A stretch of 64,000 nt of DNA, taken from positions 2,108,001 to 2,172,000 of the forward strand of contig NC_135261.1 in NCBI RefSeq assembly GCF_964204865.1, read 5' to 3'. Both the position numbers and the translations under genes were made by a program. Each line of letters starts with the position of its first letter. Position 1 is the stretch's first letter. Origin of the DNA: Styela clava. Taxonomy: Eukaryota. Below are positions 1-64,000 of the stretch, in pieces. The notes under the pieces are model-generated. The model was given only the letters and a program-made list of their open reading frames with translations, was not told the DNA's origin and made no database searches.

Positions 1-67
1 TATTTCTGCGTGTTTCAAACTCCACTTCACATTTTGCTCGTTTTTTCCAGACTTTTGTGAGTTCATT

Positions 68-452
68 TTACTTATTGATCTTGATCGGTAAGTATGTTGA
101 TAGGTATTTGTGCCATGCTGAAGTATGTGCACCAAGATGTCGCACAACATGAACCCTAACCTGGTACACAACCTGAGTTCAGGTTGTGCGCCATCTCGGT
201 GAGCATACTTCCGGTCCGGTATTTGTCCGTCTGTTAGATTGACGCGATATCTCACGAAAGCGAGGTTGAATCTCCTCCAAATTTTGCATGTGCATTCATC
301 ATATCTCGAAGCCTATTGATTTTGGATGAATTATGTCGTATAATCAGCGAGTTATTAATTAATTAGAGATGTGACACACGGTGTCGCTATGGAGTAAGAG
401 TAAGTAACTTTTGATCGGCAAGTCTTCGGTCTCCGACCGATATTCTCGTTTA
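68..452 (+). mobile_element. Interspersed repeat, DINE-1/Helentron-associated-like, interrupted by a MITE fragment at ~110-218
   Basis: Homologous in inverted orientation to 8710-8986 (cttattgatcttgatcggtaagtatgttgataggt; gatatctcacgaa..gcgaggttgaatct; gcctattgattttggatgaattatgtc). It has GTCY units. Family assignment is inference. Confidence 0.55.
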
Positions 453-1035
453 TATTTTGTGTGTTCTTTCTTTGTTTTTTCAGGGAAATCAAAATAAACT
501 TAATAAGTTATTCTAAATCATAATGCTTAATAACCAGCTTTGGTCCCGGCGGCTTTTCTTTCCAGTAGAATTATGAAAAGAGAGGGATTAATTCTCGACA
601 TTTCCGCATATTCGCATTATTATCGTTTATTACTTTGCTGATTGACTATGACTATTACAAACATAAATACTCCATATCTGGTTATATGCGGAAATGAACA
701 CAAAATGGCATAGTTGTTTCAAACCTATATTACTTGAACTAATATACAATACCAATATAAGTAGTATTCAATAAAAGAAATATGCATCTTGATTAATAGA
801 AAATAATTTAACCATTCAAATTAATTGATTAGAAGCTCATTATTCAAAATTGTGCACCTATGCAGTCTCCATTAGCAGTAATAAAACTGAAAAACTCAAA
901 CTGAACCAAACTTGGCACAAAATTTTTTACCCCCCACTCCCAGGTTTAAAACAAAAATACTGAAACTTTATCTACTGATTTCTGATACAAAACAGAAATT
1001 TGAAAAGCATTTCTATTTCAGTTAAGTGTTTAGGC

Positions 1036-1328
1036 TAGGGTGGTCCAAACTCAGGCCCTACGGGCCACATGTGTGGCCCTCCGCTTCATTATCTGAGGCC
1101 CACGTCACATTTGGAGAGTTATCAATAAATCGCATTTTGTGTTGTTTCTAGATAAAATGCGGATTCTATTAGCCTGGGATGGCTATGTCTGATATCTTCT
1201 GTGTGTTTGCACAATGACAGTGTTTGTTTTGTATTGCACTGTTTACCCATTCTTGGCACTATTGTGACCCGCGAACAATGAAAAAATAAAATTGTGACCC
1301 GCAGAGCCGACAACCTTGGACCACCCTG
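1036..1328. mobile_element. hAT-type MITE
   Basis: TIRs TAGGGTGGTCCAA / TTGGACCACCCTG; 8-bp TSD GTTTAGGC / ATTTAGGC with one mismatch. Confidence 0.75.
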
Positions 1329-1532
1329 ATTTAGGCTACCAAGGAGTTTTAATTTGGAAAATTTGAAATACTGAATGAATATGGTGCAGGGTTGTGAAGA
1401 CATGCAATATACTACAAGACCAAAATTTACAATTGACCTCAACTCTGTGTTGAAAATTTTCCTGAATGCCAGAGTAAAAACCTCTGGTAATGTTTCTCAT
1501 ACATGGTGTTTTACATATACAAAACGAAAAAT

Positions 1533-2456
1533 TTAAGCGGCGATGGTGCCAATATGAGTGGTTGCAATTATAGCAGGTTGGGTAGTGATGTTCACTTCAG
1601 TAGAATTACTCCTATCCATCCAGGGGGAACACTTAATTGAGCTGAAAAAATATAATCTAAAACTGAGTGAAAAAGCAAAATGTAGGACGAAAACAACTGC
1701 CAGTATAATCATTGTTCGTTTAGTTCCTTCCTCGCGCATTTTCGGCCAGAGGCTAACGAGAATCACCATGCCAGAAATAACCGCTGTTATGACAACAAGA
1801 ATCCACTCAACCGTGCAATTCGGAATCAGGAGTAGAAACGAGAGAGGGATGAACATGAACATCGAGTAACCGTATAAGCATAGAATGTCGAGGTACCCAT
1901 AACTGGCTTGCATTTTTGTGAAAAATAATATTCCACGAATGACTAATGGGATCAGAAAAGTGTATCCGTAAACGATCACCATCGCAATTACGAGACGATG
2001 AAATTCCGGATTATAGTTGTAATTCACGTCAGAGAAGTTGTTGAAATAGGTTGTCAAATTCCCACATATAGCTATCGTCATAACAAGCGTTGCACAGATC
2101 CAGAAAGGTCCATAGACATCGGGATTTCCACCGATATAATTCCTATGGTAATCAGCGCTCGGAATAGGCAGAACTGAACCCTTTATTCTTCCCAGAACAA
2201 CGTACGTATCGACATCAAATAATTCCTTGTAGAAATCGAAACTCCATATCGGCGACGATTTCTTATTAACCAACTTTGCGGAATCGCCACCAGTCTCCTC
2301 ATCATCTTCTTCATCGACCGCAGATGATGGAAATTTCGTGAAAGTGTGAGTTTTACCATCGTTTGAGCTACTCCCCACAGATACCCCCTCTAGTGGTTGA
2401 TCAATTTTTCCATCTGTTTCCCATAAGCTGTACTCGTCCGAAGTATTTGAAGCCAT
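1533..2456 (-). CDS. YIPF1: Yip1-domain family protein (YIPF1/YIPF2-like), 307 aa
   Basis: WSFDFYKELFDVDT, PDVYGPFWICATL and CLYGYSMFMFIP motifs; multiple hydrophobic helices; single uninterrupted ORF. Confidence 0.9.
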   Translation of the reverse strand: MASNTSDEYSLWETDGKIDQPLEGVSVGSSSNDGKTHTFTKFPSSAVDEEDDEETGGDSAKLVNKKSSPIWSFDFYKELFDVDTYVVLGRIKGSVLPIPSADYHRNYIGGNPDVYGPFWICATLVMTIAICGNLTTYFNNFSDVNYNYNPEFHRLVIAMVIVYGYTFLIPLVIRGILFFTKMQASYGYLDILCLYGYSMFMFIPLSFLLLIPNCTVEWILVVITAVISGMVILVSLWPKMREEGTKRTMIILAVVFVLHFAFSLSFRLYFFSSIKCSPWMDRSNSTEVNITTQPAIIATTHIGTIAA

Positions 2457-2663
2457 TATAATGTTAGTAACAAAACTAGTTATTTCTTATAACTATATCT
2501 GTAAGTAGAAGAAATATTTTTAAACAAGATTTGAGGATTTTAAATTTTCACCAACATTTTAGATTAAACACCAATATAGTTATTTCTCTGTAAATAGTAA
2601 ATTGAGCATCTCTTAAACAGCAAAACCTCATCCTAGGAGCATAGGATATAGCATAAGCATATG

Positions 2664-2962
2664 CATCCCGGGAGAAAGGAAAGCTGATACGATGGCTTAA
2701 CCATATCACGAACCGCGGCCTCTCGTCCGGTTACCATTCCATGCTGGGTAGGGGATTAGTTAGTTATTTGTATTCGGAAGCCAGGACTTGATGGTGGAGG
2801 AAGCCGTAACCGACCAGCGGTTACGTGAACCACCCTACGGCGACGAGGAGTCCAGAAATCCTCTCGCACATAACAAACCCCATATAGTATTCGAATCTGC
2901 GAACCCACGTACAGTAATCAGAGGTGCGGTGGGCGATGGCAAGCGTATTCCTAACGCTTAGC
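2664..2962 (-). mobile_element. tRNA-derived SINE, partial copy
   Basis: Homologous to 16256-16601 and 9179-9510 (ggtggaggaagccgtaaccgaccagcggttacgtgaaccaccc). Confidence 0.75.
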
Positions 2963-3215
2963 ATGATGACACTCATACTACATATGCATGCCTACATGAC
3001 AAGATTTTCTAGTCCGAGTGGGTGATGTACATTGTGTTGGAATTAAATTAGTGCTAGCTAATGTGGCCAACATGGCACCATCATTGAGCAATCCATGGAT
3101 GATAATAGGTACGTGGCAAAGTTTTTATGCCATGATGCTTCCCATATATACAATTACTATTGAGCAACACTTCAATACCAAATATAAAATAAAGATCAAA
3201 TTTACTAGAAAAGTG

Positions 3216-3445
3216 GGTACTCATGTAGTATGTGAACCAAGATGGTTGACACCGGAACGTAGCATATGTACCAGGTTAGGCCATAATCTCAGGTACAAAT
3301 ACCACAGGAGTCATTTGGCTAGTCCCCGAACTCGTAATAAAAATAAAATAAGCAAAATTAGAATAAAATTATGTCCTAACCCTAACCTGGTACACATACT
3401 ACATTCCAGTGTCTGCAATCTTGGTGCACATACTGCAGGAGCGCC
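3216..3445. mobile_element. MITE-like repeat (GGTACT...CCTAACCCTAACC family)
   Basis: Imperfect TIRs ggtactcatgtagtatgtgaaccaagat / atcttggtgcacatactgcaggagcgcc; related copies at 10173-10481 and 12748-12964. Confidence 0.65.
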
Positions 3446-3719
3446 AAAAATTGTTATACCGGGAAAATTGTCATGCTAAGGCTTCCATGCATATGCTATA
3501 AATCCACACACTAACATATACAAAATAGGCGCAGACAAGTCAGGGAAAAATAAAATCTAAATTGCACATTTGTGTAGTCAACTTCAAGGGCCACCAAGTT
3601 AGGCAATATAAAAAAAAAAATGGTTAAAACATTCGATGGAATACTATGTTCACTCACAAAAAAATTTGGTGCAACTTTGGCATGCAGTGATTTTAGTATT
3701 TACCTAACCTAACTGGATA

Positions 3720-3897
3720 TGATGGGATTTACATATTTATCCTGGGGGAGAGGAAAGCCGATAATACGGCTTGATCATATATGGTGAAACGCGGCCTCTT
3801 GTGCAGTTACCAGTACATGTCAGGTATGGGATTAGTTAGAGAGTTATTTGTTTTAGAAAACATTGACTCGGAGGTGGAGGAAGCCGTAACCGACCAA
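3720..3897 (-). mobile_element. tRNA-derived SINE, 5'-truncated copy
   Basis: Matches the tail half of 16256-16601 (gatttacatatttatcc..gggggagaggaaagccgataa). Confidence 0.75.
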
Positions 3898-3916
3898 GCA
3901 AGTGGGAATCACATAG

Positions 3917-3994
3917 TTTCATCGCATAGGCCTACTGAAGTGACCACAAACCTTAAAAGGTTTGTGGTCACTTCAGTAGGCCTATGCGATGAAA
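3917..3994. repeat. Perfect 38-bp inverted repeat with a 2-nt spacer in the ASB 3' UTR
   Basis: 3917-3954 tttcatcgcataggcctactgaagtgaccacaaacctt is the exact reverse complement of 3957-3994. Confidence 0.95.
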
Positions 3995-3996
3995 AG

Positions 3997-5520
3997 TCAG
4001 CAATGCAATAAAAACGCTGTGATTTTTTTTGGAAGTTTTAAACTCTCGACATATTCTTGTCGAACCATGCCTTTCTTTTTTATAATCAAACATCGTATGA
4101 ACCATCTAGATAAATTTAACAACGAAGGTATATTTTGTACTAGGTCTCCTTCCGAGAAATTTTCCTCTGTTGGTGGTTCTGACTTTCCGAATGAAATTGT
4201 CAAAAACGGAAAATAATTTAAACAGAATAATATTCCAGGAATGTCTCTTTTTAAACTCGAATCATTTTGAAAATTTTTATGTTTTTTAATTATGGATTCT
4301 ACATCAGGAGACATGCCATATTCAAACCGTATTTCTAAAATTCCTGCATTTAAAAATTGTTTCAAAGCTTCGATGTTTAAATCAGCGAATACGTCAGGCA
4401 AAAGATAAATTTCGACAATACATACACTTTCATCAAATTTTGCCAATTCTTGAAATTCAGTTCCATGGTTATAAAGAATTTTTATTGTTTCTGCGCAAAA
4501 TTTATCTGGGCACTCTTGTAGTAAACAGACCCACACAAGCGTATCATAAGTTTTCGTTGTTGAATCAAACGTGGGGAATCCCCTGTCAAACAAATGGATC
4601 AAACAATTCGTATTTCCATTCAAAGCTGCATGAATAACAGCATTAAGACCTTTGTCACGGGGTGTACCATCCGCTAATAATTTAATGATTTCAAAATCCC
4701 GATAGTCTACGGCTATATCCATAGGAATGCATGGCAATTTGGGATACAATATCTGACCGTAATCTGCAGGCTTCGAAGCGTCAGCCCCGTTGTCAAGCAG
4801 ACAGCGTACTATTTCAACATATCCTTTTACTACCGCTAAGAATAACGGAGTACAATCGTCATCATCATAAGCGTCTATATCACGTACTTTATCAGCAAGA
4901 AGTTTCACGATTCCATAATTATTTTTCCAAACGGCAAGATACAGAGGTGTGCGACTGAAAATGCATGTTGTATTAACGTCAGCTCCATTTTGTAATAAAA
5001 TTTTCGTACCTTCCAAATTCTGTTCCTCGACTGTAAAATGTATCGGGTGCATCTGCCATCCAGAAAGTTCCATCACATTAATACACTGAGGAAGTTTTTT
5101 CACAAGCACCTCAATACATTTATTATGTCCATGCCTGCATGCTTTGTGCAAAGGAAATCCCATTTTGTTTACATGTACTTCAGCTTTTCGATAAATATCA
5201 GCGAAAAAATCGACAATTTCATAATGTCCTTGCATAGCAGCAAGAGATAATGGTGTACTACAATGATACACACTAGGTGATAACACCTTCTCTAATACTT
5301 CAGGCACGGAGTTATAATCCGAATTCGCTTTTTCAAAAATTATTTTCACACATTCAAAATGTCCGTTATAAGCTGCATGGTGTATAGGCCCCCATCCTTC
5401 TTTATCCTTCTCATTATAATCCTTCCCATGTTCCAATAATTCTTTCAATACTTCAATATTCACAGATTTCACAGCTGTATATACATTAGTACAGTCATCT
5501 GACTGTCCTGACAAATTCAT
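3997..5520 (-). CDS. Ankyrin repeat and SOCS box (ASB) protein, 507 aa
   Basis: Multiple ankyrin repeats (GWGPIHHAAYNGH, TPLSLAAMQGH, TPLYLAVWKN, TPLFLAVVKG); C-terminal SOCS box IPSLLNLSRWFIR...LKLPKKITAFL. Confidence 0.88.
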   Translation of the reverse strand: MNLSGQSDDCTNVYTAVKSVNIEVLKELLEHGKDYNEKDKEGWGPIHHAAYNGHFECVKIIFEKANSDYNSVPEVLEKVLSPSVYHCSTPLSLAAMQGHYEIVDFFADIYRKAEVHVNKMGFPLHKACRHGHNKCIEVLVKKLPQCINVMELSGWQMHPIHFTVEEQNLEGTKILLQNGADVNTTCIFSRTPLYLAVWKNNYGIVKLLADKVRDIDAYDDDDCTPLFLAVVKGYVEIVRCLLDNGADASKPADYGQILYPKLPCIPMDIAVDYRDFEIIKLLADGTPRDKGLNAVIHAALNGNTNCLIHLFDRGFPTFDSTTKTYDTLVWVCLLQECPDKFCAETIKILYNHGTEFQELAKFDESVCIVEIYLLPDVFADLNIEALKQFLNAGILEIRFEYGMSPDVESIIKKHKNFQNDSSLKRDIPGILFCLNYFPFLTISFGKSEPPTEENFSEGDLVQNIPSLLNLSRWFIRCLIIKKKGMVRQEYVESLKLPKKITAFLLHC

Positions 5521-6072
5521 TACTAAAATTTTGAATGAATCTGTGAAAAATGATATATATGTAATATATGAATTGTTATATACTGCATAATGACAAAAAA
5601 ATTAAAAGAAAATGTCAGCCATAACAGTTCTATGAATTAATTGGTAAATACTGCATCAGCATAATAAAAATTTCGTAAATCAACAACTTTAGGGAGTTAC
5701 TAATATTGGAAGCACCAAAATGTTTTTTTTAGCGTTGCCATCCCAATTTACGGCACATGGTTTGACCCAGAAAATTATATGAATTGACAAAGCATAATAA
5801 AAAATATAAGCATGAAAAATAAATTTTAATAAGATTCAATTAAATGGAATATAGATACAAATACATTACAATCCTTGATATACAGCGTGTTCTTGAATCT
5901 TGGAAACATTTTAAATTTAAAAAGCATCTAAGGCTGCCATGTATATATATTTTTTCCCCAAAGCAAGTGCAGTTATGACGATGCCACAAAACCATGGCAG
6001 GAATACCAAACCATGGTACAATGGCTGGGGACGAGGTACCAGTATTACGAACACACTTTATATACATGTTGA

Positions 6073-7038
6073 TTAGTTTTTCTGATTGTTATGACATTTC
6101 ATGGCAAAAAGTCTGTTAAAAAGTTCAAGTGATGTAATTGCCTCATGTTTTCCGTTTTTCCCAAGACCATCATCAAAATCTAACTCGTCTAACGAAACGT
6201 CGTTATCAACGTTGGCAAAATATGCAAAAGATCTTCTTGGCTTCATTTTTCGAGATTCGTCTGTTGGGTTCACCACTCGGTGGACTGTTGCTTTCAAACG
6301 CTGACCGCTCCAATAATGCAGCATCTCACCGACATTAACGAGCATTGTGCCAGGAATAGGTCTCACGTCAACAAAATTTCCGTCTAAAGTTTTTACTTGT
6401 AGTCCGCCAATATCATCTTGGAACAGAAAGGTTAACGAGCCAAAATCAGTGTGTTCTCCACATCTAATCTGGTTTTCAAGTATTTCAACGCCAGGTCCCA
6501 AGGCAGGATAGTTTATAAATTTAAAGCATGATGTGTTGCCATCTTTGCCAACTAATTCATGTGACTTGGCGAACAAGTTTTTATCGCTTAATCGCATTGC
6601 CCGTCCGAGAGCTTTCAAAACTCTCATCAGCAATATTCTACATAAACGTTGCATTTCCGTCACTCTTACTTTCAAATTGTCGACATCAGGCCACTCGTTG
6701 TCTCCCATATTAGCAGGGAAGCGAATGCCCTCGTTCATATCATGCGGTCGTTCCAAATTTGCTTGGAAAGATTGATAGTTATCGTAGCAAAGCCCGATAC
6801 TTTTTGAAGCAAACTTCATCTTATACTCGAGAGAATGGGAGAAAAATTCCTCGTCGACTTTATTCAAATCTTTTATGATTTCATCTGGAATACCATGATT
6901 AGTTAAGTAAGCAAAGCCCGAGGATGAGAACGCTTCATATAACTTTTTCCCAATGTCAAATAGGTCAGCCTCCGAGACTTTTTCTTCGCTTTCCACTGTT
7001 AGTCCACATCTTGCAATATCTACTATTGGTATATTCAT
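6073..7038 (-). CDS. 2-oxoglutarate/Fe(II)-dependent dioxygenase (IPNS/DIOX-like), 321 aa
   Basis: N-terminal IPIVDI and GFAYLTNHGI; HTD motif (GEHTDFGSLTFLFQD..GGLQV); VNVGEML; distal HRV; RRS 2OG-binding motif. Confidence 0.9.
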   Translation of the reverse strand: MNIPIVDIARCGLTVESEEKVSEADLFDIGKKLYEAFSSSGFAYLTNHGIPDEIIKDLNKVDEEFFSHSLEYKMKFASKSIGLCYDNYQSFQANLERPHDMNEGIRFPANMGDNEWPDVDNLKVRVTEMQRLCRILLMRVLKALGRAMRLSDKNLFAKSHELVGKDGNTSCFKFINYPALGPGVEILENQIRCGEHTDFGSLTFLFQDDIGGLQVKTLDGNFVDVRPIPGTMLVNVGEMLHYWSGQRLKATVHRVVNPTDESRKMKPRRSFAYFANVDNDVSLDELDFDDGLGKNGKHEAITSLELFNRLFAMKCHNNQKN

Positions 7039-7257
7039 TTTAGAAATCTAAGTTACAGAATACAGTTGAACAAATTCAGTTATCATGCAGTCTTGAAAGG
7101 CTGTTGAACCGGCTGTCTTTATAGCAGTCCGATAGCATTCAATGGATGAGACATTCAAATAGCGATCGAGGCCATAATATATCAATCCCTATTCCTAATT
7201 AACAACCCAATAACCCTCTACAAATGAGGCCATTCATATGTGATTGTGACAATATAT

Positions 7258-8635
7258 CAGGGGTGACGAACCCATTTGCTGTCGCGGGCCACTTTATCAG
7301 TCACCGTGAGTGAGCGGGTCGCACAATTTTTAGTCGTACTACCATTTGATACCTGTTGATTTTCATCTACAAAACGAACAACGGCATCCATACAGCTGAT
7401 GTTATTCAATTATATAATGCAATATAAACGCTCAGCTCGGATGTTCGAGATCCGAATTTCCATTCGAATACCACAGCATTTGTAACACGAAAGTTTGAGT
7501 CTACTACCTGCGTGTTAATGCAAAATCAATTTTCAATGTACTGATTGAAATAAATTGTAGTCTTTGATATTTTATAGCAGATCTAGGGATTTCTCGGACG
7601 TTGATATAAATATTTAGTGATAGAGACAGTCAGTGATGCAAGAACATCATATTTGTATAACATATTTGGGTGTCGCTGCTCGATAACCAAATTTGTTTCC
7701 CCGCGGCTTCCCTTCCCCAGTAAAAATGTGTGTTAAATTTTGTTTATTTTTTGATTTCGTTAGTTATTTTTTTGCTGGTTGGAAAAAATAAAATTGACTA
7801 TGACTATTGGCTATGTATAACTAATTCGTAACATTGCAAAAATATGAATCAAAACTAAATATAATCTGGCAGTTGGAAACACTTTTAATGGCCGTAGATT
7901 GATGTGATATTTTATCATAGTAATGTTCTTAATTTGTAGACGCAGCCGCATATTACATTAAACACAGAATTAAAGTTAGAAAGCAATAAATTAAAAATAG
8001 ACTCCTATTGGTCGCCAATGAAATACTTTGCACAACTGCAAAATCGCTAAACGACAACATAACATAACAGTAAAAAACATTATTCGTCGAAAAAGTGGGC
8101 TCTTTTCACGAGTGACCTGCCTAATTGCGTCGACAGTTGCATAAAAATTTAAGGATTCGTTACGATTTACCCTTTCCCACAATGATAATATCAACCTACG
8201 CATTATCGAATCTTTCTTCATGACATTTTGTGTCGCGTTAATATGCAAAATTCTAGTTGATAATGCCTCAGAAAAGTATTTCGGGATCCTTTGTACAAAA
8301 AAATTCCTTATAAAAAAACACCGCCTCCGCTCAAAATTGAATGTAAATTATAAATAATTCAATTACATTTTTAGAGTGGGTGGGGGCTAAGAATCCAGAT
8401 TGCGTCGGAAATTCAAAACCTCAAATCCATTGTTAGAGGTATCGATGATCCAAAAAAATAGATGTGTTGGAAATAGTGTTGTTGCCAGTAATATGAATAC
8501 GATAACACTTGCACTTCCGTTCTCTCTGTACAGTTCTTGGAGGTTTGTGACTTTACACCAAACATACACTGAATTGTCTGAATGCTTCGTGGGCCGCACA
8601 AAAGTCCTTGGCGGGCCGCAGGTTCGTCACCTCTG
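7258..8635. mobile_element. Non-autonomous hAT (Charlie-like) element
   Basis: TIRs CAGGGGTGACGAACC / GGTTCGTCACCTCTG; perfect 8-bp TSD CAATATAT at 7250-7257 and 8636-8643. Confidence 0.85.
7430..7808 (+). mobile_element. LINE 3' fragment nested in the hAT element
   Basis: ggtgtcgctgctcgataaccaa is shared with the reverse complement of ~44725-44746; ends in aataaa plus a (tgacta) tail; 5' boundary approximate. Confidence 0.45.
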
Positions 8636-8709
8636 CAATATATCCATTCCTAACCTGCTGTCTGTCTATAAGGCAGCTCAATGAGCAAAATACTATATGA
8701 AAAGAATTA

Positions 8710-8986
8710 AAGAGATAGCGATCAGAGAACGCCGACTATCAATCTAGCGGCGTGTATTATTCGCTTTGACTCAATAGCGACACCGCATGCCCCATTACTA
8801 ATTAAATAATAACTCACTGGGTATATGACATAATTCATCCAAAATCAATAGGCTTCTGGTCCGAGATATGATGAATGCACATGCAAAATTTGGCGCAGAT
8901 TCAACCTCGCCTTCGTGAGATATCGAGTGTATCTAACAGACAGACAAACACCTATCAACATACTTACCGATCAAGATCGATAAGTA
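8710..8986 (-). mobile_element. Interspersed repeat, DINE-1/Helentron-associated-like
   Basis: Inverted homolog of 68-452 with a cagacagacaaaca (GTCT) microsatellite. Confidence 0.55.
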
Positions 8987-9178
8987 ATAACATCTCAAAA
9001 CTCTTCTTAAATATTTCCGTAGACTTACAGGATTTCCTATATTGAAGGGTACATATAGAACTAACTACCTGTTTATTCTTCTGAGGAGCGAATCGAACCA
9101 AATTTCATGTAATACATTCTATGAAAAAACATGAAACATCCGCCAGGCAAACTTTCAAATTTAACATACAATGTCAAT

Positions 9179-9510
9179 GATAGGATTTACATTTTTATCC
9201 CGGAAGAGAGGAAAGCCGAAAAGACGGCGTAATCATATGGCGAACCACGGCCTCTCGTCCGGTTACCATTCCATGTCGAGTATGGGATTAGTTAGTTACT
9301 TGTTTTCGGAAGCATGGACTTGATGGTGGAGGAAGCCGTAACCAACCAGCGGTTACGTGAACCACCCAACGGCGGCTAGGAGTCCAGCAGTCCTCTCGCA
9401 CATAACTATCCCCGCATGAGATTTTAACCTGCGAACCCAAGCAGAGTAATCAGAGGTGTGGTGGCGAGCGTATTTCTAACGCTTAGCACGATGAGCCACA
9501 CCGCCGCGCC
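9179..9510 (-). mobile_element. tRNA-derived SINE, full length
   Basis: Minus-strand head GGCGCGGCGGTGTGGCTCA (A box); colinear with 16256-16601. Confidence 0.8.
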
Positions 9511-10172
9511 GGATAAAACTAGATTTGTGAGAGCACAAAATAACATCATGTGACTCAATAATTGCATAATATCCAATATTGCAGGGGTTATACAGCAGTG
9601 CTTCCTAAGCTTATTCAGTTGGCAACCCACTTTTGTTGGCATTTTGCTGTGATGAGATGTTAATGTATGAGAAAAAATGTAACCCAATGCAATTTACTAT
9701 CAATACAAAACTTAATCTTGTGTAATTAGGAAGGCCAGGGTTTCTCAACGCCGGGGCCCAAAACTGACTCGCCTGCAAAATTACTTGAGTTCGCATGCTT
9801 TTTCAACAAAAACCTAAAAGTAGATAATTTTATTTTCTTGGATATTTCTGCGTCATTAAAATTGGGTCGCACTTCATACTGATGAAAGCGAAATATCAAC
9901 ACGAAAGTTCCTGTAACATGTTCAATTAAAAACATGAAACCTACCTCAGACAAACTTCCAAATTCAACAAACGATACCACTATGATATGATAGAATGAAG
10001 CTAGAACTGTGAAAAAAAACTAAAATATTTCAATTTGGCTGTGAAACATTCTGGTATGTACCTAATATCTCAAGCATATTTAATATTCAATACTAATCTT
10101 ATTGCGTGGTGAGATAAATAATAGTGTCAAATCTAATATATATTTGAATATATTCAAGCAATATAAATAAAT

Positions 10173-10481
10173 GGTACTACTGTAGTATATGAACCAAGAT
10201 GGCGGACTAGACGAGTGACTCCCGTAGTATTTGTATCTGAAACTTCAAATTATGATGCATCTGTAATTTATTTCTGTACATATGCATACCAAGATGGCGG
10301 ATACCAGAACATAGTATGTGTACCAAGTTAGGGTTAGACCATAAATTCAGGTATAAATACTTCGGGAGTAACTTGGCTAGTCCCCGAACTCGTAATGAAA
10401 CTAAATAAAGGAAAATTGTAACCTGGTACACATACTATGTTCCGGTGTCCGCCATCGTGGAGCACATACTACGGGAGTACC
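10173..10481. mobile_element. MITE-like repeat (same family as 3216-3445)
   Basis: TIRs ggtactactgtagtatatgaaccaagatggcggac / gtccgccatcgtggagcacatactacgggagtacc. Confidence 0.7.
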
Positions 10482-12747
10482 AAATAAATTAGTACAGACT
10501 TCAGTATATAAAAACTTAGATGATATAAACTAATATGAACAATCAATTATTTTATATTAGCTATCTGATATAAATCCAAATAACTTGAAAACCCAAACAA
10601 ACAGAATGCAAAGATATCTGGAAGGCAAGCCATGACTTTAAAAGACTGGTCAACACTAGACAATATGGAACAGATGAAGAATTCACACATTCGATGGCCA
10701 GTATGGCCAACAGTGATGGCAAATTGTATGATTTAACAGGCAACATAATACAAGTAATCACCAATTCACTTTGGTTCTCAATAATTAATCGTGAAAAAAA
10801 CTTGAAAAGTAAGCGAACAAACAGAATGCAGCAATACCCAGAAGTCGAGCGAACTCTAAATTTAAAAACGAACGTCCCCACCTACCAACAAAAACCCGGG
10901 ATTCGAATCTCAAAGTTCGAGTCAAAATTACCTTCAACTTCTGAAGTCCAAGAATTTTTGTCAGCTTTGTAGTCTGAATACTTCACAGCCCTAGATATGA
11001 ATCCCAACTGATCGATTGAGAAAACAATATCCTCGAAATCTTAATAAAACCTCTTTCTATACTAGAAATTATTGAAGCATGAACTGCCAGAACAATTCTA
11101 TCCATACACACTGTAATCCATGCTGTCATTAATCGCTTTGGTGATTCCATTAGTTAAATTGAAGACAAATCTGGCATGATGATAATCAAATTCCAGTAGC
11201 TTCCATTGCAGTTATCCTAAACTTAATTCTACTATTTACCTGAATCCTATTTTATTGAAAACACAAAAAATCAAAAATTATGTCAAAAAGTGAAGATAAA
11301 AATAGTCCGGTCAATTATAGTACATTAATATTTTTCAACAACAAGAAATAAATGAAACAGAGCGTGACTAGCCAGAAACATACATGCCATACAGACATCT
11401 GCCAGTGCTGCTATTATTCGCTTTCATATTTCTTAGCGAGATTTAGATTGAACTGAAGTAGGCAAGACCAAATAAAATTGTACGTAGTGGCATATTGATG
11501 TTTGACAGTTGCCAATAAGGATTCAACATGCATTTTTCAATACGATAATTTATATGCTTTTTGCTTACTGGGAGCAAAGATGTAAACACAGGAAAAATGG
11601 CCACTGAGCAATGTGATTTGGCAGTATGTTTCGTAATGTTCGCCAGGGTTGTTCCAATTTAAAACATTTCCAATTTCCAATTTCAAAATTGTCAATTTTT
11701 TTCGGGGATCTTTTCTAGACTAGGTTACCGAATGAGAGAAATTTCAAAATTGTATTATGATATTTTATTTGCTTTTGGTAACCTCGCTTTCGTCATTAGC
11801 TTGCTAGACATAAAACACAGCAGTAAGAAAAGTTTCGAAAAAATGAATATTTCATTTGAAGCAAAACCACCAGCAAATTGGCAATTTCAATGCTAAACAG
11901 GTAAAATAAATTGTCAAATAAAATTCCTAAATTTTTTCAAAAAGCTAAGATGAGGTGAATAGAAATAATGGCAGTAAAATGATGATACATAAAATATGCT
12001 TACATTGGTATACTTCAGATTACTAATTAACAAAAATCAATAGAGCATGAATTGACAGGATTTTTGCACCATAATTGGGTATTACTTTTGCTGCCAGTTC
12101 ACACACCATTGATTTTTAGGTTGAAATGAGGGTCAAATACACCAATTAGAAAGGACATCACATTTGTTCGAATATATATATTTGAGGGTCTGCAATATTC
12201 AGAAAGCAATTTAGCATGAGGCAAATAATAAACTCTGCCAATGTTTTGAATGTCCATGCCAGTTGTTCTCACTCAAACGATGGTGCGCGTCCCCCCCTCC
12301 CCCCCAGTGAAGCTAATTAAAAATAAAAATATTTGTTTGTTTTGGCCTGCTTTATTTTGGATATTTATATTTTTTTATTGTTTGGAGATTGCGATTCCAT
12401 CCACCTACTTTCTGCGTGTTTTTTGAATGAAAAATATACTTTCTCGTTACTATCTGTTATTTGTAGACTATTGTCAGCTAGATATTTTTTAGGTTGGGCG
12501 CGAGACTTGTAAAATTCTAAAAAGGGGGCGCCGCTTAAAATGTTTGTAAAACCCTTATGAAGTGTATCTGTATAGAAATTCAAAACGTTAGCAAAACTTC
12601 AATCATTTGCTTCTTGCTGGTAGATAAATGTTCTGCAATATTTGTTTAATTTTTCTAAATTGTTCAGGCAAGGAATTTTTAGTTGAAACTACATACTACA
12701 AGCAGATTTTCAATTTGCTATTCCATTACTGCTAATGTTGCGAAATT

Positions 12748-12964
12748 GGTACTCCCGTAGTATGTGTACCAGGTTAGGGTTAATAAGCCATAATTTTATC
12801 CCGATTTTCCTTATTTTCGTTCTGTTATGAGTTCGGGGACAGTTTGTGTTAGCCAAGTAAATATACCCCCTGTCCATAGTTTCAGTCCCTTTAGACAACT
12901 TGACGTAAAAAAGGAAAAACAAAATTAGTTACCTCCATATTGGTACACATACTACTGGAGCGCC
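12748..12964. mobile_element. MITE-like repeat (same family as 3216-3445)
   Basis: ggtactcccgtagtatgtgtacca ... tggtacacatactactggagcgcc. Confidence 0.65.
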
Positions 12965-13448
12965 ACAAAATCAAATATATTCAGAATTTCAGACCATTCA
13001 AAATTAAAATCAACTACAAGAGGGATTCTATGTCTATGCTTTCCTAACAATACCTTTCTTGATCTAGCAAATCAAATATTGAACATATTTCGAAACATTT
13101 CGATAAAAATTTGAAGTACAGTAAATAGGAAACAGTCAGAATTTCAGATATGGTGAATGAGAAACTATTATTTTAAGCTTTTAATGATAAACTCCCTAAA
13201 CTGGAAAATGACTCAAATTAAAATGAGTAAAAGGTACAAGCTTGTATCGGACTGCCCCAGTCCTTCATAAATGCTAAATCAGAAAATATTACTATACTGA
13301 AAATAACTAGTATAAGAACTATTATCATTGAAAACTCGTTCGTGACGCAGTGGCAAAAAATGTTGTTCTATATCGATGACAAACAAAACCAATAAACTGA
13401 AATGCTGAAAATTTTTACCATGAGAATACCTCCTACAATAGGAGTGGA

Positions 13449-13768
13449 AGTGGTGACTCCTCTTCGGCCCATCAGGCTAATCAGGCTATGGGCCGCGGCC
13501 CATCAAGTTGTGTAAAGAAACTATTCACTTGGCTAACACAAACAGTCCCCAAACTCATAATAAAACTATAATGTAAAAAATCTGAACAAAATTTTGCCCT
13601 AACCCTAACCTGGTACACATACTACAGGAGTTTATTTTTTGGTTCGAATATTGACAATTTTGTAAAAATTGAAAATTTTGGTAAGATAATTGAATTTTTC
13701 CTGACGGGGCCGCGGCACATCAAGCTTGTGACCCCGGCCCATGGGTCGTAGAGGAGTCACCACCCCTG
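13449..13768. mobile_element. MITE, possibly Tc1/pogo-type
   Basis: Inverted ends gtggtgactcctcttcggcccat / atgggtcgtagaggagtcaccac; right end CCCCTG|TA. Confidence 0.5.
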
Positions 13769-13939
13769 TAGTACAATAGTTCCCACTGGAAGATGTTCCA
13801 TTAATATAAAATTCGCCCTACCGCTAACGTTTTTTTGGCAGTAATTTTCTGGACCAATTTTTCGTGGAAGGGATACTAATGGATGAAATTGCATGAAGAT
13901 TATTTACAAAAGTCCGCAGTTTTTTTCATAAAGTCAGTT

Positions 13940-14812
13940 TCACCAATAAAGGTTTTTATTAACTGCACTCACTACGCTGCCGAACCAGGACTTTGCAAAA
14001 CTTCCCACTGCTTCTGTATATCCAGGCCGCGCCACACTTTGTTTATTTTCTTCCTTATTAGGGGAATCCCCCAAGTCCTCTTCTAAATAGGGGGGTAACT
14101 CGTCTGATCTGTCTGCATCATCGAAGGAAACGAGGACTTCCTCCCCGCTTTCGTTCTTCATGACTTGTTTCGCTGTCATTTTCCGTGTGTTATGGATTGC
14201 GTGGACAAGACTTTCCGCATGCATGTCAGATCGGGCTCGGATAGTACATCTTTGCGACGCCATGTTAAACGTAATCGAAATAACGCCAGTTACTCGTAGG
14301 AGCTCATTTGTACACTCTTGTTTTTTATCCTCCCCATCAAGTCCTTCGATTTGGAGCATTATGACTTTAGCTTTTTTGTTACCCCCCAAGAACTTCACTG
14401 GTTCTTTGCCAGCTTTTCTAGCGTTTCTCATCCCAGCCCTGGTAATAACACCACTGTTATTTTCAACAGACACTGGACGGACATTACATTTGCTTAAAAA
14501 CAAGATCTCCGACGCTAATTTTTTACAATCATCATTAAAATTTTCTTTCCCAGCAATTTTGTTTAGCAAACTCTGCAATCCGACAGTATTTTGAAAATGA
14601 TGAAGCTGGCGTTCGTTGCGTACCGCTTCTTGTGCAAGGTAGCGCAATGCATGCAAAGCTTCAATAATAACCACTGAAGGCTGCTCATCTGGGTCAGTAA
14701 ATATGAGCAAAGAATTTACGTCGTTCCGAAGCATGTATTGACGATTAGTGTGCACACTGGCAAGCCTCCGAAGTTCTTTGACAATTGATAATGAAGTTGC
14801 CGTCGTCGCCAT
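13940..14812 (-). CDS. ARMC1: Armadillo repeat-containing protein 1, 290 aa
   Basis: N-terminal ARM-like VKELRRLAS..NR..ALHALRYLA; KAKVIMLQIEGLD HMA-like domain with GVISITF; QVMKNESGEE; LPPYL; C-terminal ..NLYW. Confidence 0.9.
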   Translation of the reverse strand: MATTATSLSIVKELRRLASVHTNRQYMLRNDVNSLLIFTDPDEQPSVVIIEALHALRYLAQEAVRNERQLHHFQNTVGLQSLLNKIAGKENFNDDCKKLASEILFLSKCNVRPVSVENNSGVITRAGMRNARKAGKEPVKFLGGNKKAKVIMLQIEGLDGEDKKQECTNELLRVTGVISITFNMASQRCTIRARSDMHAESLVHAIHNTRKMTAKQVMKNESGEEVLVSFDDADRSDELPPYLEEDLGDSPNKEENKQSVARPGYTEAVGSFAKSWFGSVVSAVNKNLYW

Positions 14813-14939
14813 GATGCTGTATGATCGATATTCACAAAAATGCCAGCAGAATTAAGTTATTTTATTAAACTACATTGAAAGTGCTTATACACAAGATTCA
14901 ACTAACTCTAGAGACAGAGATAAAGGGTCTGGTATGGTT

Positions 14940-16205
14940 TAGTACCACATGCACTTCTAGTTGGCCTGGCTCAACAATTTTTGCATATGTCAATCCTAAC
15001 CCCAGCCTGACTACATCACCAGAAAAGTACGTCATTTCCACGTCACAGTGGCGTAATGAGGCTCACCAAAGTATGCGGATGGTCGTCCAAAGCGCGCAGA
15101 CGATCACCTGAAATCTAGCAAGCTATTTCTCTCGTTTTCTCGTCACTGGATCACGATAGGAAAGAGATCGCCGACTTCAGCGAGTTTGTTATCAGCGACG
15201 CAGATGCCATTTCGGGCTATCGTAATTTTTAATTTAGCAAGCCCTATGACGTGATGGTGACATAAATTTTGGATGTCATAGCCAGGTGGTTGGGGTTAGG
15301 TATAACTGGTCTCGTGTAGTTTCGTACCTAACGTACTTCTAGTAGGCGTAGCATAACAATTTTTTGATATGTCAATCGTAACCCCCATCTGACTACGCCA
15401 TCCAAAAATTATGTCACTACGACATCACAATCACGTCATAGAGCTTGCCAAATATAAGTACGATCGCCCGGAAATGGCATCGGCGCCAACAATAAAGAAC
15501 TGACTAACGTCATCGATCTCTCTCCTATTGGGATCGTAGCGACTTTGGTAGCAACGAGAAAACGAGAGAAATAGCTGTTCGATTCAAGTGCAGTTTTAAG
15601 TATTCTGTGGCGTCTGCAGCTGCCTCAAAACCATGGCGGTATTTCCATACCATGGCCGCTATGGCCAAACCTATGGCAACTGATTTTTTAGCTGCCACAA
15701 ACCAATGACGAGCTGCCGTTAGCGCGGCAGCAAATTCAAAACCAATGGCAGGTAAAATTTTGCTGCCGTAACCACGGCAGGTGGGCCGTAACGACAGGGC
15801 TGTCCCTTATGATGACAAATATTGGGTAAGTTTTTCTTATGGATACAGTTTTGATGGATTTGGGGTTAGGGTTAGGGTTTAAGTAGATATAATTCCGCAT
15901 GATCAATTGAAATCTGGTACATTATTTTGTGATTATACCGTAATACTGATACGTTAACTGAATAGCGCTATAAAACCATGGCTGCCACGGTTCATTCGTG
16001 GCAAGAGCTGCCATGAAGTGGTAAAAACTGAGCCTCGTTCGATTTTTCGTACCGGTATAGTTTGAGGGCTCTATTACGTCACTGTGACGTCGTAGTGACG
16101 TAATTTTTGGATGGCGTAGTCAGGTGGGGGTTAGGAATGACACGTGAAACAATTGTCATGCTACGCCCACTCGAAGTATGTTAGGTACCGGTACGAAACT
16201 ACATA
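14940..16205. repeat. Cluster of adjacent and nested inverted-repeat elements (foldback-like) upstream of ARMC1
   Basis: 15122-15143 gctatttctctcgttttctcgt is inverted to 15554-15576; 14947-15060 is inverted to 16068-16185; internal ccatggc-rich segment. Confidence 0.65.
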
Positions 16206-16255
16206 GGTAGGCTACCAGTACGGGGTAGGTACGGTACGGTACCGGCACAGAAATA

Positions 16256-16601
16256 GGATAGGATTTACATATTTATCCCGGGGGAGAGGAAAGCCGATAA
16301 GACAGCTCATCTATATGGTGAACCACGGCCTCTCGTCCAGTTACCGGTACCATTCCAAGTCGGGTACCGGTATGGGTTTAGTTATATTGTTTGTTTTCGG
16401 AAGCATGGACTTGACGGTGGAGGAAGCCGTAACCGACCAGCGGTTACGTGAACCACCCAACGACGGTGAGGAGTCCAGCAATCCTCTCGCACATAACCAT
16501 CCCTGCATGAGATTCGAACCTGCGAACCCACGCAGAGTAATTAGAGGTGCGGTGGATAGCGTATTGCTAACGCTTAGTCCTTTGAGCCACACCGCCGCGC
16601 C
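16256..16601 (-). mobile_element. tRNA-derived SINE, full length, with TSD
   Basis: A box TGGCTCAAAGG and B box GGTTCGAATC on the minus strand; TSD GAAATA at 16250-16255 and 16602-16607; empty site visible at ~38518 in the duplicated block. Confidence 0.88.
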
Positions 16602-17189
16602 GAAATATGAAAATCCTGACCTACCGGTATGCTACCAGGTAGCGTGGCCTATTTATTTTTCTCTCCCGTAATGATGGATAAATTATAGACACTTTAGGCT
16701 AAATATTTTGATATCAAATTAATCTAAGCTGGCATTCCATTTTAAACTTTTCCGTGGCAGAAAAATTTGACAACACGCAAAGCGAACAGACAGCATAATG
16801 AGCATAAGCTAAAAGCCCAAAGTGGTGAAATGCGAATTCTGGTTGTGTCATTTGCGCGAACAAACTTTGTAGTTTTGCGAGAACTTTGGGCGCGGAGTAT
16901 TTGTGTAAACCGTAAATATTTGTGGTCAGCAATTTTTGCAGGAATGCATTAACCTATATGAGAAATCATTTTAAAAATGTATATTAAAGATAATAATCCT
17001 TTATGCAAATAGATTTTCGCAAGAACGAAATTTTACGATTATAAAATTCAATGGAAAACCTTCTGGGAGAAGACCTTACTATCTGTTAGTTGGGGCTTAT
17101 CTTGTGCTGGATATTTTTGAGGTTAGGCGCCAGACCTTTTACATTTCAGAACAGTGAGATTGAAACTACTGCCGTTGAAAAAAAGCGAG

Positions 17190-17262
17190 CGCCCGATAAG
17201 GGACTTGAACCCTTGACCGTTGGATTAAAAGTCCAACGCTCTACCGACTGAGCTAACCGGGC
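17190..17262 (-). tRNA. tRNA-Lys(TTT)
   Basis: GCCCGGTTAGCTCAGTCGGTAGAGCGTTGGACTTTTAATCCAACGGTCAAGGGTTCAAGTCCCTTATCGGGCG; full cloverleaf; T7 terminator. Confidence 0.95.
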
Positions 17263-17456
17263 TTACAATAACAACGAATCAGATTTGAATCTGAATTCAA
17301 CTTGCTACGTTTGCAATTCTCATTTCAATTTATGCTATGTTACTCCAATAACACAGCACTCGCGAATTTTATCCACAATGAAGAATTTCATTCAAAGACA
17401 TTTGAAATTTATTTATTAATTTTGCTTCCACTCAACACATTACTTCGTGATTGTTT

Positions 17457-17657
17457 GGGTGAGCGTGTTGGGTGACCGAACACCTACTACTTCTTTTATC
17501 AATACCTTTCCATCTAAAATCTGTACGTTTCAAACCTTACTCTAGGTTTGTTCGCTTTCCCGATTCTATAATCAGTTACTTTTACTTTTGTTTTTATCTA
17601 TTTTTTTATCGTCTATTGCTGATTATGGAGTCGAAATAAACTTATACTTATACTTAT
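17457..17657 (+). mobile_element. 5'-truncated LINE (CR1/L2-like) 3' end
   Basis: Absent from paralogous units (gattgttt|accttaatc); ends in AATAAA plus a (CTTATA)3 tail; no TSD. Confidence 0.7.
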
Positions 17658-18825
17658 ACCTTAATCAAGCTATCTCGGCAAATGTAAACAAATCCCAAAC
17701 GATAAGAATAGCCTAGACGTGTCGGCTGAAAAAGCTTTATATTTGAACTCACCATGCTAGCGGTGTGTTTATGTTACACAAGTTAGACGACCGAATGATT
17801 TACGTTGGTATTTTTTTTTTTATCTTTTTATACTTGTTCGTGTGTGTAAGATTGGTAAATTGGCACGTGTATTTTTTACATGTTTTGACTTTATTTAAAG
17901 CTTTACCGGTTTTACCAATAAATTTTGTGTTCATTGTTTGTGTAAGTTATTTTTTCGGGGAAATCAAACTAATTTTTTAATTATATCCACGAATAACTTG
18001 AAAGGTCCATGAAAGATTGCACAAATTTAATCAGAATTTACATCGCCATTTCGTGTCCAATAAATCTCAACAATGCAACGAAAGACAGTGAAACTTAGTT
18101 TAAATTGATCTGAAATTGTCCGGGTGACAAAATTCTATTTGTCGTTGTCGAACTATCAAAGCCCAATATTGCACCTCAAATAGCGAATCTCTTATAATGT
18201 AACCGTTCATTCAAAATATCGCACATGTTTGCAGCACCTTAAAGTGTTCTCCGGGTGAGGTTCTTTCTGGTTGTTTCCCCGAGCATTGATTTCCCTATTT
18301 ATGTCCGTAACCATGACCAATTGGGAATACGTCAACAATGACGTAACAATTGCAATTTATGTAGCCGCTCGGACACTTCTTTGTCCAGACAGATATTGAT
18401 GCACATGTGTAAACATTGCTTTCTTATATCGATTTTGGATTTAATTTGTCAGTTTTCAGTAGTGTTTCCGAAAATGAGTTGTAAGTTAAATAACCTGATT
18501 GCAATTATGTCTTTTGAGCAGCTTTAGTTTTGTTGAAATATATTCAAAAATTAGTCCTAGAAAAACTGTGATATAAAAATATATGAAGAACATGTAAACC
18601 AGTTCGCAAGCGCCAACTCTCCTAAACACTTTTAAAATAAGCATCAAAATTTTGGTAAAATAGGGGAAAGTTTTCTGGGGTCAAGGGTCAAGGAAACACC
18701 CATGTCTTTCCATAACTGTTGGAGGGGATGGTTATTTTAGGCGAATTCAGTAAACCATTCACGGACATGGGCCAAGGAATAGTTCACCGGTTATTTGTGG
18801 ATACATAAACTTTGTGCTGCTGCGA

Positions 18826-18898
18826 ACCCGGTTAGCTCAGTCGGTAGAGCGTTGGACTTTTAATCCAACGGTCAAGGGTTCAAGTCCCATATCGGGCG
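18826..18898 (+). tRNA. tRNA-Lys(TTT), degenerate copy (A1:C72 and a T-stem mismatch)
   Basis: acccggttagctcag...caagtcccatatcgggcg. Confidence 0.75.
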
Positions 18899-19685
18899 TT
18901 ATCTTTTCCCTCGACGATTGTATTTCAATCTCACTGGTCGTAAAATACTAATAAGGAAATTGAGATAAAAAAAAAGAACAACAACGGCATAGTAACGAAA
19001 CGATTGATATAAAAGTTATATACAACACTTCAACCACTTTTTGAGTACTGAAAAAGGAAAATCGATTTGTTCCATTAGTCACAGATAGGAGTGATTTTTC
19101 TCGGCAATAACTATCATCCCAAACAAGCACGGGATTTCTCTCTATATCATGCTCTCTTTATCTATATCATGATAAATTATAGACACTTAGGCTAAATATT
19201 TTGATATCAATTCAATCAAAGCTGGCATTCCATTTTAAACTTTTCCGTGGCTGGCAGAAAATGTTGACAACACGCAAAGCGAACAGACAGCATATTGAGC
19301 ATAAGCTAAAAGCTTAAAGTGGTGAAATGCGAATTCTGGTTGTGTCATTTGCGCGAACAAACTTTGTAGTTCTGCGAGAACTTTGGGCGCGGAATATTTG
19401 TGTAAACCGTAAATATTTGTGGTCAGCAATTTTTGCAGGAATGCATTAACCTATATGAGAAATCATTTTAAAAATGTATATTAAAGATAATAAACCTTTG
19501 TGCAAATAGATTTTCGCAAAAACGAAATTTTACGATTATAAAATTCAATGGAAAACCTTCTGGGAGGAGACCTTACTATCTGTTAGTTGGGGCTTTTGTG
19601 TGCTGGATATTTTTGAGGTTAGGCGCTAGACTTTTAACATTTTAGAACAGTGAGATTGAAACTACTACCGTTGAAAAAAAGCGAA

Positions 19686-19758
19686 CGCCCGATAAGGGAC
19701 TTGAACCCTTGACCGTTGGATTAAAAGTCCAACGCTCTACCGACTGAGCTAACCGGGC
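19686..19758 (-). tRNA. tRNA-Lys(TTT)
   Basis: Identical to the canonical copy; oligo-T terminator. Confidence 0.95.
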
Positions 19759-20801
19759 TCACAATAACAACAAATCAGATTTGAATCTGAACCCAACTTG
19801 CTACGTTTGCAATTCTCATTTCAATTTCCCAAAGATCTAAAGAGGAAAAATGATGAGGCTGTTTATATGGAACTATGTTGCGCCTACAACACAGCACTCA
19901 CGAGTTTTATTCACAATGAGGAATTTCATTTAAAATTTATTTATTAATTTTGCTTCCACTCAACACATTACTTCGTGATTGTTTACCTTAATCAAGCTAT
20001 CTCGGCAAATCTAAACAAATCCCAAACGATAAGAATAGCCTAGACGTGTCGGCTGAAAAAGCTTTATATTTGAACTCACCATGCTAGCAGTGTGTTTATG
20101 TTACACAAGTTAGACGACCGAATGATATACGTTGGTATTTTTTTTAATCTTTTTATACTTGTTCGTGTGTGTAAGATTGGTAAATTGGCAAGTGTATTTT
20201 TTACATGTTTTGACTTTATTAAAAGCTTTACCAGTTTTACCAATAAATTTTGTGTTCATTGTTTGTGTAAGTTATTTTTTCGGGGAAATCAAACTAATTT
20301 TTTAACCTATTATATCCACGAATAACTTGAAAGGTCCATGAAAGATTGCCCAAATTTACTCAAAATTAGGCTTACCATATATCTGTGGCAAAAAAACGGG
20401 ACAGTACGGATTGGGCAAGCCAACCTTTGTTCGATTTCGAAGCTCAATATTAGTGAATTTTTTCCATATCCTTGTGGGCAGAATACGGGCGTCAAAATTA
20501 GCTCTTAATCATATTAAAATATCCACTATTGGTTTTTGACTTCATTAAGGGAAATCGCTCTTTTATTCATTAGAATATTTTTTTCACCTTTGATGATTCA
20601 GCGACAGTACGGTTGGATGTTAAATTAATGCATGGTGTTCATACTTCTTATCATACTATGGCATAACAGTTTCTATCTCTATCTTAGGGTTGCCAACCGT
20701 CCTTTATTTCAAAGGACAATCCTTTATTTGAGATTTTTGTCTTTGTCCTTTTTAAGATGATAATTGTCCTTTATTTTTTCCAATATCGATAGTTATAGTA
20801 C

Positions 20802-21391
20802 TGTGGCTGCAGGCATTCGATCCCTTCCTTAGTCTGTTGATGGAATGCTAGCAGACGAATCTAATAACAATTCAATGCAGCGTGACTCGTGTTTCAATAT
20901 TTTAATAGCATGAAAATCCAGCTTCCACAGGACAAAGTCCAGAAATAATGCAGTAATGTCATCAAACATGAAATATTGTGTTCCGGTTAAATGCTAATTG
21001 ATAATTATAATGTTGAAACTGCGGTAACTGACATTGAATTCGGTGCTTCTCTGGCAGATTATTATAACAAACTGTGTAAACAAGAACATAACAATTAATT
21101 ACCTCTTTGTCAAAACAATATGCAACTGAACTCAATACCAGTACCGGTACATATCCTAAGCTCATATTTATACATGCAGATTCAAACAACAAAATTTGAC
21201 ACTAGAATAATATTAATATAGCCATACACGTCTGAACTATACAAGGACAGCACTAACTCGTGTTACAGGCCAGAGACAGGAAATGACATGTTTTCCAGAA
21301 CATTCTAACTAAACGAAAAATTCTAACTATGACGTCATACAATCTCGCCTGTCAATCATTAAAGACACTGCTGCAAACCGCTGCAGTAACA
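20802..21391 (-). repeat. LTR 1 (3' LTR)
   Basis: TGTGGCTGCAG...CTGCAGTAACA, 590 bp. Confidence 0.93.
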
Positions 21392-21586
21392 TGGCTCTCC
21401 TGCAAAACAATAACTACCTACTATGTTTTGCAATTATACAAATCGACTCTAAACCTTACTCAATGAACACATAAAATTGAACAGAGTAACATTAAGAAAG
21501 AAACAGCACTATTTACACATAGATTCCTTACAAAATCTAAAGGAAATTACACTTGCGGAACCAACTCTCAATAATTACATATGGGA

Positions 21587-24500
21587 TTAATAACTAGTTT
21601 GCCGATTCATCGTTTCCTCTATCAAACAATTTTCAGTTTCCTCATCAGCTTTATATAATGAGCTTTTCCAACTCTGATCTTGTTGCCAAAGAAATTCTGG
21701 TCCTCTTAGCCAGCGAGAATCATAAAGAAGTTCTCTTGCACTTATGCCTCTTGAGGCGTCATCACTAGGATTCGCAGATGAATCGATGTAAAACCATGTA
21801 TCAGATTTACTCAAATCGTGTATCTGTTGCACACGGTTAGCTACGAACACATGAAATCTTTTTGCCTCATTATTTATATAGCCGAGAACTACCTTGCTAT
21901 CCACCCAATGAAAAACACTGATGTCCTTATACTCGAGCTCCCGAACAATTAGGTCACTCATTTTTGCTGAGATCACAGCTGCAGTCAGCTCCATTCTTGG
22001 TATTGTGATTTGCTTCAACGGGGCTACACGAGCCTTTCCCATAACAAAACTGCAATGAATCTCACCCCGCTCATTAGTCAGTCTCAAATAAGTACACTGG
22101 CCATAACCAATTTCCCTGGCATCCGAGAAACTATGAAGTTCAACAGAGCTGATACGGCCAAAGTCTTCAGGTTTATAACAGCGAGGAATCTTCAGTCGCT
22201 CCAATTCTAGAATTTCATTGCGCCATTTTTCCCACTTACTTCGCAAATAATTAGGCACTGGGTCATCCCAGTCATATTTTTCTTTGCAGAGTTCTTGTAA
22301 AATCATTTTTCCTCTTAAAACAACTGGTGCTAAAAATCCCGCAGGATCAAAAATAGAGCTCACCGAAGAGAGGATGTTTCTTCTAGTAAACGGAAGATCC
22401 TGTATTTCTATTTTGAACTGAAAATCGTCAGATTCAATACACCAGACAATACCCAAAGTTCTTTCAATTGGTAGAGGATCAACTGTGACGTCCAGAGTTT
22501 TAATATCCTTAGCTCTTTCATCTTCTGGTATGGATTCAAGCACTTCGCGGTTATCAGATATGAATTTATGCAATTTGAGGCCAGCACTGGCACAGAGTGC
22601 TCGACACTGTTGAATTAAATCAACTGCTTCTTCAACTGTAGCCACAGACTTCAACCCATCATCCATATAGAAATCCTGTCGAATATAGTTAGCTGCCGCT
22701 TCTCCGTATTCGGCTTCTCCTTCATCAGCACATCGTTTTAAACCAAAGTTTGCACAACCTGGACTGCTGGCTGCTCCAAATGGATGACTTTTCATTCGAA
22801 ATTCTACGATACTTCTGTTAAAGTTGCTATCTTCCCACCATAAGAACCGTAGGAGATTTCTGTCATCTTCTTTTACATAAAATTGGTGGAACATGGACTT
22901 AATATCGCTTACTACTGCAATAGAATCTTGCCTGAATCTCCACAAAATTCCAACCAAATTTGACATTAAATTCGGACCCTGCAAAAGGTAGTCATTTAGT
23001 GAAACACCAGCGTAGACCGCAGAGCAATCAAATATAACTCTGATTTGATCAGTTTTCCTTTCATGGTAAATTCCAGAGTGAGGTATGTAGTTAACTTTAC
23101 CATTGAGCAGCAACAATTCTTCATCTGGGACCCTTTCGGCACAATCTCGAAGTGTGTTTTCCATGAATTCAACATAGTCATTTTTAAATCTTTCATCTTT
23201 CAGCAGTCTCATTTTAAGTTGGAGCAGTCTACGCAATGCTAGTGATCTATTATTTGGTAATGAAACTTCCCTAGCCTTTAAAGGCAGAGGCATTTCGAAA
23301 TGACCATCATTGGTTCTGACTATATTTTCTGATGAAATTTTCAAAAATCGAGAGTCATCAATGGAAAGCTCGCTGTATTTATTTTCACGCTCTGTGAATT
23401 CTAGCTCCGGCATTCGCTGTAGATGGTGAGGCTCAATAATTTCTTTTGTCTTTGTCAATAAAGCAAATCTGCATGTTACTTCATGATAAATATCTACATC
23501 ATGGTTGCTTACATCAGTATCAATCAGATGAGAAACAGCTGGTTTGAGTGAAGACCTCCGCACTGCTCCAACAATTCCCCAGCCCAGAATTGACCTTTGA
23601 GCATATGGCTGGTCATCATGGCCAGCAATTATTTCTCTAGGTCTCAGTACACTAGGAATGTTGTTCCCAAGCAATAATCCAACTGGAACGATTGGATGAT
23701 ATGGTGAAATTAGATCAGCAATTTTTTCTAAATGAGGCCATGCCCTTGCCTTATCTGGTGTGGGTATTTGTGATCGTCTAATTGGAATTTCTTCTCGAGT
23801 GTACACCGGTGGCAATCCTATACACACTTTACGATCATAGCTGAGCACTTCCAAACATGATACTTTTCTAGTTGCAATGGCCACATTGCTTTTGAACATT
23901 GTTGATAGAGTTATGCTGGTTTCGTGTCCCTTGACACCAAGTTCTTCCTGGACCTGATGACTGATGAAGCCTGTATTAGATTGCTCATCTAGAATGCAAT
24001 AAGACAAAACTTCCTTACTATGATCACCTTTATCTCTGATCCATACTGGAAGTATCATAGATAAGTCACATTCGATGTCATGCAATTGGTCAATCTTGTT
24101 ACTGGTCGTAGTGCATAAAGATGTGGTCTGCTCTGACGTCTTTTGTTTTTCTGCTTGATGAAAACAAGTCATATGAGTTTTCTGGCATATTTTGCACTTC
24201 GCCTTATCTTTACAATTTCGTGCAAAATGACCGCTTCCAGAGCCACACGCAAAACAAAGATTGTTGCTTAGAATGAATTGTTTCTTGTCCATCCTTGATA
24301 AACTAATGAACTTCTCACAATCTTGGAGAAAATGATCCTTATTACAAAATTTACATTGTGATTTACACTCTTCTTTTGTTGAAGTGGATAGCACCACAAC
24401 CTTGGATCTTCTGTTTGACATATCGGCTTTGTGATACGATGCTCTAGATTCTTTTTTGAGATCACTCAATTCTGGAATGTTGGCATTCTCTGCTTGATCG

Positions 24501-24628
24501 TACACAAATCTTACAAGAACATCAAAAGATGGATAAGCATTTTCATTTTTCTTTACTTGTTTATACTTTCTAACTTCAATTCTCCACAAGTTTATAACGT
24601 CATATGGCAACTTTGTTGGCAACAACAA
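21587..24628 (-). CDS. Bel/Pao polyprotein part: Gag zinc knuckles, aspartic protease, RT, RNase H; no integrase (1013 aa, TTG start)
   Basis: Triple Cys/His knuckle (CKFC..H..C, CFAC..H..C, CKIC..H..H); ILDEQS protease; FYMDDG RT; LHSFSDA, KARVAP, TIPRMEL, FVANRV, NPSDDASRG, WLRGPEFL RNase H; stop follows shortly after. Confidence 0.88.
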   Translation of the reverse strand: MLLPTKLPYDVINLWRIEVRKYKQVKKNENAYPSFDVLVRFVYDQAENANIPELSDLKKESRASYHKADMSNRRSKVVVLSTSTKEECKSQCKFCNKDHFLQDCEKFISLSRMDKKQFILSNNLCFACGSGSGHFARNCKDKAKCKICQKTHMTCFHQAEKQKTSEQTTSLCTTTSNKIDQLHDIECDLSMILPVWIRDKGDHSKEVLSYCILDEQSNTGFISHQVQEELGVKGHETSITLSTMFKSNVAIATRKVSCLEVLSYDRKVCIGLPPVYTREEIPIRRSQIPTPDKARAWPHLEKIADLISPYHPIVPVGLLLGNNIPSVLRPREIIAGHDDQPYAQRSILGWGIVGAVRRSSLKPAVSHLIDTDVSNHDVDIYHEVTCRFALLTKTKEIIEPHHLQRMPELEFTERENKYSELSIDDSRFLKISSENIVRTNDGHFEMPLPLKAREVSLPNNRSLALRRLLQLKMRLLKDERFKNDYVEFMENTLRDCAERVPDEELLLLNGKVNYIPHSGIYHERKTDQIRVIFDCSAVYAGVSLNDYLLQGPNLMSNLVGILWRFRQDSIAVVSDIKSMFHQFYVKEDDRNLLRFLWWEDSNFNRSIVEFRMKSHPFGAASSPGCANFGLKRCADEGEAEYGEAAANYIRQDFYMDDGLKSVATVEEAVDLIQQCRALCASAGLKLHKFISDNREVLESIPEDERAKDIKTLDVTVDPLPIERTLGIVWCIESDDFQFKIEIQDLPFTRRNILSSVSSIFDPAGFLAPVVLRGKMILQELCKEKYDWDDPVPNYLRSKWEKWRNEILELERLKIPRCYKPEDFGRISSVELHSFSDAREIGYGQCTYLRLTNERGEIHCSFVMGKARVAPLKQITIPRMELTAAVISAKMSDLIVRELEYKDISVFHWVDSKVVLGYINNEAKRFHVFVANRVQQIHDLSKSDTWFYIDSSANPSDDASRGISARELLYDSRWLRGPEFLWQQDQSWKSSLYKADEETENCLIEETMNRQTSY

Positions 24629-26238
24629 TATTCGTATTTTCTTGGGAGTAATCCAGAATACCCAAACACTGAAACCGCCTTTTTGCAGCCAGAAGTTGAT
24701 TTAGGAAGTCAGAGAACCTTCTTATGCTAATTGGGTCATGTGGTGCTATATTGGGCCATTCTTTCAATTTAGTAGCAAACGCTTTACTTATCAAATTTGA
24801 ATTCCCATACCTTCGCTTCAGCTCCTCCTTTGCCATTACATATGCATCTTCGGTCTGAAGTAACAAATAACCTTGCACAAGTTCTTTCGGCTCACCGCTC
24901 AAATATTGGCTGAGCAAATTCAACTTTTGTTCTACACATGCCGCTTTGTTATCAACTAAACCATTGAATGCAGTCTCCCATGATGGATATTTAATAATTT
25001 CCCCAGTGAATACTTCAATTTTGATTTCTGGAAGTCTATATTGAGCTCCTCCTCTATCTGCTGATCTATCACATGTTGTCTTAATTCCACTGGAAAAGGG
25101 GTGATTGTTGACAATGTTTTGACCATTGAGCTGGCTTAGCAAGTTATCACCTTGTCTCACAGTAGAATACAGGCTTTGTGGAGATGATAAATTGCTCATC
25201 GGTGCATACCCATATGAAAATGGAACACTTTGCATGGCATTTTGTGTGTAACATTGACCGTCGATTGGAAGGTGCTGCACGAGAGAATTTACAAATTGTG
25301 GATGTGATGAGCAAATTACGGTTGATGGTGTTTGCAAATGTCTTGTTGAACCAGAAACAGAATAAACATAACTAGCTGCTGTTGGTAAAGATGGCTCTCC
25401 GTGACATATTGGCAACTTGGAAGCCCCATCTAATTTCCGTTCGGTTAATTTCAAAGACTTGGTACTCTCTAATTGTGATAGAGATGGCTCTCCATGACAT
25501 ATTGGCAACTTAGATGTCTCACCTAAATTTTGATTGGTTAATTTCAACTGCTTGGTACCTTCCAGTTGTAATAGCAATGGCTCTCCATGGCAACTTAGAT
25601 GTCTCACCTAAATTTTGATTGGTTAATTTCAACTGCTTGGTACCTTCCAGTTGTAATAGCAATGGCTCTCCATGGCAACTTGACGACTCTGGAACCTTAC
25701 CAGAGTCCTGACTGGCTATAGCCGAGAGCTCATTACTTTCCAGTTGAAGTTTCACTTCTTCTTCATCAAGAACAGATAGGCAGGCTTCATTTACTTCAAT
25801 TTCTCTTCGAAGCTTAAGATTGCTCATTGATGACTGGAACTCCTTCATTAGTCTATCCTCCTCTTGCTGATACTTTTGCTTTACTTTCAGGTCAGCAAGA
25901 TTTGTTTTATATTTCAGTCTAAGTAAAACAAGGCTGGAGTTGCTTTGTTGAGAAATTGAACTTTTTTCTGTTTTGTGACTGCAATTAGAGCAAGCAGAAC
26001 CAGCAATTGAAAGTGCATCATCTTCACCTTTCATCTCATCAGTTAAATGCTGAACTTGTTTGGAAAGGCACCTTAAATCCACATTGGGTATATCGCTCAT
26101 TGTTTCTTCTATTTCTTTTGACATACCACTCGAAGATGCAAGCAACTCGGAATTGACATCAGAATTGACATAATTTGGATTGTCAGCTGTTGGTGTGAAC
26201 TTTGATATTCCTTCTTCTCGGTTGTCTTGACTTGCCAT
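24600..26238 (-). pseudogene. Bel/Pao gag N-terminal region, frameshifted
   Basis: ORFs 25519-26238 and 24600-25607; FTGEIIKYPSWETAF..KLNLLSQYLSGEPKE (DUF1759-like); 8-bp loss in a 93-bp repeat unit. Confidence 0.8.
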
Positions 26239-26324
26239 TATTCTGTTGACTGTTATTGTTGTTAATTCTGTAAATATTCCTGATGACTCGAATCTGACAG
26301 TTCAGCAGACCTATTGTCAGTTAC

Positions 26325-26914
26325 TGTGGCTGCAGGCATTTGATCCCTTCCTTAGTCTGTTGATGGAATGCTAGCAGACGAATCTAATAACAATTCAATG
26401 CAGCTTGACTCGTGTTTCAATATTTTAATAGCATGAAAATCCAGCTTCCACAGGACAAAGTCCAGAAATAATGCAGTAATGTCATCAAACATGAAATATT
26501 GTGTTCCGGTTAAATGCTAATTGATAATTATAATGTTGAAACTGCGGTAACTGACATTGAATTCGGTGCTTCTCTGGCAGATTATTATAACAAACTGTGT
26601 AAACAAGAACATAACAATTAATTACCTTTTTGTCAAAACAATATGCAACTGAACTCAATACCAGTACCGGTACATATCCTAAGCTCATATTTATACATGC
26701 AGATTCAAACAACAAAATTTGACACTAGAATAATATTAATATAGCCATACACGTCTGAACTATACAAGGACAGCACTAACTCGTGTTACAGGCCAGAGAC
26801 AGGAAATGACATGTTTTCCAGAACATTCTAACTAAACGAAAAATTCTAACTATGACGTCATACAATCTCGCCTGTCAATCATTAAAGACACTGCTGCAAA
26901 CCGCTGCAGTAACA
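26325..26914 (-). repeat. LTR 2 (shared middle LTR)
   Basis: 590 bp, flanked by internal sequence on both sides. Confidence 0.93.
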
Positions 26915-27109
26915 TGGCTCTCCTGCAAAACAATAACTACCTACTATGTTTTGCAATTATACAAATCGACTCTAAACCTTACTCAATGAACACATAAAAT
27001 TGAACAGAGTAACATTAAGGAAGAAACAGCACTATTTACACATAGATTCCTTACAAAATCTAAAGAAAATTACACTTGCGGAACCAACTCTCAATAATTA
27101 CATATGGGA

Positions 27110-30100
27110 TTAATGACTAGTTTGCCGATTCATCGTTTCCTCTATCAAACAATTTTCAGTTTCCTCATCAGCTTTATATAATGAGCTTTTCCAACTCTGA
27201 TCTTGTTGCCAAAGAAATTCTGGTCCTCTTAGCCAGCGAGAATCATAAAGAAGTTCTCTTGCACTTATGCCTCTTGAGGCGTCATCACTAGGATTCGCAG
27301 ATGAATCGATGTAAAACCATGTATCAGATTTACTCAAATCGTGTATCTGTTGCACACGGTTAGCTACGAACACATGAAATCTTTTTGCCTCATTATTTAT
27401 ATAGCCGAGAACTACCTTGCTATCCACCCAATGAAAAACACTGATGTCCTTATACTCGAGCTCCCGAACAATTAGGTCACTCATTTTTGCTGAGATCACA
27501 GCTGCAGTCAGCTCCATTCTTGGTATTGTGATTTGCTTCAACGGGGCTACACGAGCCTTTCCCATAACAAAACTGCAATGAATCTCACCCCGCTCATTAG
27601 TCAGTCTCAAATAAGTACACTGGCCATAACCAATTTCACTGGCATCCGAGAAACTATGAAGTTCAACAGAGCTGATACGGCCAAAGTCTTCAGGTTTATA
27701 ACAGCGAGGAATCTTCAGTCGCTCCAATTCTAGAATTTCATTGCGCCATTTTTCCCACTTACTTTGCAAATAATTAGGCACTGGGTCATCCCAGTCATAT
27801 TTTTCTTTGCAGAGTTCTTGTAAAATCATTTTTCCTCTTAAAACAACTGGTGCTAAAAATCCCGCAGGATCAAAAATAGAGCTCACCGAAGAGAGGATGT
27901 TTCTTCTAGTAAACGGAAGATCCTGTATTTCTATTTTGAACTGAAAATCGTCAGATTCAATACACCAGACAATACCCAAAGTTCTTTCAATTGGTAGAGG
28001 ATCAACTGTGACGTCCAGAGTTTTAATATCCTTAGCTCTTTCATCTTCTGGTATGGATTCAAGCACTTCGCGGTTATCAGATATGAATTTATGCAATTTG
28101 AGGCCAGCACTGGAACAGAGTGCTCGACTCTGTTGAATTAAATCAACTGCTTCTTCAACTGTAGCCACAGACTTCAACCCATCATCCATATAGAAATCCT
28201 GTCGAATATAATTAGCTGCCGCTTCTCCGTATTCGGCTTCTCCTTCATCAGCACATCGTTTTAAACCAAAGTTTGCACAACCTGGACTGCTGGCTGCTCC
28301 AAATGGATGACTTTTCATTCGAAATTCTACGATACTTCTGTTAAAGTTGCTATCTTCCCACCATAAGAACCGTAGGAGATTTCTGTCATCTTCTTTTACA
28401 TAAAATTGGTGGAACATGGACTTAATATCGCTTACTACTGCAATAGAATCTTGCCTGAATCTCCACAAAATTCCAACCAAATTTGACATTAAATTCGGAC
28501 CCTGCAAAAGGTAGTCATTTAGTGAAACACCAGCGTAGACCGCAGAGCAATCAAATATAACTCTGATTTGATCAGTTTTCCTTTCATGGTAAATTCCAGA
28601 GTGAGGTATGTAGTTAACTTTACCATTGAGCAGCAACAATTCTTCATCTGGGACCCTTTCGGCACAATCTCGAAGTGTGTTTTCCATGAATTCAACATAG
28701 TCATTTTTAAATCTTTCATCTTTCAGCAGTCTCATTTTAAGTTGGAGCAGTCTACGCAATGCTAGTGATCTATTATTTGGTAATGAAACTTCCCTAGACT
28801 TTAAAGGCAGAGGCATTTCGAAATGACCATCATTGGTTCTGACTATATTTTCTGATGAAATTTTCAAAAATCGAGAGTCATCAATGGAAAGCTCGCTGTA
28901 TTTATTTTCACGCTCTGTGAATTCTAGCTCCGGCATTCGCTGTAGATGGTGAGGCTCAATAATTTCTTTTGTCTTTGTCAATAAAGCAAATCTGCATGTT
29001 ACTTCATGATAAATATCTACATCATGGTTGCTTACATCAGTATCAATCAGATGAGAAACAGCTGGTTTGAGTGAAGACCTCCGCACTGCTCCAACAATTC
29101 CCCAGCCCAGAATTGACCTTTGAGCATATGGCTGGTCATCATGGCCAGCAATTATTTCTCTAGGTCTCAGTACACTAGGAATGTTGTTCCCAAGCAATAA
29201 TCCAACTGGAACGATTGGATGATATGGTGAAATTAGATCAGCAATTTTTTCTAAATGAGGCCATGCCCTTGCCTTATCTGGTGTGGGTATTTGTGATCGT
29301 CTAATTGGAATTTCTTCTCGAGTGTACACCGGTGGCAATCCTATACACACTTTACGATCATAGCTGAGCACTTCCAAACATGATACTTTTCTAGTTGCAA
29401 TGGCCACATTGCTTTTGAACATTGTTGATAGAGTTATGCTGGTTTCGTGTCCCTTGACACCAAGTTCTTCCTGGACCTGATGACTGATGAAGCCTGTATT
29501 AGATTGCTCATCTAGAATGCAATAAGACAAAACTTCCTTACTATGATCACCTTTATCTCTGATCCATACTGGAAGTATCATAGATAAGTCACATTCGATG
29601 TCATGCAATTGGTCAATCTTGTTACTGGTCGTAGTGCATAAAGATGTGGTCTGCTCTGACGTCTTTTGTTTTTCTGCTTGATGAAAACAAGTCATATGAG
29701 TTTTCTGGCATATTTTGCACTTCGCCTTATCTTTACAATTTCGTGCAAAATGACCGCTTCCAGAGCCACACGCAAAACAAAGATTGTTGCTTAGAATGAA
29801 TTGTTTCTTGTCCATCCTTGATAAACTAATGAACTTCTCACAATCTTGGAGAAAATGATCCTTATTACAAAATTTACATTGTGATTTACACTCTTCTTTT
29901 GTTGAAGTGGATAGCACCACAACCTTGGATCTTCTGTTTGACATATCGGCTTTGTGATACGATGCTCTAGATTCTTTTTTGAGATCACTCAATTCTGGAA
30001 TGTTGGCATTCTCTGCTTGATCGTACACAAATCTTACAAGAACATCAAAAGATGGATAAGCATTTTCATTTTTCTTTACTTGTTTATACTTTCTAACTTC

Positions 30101-30151
30101 AATTCTCCACAAGTTTATAACGTCATATGGCAACTTTGTTGGCAACAACAA
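27110..30151 (-). CDS. Bel/Pao polyprotein part (knuckles-PR-RT-RNase H), copy 2
   Basis: Near-identical to 21587-24628, offset by 5523 bp. Confidence 0.88.
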   Translation of the reverse strand: MLLPTKLPYDVINLWRIEVRKYKQVKKNENAYPSFDVLVRFVYDQAENANIPELSDLKKESRASYHKADMSNRRSKVVVLSTSTKEECKSQCKFCNKDHFLQDCEKFISLSRMDKKQFILSNNLCFACGSGSGHFARNCKDKAKCKICQKTHMTCFHQAEKQKTSEQTTSLCTTTSNKIDQLHDIECDLSMILPVWIRDKGDHSKEVLSYCILDEQSNTGFISHQVQEELGVKGHETSITLSTMFKSNVAIATRKVSCLEVLSYDRKVCIGLPPVYTREEIPIRRSQIPTPDKARAWPHLEKIADLISPYHPIVPVGLLLGNNIPSVLRPREIIAGHDDQPYAQRSILGWGIVGAVRRSSLKPAVSHLIDTDVSNHDVDIYHEVTCRFALLTKTKEIIEPHHLQRMPELEFTERENKYSELSIDDSRFLKISSENIVRTNDGHFEMPLPLKSREVSLPNNRSLALRRLLQLKMRLLKDERFKNDYVEFMENTLRDCAERVPDEELLLLNGKVNYIPHSGIYHERKTDQIRVIFDCSAVYAGVSLNDYLLQGPNLMSNLVGILWRFRQDSIAVVSDIKSMFHQFYVKEDDRNLLRFLWWEDSNFNRSIVEFRMKSHPFGAASSPGCANFGLKRCADEGEAEYGEAAANYIRQDFYMDDGLKSVATVEEAVDLIQQSRALCSSAGLKLHKFISDNREVLESIPEDERAKDIKTLDVTVDPLPIERTLGIVWCIESDDFQFKIEIQDLPFTRRNILSSVSSIFDPAGFLAPVVLRGKMILQELCKEKYDWDDPVPNYLQSKWEKWRNEILELERLKIPRCYKPEDFGRISSVELHSFSDASEIGYGQCTYLRLTNERGEIHCSFVMGKARVAPLKQITIPRMELTAAVISAKMSDLIVRELEYKDISVFHWVDSKVVLGYINNEAKRFHVFVANRVQQIHDLSKSDTWFYIDSSANPSDDASRGISARELLYDSRWLRGPEFLWQQDQSWKSSLYKADEETENCLIEETMNRQTSH

Positions 30152-31668
30152 TATTCGTATTTTCTTGGGAGTAATCCAGAATACCCAAACACTGAAACCG
30201 CCTTTTTGCAGCCAGAAGTTGATTTAGGAAGTCAGAGAACCTTCTTATGCTAATTGGGTCATGTGGTGCTATATTGGGCCATTCTTTCAATTTAGTAGCA
30301 AACGCTTTACTTATCAAATTTGAATTCCCATACCTTCGCTTCAGCTCCTCCTTTGCCATTACATATGCATCTTCGGTCTGAAGTAACAAATAACCTTGCA
30401 CAAGTTCTTTCGGCTCACCGCTCAAATATTGGCTGAGCAAATTCAACTTTTGTTCTACACATGCCGCTTTGTTATCAACTAAACCATTGAATGCAGTCTC
30501 CCATGATGGATATTTAATAATTTCCCCAGTGAATACTTCAATTTTGATTTCTGGAAGTCTATATTGAGCTCCTCCTCTATCTGCTGATCTATCACATGTT
30601 GTCTTAATTCCACTGGAAAAGGGGTGATTGTTGACAATGTTTTGACCATTGAGCTGGCTTAGCAAGTTATCACCTTGTCTCACAGTAGAATACAGGCTTT
30701 GTGGAGATGATAAATTGCTCATCGGTGCATACCCATATGAAAATGGAACACTTTGCATGGCATTTTGTGTGTAACATTGACCGTCGATTGGAAGGTGCTG
30801 CACGAGAGAATTTACAAATTGTGGATGTGATGAGCAAATTACGGTTGATGGTGTTTGCAAATGTCTTGTTGAACCAGAAACAGAATAAACATAACTAGCT
30901 GATGTTGGTAAAGATGGCTCTCCGTGACATATTGGCAACTTGGAAGCCCCATCTAATTTCCGTTCGGTTAATTTCAAAGACTTGGTACTTTCTAATTGTG
31001 ATAGAGATGGCTCTCCATGGCATATTGGCAACTTAGATGTCTCACCTAAATTTTGATTGGTTAATTTCAACTGCTTGGTACCTTCCAGTTGTAATAGCAA
31101 TGGCTCTCCATGGCAACTTGACGACTCTGGAACCTTACCAGAGTCCTGACTGGCTATAGCCGAGAGCTCATTACTTTCCAGTTGAAGTTTCACTTCTTCT
31201 TCATCAAGAACAGATAGGCAGGCTTCATTTACTTCAATTTCTCTTCGAAGCTTAAGATTGCTCATTGATGACTGGAACTCCTTCATTAGTCTATCCTCCT
31301 CTTGCTGATACTTTTGCTTTACTTTCAGGTCAGCAAGATTTGTTTTATATTTCAGTCTAAGTGAAACAAGGCTGGAGTTGCTTTGTTGAGAAATTGAACT
31401 TTTTTCTGTTTTGTGACTGCAATTAGAGCAAGCAGAACCAGCAATTGAAAGTGCATCATCTTCACCTTTCATCTCATCAGTTAAATGCTGAACTTGTTTG
31501 GAAAGGCACCTTAAATCCACATTGGGTATATCGCTCATTATTTCTTCTATTTCTTTTGACATACCACTCGAAGATGCAAGCAACTCGGAATTGACATAAT
31601 TTGGATTGTCAGCTGTTGGTTGGTGTGAACTTTGATATTCCTTCTTCTCGGTTGTCTTGACTTGCCAT
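30123..31668 (-). pseudogene. Bel/Pao gag N-terminal region, copy 2
   Basis: 486-aa ORF 30123-31583; a 12-bp deletion and a 4-bp insertion near 31595-31625 separate it from the MASQD start. Confidence 0.8.
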
Positions 31669-31754
31669 TATTCTGTTGACTGTTATTGTTGTTAACTCTG
31701 TAAATATTCCTGATGACTCGAATCTGACAGTTCAGCAGACCTATTGTCAGTTAC

Positions 31755-32344
31755 TGTGGCTGCAGGCATTTGATCCCTTCCTTAGTCTGTTGATGGAATG
31801 CTAGCAGACGAATCTAATAACAATTCAATGCAGCTTGACTCGTGTTTCAATATTTTAATAGCATGAAAATCCAGCTTCCACAGGACAAAGTCCAGAAATA
31901 ATGCAGTAATGTCATCAAACATGAAATATTGTGTTCCGGTTAAATGCTAATTGATAATTATAATGTTGAAACTGCGGTAACTGACATTGAATTCGGTGCT
32001 TCTCTGGCAGATTATTATAACAAACTGTGTAAACAAGAACATAACAATTAATTACCTTTTTGTCAAAACAATATGCAACTAAACTCAATACCAGTACCGG
32101 TACATATCCTAAGCTCATATTTATACATGCAGATTCAAACAACAAAATTTGACACTAGAATAATATTAATATAGCCATACACGTCTGAACTATACAAGGA
32201 CAGCACTAACTCGTGTTACAGGCCAGAGACAGGAAATGACATGTTTTCCAGAACATTCTAACTAAACGAAACATTCTAACTATGACGTCATACAATCTCG
32301 CCTGTCAATCATTAAAGACACTGCTGCAAACCGCTGCAGTAACA
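31755..32344 (-). repeat. LTR 3 (5' LTR)
   Basis: 590 bp, followed by TSD AGTAC. Confidence 0.93.
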
Positions 32345-32504
32345 AGTACTGTGTTTGATATTGTTCCGTTCTTAAACCGCCTCCGTTTATTTGAAGCTTT
32401 TAGTTATTCTTTTTAATTTCGCTTTGGTTCGGCTCAAATAGCCAAAGAAATACCAATTTTATTAACATTCCAAATATTTTACATTAATTTTCCGAAGATG
32501 GCAA

Positions 32505-44875: not shown

Positions 44876-45605
44876 CACTTTATGAATGAACGGTTACATT
44901 AAGAGAGATTCGCTTAACAAGTACGAGATTCCGATCTCTATGCCCGTGCTCGCTCACGAAGTCTGGTAGATGTAAAATGGTTAGGTCTGCGATGTGTTCG
45001 ATGGTTTATATCGGTTTTACACTATGGCAACCTTTAGCATTGAAAGAGCCATCCTTTCAATTGAACTCAAACTTAATCGAAACCGCAACATCTAGGCTAC
45101 TCTAATGTCAGTGGATAATAACACTCCCGGAAAACCATTTATGATGCAATAATTTAGTTCTTACTACGGAGAAGCCTAAAATGCAATACTTCCGTCTACG
45201 AAGAGATAAGCTTGACAATGAAAAGAAAAAGTGTGTTTTGACAGATTTCACATGCGACTCTTTTTTACAGCTCGCGACTTATACTTTCGAAACCGCTGTG
45301 ACGCGTAATTAGCGCATTTCGTTCTATACCTCCCTTTTTATTGAATCCCTGCAGATTCTGACAAAGAACTAACGGCAAATAGCGGCATGCGGCTCCGTAG
45401 CCACTGGTTGTCGATAGCTATCTTAATTAAGGGATAAGAAAAAGGCTTAAAATCCAATTCTACTCATTAACCTTAACAGGAGCGGTAGAGCAAAATTGAA
45501 CAATTTAATATATGTAAAAGGTACAATGTTCAGTCGCCTCACTTGGCACAACAAGGCAAATTTTGGAACAGTGGGATTGAAATATAACCGTTAGGAAAAA
45601 GCGAG

Positions 45606-45678
45606 CGCCCGATAAAGGACTTGAACTCTTGACCGTTGAGTTAAAAGTCCAACGCTCTACTAACTGAGCTAACTGGGC
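45606..45678 (-). pseudogene. Variant tRNA-Lys* with extra stem mismatches
   Basis: T stem AAGAG/CCTTT; acceptor GCCCAGT. Confidence 0.65.
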
Positions 45679-45922
45679 GAACAGTTACAACAAGTCCATG
45701 TATCCACGAATAACTTGTCCTATGACTGGGAAAGGTTACCCAAATTTACCCAGAATAATATTCCCCCGCAGTAGATGAGCGTACACGGACAACACTTTTC
45801 TGAACGAACATTGACATTAAAGAGAGATTCGCCATTCCAGGTGCAATATTGGGGCTTTTACAGTTTGGCAACGACAAATAGACTTTTGTGACATCACCCA
45901 GATTATTTTGAAAAACAATAAA

Positions 45923-45939
45923 CGTCCCTGGGTGGGCTC

Positions 45940-45990
<51 letters not shown>

Positions 45991-45996
45991 AGAGAC
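45923..45996 (-). tRNA. tRNA-Asn(GTT)
   Basis: Identical to 41276-41349. Confidence 0.96.
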
Positions 45997-46939
45997 GAGG
46001 CCTTAAAACAGGCTGCACCTAAGGTTCACGATGATAACGATTAATTGTATTTACCTCCTGATAACCAAAGTCAGTGGCCCAGCTCAAAGCAATTGGTCCA
46101 GTAGTTAATAGAAAAGCGGTTTGGCACAACAACAAAAAGAAAAATACAAAATGAACAAACGATCCATCGCCATTTCGTGTCCAATAAATCTCAACAATGC
46201 AACGAAAGACAGTGAAACTTAGTTTAAATTGATTTAAAATTGTCCGGGTGACAAAATTCTATTTGTCGTTGTCGAACTATCAAATCCCAATATTGCACCT
46301 CAAATAGCGAATCTCTCTTAATGTAACCGTTTATTCAAAATATCGCACATGTTGGCAGCACCTTAAAAGTGTTCTCCGGGTGAGGTTCTTTCTGGTTGTT
46401 TCCCCGAGCATTGATTTCCTTATGTATGTCCGTAACCATGACCAATTGGGAATACGTCAACAATGACGTAACAATTGCAATTTATGTAGCCGCTCGGACA
46501 CTTCTTTGTCCAGACAGATATTGATGCATAAGTGTAAGTATATCTTTCTTATATTGATTTTGAGTTTAATTTGTCAGTTTTCAGCAGTGTTTCCAAAAAT
46601 GAGTTGTAAGTTGAATAACCTAATTGCAATTATGTCTTTTGAGCAGCTTTAGTTTTGTTGAAATATATTCAAAAATTAGTCCTAGAAAAGCTGTGATTTA
46701 AAAAAAATATGATGAACATGTAAACCAGTTCGCAAGCGCCAACTCTCCTAAACAATTTTAAAATAAGCATCAAAATTTTGCAATGGTAAAATAGGGGAAA
46801 GTTTTCTGGGGTCAAGGGTCAAGGAAACACTCATGTCTTTCCATATCTGTTGGAGGGGATGGGTATTTTAGGCGAATTTAGTAAACCATTCACGGACATG
46901 GGCCAAGGAATAGTTCACCGGTTATTTGTGCTGCTGCGA

Positions 46940-47012
46940 GCCCGGTCAGCTCAGTCGGTAGAGCGTTGGACTTTTAATCCAACGCTCAAGGGTTCGAGTC
47001 CCTTACCGGGCG
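46940..47012 (+). tRNA. tRNA-Lys(TTT), diverged copy (T8->C and others)
   Basis: gcccggtcagctcag...cgctcaagggttcgagtcccttaccgggcg. Confidence 0.7.
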
Positions 47013-47439
47013 TTATCTTTTCCCTCGACGATTTTATTTCAATCTCACTGGTCGTAAAATACTAATAAGGAAATTGAGATAAAAAAGAACAACAACGGCA
47101 TAATAACGAAACGATCGATACAAAAGTTATATACAACACTTCAACCACTTTTTGAGTACTGAAAAGGAAAATCGAGTTGTTCCATTAGTCACAGATAGGA
47201 GTGATTTTTCTCGGCAATAACTATCATCCCAAACAAGAACGGGATTTCTCTCTATATCATGCTCTCTTTATCTATATCATGATAAATTATAGGCACTTAG
47301 ACTAAATATTTTGATATCAAATTAATCAAAGCTGGCATTCCATTTTAAACTTTCCGTGGCAGAAAAATTTGACAACACGCAAAGCGAACAGACAGCATAT
47401 TGAGCATAAGCTAAAAGCTTACCGCTGAAAAAAAGCGAG

Positions 47440-47512
47440 CGCCCGATAAGGGACTTGAACCCTTGACCGTTGGATTAAAAGTCCAACGCTCTACCGACTG
47501 AGCTAACCGGGC
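47440..47512 (-). tRNA. tRNA-Lys(TTT)
   Basis: Canonical copy. Confidence 0.95.
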
Positions 47513-49298
47513 TCACATTAGCAACAAATCAGATTTGAATCTGAATCCAACTTGCTACGTTTGCAATTCTCATTTCAATTTATGCTATGTTACTCCTATA
47601 ATACAGCACTCACGAATTTTATTCACAATGAAGAATTTCATTTGAAATTTATTTATTAATTTTGCTTCCACTCAACACATTACTTCGTGATTGTTTACCT
47701 TAATCAAGCTATCTCGGCAAATGTAAACAAATCCCAAACGATAAGAATAGCCTAGACGTGTCGGCTAAAAAAGCTTTATATTGGAACTCACCATGCTAGC
47801 GGTGTGTTTATGTTACACAAGTTAGACGACCGAATGATATACGTTGGTATTTTTTTTAATCTTTTTATACTTGTTCGTGTGTGTAGGATTGGTAAATTGG
47901 CACGTGTATTTTTTACTTGTTTTGACTTTATTAAGAGCTTTACCAGTTTTACCAATAAATTTTGTGTTCATTGTTTGTGTAAGTTATTTTTTCGGGGAAA
48001 TCAAACTAATTTTTAACCTATTATATCCACGAATAACTTGATAGGTCCATGAAAGATTGCCCAAATTTTCCCAGAATTAGGCTTATCATATATCTGTGGC
48101 AAAAAAACGGGACAGTACGGATTGGGCAAGCCAACCTTTGTTCGATTCCGAGGCTCAATATTAGTAACTTTTTCCATATCCTTGTGGGCAGAATACGGGC
48201 GTCAAAATTAGCTCTTAATCATATCAAAATATCCGCTATTGGTTTTTGACTTCATTAAGGGAAATCGCTCTTTTATTCATTAGAATATTTTTTTTCACCT
48301 TTTGATGATTCAGCGACAGTACGGTTGGATGTTAAATTAATGCATGGTGTTCATACTTCTTATCATACTATGGCATAACAGTTTCTATCTCTATCTTAGG
48401 GTTGCCAACCGTCCTTTATTTCAAAGGACAATCCTTTATTTGAGATTTTTGTCTTTGTCCTTTTTAAGATGATAATTGTCCTTTATTTTTTCCAATATCG
48501 ATAGTTATAGTACTGTGGCTGCAGGCATTCGATCCCTTCCTTAGTCTGTTGATGGAATGCTAGCAGACGAATCTAATAACAATTCAATGCAGCGTGACTC
48601 GTGTTTCAATATTTTAATAGCATGAAAATCCAGCTTCCACAGGACAAAGTCCAGAAATAATGCAGTAATGTCATCAAACATGAAATATTGTGTTCCGGTT
48701 AAATGCTAATTGATAATTATAATGTTGAAACTGCGGTAACTGACATTGAATTCGGTGCTTCTCTGGCAGATTATTATAACAAACTGTGTAAACAAGAACA
48801 TAACAATTAATTACCTTTTTGTCAAAACAATATGCAACTGAACTCAATACCAGTACCGGTACATATCCTAAGCTCATATTTATACATGCAGATTCAAACA
48901 ACAAAATTTGACACTAGAATAATATTAATATAGCCATACACGTCTGAACTATACAAGGACAGCACTAACTCGTGTTACAGGCCAGAGACAGGAAATGACA
49001 TGTTTTCCAGAACATTCTAACTAAACGAAACATTCTAACTATGACGTCATACAATCTCGCCTGTCAATCATTAAAGACACTGCTGCAAACCGCTGCAGTA
49101 ACATGGCTCTCCTGCAAAACAATAACTACCTACTATGTTTTGCAATTATACAAATCGACTCTAAACCTTACTCAATGAACACATAAAATTGAACAGAGTA
49201 ACATTAAGAAAGAAACAGCACTATTTACACATAGATTCCTTACAAAATCTAAAGAAAATTACACTTGCGGAACCAACTCTCAATAATTACATATGGGA

Positions 49299-52200
49299 TT
49301 AATAACTAGTTTGCCGATTCATCGTTTCCTCTATCAAACAATTTTCAGTTTCCTCATCAGCTTTATATAATGAGCTTTTCCAACTCTGATCTTGTTGCCA
49401 AAGAAATTCTGGTCCTCTTAGCCAGCGAGAATCATAAAGAAGTTCTCTTGCACTTATGCCTCTTGAGGCGTCATCACTAGGATTCGCAGATGAATCGATG
49501 TAAAACCATGTATCAGATTTACTCAAATCGTGTATCTGTTGCACACGGTTAGCTACGAACACATGAAATCTTTTTGCCTCATTATTTATATAGACGAGAA
49601 CTACCTTGCTATCCACCCAATGAAAAACACTGATGTCCTTATACTCGAGCTCCCGAACAATTAGGTCACTCATTTTTGCTGAGATCACAGCTGCAGTCAG
49701 CTCCATTCTTGGTATTGTGATTTGCTTCAACGGGGCTACACGAGCCTTTCCCATAACAAAACTGCAATGAATCTCACCCCGCTCATTAGTCAGTCTCAAA
49801 TAAGTACACTGGCCATAACCAATTTCACTGGCATCCGAGAAACTATGAAGTTCAACAGAGCTGATACGGCCAAAGTCTTCAGGTTTATAACAGCGAGGAA
49901 TCTTCAGTCGCTCCAATTCTAGAATTACATTGCGCCATTTTTCCCACTTACTTCGCAAATAATTAGGCACTGGGTCATCCCAGTCATATTTTTCTTTGCA
50001 GAGTTCTTGTAAAATCATTTTTCCTCTTAAAACAACTGGTGCTAAAAATCCCGCAGGATCAAAAATAGAGCTCACCGAAGAGAGGATGTTTCTTCTAGTA
50101 AACGGAAGATCCTGTATTTCTATTTTGAACTGAAAATCGTCAGATTCAATACACCAGACAATACCCAAAGTTCTTTCAATTGGTAAAGGATCAACTGTGA
50201 CGTCCAGAGTTTTAATATCCTTAGCTCTTTCATCTTCTGGTATGGATTCAAGCACTTCGCGGTTATCAGATATGAATTTATGCAATTTGAGGCCAGCACT
50301 GGCACAGAGTGCTTGACTCTGTTGAATTAAATCAACTGCTTCTTCAACTGTAGCCACAGACTTCAACCCATCATCCATATAGAAATCCTGTCGAATATAG
50401 TTAGCTGCCGCTTCTCCGTATTCGGCTTCTCCTTCATCAGCACATCGTTTTAAACCAAAGTTTGCACAACCTGGACTGCTGGCTGCTCCAAATGGATGAC
50501 TTTTCATTCGAAATTCTACGATACGTCTGTTAAAGTTGCTATCTTCCCACCATAAGAACCGTAGGAGATTTCTGTCATCTTCTTTTACATAAAATTGGTG
50601 GAACATGGACTTAATATCGCTTACTACTGCAATAGAATCTTGCCTGAATCTCCACAAAATTCCAACCAAATTTGACATTAAATTCGGACCCTGCAAAAGG
50701 TAGTCATTTAGTGAAACACCAGCGTAGACCGCAGAGCAATCAAATATAACTCTGATTTGATCAGTTTTCCATTCATGGTAAATTCCAGAGTGAGGTATGT
50801 AGTTAACTTTACCATTGAGCAGCAACAATTCTTCATCTGGGACCCTTTCGGCACAATCTCGAAGTGTGTTTTCCATGAATTCAACATAGTCATTTTTAAA
50901 TCTTTCATCTTTCAGCAGTCTCCTTTTAAGTTGGAGCAGTCTACCCAATGCTAGTGATCTATTATTTGGTAATGAAACTTCCCTAGACTTTAAAGGCAGA
51001 GGGCATTTCGAAATGACCATCATTGGTTCTGACTATATTTTCTGATGAAATTTTCAAAAATCGAGAGTCATCAATGGAAAGCTCGCTGTATTTATTTTCA
51101 CGCTCTGTGAATTCTAGCTCCGGCATTCGCTGTAGATGGTGAGGCTCAATAATTTCTTTTGTCTTTGTCAATAAAGCAAATCTGCATGTTACTTCATGAT
51201 AAATATCTACATCATGGTTGCTTACATCAGTATCAATCAGATGAGAAACAGCTGGTTTGAGTGAAGACCTCCGCACTGCTCCAACAATTCCCCAGCCCAG
51301 AATTGACCTTTGAGCATATGGCTGGTCATCATGGCCAGCAATTATTTCTCTAGGTCTCAGTACACTAGGAATGTTGTTCCCAAGCAATAATCCAACTGGA
51401 ACGATTGGATGATATGGTAAAATTAGATCAGCAATTTTTTCTAAATGAGGCCATGCCCTTGCCTTATCTGGTGTGGGTATTTGTGATCGTCTAATTGGAA
51501 TTTCTTCTCGAGTGTACACCGGTGGCAATCCTATACACACTTTACGATCATAGCTGAGCACTTCCAAACATGATACTTTTCTAGTTGCAATGGCCACATT
51601 GCTTTTGAACATTGTTGATAGAGTTATGCTGGTTTCGTGTCCCTTGACACCAAGTTCTTCCTGGACCTGATGACTGATGAAGCCTGTATTAGATTGCTCA
51701 TCTAGAATGCAATAAGACAAAACTTCCTTACTATGATCACCTTTATCTCTGATCCATACTGGAAGTATCATAGATAAGTCACATTCGATGTCATGCAATT
51801 GGTCAATCTTGTTACTGGTCGTAGTGCATAAAGATGTGGTCTGCTCTGACGTCTTTTGTTTTTCTGCTTGATGAAAACAAGTCATATGAGTTTTCTGGCA
51901 TATTTTGCACTTCGCCTTATCTTTACAATTTCGTGCAAAATGACCGCTTCCAGAGCCACACGCAAAACAAAGATTTTTGCTTAGAATGAATTGTTTCTTG
52001 TCCATCCTTGATAAACTAATGAACTTCTCACAATCTTGGAGAAAATGATCCTTATTACAAAATTTACATTGTGATTTACACTCTTCTTTTGTTGAAGTGG
52101 ATAGCACCACAACCTTGGATCTTCTGTTTGACATATCGGCTTTGTGATACGATGCTCTAGATTCTTTTTTGAGATCACTCAATTCTGGAATGTTGGCATT

Positions 52201-52341
52201 CTCTGCTTGATCGTACACAAATCTTACAATAACATCAAAAGATGGATAAGCATTTTCATTTTTCTTTACTTGTTTATACTTTCTAACTTCAATTCTCCAC
52301 AAGTTTATAACGTCATATGGCAACTTTGTTGGCAACAACAA
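49299..52341 (-). pseudogene. Bel/Pao PR-RT-RNase H region, frameshifted
   Basis: An extra G at ~51001 splits it into ORFs 50983-52341 and 49299-51023. Confidence 0.85.
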
Positions 52342-54055
52342 TATTCGTATTTTCTTGGGAGTAATCCAGAATACCCAAACACTGAAACCGCCTTTTTGCA
52401 GCCAGAAGTTGATTTAGGAAGTCAGAAAACCTTCTTATGCTAATTGGGTCATGTGGTGCTATATTGGGCCATTCTTTCAATTTAGTAGCAAACGCTTTAC
52501 TTATCAAATTTGAATTCCCATACCTTCGCTTCAGCTCCTCCTTTGCCATTACATATGCATCTTCGGTCTGAAGTAACAAATAACCTTGCACAAGTTCTTT
52601 CGGCTCACCGCTCAAATATTGGCTGAGCAAATTCAACTTTTGTTCTACACATGCCGCTTTGTTATCAACTAAACCATTGAATGCAGTCTCCCATGATGGA
52701 TATTTAATAATTTCCCCAGTGAATACTTCAATTTTGATTTCTGGAAGTCTATATTGAGCTCCTCTATCTGCTGATCTATTACATGTTGTCTTAATTCCAC
52801 TGGAAAAGGGGTGATTGTTGACAATGTTTTGACCATTGAGCTGGCTTAGCAAGTTATCACCTTGTCTCACAGTAGAATACAGGCTTTGTGGAGATGGTAA
52901 ATTGCTCATTGGTGCATACCCATATGAAAATGGAACACTTTGCATGGCATTTTGTGTGTAACATTGACCGTCGATTGGAAGGTGCTGCACGAGAGAATTT
53001 ACAAATTGTGGATGTGATGAGCAAATTACGGTTGATGGTGTTTGCAAATGTCTTGTTGAACCAGAAACAGAATAAACATAACTAGCTGATGTTGGTAAAG
53101 ATGGCTCTCCGTGACATATTGGCAACTTGGAAGCCCCATCTAATTTCCGTTCGGTTAATTTCAAAGACTTGGTACTCTCTAATTGTGATAGAGATGGCTC
53201 TCCATGGCATATTGGCAACTTAGATGTCTCACCTAAATTTTGATTGGTTAATTTCAACTGCTTGGTACCTTCCAGTTGTAATAGCAATGGCTCTCCATGG
53301 CAACTTGGCAACTTAGATGTCTCATCTAAATTTTGATTGGTTAATTTCAACTGCTTGGTACCTTCCAGTTGTAATAGCAATGGCTCTCCATGGCAACTTG
53401 GCAACTTAGATGTCTCATCTAAATTTTGATTGGTTAATTTCAACTGCTTGGTACCTTCCAGTTGTAATAGCAATGGCTCTCCATGGCAACTTGACGACTC
53501 TGGAACCTTACCAGAGTCCTGACTGGCTATAGCCGAGAGCTCATTACTTTCCAGTTGAAGTTTCACTTCTTCTTCATCAAGAACAGATAGGCAGGCTTCA
53601 TTTACTTCAATTTCTCTTCGAAGCTTAAGATTGCTCATTGATGACTGGAACTCCTTCATTAGTCTATCCTCCTCTTGCTGATACTTTTGCTTTACTTTCA
53701 GGTCAGCAAGATTTGTTTTATATTTCAGTCTAAGTGAAACAAGGCTGGAGTTGCTTTGTTGAGAATTGAGAAATTGAACTTTTTTCTGTTTTGTGACTCA
53801 ATTAGAGCAAGCAGAACCAGTAATTGAAAGTGCATCATCTTCACCTTTCATCTCATCAGTTAAATGCTGAACTTGTTTGGAAAGGCACCTTAAATCCACA
53901 TTGGGTATATCGCTCATTGTTTCTTCTATTTCTTTTGACATACCACTCGAAGATGCAAGCAACTCGGAATTGACATCAGAATTGACATAATTTGGATTGT
54001 CAGCTGTTGGTGTGAACTTTGATATTCCTTCTTCTCGGTTGTCTTGACTTGCCAT
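52313..54055 (-). pseudogene. Bel/Pao gag region, copy 3, with three 93-bp repeat units
   Basis: ORFs 52313-53659 and 53798-54055; indels at ~53760-53800. Confidence 0.8.
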
Positions 54056-54891
54056 TATTCCGTTGACTGTTATTGTTGTTAATTCTGTAAATATTCCTGA
54101 TGACTCGAATCTGACAGTTCAGCAGACCTATTGTCAGTTACTGTGGCTGCAGGCATTTGATCCCTTCCTTAGTCTGTTGATGGAATGCTAGCAGACGAAT
54201 CTAATAACAATTCAATGCAGCTTGACTCGTGTTTCAATATTTTAATAGCATGAAAATCCAGCTTCCACAGGACAAAGTCCAGAAATAATGCAGTAATGTC
54301 ATCAAACATGAAATATTGTGTTCCGGTTAAATGCTAATTGATAATTATAATGTTGAAACTGCGGTAACTGACATTGAATTCGGTGCTTCTCTGGCAGATT
54401 ATTATAACAAACTGTGTAAACAAGAACATAACAATTAATTACCTTTTTGTCAAAACAATATGCAACTGAACTCAATACCAGTACCGGTACATATCCTAAG
54501 CTCATATTTATACATGCAGATTCAAACAACAAAATTTGACACTAGAATAATATTAAAATAGCCATACACGTCTGAACTATACAAGGACAGCACTAACTCG
54601 TGTTACAGGCCAGAGACAGGAAATGACATGTTTTCCAGAACATTCTAACTAAACGAAACATTCTAACTATGACGTCATACAATCTCGCCTGTCAATCATT
54701 AAAGACACTGCTGCAAACCGCTGCAGTAACAAGTACTGTGTTTGATATTGTTCCGTTCTTAAACCGCCTCCGTTTATTTGAAGCTTTTAGTTATTCTTTT
54801 TAATTTCGCTTTGGTTCGGCTCAAATAGCCAAAGAAATACCAATTTTATTAACATTCCAAATATTTTACATTAATTTTCCGAAGATGGCAA

Positions 54892-56065
54892 GTGGCAACA
54901 CGAACTAATGCTTCAAATCACAAAAACATGAAAATGTTTCAAGTCTGTGTTCAGTATTTTAGCTTGAAACATGGCACAGTTACTTATATTGTCGATTTCT
55001 TGGAGAATGCGGATGAAAGTGCTGATGGAATGTTTACTTGTTTGAAAAACACTATGAACAATTTGCAACTAGATTGGAAAAGAGTTTCTTGTTTAAGTGC
55101 AGATAACGCAAATTGCAACTTTGGAGAAAAACATCCTCTTTATATATACTAATGTTCGCACACTAAATGATGGTATTATTAAGGCTAACTGCACTGCACA
55201 CATTGTACACAATACATTGAAATTTGCTTTATGAAATTTGAATGTTGACATTGAAAATATTGTCTTGAAAATTTACAGTCATGTCTCAATGTCAGCAAAG
55301 AGGCGAGAAACTTATATAATTTCATATATTTGTAGAGACCGAATTTCATGAAATTCTGCGCCATGTACCTACTAGATAGCTATCTCTGCACCCATGCATG
55401 GAAATATTCCTACTTTCTTGGAAAGCTTCAAGTTCTTATTTCTTGAGCAGACCAGCTGAATGTTCCAAACAATTACTTAAACTTCTTATGATTGACAATG
55501 AGTTAACAGAAGTTCCTCAGCTTATTGAAATGAATTTAATATTCTCACAACATGTAATGGATATATTTAAATCAGCTGTTCAAGAACTGGGAAAAATGAA
55601 ACTTCAACAGCAGATGTTTTCATTATGCTCACTGAATTAAGAAATAGGTTAAAATCTCGATCTGATGAAGAATTTTTTGGGTATGATGTTCACCACCTTC
55701 TTGCAAATGTGAGTGCTGCTGAAGCTCAAAAGGCAACTGAAGATTTTAGATTATTTCTCAACTCTGCAATAACGTATTTAGAAAAAAGATTTGACTTTGA
55801 TGAAAATTCAACATTTGGAAAATTATTAAAATTATCTCTTTTGGATAATTCTTCTCCAAAATATCAGACACTTGTAAAAATTGTAGAGCATTTGAAGCTA
55901 AAAGACAAACTTAATTTGAATATGAATACAACAACTAATGAAAAGTGAGCTTTTAATAATATACTTCAACTTGAAAGACATGTGTCGTGAATTTTCGTAA
56001 AAAAATAAAACGTGACCCACAATTGCTGAAGTCAGCTAAGTGTCAGAACGAATATAACTTTAGGA
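54892..56065 (+). pseudogene. hAT transposase relic, copy 2
   Basis: Paralog of 32505-33680. Confidence 0.8.
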
Positions 56066-56858
56066 ATTATAAACTTATGCAACTGGAAAATTAGAGCTTG
56101 ATTGGGTCAATGTTAAATAAAAATTAAATGAAAAACACATGAAAATTTTTTAACATATCTTTTTAGCTTGTATATAATTTGTATTTCATTGTTTTATATT
56201 GTTCTTTCCTGCAAGTTACAAAATAAATGATGACGGTAATCTATGTCCTTTATTGAGACTTTTCATAGTTGGCAACCCGACTCTATCTAAACTAGTGAAG
56301 TAAGTTGCACAGCGGTGGTATATCGGCTGCCTCCATTAAAAGAAATTTGTATTATCATTAAATAAAAAAAATGTTGTCATACTGCATAACCGGGACATTT
56401 GGGTCAAGCGGGCGGGACAACTTGCTAAAATCGGGACTGTCCCGGCTACACCGGGACGTATGGTAAGCCTACCTAGAATAACCTTCCACCCGGGACAACA
56501 CTTTTTGAATGAACGGTTACATTAAGAGAGATTCTCTTAACAAGTACGAGATTCCAATCTCTATGCCCGTGCTCGCTCACGAAGTGATGACCGGTAAATG
56601 TAAAATGCTTAGGTCTGCGATGTGCTCAATGTATGTCCATGTCCATGTAATCCACGAATAACTGGGAAAGGTTACCCAAATTTACCCAGAATAAGATTCC
56701 CCCGCAGTAGATGAGCGTACGCGGACAGCACTTTTCTGAACGAACATTGACATTAAAGAGAGATTCGCCATTCCAGGTGCAATATTGGGGCTATTACAGT
56801 TTGGCAACGACAAATAGACTTTTGTGACATCACCCAGATTATTTTTAAAAACAATAAA

Positions 56859-56875
56859 CGTCCCTGGGTGGGCTC

Positions 56876-56926
<51 letters not shown>

Positions 56927-56932
56927 AGAGAC
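56859..56932 (-). tRNA. tRNA-Asn(GTT)
   Basis: Canonical copy. Confidence 0.96.
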
Positions 56933-58089
56933 GAGGCATTAAACCAGGCTGCTCCTAAGGTTTACGATGATAACGATTAATTGTATTTACCTCCTGATAA
57001 CCAAAGTTAGTGGCCCAGCCTTCTTGAAGAAATTTATCTCTTTGCCTATTTAGAAACTCTTTATTCGTCCCTTACTATGGAAGTAAGAATTAGGCTGTAA
57101 CAGATTGCCTACTCGTATTAATTCGTTTTGGCTTCCGTGTCCCTATATTTGCGCATTGCTCTCCTCTTAATTAAACTAACGTCAATAATATAGTAACAAA
57201 ACTAGGAACTTCAGCTGAAAATTTCAAAGCAATTGGTCCAGTAGTTAATAGAAAAGCGGTTTGGCACAACAACAAAAAAAAAATACAAAATGAACAAACG
57301 ATCCATCGCCATTTTGTGTCCAATAAATCTCAACAATGCAACGAAAGACAGTGAAACTTAGTTTATATTGATCTAAAATTGTCCGGGTGACAAAATTCTA
57401 TTTGTCGTTGTCGAGCTATCAGAGCCCAATATTGCACCTCGAATAGCGAATCTCTCTTAATGTAACCGTTTATTCAAAATATCGCACATGTTGGCAGCAC
57501 CTTAAAAGTGTTCTCCGGGTGAGGTTCTTTCTGGTTGTTTCCCCGAGCATTGATTTCCTTATTTATGTCTGTAACAATGACCAATTGGGAATACGTCAAC
57601 AATGACGTAACAATTGCAATTTATGTAGCCGCTCGGACACTTCTTTAGTTCAGACAGATATTGATGCATATGTGTAAGTATTGCTTTCTTATATTGATTT
57701 TGAGTTTAATTTGTCAGTTTTCAGCAGTGTTTCCGAAAATGAGTTGTAAGTTAAATAACCTAATTACAATTAGGTCTTTTGAGCAGCTTTAGTTTTGTTG
57801 AAATATATTCAAGAATTAGTCCTAGAAAAGCTGTGATTTAAAAAAAATATGATGAACATGTAAACTAGTTCGCAAGCGCCAACTCTCCTAAACCCTTTTA
57901 AAATAAGCATCAAAATTTTGCAATGGTAAAGTAGGTGTAAAATTTCAAGGGTCAAGGAAACACCCATGTCTTTCCATAACTGTTGGAGGGGACGGTTATT
58001 TTAGGCGAATTCAGTAAACCATTCACGGACATGGGCCAAGGAATAGTTCACCGGTTATTTGTCGATACATAAACCTGGGGCTGCTGCGG

Positions 58090-58162
58090 GCCCGGTTAGC
58101 TCAGTCGGTAGAGCGTTGGACTTTTAATCCAACGGTCAAGGGTTCAAGTCCCTTATCGGGCG
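58090..58162 (+). tRNA. tRNA-Lys(TTT)
   Basis: Canonical copy. Confidence 0.95.
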
Positions 58163-58967
58163 TTGTCTTTTCCCTCGACGATCTTATTTCAATCTCACTG
58201 GTCGTAAAATACTAATAAGGAAATTGAGATAAAAAAAAGAACAACAACAGCATAATAACGAAAGATCCACACACAGATCGTCCACTTGTCCAATAAAAGT
58301 TATATACAACACTTCAACCACTTTTTGAGTACTGAAAAAGGAAAATCGATTTGTTCCATTAGTCACAGATAGGAGTGATTTTTCTCGGCAATAACTATCA
58401 TCCCAAACAAGCACGGGATTTCTCTCTATATCATGCTCTCTTTATCTATATCATGATAAATTATAGACACTTAGGCTAAATATTTTGATATCAAATCAAT
58501 CAAAGCTGGCATTCCATTTTAAACTTTTCCGTGGCTGGCAGAAAATGTTGACAACACGCAAAGCGAACAGACAGCATATTGAGCATAAGCTAAAAGCTTA
58601 AAGTGGTGAAATGCGAATTCTGGTTGTGTCATTTGCGCGAACAAACTTTGTAGTTTTGCGAGAACTTTGGGCGCGGAATATTTATGTAAACCGTAAATAT
58701 TTGTGGTCAGCAATTTTTGCAGGAATGCATTTACTTATATGAGAAATCATTTTAAAAATGTATATTAAAGATAATAAACCTTTGTGCAAATAGATTTTCG
58801 CAAGAACGAAATTTTACGATTATAAATTTCAATGGAAAACCTTCTGGGAGAAGACCTTACTATCTGTTAGTTGGGGCTTTTGTGTGCTGGATATTTTTGA
58901 GGTTAGGTGCTAGACTTGACATTTTTAAACAGTAAGATTGAAACAACCACCGTTGAAAAAAAGTGAG

Positions 58968-59040
58968 CACCCGATAAGGGACTTGAACCCTTGACCGTTG
59001 GATTAAAAGTCCAACGCTCTACCGACTGAGCTAACCGGGC
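58968..59040 (-). tRNA. tRNA-Lys(TTT)
   Basis: C72->T (G1:U72), otherwise canonical. Confidence 0.88.
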
Positions 59041-59922
59041 TCACAATAACAACAAATCAGATTTGAATCTGAATCCAACTTGCTACGTTTGCAATTCTCA
59101 TTTCAATTTCCCAAAGATCTAAAGAGGAAAAATGATGAAGCTGTTTGTATGGAACTATGTTGCGCCTACAACACAGCACTCACGAATTTTATTCACAATG
59201 AGGAATTTCATTTAAAATTTATTTATTAATTTTGCTTCCACTCAACACATTACTTCGTGATTGTTTAGAATAGCCTAGACGTGTCGGCTGAAAAAGCTTT
59301 ATATTTGAACTCACCATGCTAGCGGTGTGTTTATGTTACACAAGTTAGACGACCGAATGATATACGTTGGTATTTTTTTTAATCTTTTTATACTTGTTCG
59401 TGTGTGTAGGATTGGTAAATTGGCACGTGTATTTTTTACATGTTTTGACTTTATTAAAAGCTTTACCAGTTTTACCAATAAATTTTGTGTTCATTGCTTG
59501 TGTAAGTTATTTTTTCGGGGAAATCAAACTAATTTTTTAATTATATCCACGAATAACTTGAAAGGTCCATGAAAGATTGCCCAAATTTACTCAGAATTAG
59601 GCTTACCATATATCTGTGGCAAAAAAAACGGGACAGTACGGATTGGGCAAGCCAACCTTTGTTCGATTCCGAGGCTCAATATTAGTGAACTTTTTCCATA
59701 TCCTTGTGGGCAGAATACGGGCGTCAAAATTAGCTCTTAATCATATTAAAATATCCACTATTGGTTTTTGACTCCATTAGGGGAAATCGCTCTTTTACTC
59801 ATTAGAATATTTTTTTTCACATTTTGATGATTCAGCGACAGTACGGTTGGATGTTAAATTAATGCACGCTCTTCATACTTCATATCATACTATGGCTTAA
59901 CAGTTTCTATCTCTATCTAAAC

Positions 59923-61455
59923 CAGGGCTTCCCAAACTTTTGAGCTCGCGGCCCCTTTTGATATATTAAAATTTTTCGCGGTCCTTGTTCGCGCTAATAA
60001 TGCTAAAAAGTTCAAAATATGCATTTTTGATATTTCATTGACACAGCTAACTCTTAACTTTTAAAAGGGCTACTCAATAATAAAAACATCTTTACTCAGA
60101 TTATCCAATGTAATGGGTGTCTTCTTCTTTCTTTCTTAACTCTGCCTAGTTTTTCTTTAAAATGCTCGAAACTCACTCATGTTCGATAAACTCGGTTCAG
60201 CAAATGAATAAACTGCGGCCAACGAAATTGCAGTATTAGGGTTTACCTGTAACGTAACAGAGAGTAAATAATTTAGAACGATAAAATGAATTTTTTTCAT
60301 ATACACATCATTTGCGTTAATGAGAAACAATAAAACATTTAGAATAAATAAAATTTGTGATATGTTCCGAGGCGCACTGAGCAAATCGCCTTCCGGAACC
60401 GCTAGCTTAGCGATTAAAGCATTGTTATGCAAGCAAGCAAATCGGGTCTTACGATTAGAATATGCATTGTTATGCAAGCGAGATGAATCTACCTTGTTAC
60501 CCCGAAAATAAGTCCAAGCTTGAATTTTACAAATGATTTTAATACAACCGCAAAGACTTCGTCGATAGCGCAATTTGTTTACCTAATCACGTGGAAGTTT
60601 CAATTCTGCTAGGGCGTCGCAAAATTTCATGATGGTGTTGTAATAAAATATGTGATATGTTTCAGGCGCACTGAGCAAATCGCCTTCCGGAACCGCTAGC
60701 ATAGCGATTAAAGCCGGCATTGTTATGCAAGCACGCAAATCGGGTCTCACGATCAGAATATACATTGTAATGCAAGCGCAATGATTCTACCGTTTAATTC
60801 TGAAAATTCGGTTTTCTGTAGATAAAGATTATTTCTACTTGGTTCAAAAAGCATTGCGCTCCACATCTCCTTTGCGATTTCGTATTTATATTAAGCAGGC
60901 TTTTCTACCATGGCCCATTAAATTTGATTTCACTGACTGTTATTAGATTTGTTTGTTCGTTTATATAAAACTCATTGCAAAAGAGGTATTATATTTAAAT
61001 GTATCAATACGTACGGTATTTTTCACGGGAAGTCGCAACTTGAGCATATTACTGGAGGTCGTCACAATACAACTAGGTTCGAAAACTACTGAGTCCAATA
61101 GTTGAAAGAAATCTACTTTTTAAATTGTTAATAACCTATATGTAGCCGCTACTTTGAATGGAAACGTGCTATTAAATTGGTATCATATTTCAGTATTCAT
61201 ATTTCGTATATTAATCTCGTTATTCTCTACATCCCCCTAAAATGAGCTCCAGTGTTCAAAAGAAAATTGATGAAAATGTCTTATTTTCAGGAAAACACGG
61301 TGTGATGATGTATATTCACTCGGAATCGTGAAATTATCGTTTTACACTATTTTTAATGATTGAATTTCAAATTACGAGTCCGAAAAAGGGCAATAGATAT
61401 AGTACTTTGTGTAAAATTGGTGTTCTCTTCGCGGCCCCTAGTTTGGGAAGCCCTG
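59923..61455. mobile_element. Non-autonomous hAT (Charlie-like) element
   Basis: 16-bp TIRs CAGGGCTTCCCAAACT / AGTTTGGGAAGCCCTG; TSD ATCTAAAC (59915-59922) / ATTTAAAC (61456-61463); internal direct repeat at ~60355-60500 and ~60651-60795. Confidence 0.88.
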
Positions 61456-62404
61456 ATTTAAACTAGTGAAGTAAGTTGCACAGCGGTGGTATATCGGCTG
61501 CCTCCATTAAAAGAAATTTGTATTATCATTAAATAAAAAATGTTGTCATACTGCATAACCAGAACATTTAGGTCAAGCGGGCGGGACAACTTGCTAAAAT
61601 CGGGACGTATGGAAAGCCTACCTAGAATAACCTTCCCCTCCAGCAGATATGGAAGACCATGAGTGTACCCGGGACAACACTTTTTGAATGAACGGTTACA
61701 TTAAGAGAGATTCTCTTAACAAGTACGAGATTGTGATCTCTATGCCCGTGCTCGCTCACGAAGTCTGGTGGATGTAAAATGGTTTGGTCTGCGATGTGTT
61801 CAATGGTTTATATCGGTTTTACACTATGGCAACCTTTAGCAAAAAAAGAGCCATCCTTTCAATTGAACTCAAACCTAATGGAAACCGCAACTTGTATTCC
61901 AATGTCAGTGGATATTGAAACTCCCGGAAAACGACTTATGATGCAATAATCTATTTCTTACTAAGAAGTAGCCTAAAATGCAATACTTCCGTCTACGAAG
62001 AGATAGAACTTGACAATGAAAAGAAAAAGTGTGTTTTGACAGATTTCAAATGCGACTCATTTTTACAGCTCGCGACTTATACTTTCGAAACCGCTGTGAC
62101 GCGTAATTAGCGCATTTCGTCCTATACCTCCCTTTTTATTGAATCCTTGCAGCTTCTGACAAAAAAACTAGCGGCAAATAACGGCATGCGGCTCCGGTGC
62201 CACTGGTTGCCGATAGCTACCTTAACTAAGGGACAAGAAAAAGGCTTAAAATCCAATTCTACCCATTAACCTCAATAGGAACGGTAGAGCCAAATTGAAC
62301 AATTTAATATATGTAAAAGGTACAATGTTCAGTCGCGTCACTTGGCACAACAAGGCAAATTTTGGAACAGTGGGATTGAAATATAACCATTATGAAAATG
62401 TGAG

Positions 62405-62477
62405 CACCTGATAAGAGACTTGAACTCTCGACCGTTGATTTGAAAGTCCAACGCTCTACTAACTGAGCTAACCGGGC
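62405..62477 (-). pseudogene. Lys*-derived tRNA pseudogene with a TTC (Glu) anticodon
   Basis: Loop CT-TTC-AA; acceptor, anticodon and T-stem mismatches. Confidence 0.75.
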
Positions 62478-62721
62478 GAACAGTTACAACAAGTCTATGT
62501 ATCCACGAATAACTTGTCCTATGACTGGGAAAGGTTCCCCAAATTTACCCAGAATAAGATTCCCCCGCAGTAGATGAGCGTACGCGGACAACACTTTTCT
62601 GAACGAACATTGACATTAAAGAGAGATTCGCCATTCCAGGTGCAATATTGGGGCTATTACAGTTTGGCAACGACAAATAGACTTTTGTGACATCACCCAG
62701 ATTATTTTTAAAAACAATAAA

Positions 62722-62738
62722 CGTCCCTGGGTGGGCTC

Positions 62739-62789
<51 letters not shown>

Positions 62790-62795
62790 AGAGAC
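62722..62795 (-). tRNA. tRNA-Asn(GTT)
   Basis: Canonical copy. Confidence 0.96.
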
Positions 62796-63926
62796 GAGGC
62801 ATTAAACCAGGCTGCTCCTAAGGTTCACGATGGTAACGATTAATTGTATTTACCTCCTGATAACCAAAGTCAGTGGCCCAGCCTTCTTGAAGAAATTTAT
62901 CTCTTCGCCTATTTAGAAACTCTTTATTCCTCCCTTACTATGGAAGTAAGAATTAGGCTGTAACAGATTGCCTACTCGTATTAATTCGTTTTGGCTTCCG
63001 TGTCCCTATATTTGCGCATTGCTCTCCTCTTAATTAAACTAACGTCAATAATATAGTAACAAAACTAGGAACTTCAGCTGAAAATTTCAAAGCAATTGGT
63101 CCAGTAGTTAATAGAAAAGCGGTTTGGCACAACAACAAAAAGAAAATACAAAATGAACAAACGATCCATCGCCATTTTGTGTCCAATAAATCTCAACAAT
63201 GCAACGAAAGACAGTGAAACTTAGTTTAAATTGATCTGAAATTGTCCGGGTGACAAAATTCTATTTGTCGTTGTCGAACTATCAAAGCCCAATATTGCAC
63301 CTCAAATAGCGAATCTCTCCTAATGTAACCGTTCATTCTAAATATCGCACATGTTGGCAGCACCTTAAAGTGTTCTCCGGGCGAGGTTCTTTCTGGTTGT
63401 TTCCCCGAGCATTGATTTCCTTATTTATGTCCGTAACAATGACCAATTGGGAATAAGTCAACAATGACGTAACAATTGCATTTATGTAGCCGATCGGACA
63501 CTTCTTTTGTTCAGACAGATATTGATGCATATGTGTAAACATTGCTTTCTTATATCGATTTTGGATTTAATTTGTCAGTTTTCAGTAGTGTTTCCAAAAA
63601 TGAGTTGTAAGTTAAATAACCTAATTGCAATTATGTCTTTTGAGCAGCTTTAGTTTTGTTGAAATATATTCAAAAATTAGTCCTAGAAAAGCTGTGATAT
63701 AAAAAAATATGATGAACATGTAAACCAGTTCGCAAGCGCCAACTCTCCTAAACACTTTTAAAATAAGCATCAAAATTTTGCAATGGTAAAATAGGGGAAA
63801 GTTTTCTGGGGTCAAGGAAACCCTTGGGATGGTTATTTTAGGCGAATTTAGTAAACCATTCACGGACATGGGCCAAGGAATAGTTCACCGGTTATTTGTG
63901 GATACATAAACTCTGTGCTGCTGCGA

Positions 63927-63999
63927 GCCCGGTTAGCTCAGTCGGTAGAGCGTTGGAATTTTAATCCAACGGTAAAGGGTTCAAGTCTCTTATCGGGCG
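63927..63999 (+). tRNA. tRNA-Lys(TTT), degenerate copy
   Basis: C32->A, C48->A and C62->T relative to the canonical copy. Confidence 0.65.
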
Positions 64000-64000
64000 T

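What the first reader, a model, noticed from the sequence alone, without database searches (positions are those of the whole stretch)
16040..16640. Recurrent TA -> TA-CCGG-TA micro-insertions: a local scar-writing process
Seen by comparing paralogs: gtTAccattcc (9262, 2730) vs gtTACCGGTAccattcc (16340); gTAtggg (9280) vs gTACCGGTAtggg (16364); ccTAtgc (38536) vs ccTACCGGTAtgc (16620); gTAtag (38096) vs gTACCGGTAtag (16049); taggTAcgaaac (inverted TIR partner, ~15320) vs taggTACCGGTAcgaaac (16182 and 38224). The same 6-bp gain recurs at independent TA sites. One is shared by both duplicated blocks, while two lie inside a SINE that is absent from the duplicate, so the process ran before and after the duplication. 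Established: Tc1/mariner-superfamily elements duplicate TA and leave a few terminal bases on excision. Inference: footprints of a pogo/Tc2-like element with CCG..CGG ends hopping locally at very high frequency, or an undescribed templated-insertion mechanism. No donor element is visible in the window.
Basis: partly seen in the sequence, partly recalled or inferred. Interest (0 to 1): 0.75.

Follow-up and report, generated by a model that had tools for sequence, protein, structure and literature searches.

The report
Pogo transposon excision scars (TA-CCGG-TA)
The repeated six-letter gains at TA sites are most likely scars left when pogo-type jumping genes, whose ends begin CCG, cut themselves out; the mechanism is ordinary, but the genome holds tens of thousands of such scars.

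Summary
TACCGGTA occurs 18 times in the window against 0.15 expected, and 30,656 times in the 377-Mb genome against 4,861 for the reversed control word. Paralogue comparisons show TA -> TA-CCGG-TA gains at 16186, 16342, 16365 and 16622. At 16050 the gain comes with a 25-bp loss.

Thirty-nine other copies of the SINE, plus raw reads, show that the short form is the family consensus. The inserts are therefore derived.

Three pogo-type families (DDE_1 transposase, TA duplications, 24-26-bp inverted ends) all begin TA|CCGTA and end TACGG|TA. Joining the CCG and CGG stubs through their CG overlap gives TA-CCGG-TA. The predicted +5 form TACGGTA is also seen.

Scars carry G before and C after in 40% of cases, against about 18-23% background. 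This matches family B insertion sites (7 of 11 G, 9 of 11 C). Scars cluster and stack.

No occupied-versus-scar pair was found, so excision is inferred rather than observed. This is a known mechanism with new members, at a notable scale. Other first readers noted the motif elsewhere in this genome.

The parts
16050..16057 (.). TA-CCGG-TA scar with a flanking loss of about 25 bp relative to the 38-kb duplicate
16186..16193 (.). TA-CCGG-TA scar inside one arm of a 133-nt inverted repeat. The other arm (15324-15456, with flank 15315-15328) has plain TA. The scar is shared with 38228-38235, so it is older than the block duplication.
16230..16247 (.). Degenerate stack TA-CGG-TA-CGG-TA-CCGG, the counterpart of the larger stack at 38413-38512
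16256..16601 (-). SINE-like repeat (at least 2,982 first-look candidates in the genome), absent from the 38-kb duplicate, carrying two scars
16342..16349 (.). TA-CCGG-TA scar in the SINE (alignment site 119). It is absent from the family consensus: 37 of 42 aligned copies have no insertion at this site.
16365..16372 (.). TA-CCGG-TA scar in the SINE (alignment site 140). It is absent from the family consensus: 38 of 42 aligned copies have no insertion at this site.
16622..16629 (.). TA-CCGG-TA scar, absent from the 38-kb duplicate (ccTAtgc at 38536) and present in contigs of runs X3, X4 and X5
38228..38257 (.). Two scars: 38228 (= 16186) and 38250. The 16-kb copy has plain TA at the second site.
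38332..38344 (.). Stacked scars TA-CCGG-TA-CCG-TA
   Evidence: the following letters are not a repeat-family end
38413..38512 (.). Pile of scar units built from TA plus CCGG, CCG or CGG; 8 such complete units were parsed in this stretch
38499..38509 (.). GTTTTACGG|TA: nine letters identical to the outer end of the family B inverted repeat, followed by TA. Possibly a longer remnant.
21142..21149 (.). TACCGGTA carried inside a repeated LTR-type unit, also at 26665, 32095, 48854 and 54482. One event or native sequence, copied with the repeat.

Best explanation
The TA -> TA-CCGG-TA gains are excision footprints of cut-and-paste pogo-superfamily transposons resident in this genome, whose inverted ends begin 5'-CCGTA.

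Shown here:
- These elements insert at TA and duplicate it.
- Their first three letters are CCG and their last three are CGG.
- The scars are derived states at TA sites.
- The scars come in the forms +6 (CCGG+TA) and +5 (CCG or CGG+TA), and sometimes with flanking loss.
- Scar sites favour G-TA-C, as do family B insertion sites.

Inferred:
- On excision the transposase cuts the non-transferred strands 2-3 nt inside the element, as recalled for Tc1/Tc3 and Mos1/Sleeping Beauty, leaving CCG stubs as 3' overhangs on both flanks.
- End joining pairs the self-complementary terminal CG of the two stubs and fills one base on each side, giving TA-CCGG-TA.
- Pairing in full register, with a central mismatch, gives TA-CCG-TA or TA-CGG-TA.
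- Each scar turns one TA into two, each with half of the preferred G-TA-C context. Repeated insertion and excision in favoured regions then builds stacks.

Which family made most of the scars is not settled. Family B-like elements fit the flank preference best.
For: Enrichment:
- 18 matches in the window against 0.15 expected.
- 30,656 in the genome against 4,861 for the reversed word.
- TACCGGTA is the top TA-N4-TA octamer, 21 times an order-2 expectation, in a 312-kb sample that includes the window. Outside the window there are 25 in 248 kb, or 101 per Mb.

Polarity:
- The SINE consensus from 42 aligned copies lacks both inserts.
- The same two sites carry +6 in L054 (site 119) and in L045 and L048 (site 140), and +5 TACGG in L059.
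- Raw reads show 6-bp omissions at 16342 (124 of 861) and 16363 (152 of 482), and a loose-end consensus without the insert.

Signs of break repair:
- A 25-bp flanking loss at 16050.

Donors:
- 126 DDE_1 matches in the genome, against 2 DDE_3 and 3 mariner matches.
- Family B: 11 copies with TA|CCGTAAA(A/G)CGGGG ends; the four copies compared (L022-L025) are 99.97-100% identical.
- Family H: 89 ends, TA on both sides in 10 of 10, and many different internal-deletion lengths.
- TIRs are 24-26 bp, and 35 residues separate the second and third catalytic D in all three families.

Flanks:
- G at -1 in 12,361 of 30,656 scars and C at +1 in 12,241 of 30,656 (40% each); both in 5,245.
- Background is 18% at all TA sites in the sample and 23% for the control word.
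- Family B has G in 7 of 11 and C in 9 of 11.
- A fish Passer (pogo) element integrates at TA in AAGTACTT and leaves 0-4 bp footprints (PMC9976928, passages read).

Clustering:
- 14 of 99 neighbour gaps on contig C1 are at most 100 bp, against 0.75 expected.
- 1,090 in-phase doubles against a control of 5.
- A second stack on another chromosome (L130) has four TA sites within 100 bp, each with two units.
Against: - No excision event was seen directly. I found no locus with an element in one copy or allele and TACCGGTA in another.
- The one series I could test came out negative. For the host repeat carrying a family C MITE, 40 copies were scored and 30 of the 30 checkable ones were still occupied; the other 10 were uncheckable.
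- Resident copies with exact ends are few, roughly 11 + 70 + 45, against about 26,000 excess scars. The model therefore needs long-lasting or frequent activity, or families I did not sample.
- Families C and H sit in A/T-rich flanks, unlike most scars.
- Family B's further preference for T at +2 (8 of 11) is not evident among the scars I could read.
- The length of the cleavage stagger for these transposases is assumed from other Tc1/mariner elements (recalled).
- In-phase arrays could also grow by replication slippage.
- No excess of scars was found next to 18 present MITE copies: 1 in 10.9 kb against about 0.9 expected.
Confidence: 0.8

Rival explanations
1. The scars are transposon footprints, but of CCG- or CC-ended elements other than families B, C and H. 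These could be an extinct family or an unsampled high-copy MITE family, possibly of another TA-duplicating superfamily.
For: I defined the ends of only about eight of the lineages behind the 126 DDE_1 matches. Donor copy numbers are low relative to scars. C and H flanks do not match scar flanks.
Against: Three independent resident families already have exactly the required ends, and family B shares the G-TA-C preference. A scan of 322 kb for other TA|CCG...CGG|TA inverted-end pairs found only B, C and H.
Confidence: 0.12
2. Stacks and in-phase arrays grow mainly by replication slippage of a 6-bp unit once a first TACCGGTA exists. This would make them a micro-satellite-like process rather than serial insertion and excision.
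For: There are 1,090 in-phase doubles, and triples appear in the same listing. About 6 of about 44 listed doubles on C1 extend to a third unit, a higher rate than single-to-double at 3.6%. L060 shows a plain 5-bp tandem duplication at a SINE site.
Against: Slippage cannot create the first unit at isolated TA sites in a SINE, an inverted repeat or unique DNA. Stacks mix +6 and +5 units and are interrupted by unrelated letters. Out-of-phase clustering within 100 bp is about as strong per TA as in-phase stacking.
Confidence: 0.05
3. A TA-directed break-and-repair process not tied to a mobile element, for example a domesticated pogo-derived nuclease or templated insertion by an error-prone polymerase, writes CCGG at TA sites.
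For: No occupied-to-scar transition was observed. Several long DDE_1 open frames (about 680-700 aa) showed no shared flanks between copies and may be host genes.
Against: The inserted letters equal the end letters of resident elements, and the +5 variants and flanking loss are what end joining of CCG stubs predicts. No template-independent reason for CCGG is known to me.
Confidence: 0.03
4. TACCGGTA is ancestral and the short forms are 6-bp deletions, or the inserts are assembly errors.
For: None beyond the TA..TA microhomology that could in principle mediate deletion.
Against: At site 119, 37 of 42 SINE copies lack any insertion; at site 140, 38 of 42 do. The read pile-up gives the short form as consensus. 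Contigs from other runs carry the 16622 insert. The word is 6.3 times its control genome-wide.
Confidence: 0.01

Closest known systems
Excision footprints of Tc1/mariner-type elements (Tc1, Sleeping Beauty TAC(A/T)GTA, Minos; recalled, not from a call)
   Same: A TA target is duplicated, a few terminal transposon letters are left between the two TAs, the products vary, and flanking deletions occur occasionally.
   Different: The retained letters are CCG/CGG. Their terminal CG is self-complementary, so one product (CCGG) dominates. The scars are fixed in the genome in about 26,000 excess copies and stack into arrays.
Passer family of the pogo superfamily (PMC7386202 and PMC9976928; passages read)
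   Same: [quoted passage not shown] Passer integrates at TA in AAGTACTT, is biased to gene 5' ends and leaves 0-4 bp footprints. Scars here favour G-TA-C.
   Different: No tree was built, so membership is by architecture only. Family C's own insertion flanks are A-TA-T. The family with the G-TA-C preference (B) has an HTH_psq DNA-binding motif and a split reading frame.
MITE / autonomous-element pairs with abortive gap repair
   Same: Families C and H consist mostly of short internally deleted copies with intact ends: about 450-550 bp for C, and about 420-1,830 bp in many different lengths for H.
   Different: Of 18 family C MITEs fetched, 11 sit in one and the same host repeat and were evidently copied with it rather than inserted independently.

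Membership tests
Tc1/mariner-pogo excision footprint | Sits at a TA that is single in the empty state and flanks the insert on both sides | tested here: met
   Empty paralogues or partners exist for 16186, 16342, 16365, 16622 and 38250
Tc1/mariner-pogo excision footprint | Inserted letters equal the terminal letters of a resident element's two ends | tested here: met
   Families B, C and H all start CCG and end CGG next to TA
Tc1/mariner-pogo excision footprint | The long form is derived, not ancestral | tested here: met
   The SINE consensus of 42 copies and the read pile-up both lack the inserts
Tc1/mariner-pogo excision footprint | Product heterogeneity typical of end joining (one letter more or fewer, flanking loss) | tested here: met
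   TACGG in L059, TACC in L075, a 25-bp loss at 16050, and mixed CCGG/CCG/CGG units
Tc1/mariner-pogo excision footprint | An occupied site and its scar seen at the same locus (alleles or paralogues) | tested here: inconclusive
   In the host repeat of the family C MITE, 40 copies were scored, 30 were checkable and all 30 were occupied. No scar and no empty copy was found. Reads could not resolve single loci.
Tc1/mariner-pogo excision footprint | Staggered cleavage 2-3 nt inside the element | not testable with these tools
   Biochemical property, assumed from recalled work on Tc1, Tc3, Mos1 and Sleeping Beauty
pogo superfamily (donor elements B, C, H) | DDE_1 transposase domain | tested here: met
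   PF03184 E-values of 5e-27 (C), 3e-20 (B) and 5e-32 (H)
pogo superfamily (donor elements B, C, H) | TA target-site duplication and short terminal inverted repeats | tested here: met
   TA on both sides in 11 of 11 B, 18 of 18 C and 10 of 10 H copies. TIRs are 24-26 bp.
Passer family (as defined in PMC7386202) | BrkDBD + HTH_Tnp_Tc5 DNA-binding motifs and DD35D spacing | tested here: met
   This holds for family C only. Family B has HTH_psq instead, so B is not filed as Passer. The family H copy examined is truncated at the N-terminus.
Passer family (as defined in PMC7386202) | Placement inside the Passer clade in a transposase tree | not tested
   No tree was built. The nearest database proteins are 58-63% identical, with the same three Pfam domains.

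The most novel reading that the evidence does not exclude
The scars are a self-reinforcing mutational process, not passive debris. Each excision doubles the local number of TA targets and gives each new TA half of the element's preferred G-TA-C context. Favoured spots, such as edges of tRNA arrays here and gene 5' ends according to other unverified notes on this genome, would then become reusable landing pads that accumulate CpG-containing ACCGGT palindromes. On this reading, pogo excision is a leading source of small insertions in this species' regulatory DNA, with scars outnumbering resident elements by about 200 to 1.
Probability: 0.3. Interest if true: 0.65.

Novelty: new member of a known kind. 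Interest (0 to 1): 0.45.

Why it matters
The mechanism is textbook, but three things are useful.

First, the scar word gives a genome-wide count of past cut-and-paste events. There are about 26,000 excess copies, roughly 0.09% of all TA sites, left by families that today number only about 130 copies with exact ends. That scale is rarely measurable.

Second, scars are datable markers. In this window they order the block duplication, the SINE insertion and later events.

Third, the scars cluster and stack, and each adds a CpG-bearing palindrome. They are therefore a distinct, recognisable class of small insertion that annotation and variant calling in this species should expect.

The 99.97-100% identity of the four family B copies compared suggests the process may still be running.

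Tried and rejected
- Tc1 (DDE_3) and mariner (Transposase_1) donors: only 2 and 3 matches in the genome. I did not examine their ends for CCG.
- Inverted-end scan of the window for TA|CC... elements: the only hits were tRNA-Lys genes in opposite orientation and the 133-nt inverted repeat, whose arms start CCTAAC rather than CCG.
- Letters after the scar at 38338, tested as a possible element end: 54 matches with up to 2 mismatches against 66 for the control, so this is not a repeat family.
- Other pogo families: D and a relative in L037 end TA|(TA)GTAGG; F ends TA|GGGGAGAG; E ends TGT(A/G)GGGGA. None matches CCGG. Their predicted scar words do not stand out in the 312-kb sample. TAGGCCTA, at 3.1 times expectation, is the only hint.
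- Scars near present family C MITEs as a test of local hopping: 1 in 10.9 kb, no excess.
- Occupied/empty/scar series in the MITE's host repeat: all checkable copies are occupied.
- Reads: the stretch is so repetitive (depths of hundreds to thousands) that heterozygosity at single scars could not be judged.
- Literature: searches for the word alone, the word with footprint and transposon terms, the three end sequences, and excision-footprint terms found no description of this scar or these ends. The one co-occurrence, PMC1978519, is a primer. Supplements and figures of the Passer papers, which may show end letters and footprint sequences, were not visible.
- Groups A and G of long DDE_1 frames shared no flanks between copies. 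I left them unclassified.
Full report
THE OBSERVATION

The window contains TACCGGTA 18 times against 0.15 expected from dinucleotide-preserving shuffles, and none of 100 shuffles reached 18. Five sites lie in the reported stretch (16050, 16186, 16342, 16365, 16622). Eight lie in 38228-38491. Five sit in copies of one LTR-type repeat and are a single inherited state.

- Two other copies of the SINE-like repeat (about 9170-9510 and 2660-2970) have plain TA where 16342 has TA-CCGG-TA. The copy at 9280 also has plain TA where 16365 has TA-CCGG-TA.
- The 38-kb duplicate of the block has plain TA at the counterpart of 16622, and shares the scar at 16186 = 38228.
- The opposite arm of a 133-nt inverted repeat has plain TA where 16186 has the scar.
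At 16050 the six letters replace about 25 bp that the 38-kb copy still has, so that event is a gain with a flanking loss.

GENOME SCALE

The window is C16:2108001-2172000 of a 377-Mb assembly. The word occurs 30,656 times, and its reversed control 4,861 times.

In a 312-kb sample (the window plus loci fetched around pogo genes) it is the most over-represented TA-N4-TA octamer, at 21 times an order-2 expectation. The next non-trivial words are at about 3 times. Outside the window the density is 25 in 248 kb. With 7.5% of positions being TA, the excess corresponds to roughly 0.09% of all TA sites.

The contexts I could read are mostly unrelated to one another. The excess is therefore not one repeat family carrying the word.

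POLARITY

A search with the SINE found at least 2,982 first-look candidates, and I fetched the 39 best-scoring other copies. This sample is biased towards copies resembling the query.

In the 42-row alignment the consensus lacks both inserts. There is no insertion in 37 of 42 copies at site 119 and in 38 of 42 at site 140. The same two sites nevertheless carry the identical +6 in L054 (site 119) and in L045 and L048 (site 140). Site 119 also shows a +5 TACGG in L059 and the four-letter variants TACC (L075) and TGGT (L049). L060 has a plain 5-bp tandem duplication.

At a base rate of 0.09% per TA, about three hits per site are expected among 3,000 copies. These recurrences therefore need no special hot spot.

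Raw Hi-C reads of the same species label show 6-bp omissions at 16342 (124 of 861) and 16363 (152 of 482). The consensus of loose read ends at 16345 continues as the insert-free SINE. The long form is therefore derived.

Contigs from runs X3, X4 and X5 cross 16622 without gaps. These runs come from one study and may include the assembled animal.

DONORS

The genome has 126 matches to the pogo transposase domain DDE_1, against 2 to DDE_3 and 3 to the mariner domain. I fetched 20 loci and defined ends by comparing copies. Three families end TA|CCGTA...TACGG|TA.

- Family B is 2,938 bp long. It has 11 copies in the genome, three of them internally deleted, and the four copies compared (L022-L025) are 99.97-100% identical to each other. 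Its ends are CCGTAAA(A/G)CGGGGTGACT. It has HTH_psq and DDE_1 in two overlapping frames that look like two exons.
- Family C is 2.2-2.3 kb, with an intact 440-aa frame carrying BrkDBD, HTH_Tnp_Tc5 and DDE_1. It has 143 exact ends in the genome, mostly belonging to MITEs of about 450-550 bp.
- Family H has a 1,828-bp copy and a 708-bp copy among my loci, and 89 exact ends in the genome. These are paired at many different distances, the pattern expected from repeated abortive gap repair.

TA flanks both ends in 11 of 11 B, 18 of 18 C and 10 of 10 H copies examined. The inverted ends are 24-26 bp. In all three families, 35 residues separate the second and third catalytic aspartates as I assigned them by motif.

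Other pogo families in the sample end differently (GTAGG..., GGGGAGAG...).

HOW THE SCAR ARISES (INFERENCE)

In Tc1/mariner elements the non-transferred strands are cut 2-3 nt inside the element, so the flanks keep short 3' overhangs made of transposon end letters. This is recalled knowledge. The only paper evidence I read is that a fish Passer element leaves footprints of 0-4 bp, similar to Sleeping Beauty (PMC9976928, passage).

With ends CCG...CGG, both overhangs read 5'-CCG-3'. Their terminal CG dinucleotides are self-complementary. Pairing them and filling one base on each side gives TA-CCGG-TA. Full-register pairing leaves a central C/C mismatch and resolves to TA-CCG-TA or TA-CGG-TA. 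A 2-nt stagger with blunt joining gives CCGG as well.

The observed spectrum fits end joining of such stubs: a dominant +6, +5 variants at the same SINE site and inside stacks, and a flanking loss at 16050.

WHICH FAMILY

Genome-wide, G precedes the scar in 12,361 of 30,656 cases and C follows it in 12,241. Both occur in 5,245. The background is 18% at all TA sites in my sample and 23% next to the control word.

Family B insertion sites have G before in 7 of 11 and C after in 9 of 11, often as AG-TA-CT. This resembles the AAGTACTT target reported for Passer in human cells (PMC9976928, passage).

Families C and H sit in A/T-rich flanks. B-like elements are therefore the better candidates for most scars.

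In the window, 38499-38509 reads GTTTTACGG|TA, nine letters identical to the B end.

Against a simple match, T at +2, common at B sites, is not evident among the scars I could read. In addition, B has only 11 copies.

CLUSTERING

Among the first 100 sites on contig C1, 14 of 99 neighbour gaps are at most 100 bp, against 0.75 expected. Five gaps are exactly 6 bp. The in-phase double TACCGGTACCGGTA occurs 1,090 times, against a control of 5.

The window's stretch 38413-38512 is largely built from TA plus CCGG, CCG or CGG. A stack on another chromosome (L130) has four TA sites within 100 bp, each with two units.

Per TA, the excess in phase and the excess within 100 bp are of similar size, roughly 20-fold. 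Serial visits to favoured regions can therefore explain stacks. Slippage may add units but cannot start them.

Each scar supplies two TAs with half of the G-TA-C context, and a double supplies a full one. This would favour re-use, but it is my inference. Both window clusters lie about 550 bp from a tRNA-Lys gene at the edge of a tRNA array. Other first readers' notes on this genome place similar stacks at gene 5' ends; I did not test that.

WHAT IS MISSING

I found no locus where an element and its scar can be compared. Of 18 family C MITEs fetched, 11 lie in the same host repeat. Of 40 scored copies of that repeat:
- 23 abut an exact end listed;
- 6 have the far end at MITE distance;
- 1 that I fetched has an end with a one-letter deletion;
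- 10 lie on contigs not shown in the listing.

Thus 30 of the 30 checkable copies are occupied. There is no excess of scars beside present MITEs. The read data could not resolve alleles. Excision is therefore inferred from anatomy and not observed.

COMPARISON AND NOVELTY

This works like, and by the tests above is, a set of Tc1/mariner-pogo excision footprints.

Family C meets the published architectural definition of Passer: BrkDBD + HTH_Tnp_Tc5, DD35D, TA duplications and short ends (PMC7386202, passages). I built no tree. Family B is a pogo element that I leave unclassified.

My searches found no description of this scar word or of these ends. Figures and supplements that might show Passer end letters were not available.

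I rate it a new member of a known kind. The mechanism is ordinary. The scale (about 26,000 excess scars against about 130 resident copies with exact ends) and the stacking are the noteworthy parts.

Noticed in passing
G000:C6:21823670-21841296 (L095, L096, L109): Family B forms a head-to-tail tandem array: six DDE_1 matches spaced 2,937 bp apart. The internal junction reads ...GTTTTACG|CCGTAAAGC..., with the two ends abutted, no TA between them and one letter missing. This looks like a joined-ends (circle-type) junction that was amplified or reintegrated.
   Followed up: partly
L077-L094; G000 matches: Most family C MITEs (11 of 18 fetched) sit at the same place in one host repeat (flanks ...attaatattagt TA / TA ttaaccacatgatg...). 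That repeat has about 68 first-look candidates, and every checkable copy carries the MITE. The MITE spread as a passenger of a larger repeat.
   Followed up: partly
window 15324-15456 and 16056-16188 (also 14942-15057; 37334-38229 in the duplicate): There are 133-nt inverted-repeat arms, 84% complementary and 599 nt apart, bounded by TA with arms starting CCTAAC. The flanks outside the arms are also inverted, so this is part of a larger palindromic repeat of unknown kind.
   Followed up: no
window 17189-63999: An array of 21 tRNA genes (Lys-TTT, Asn-GTT, one Glu-TTC) in both orientations. The duplicated blocks carrying the scar clusters lie at array edges, about 550 bp from a tRNA-Lys gene.
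   Followed up: no
window 16256 and L130 (G000:C1:1482160): In two unrelated loci the same end of the SINE (ggataggattta...) abuts a scar stack within about 20-30 bp. This could be coincidence or a shared preference for the same regions.
   Followed up: no
window 15860-15880: A short TTAGGG-like run (ggggttagggttagggtt) lies inside the duplicated block. The 38-kb copy begins just after it in my alignment.
   Followed up: no
SINE alignment column 160 (L045, L047, L048, L054, L059, L063, L065, L066, L068, L069, L071, L072): A SINE subfamily is marked by a TTTTA-type five-letter insertion. All three other copies with a +6 scar (L045, L048, L054) and the +5 copy (L059) belong to it, so some scars could have been inherited from a source copy rather than made independently.
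   Followed up: no
G000 loci L018-L021, L036 (long DDE_1 frames of about 620-700 aa): Several long, intact DDE_1 open frames share no flanking similarity between copies. They may be host genes derived from pogo transposases rather than mobile copies.
   Followed up: no
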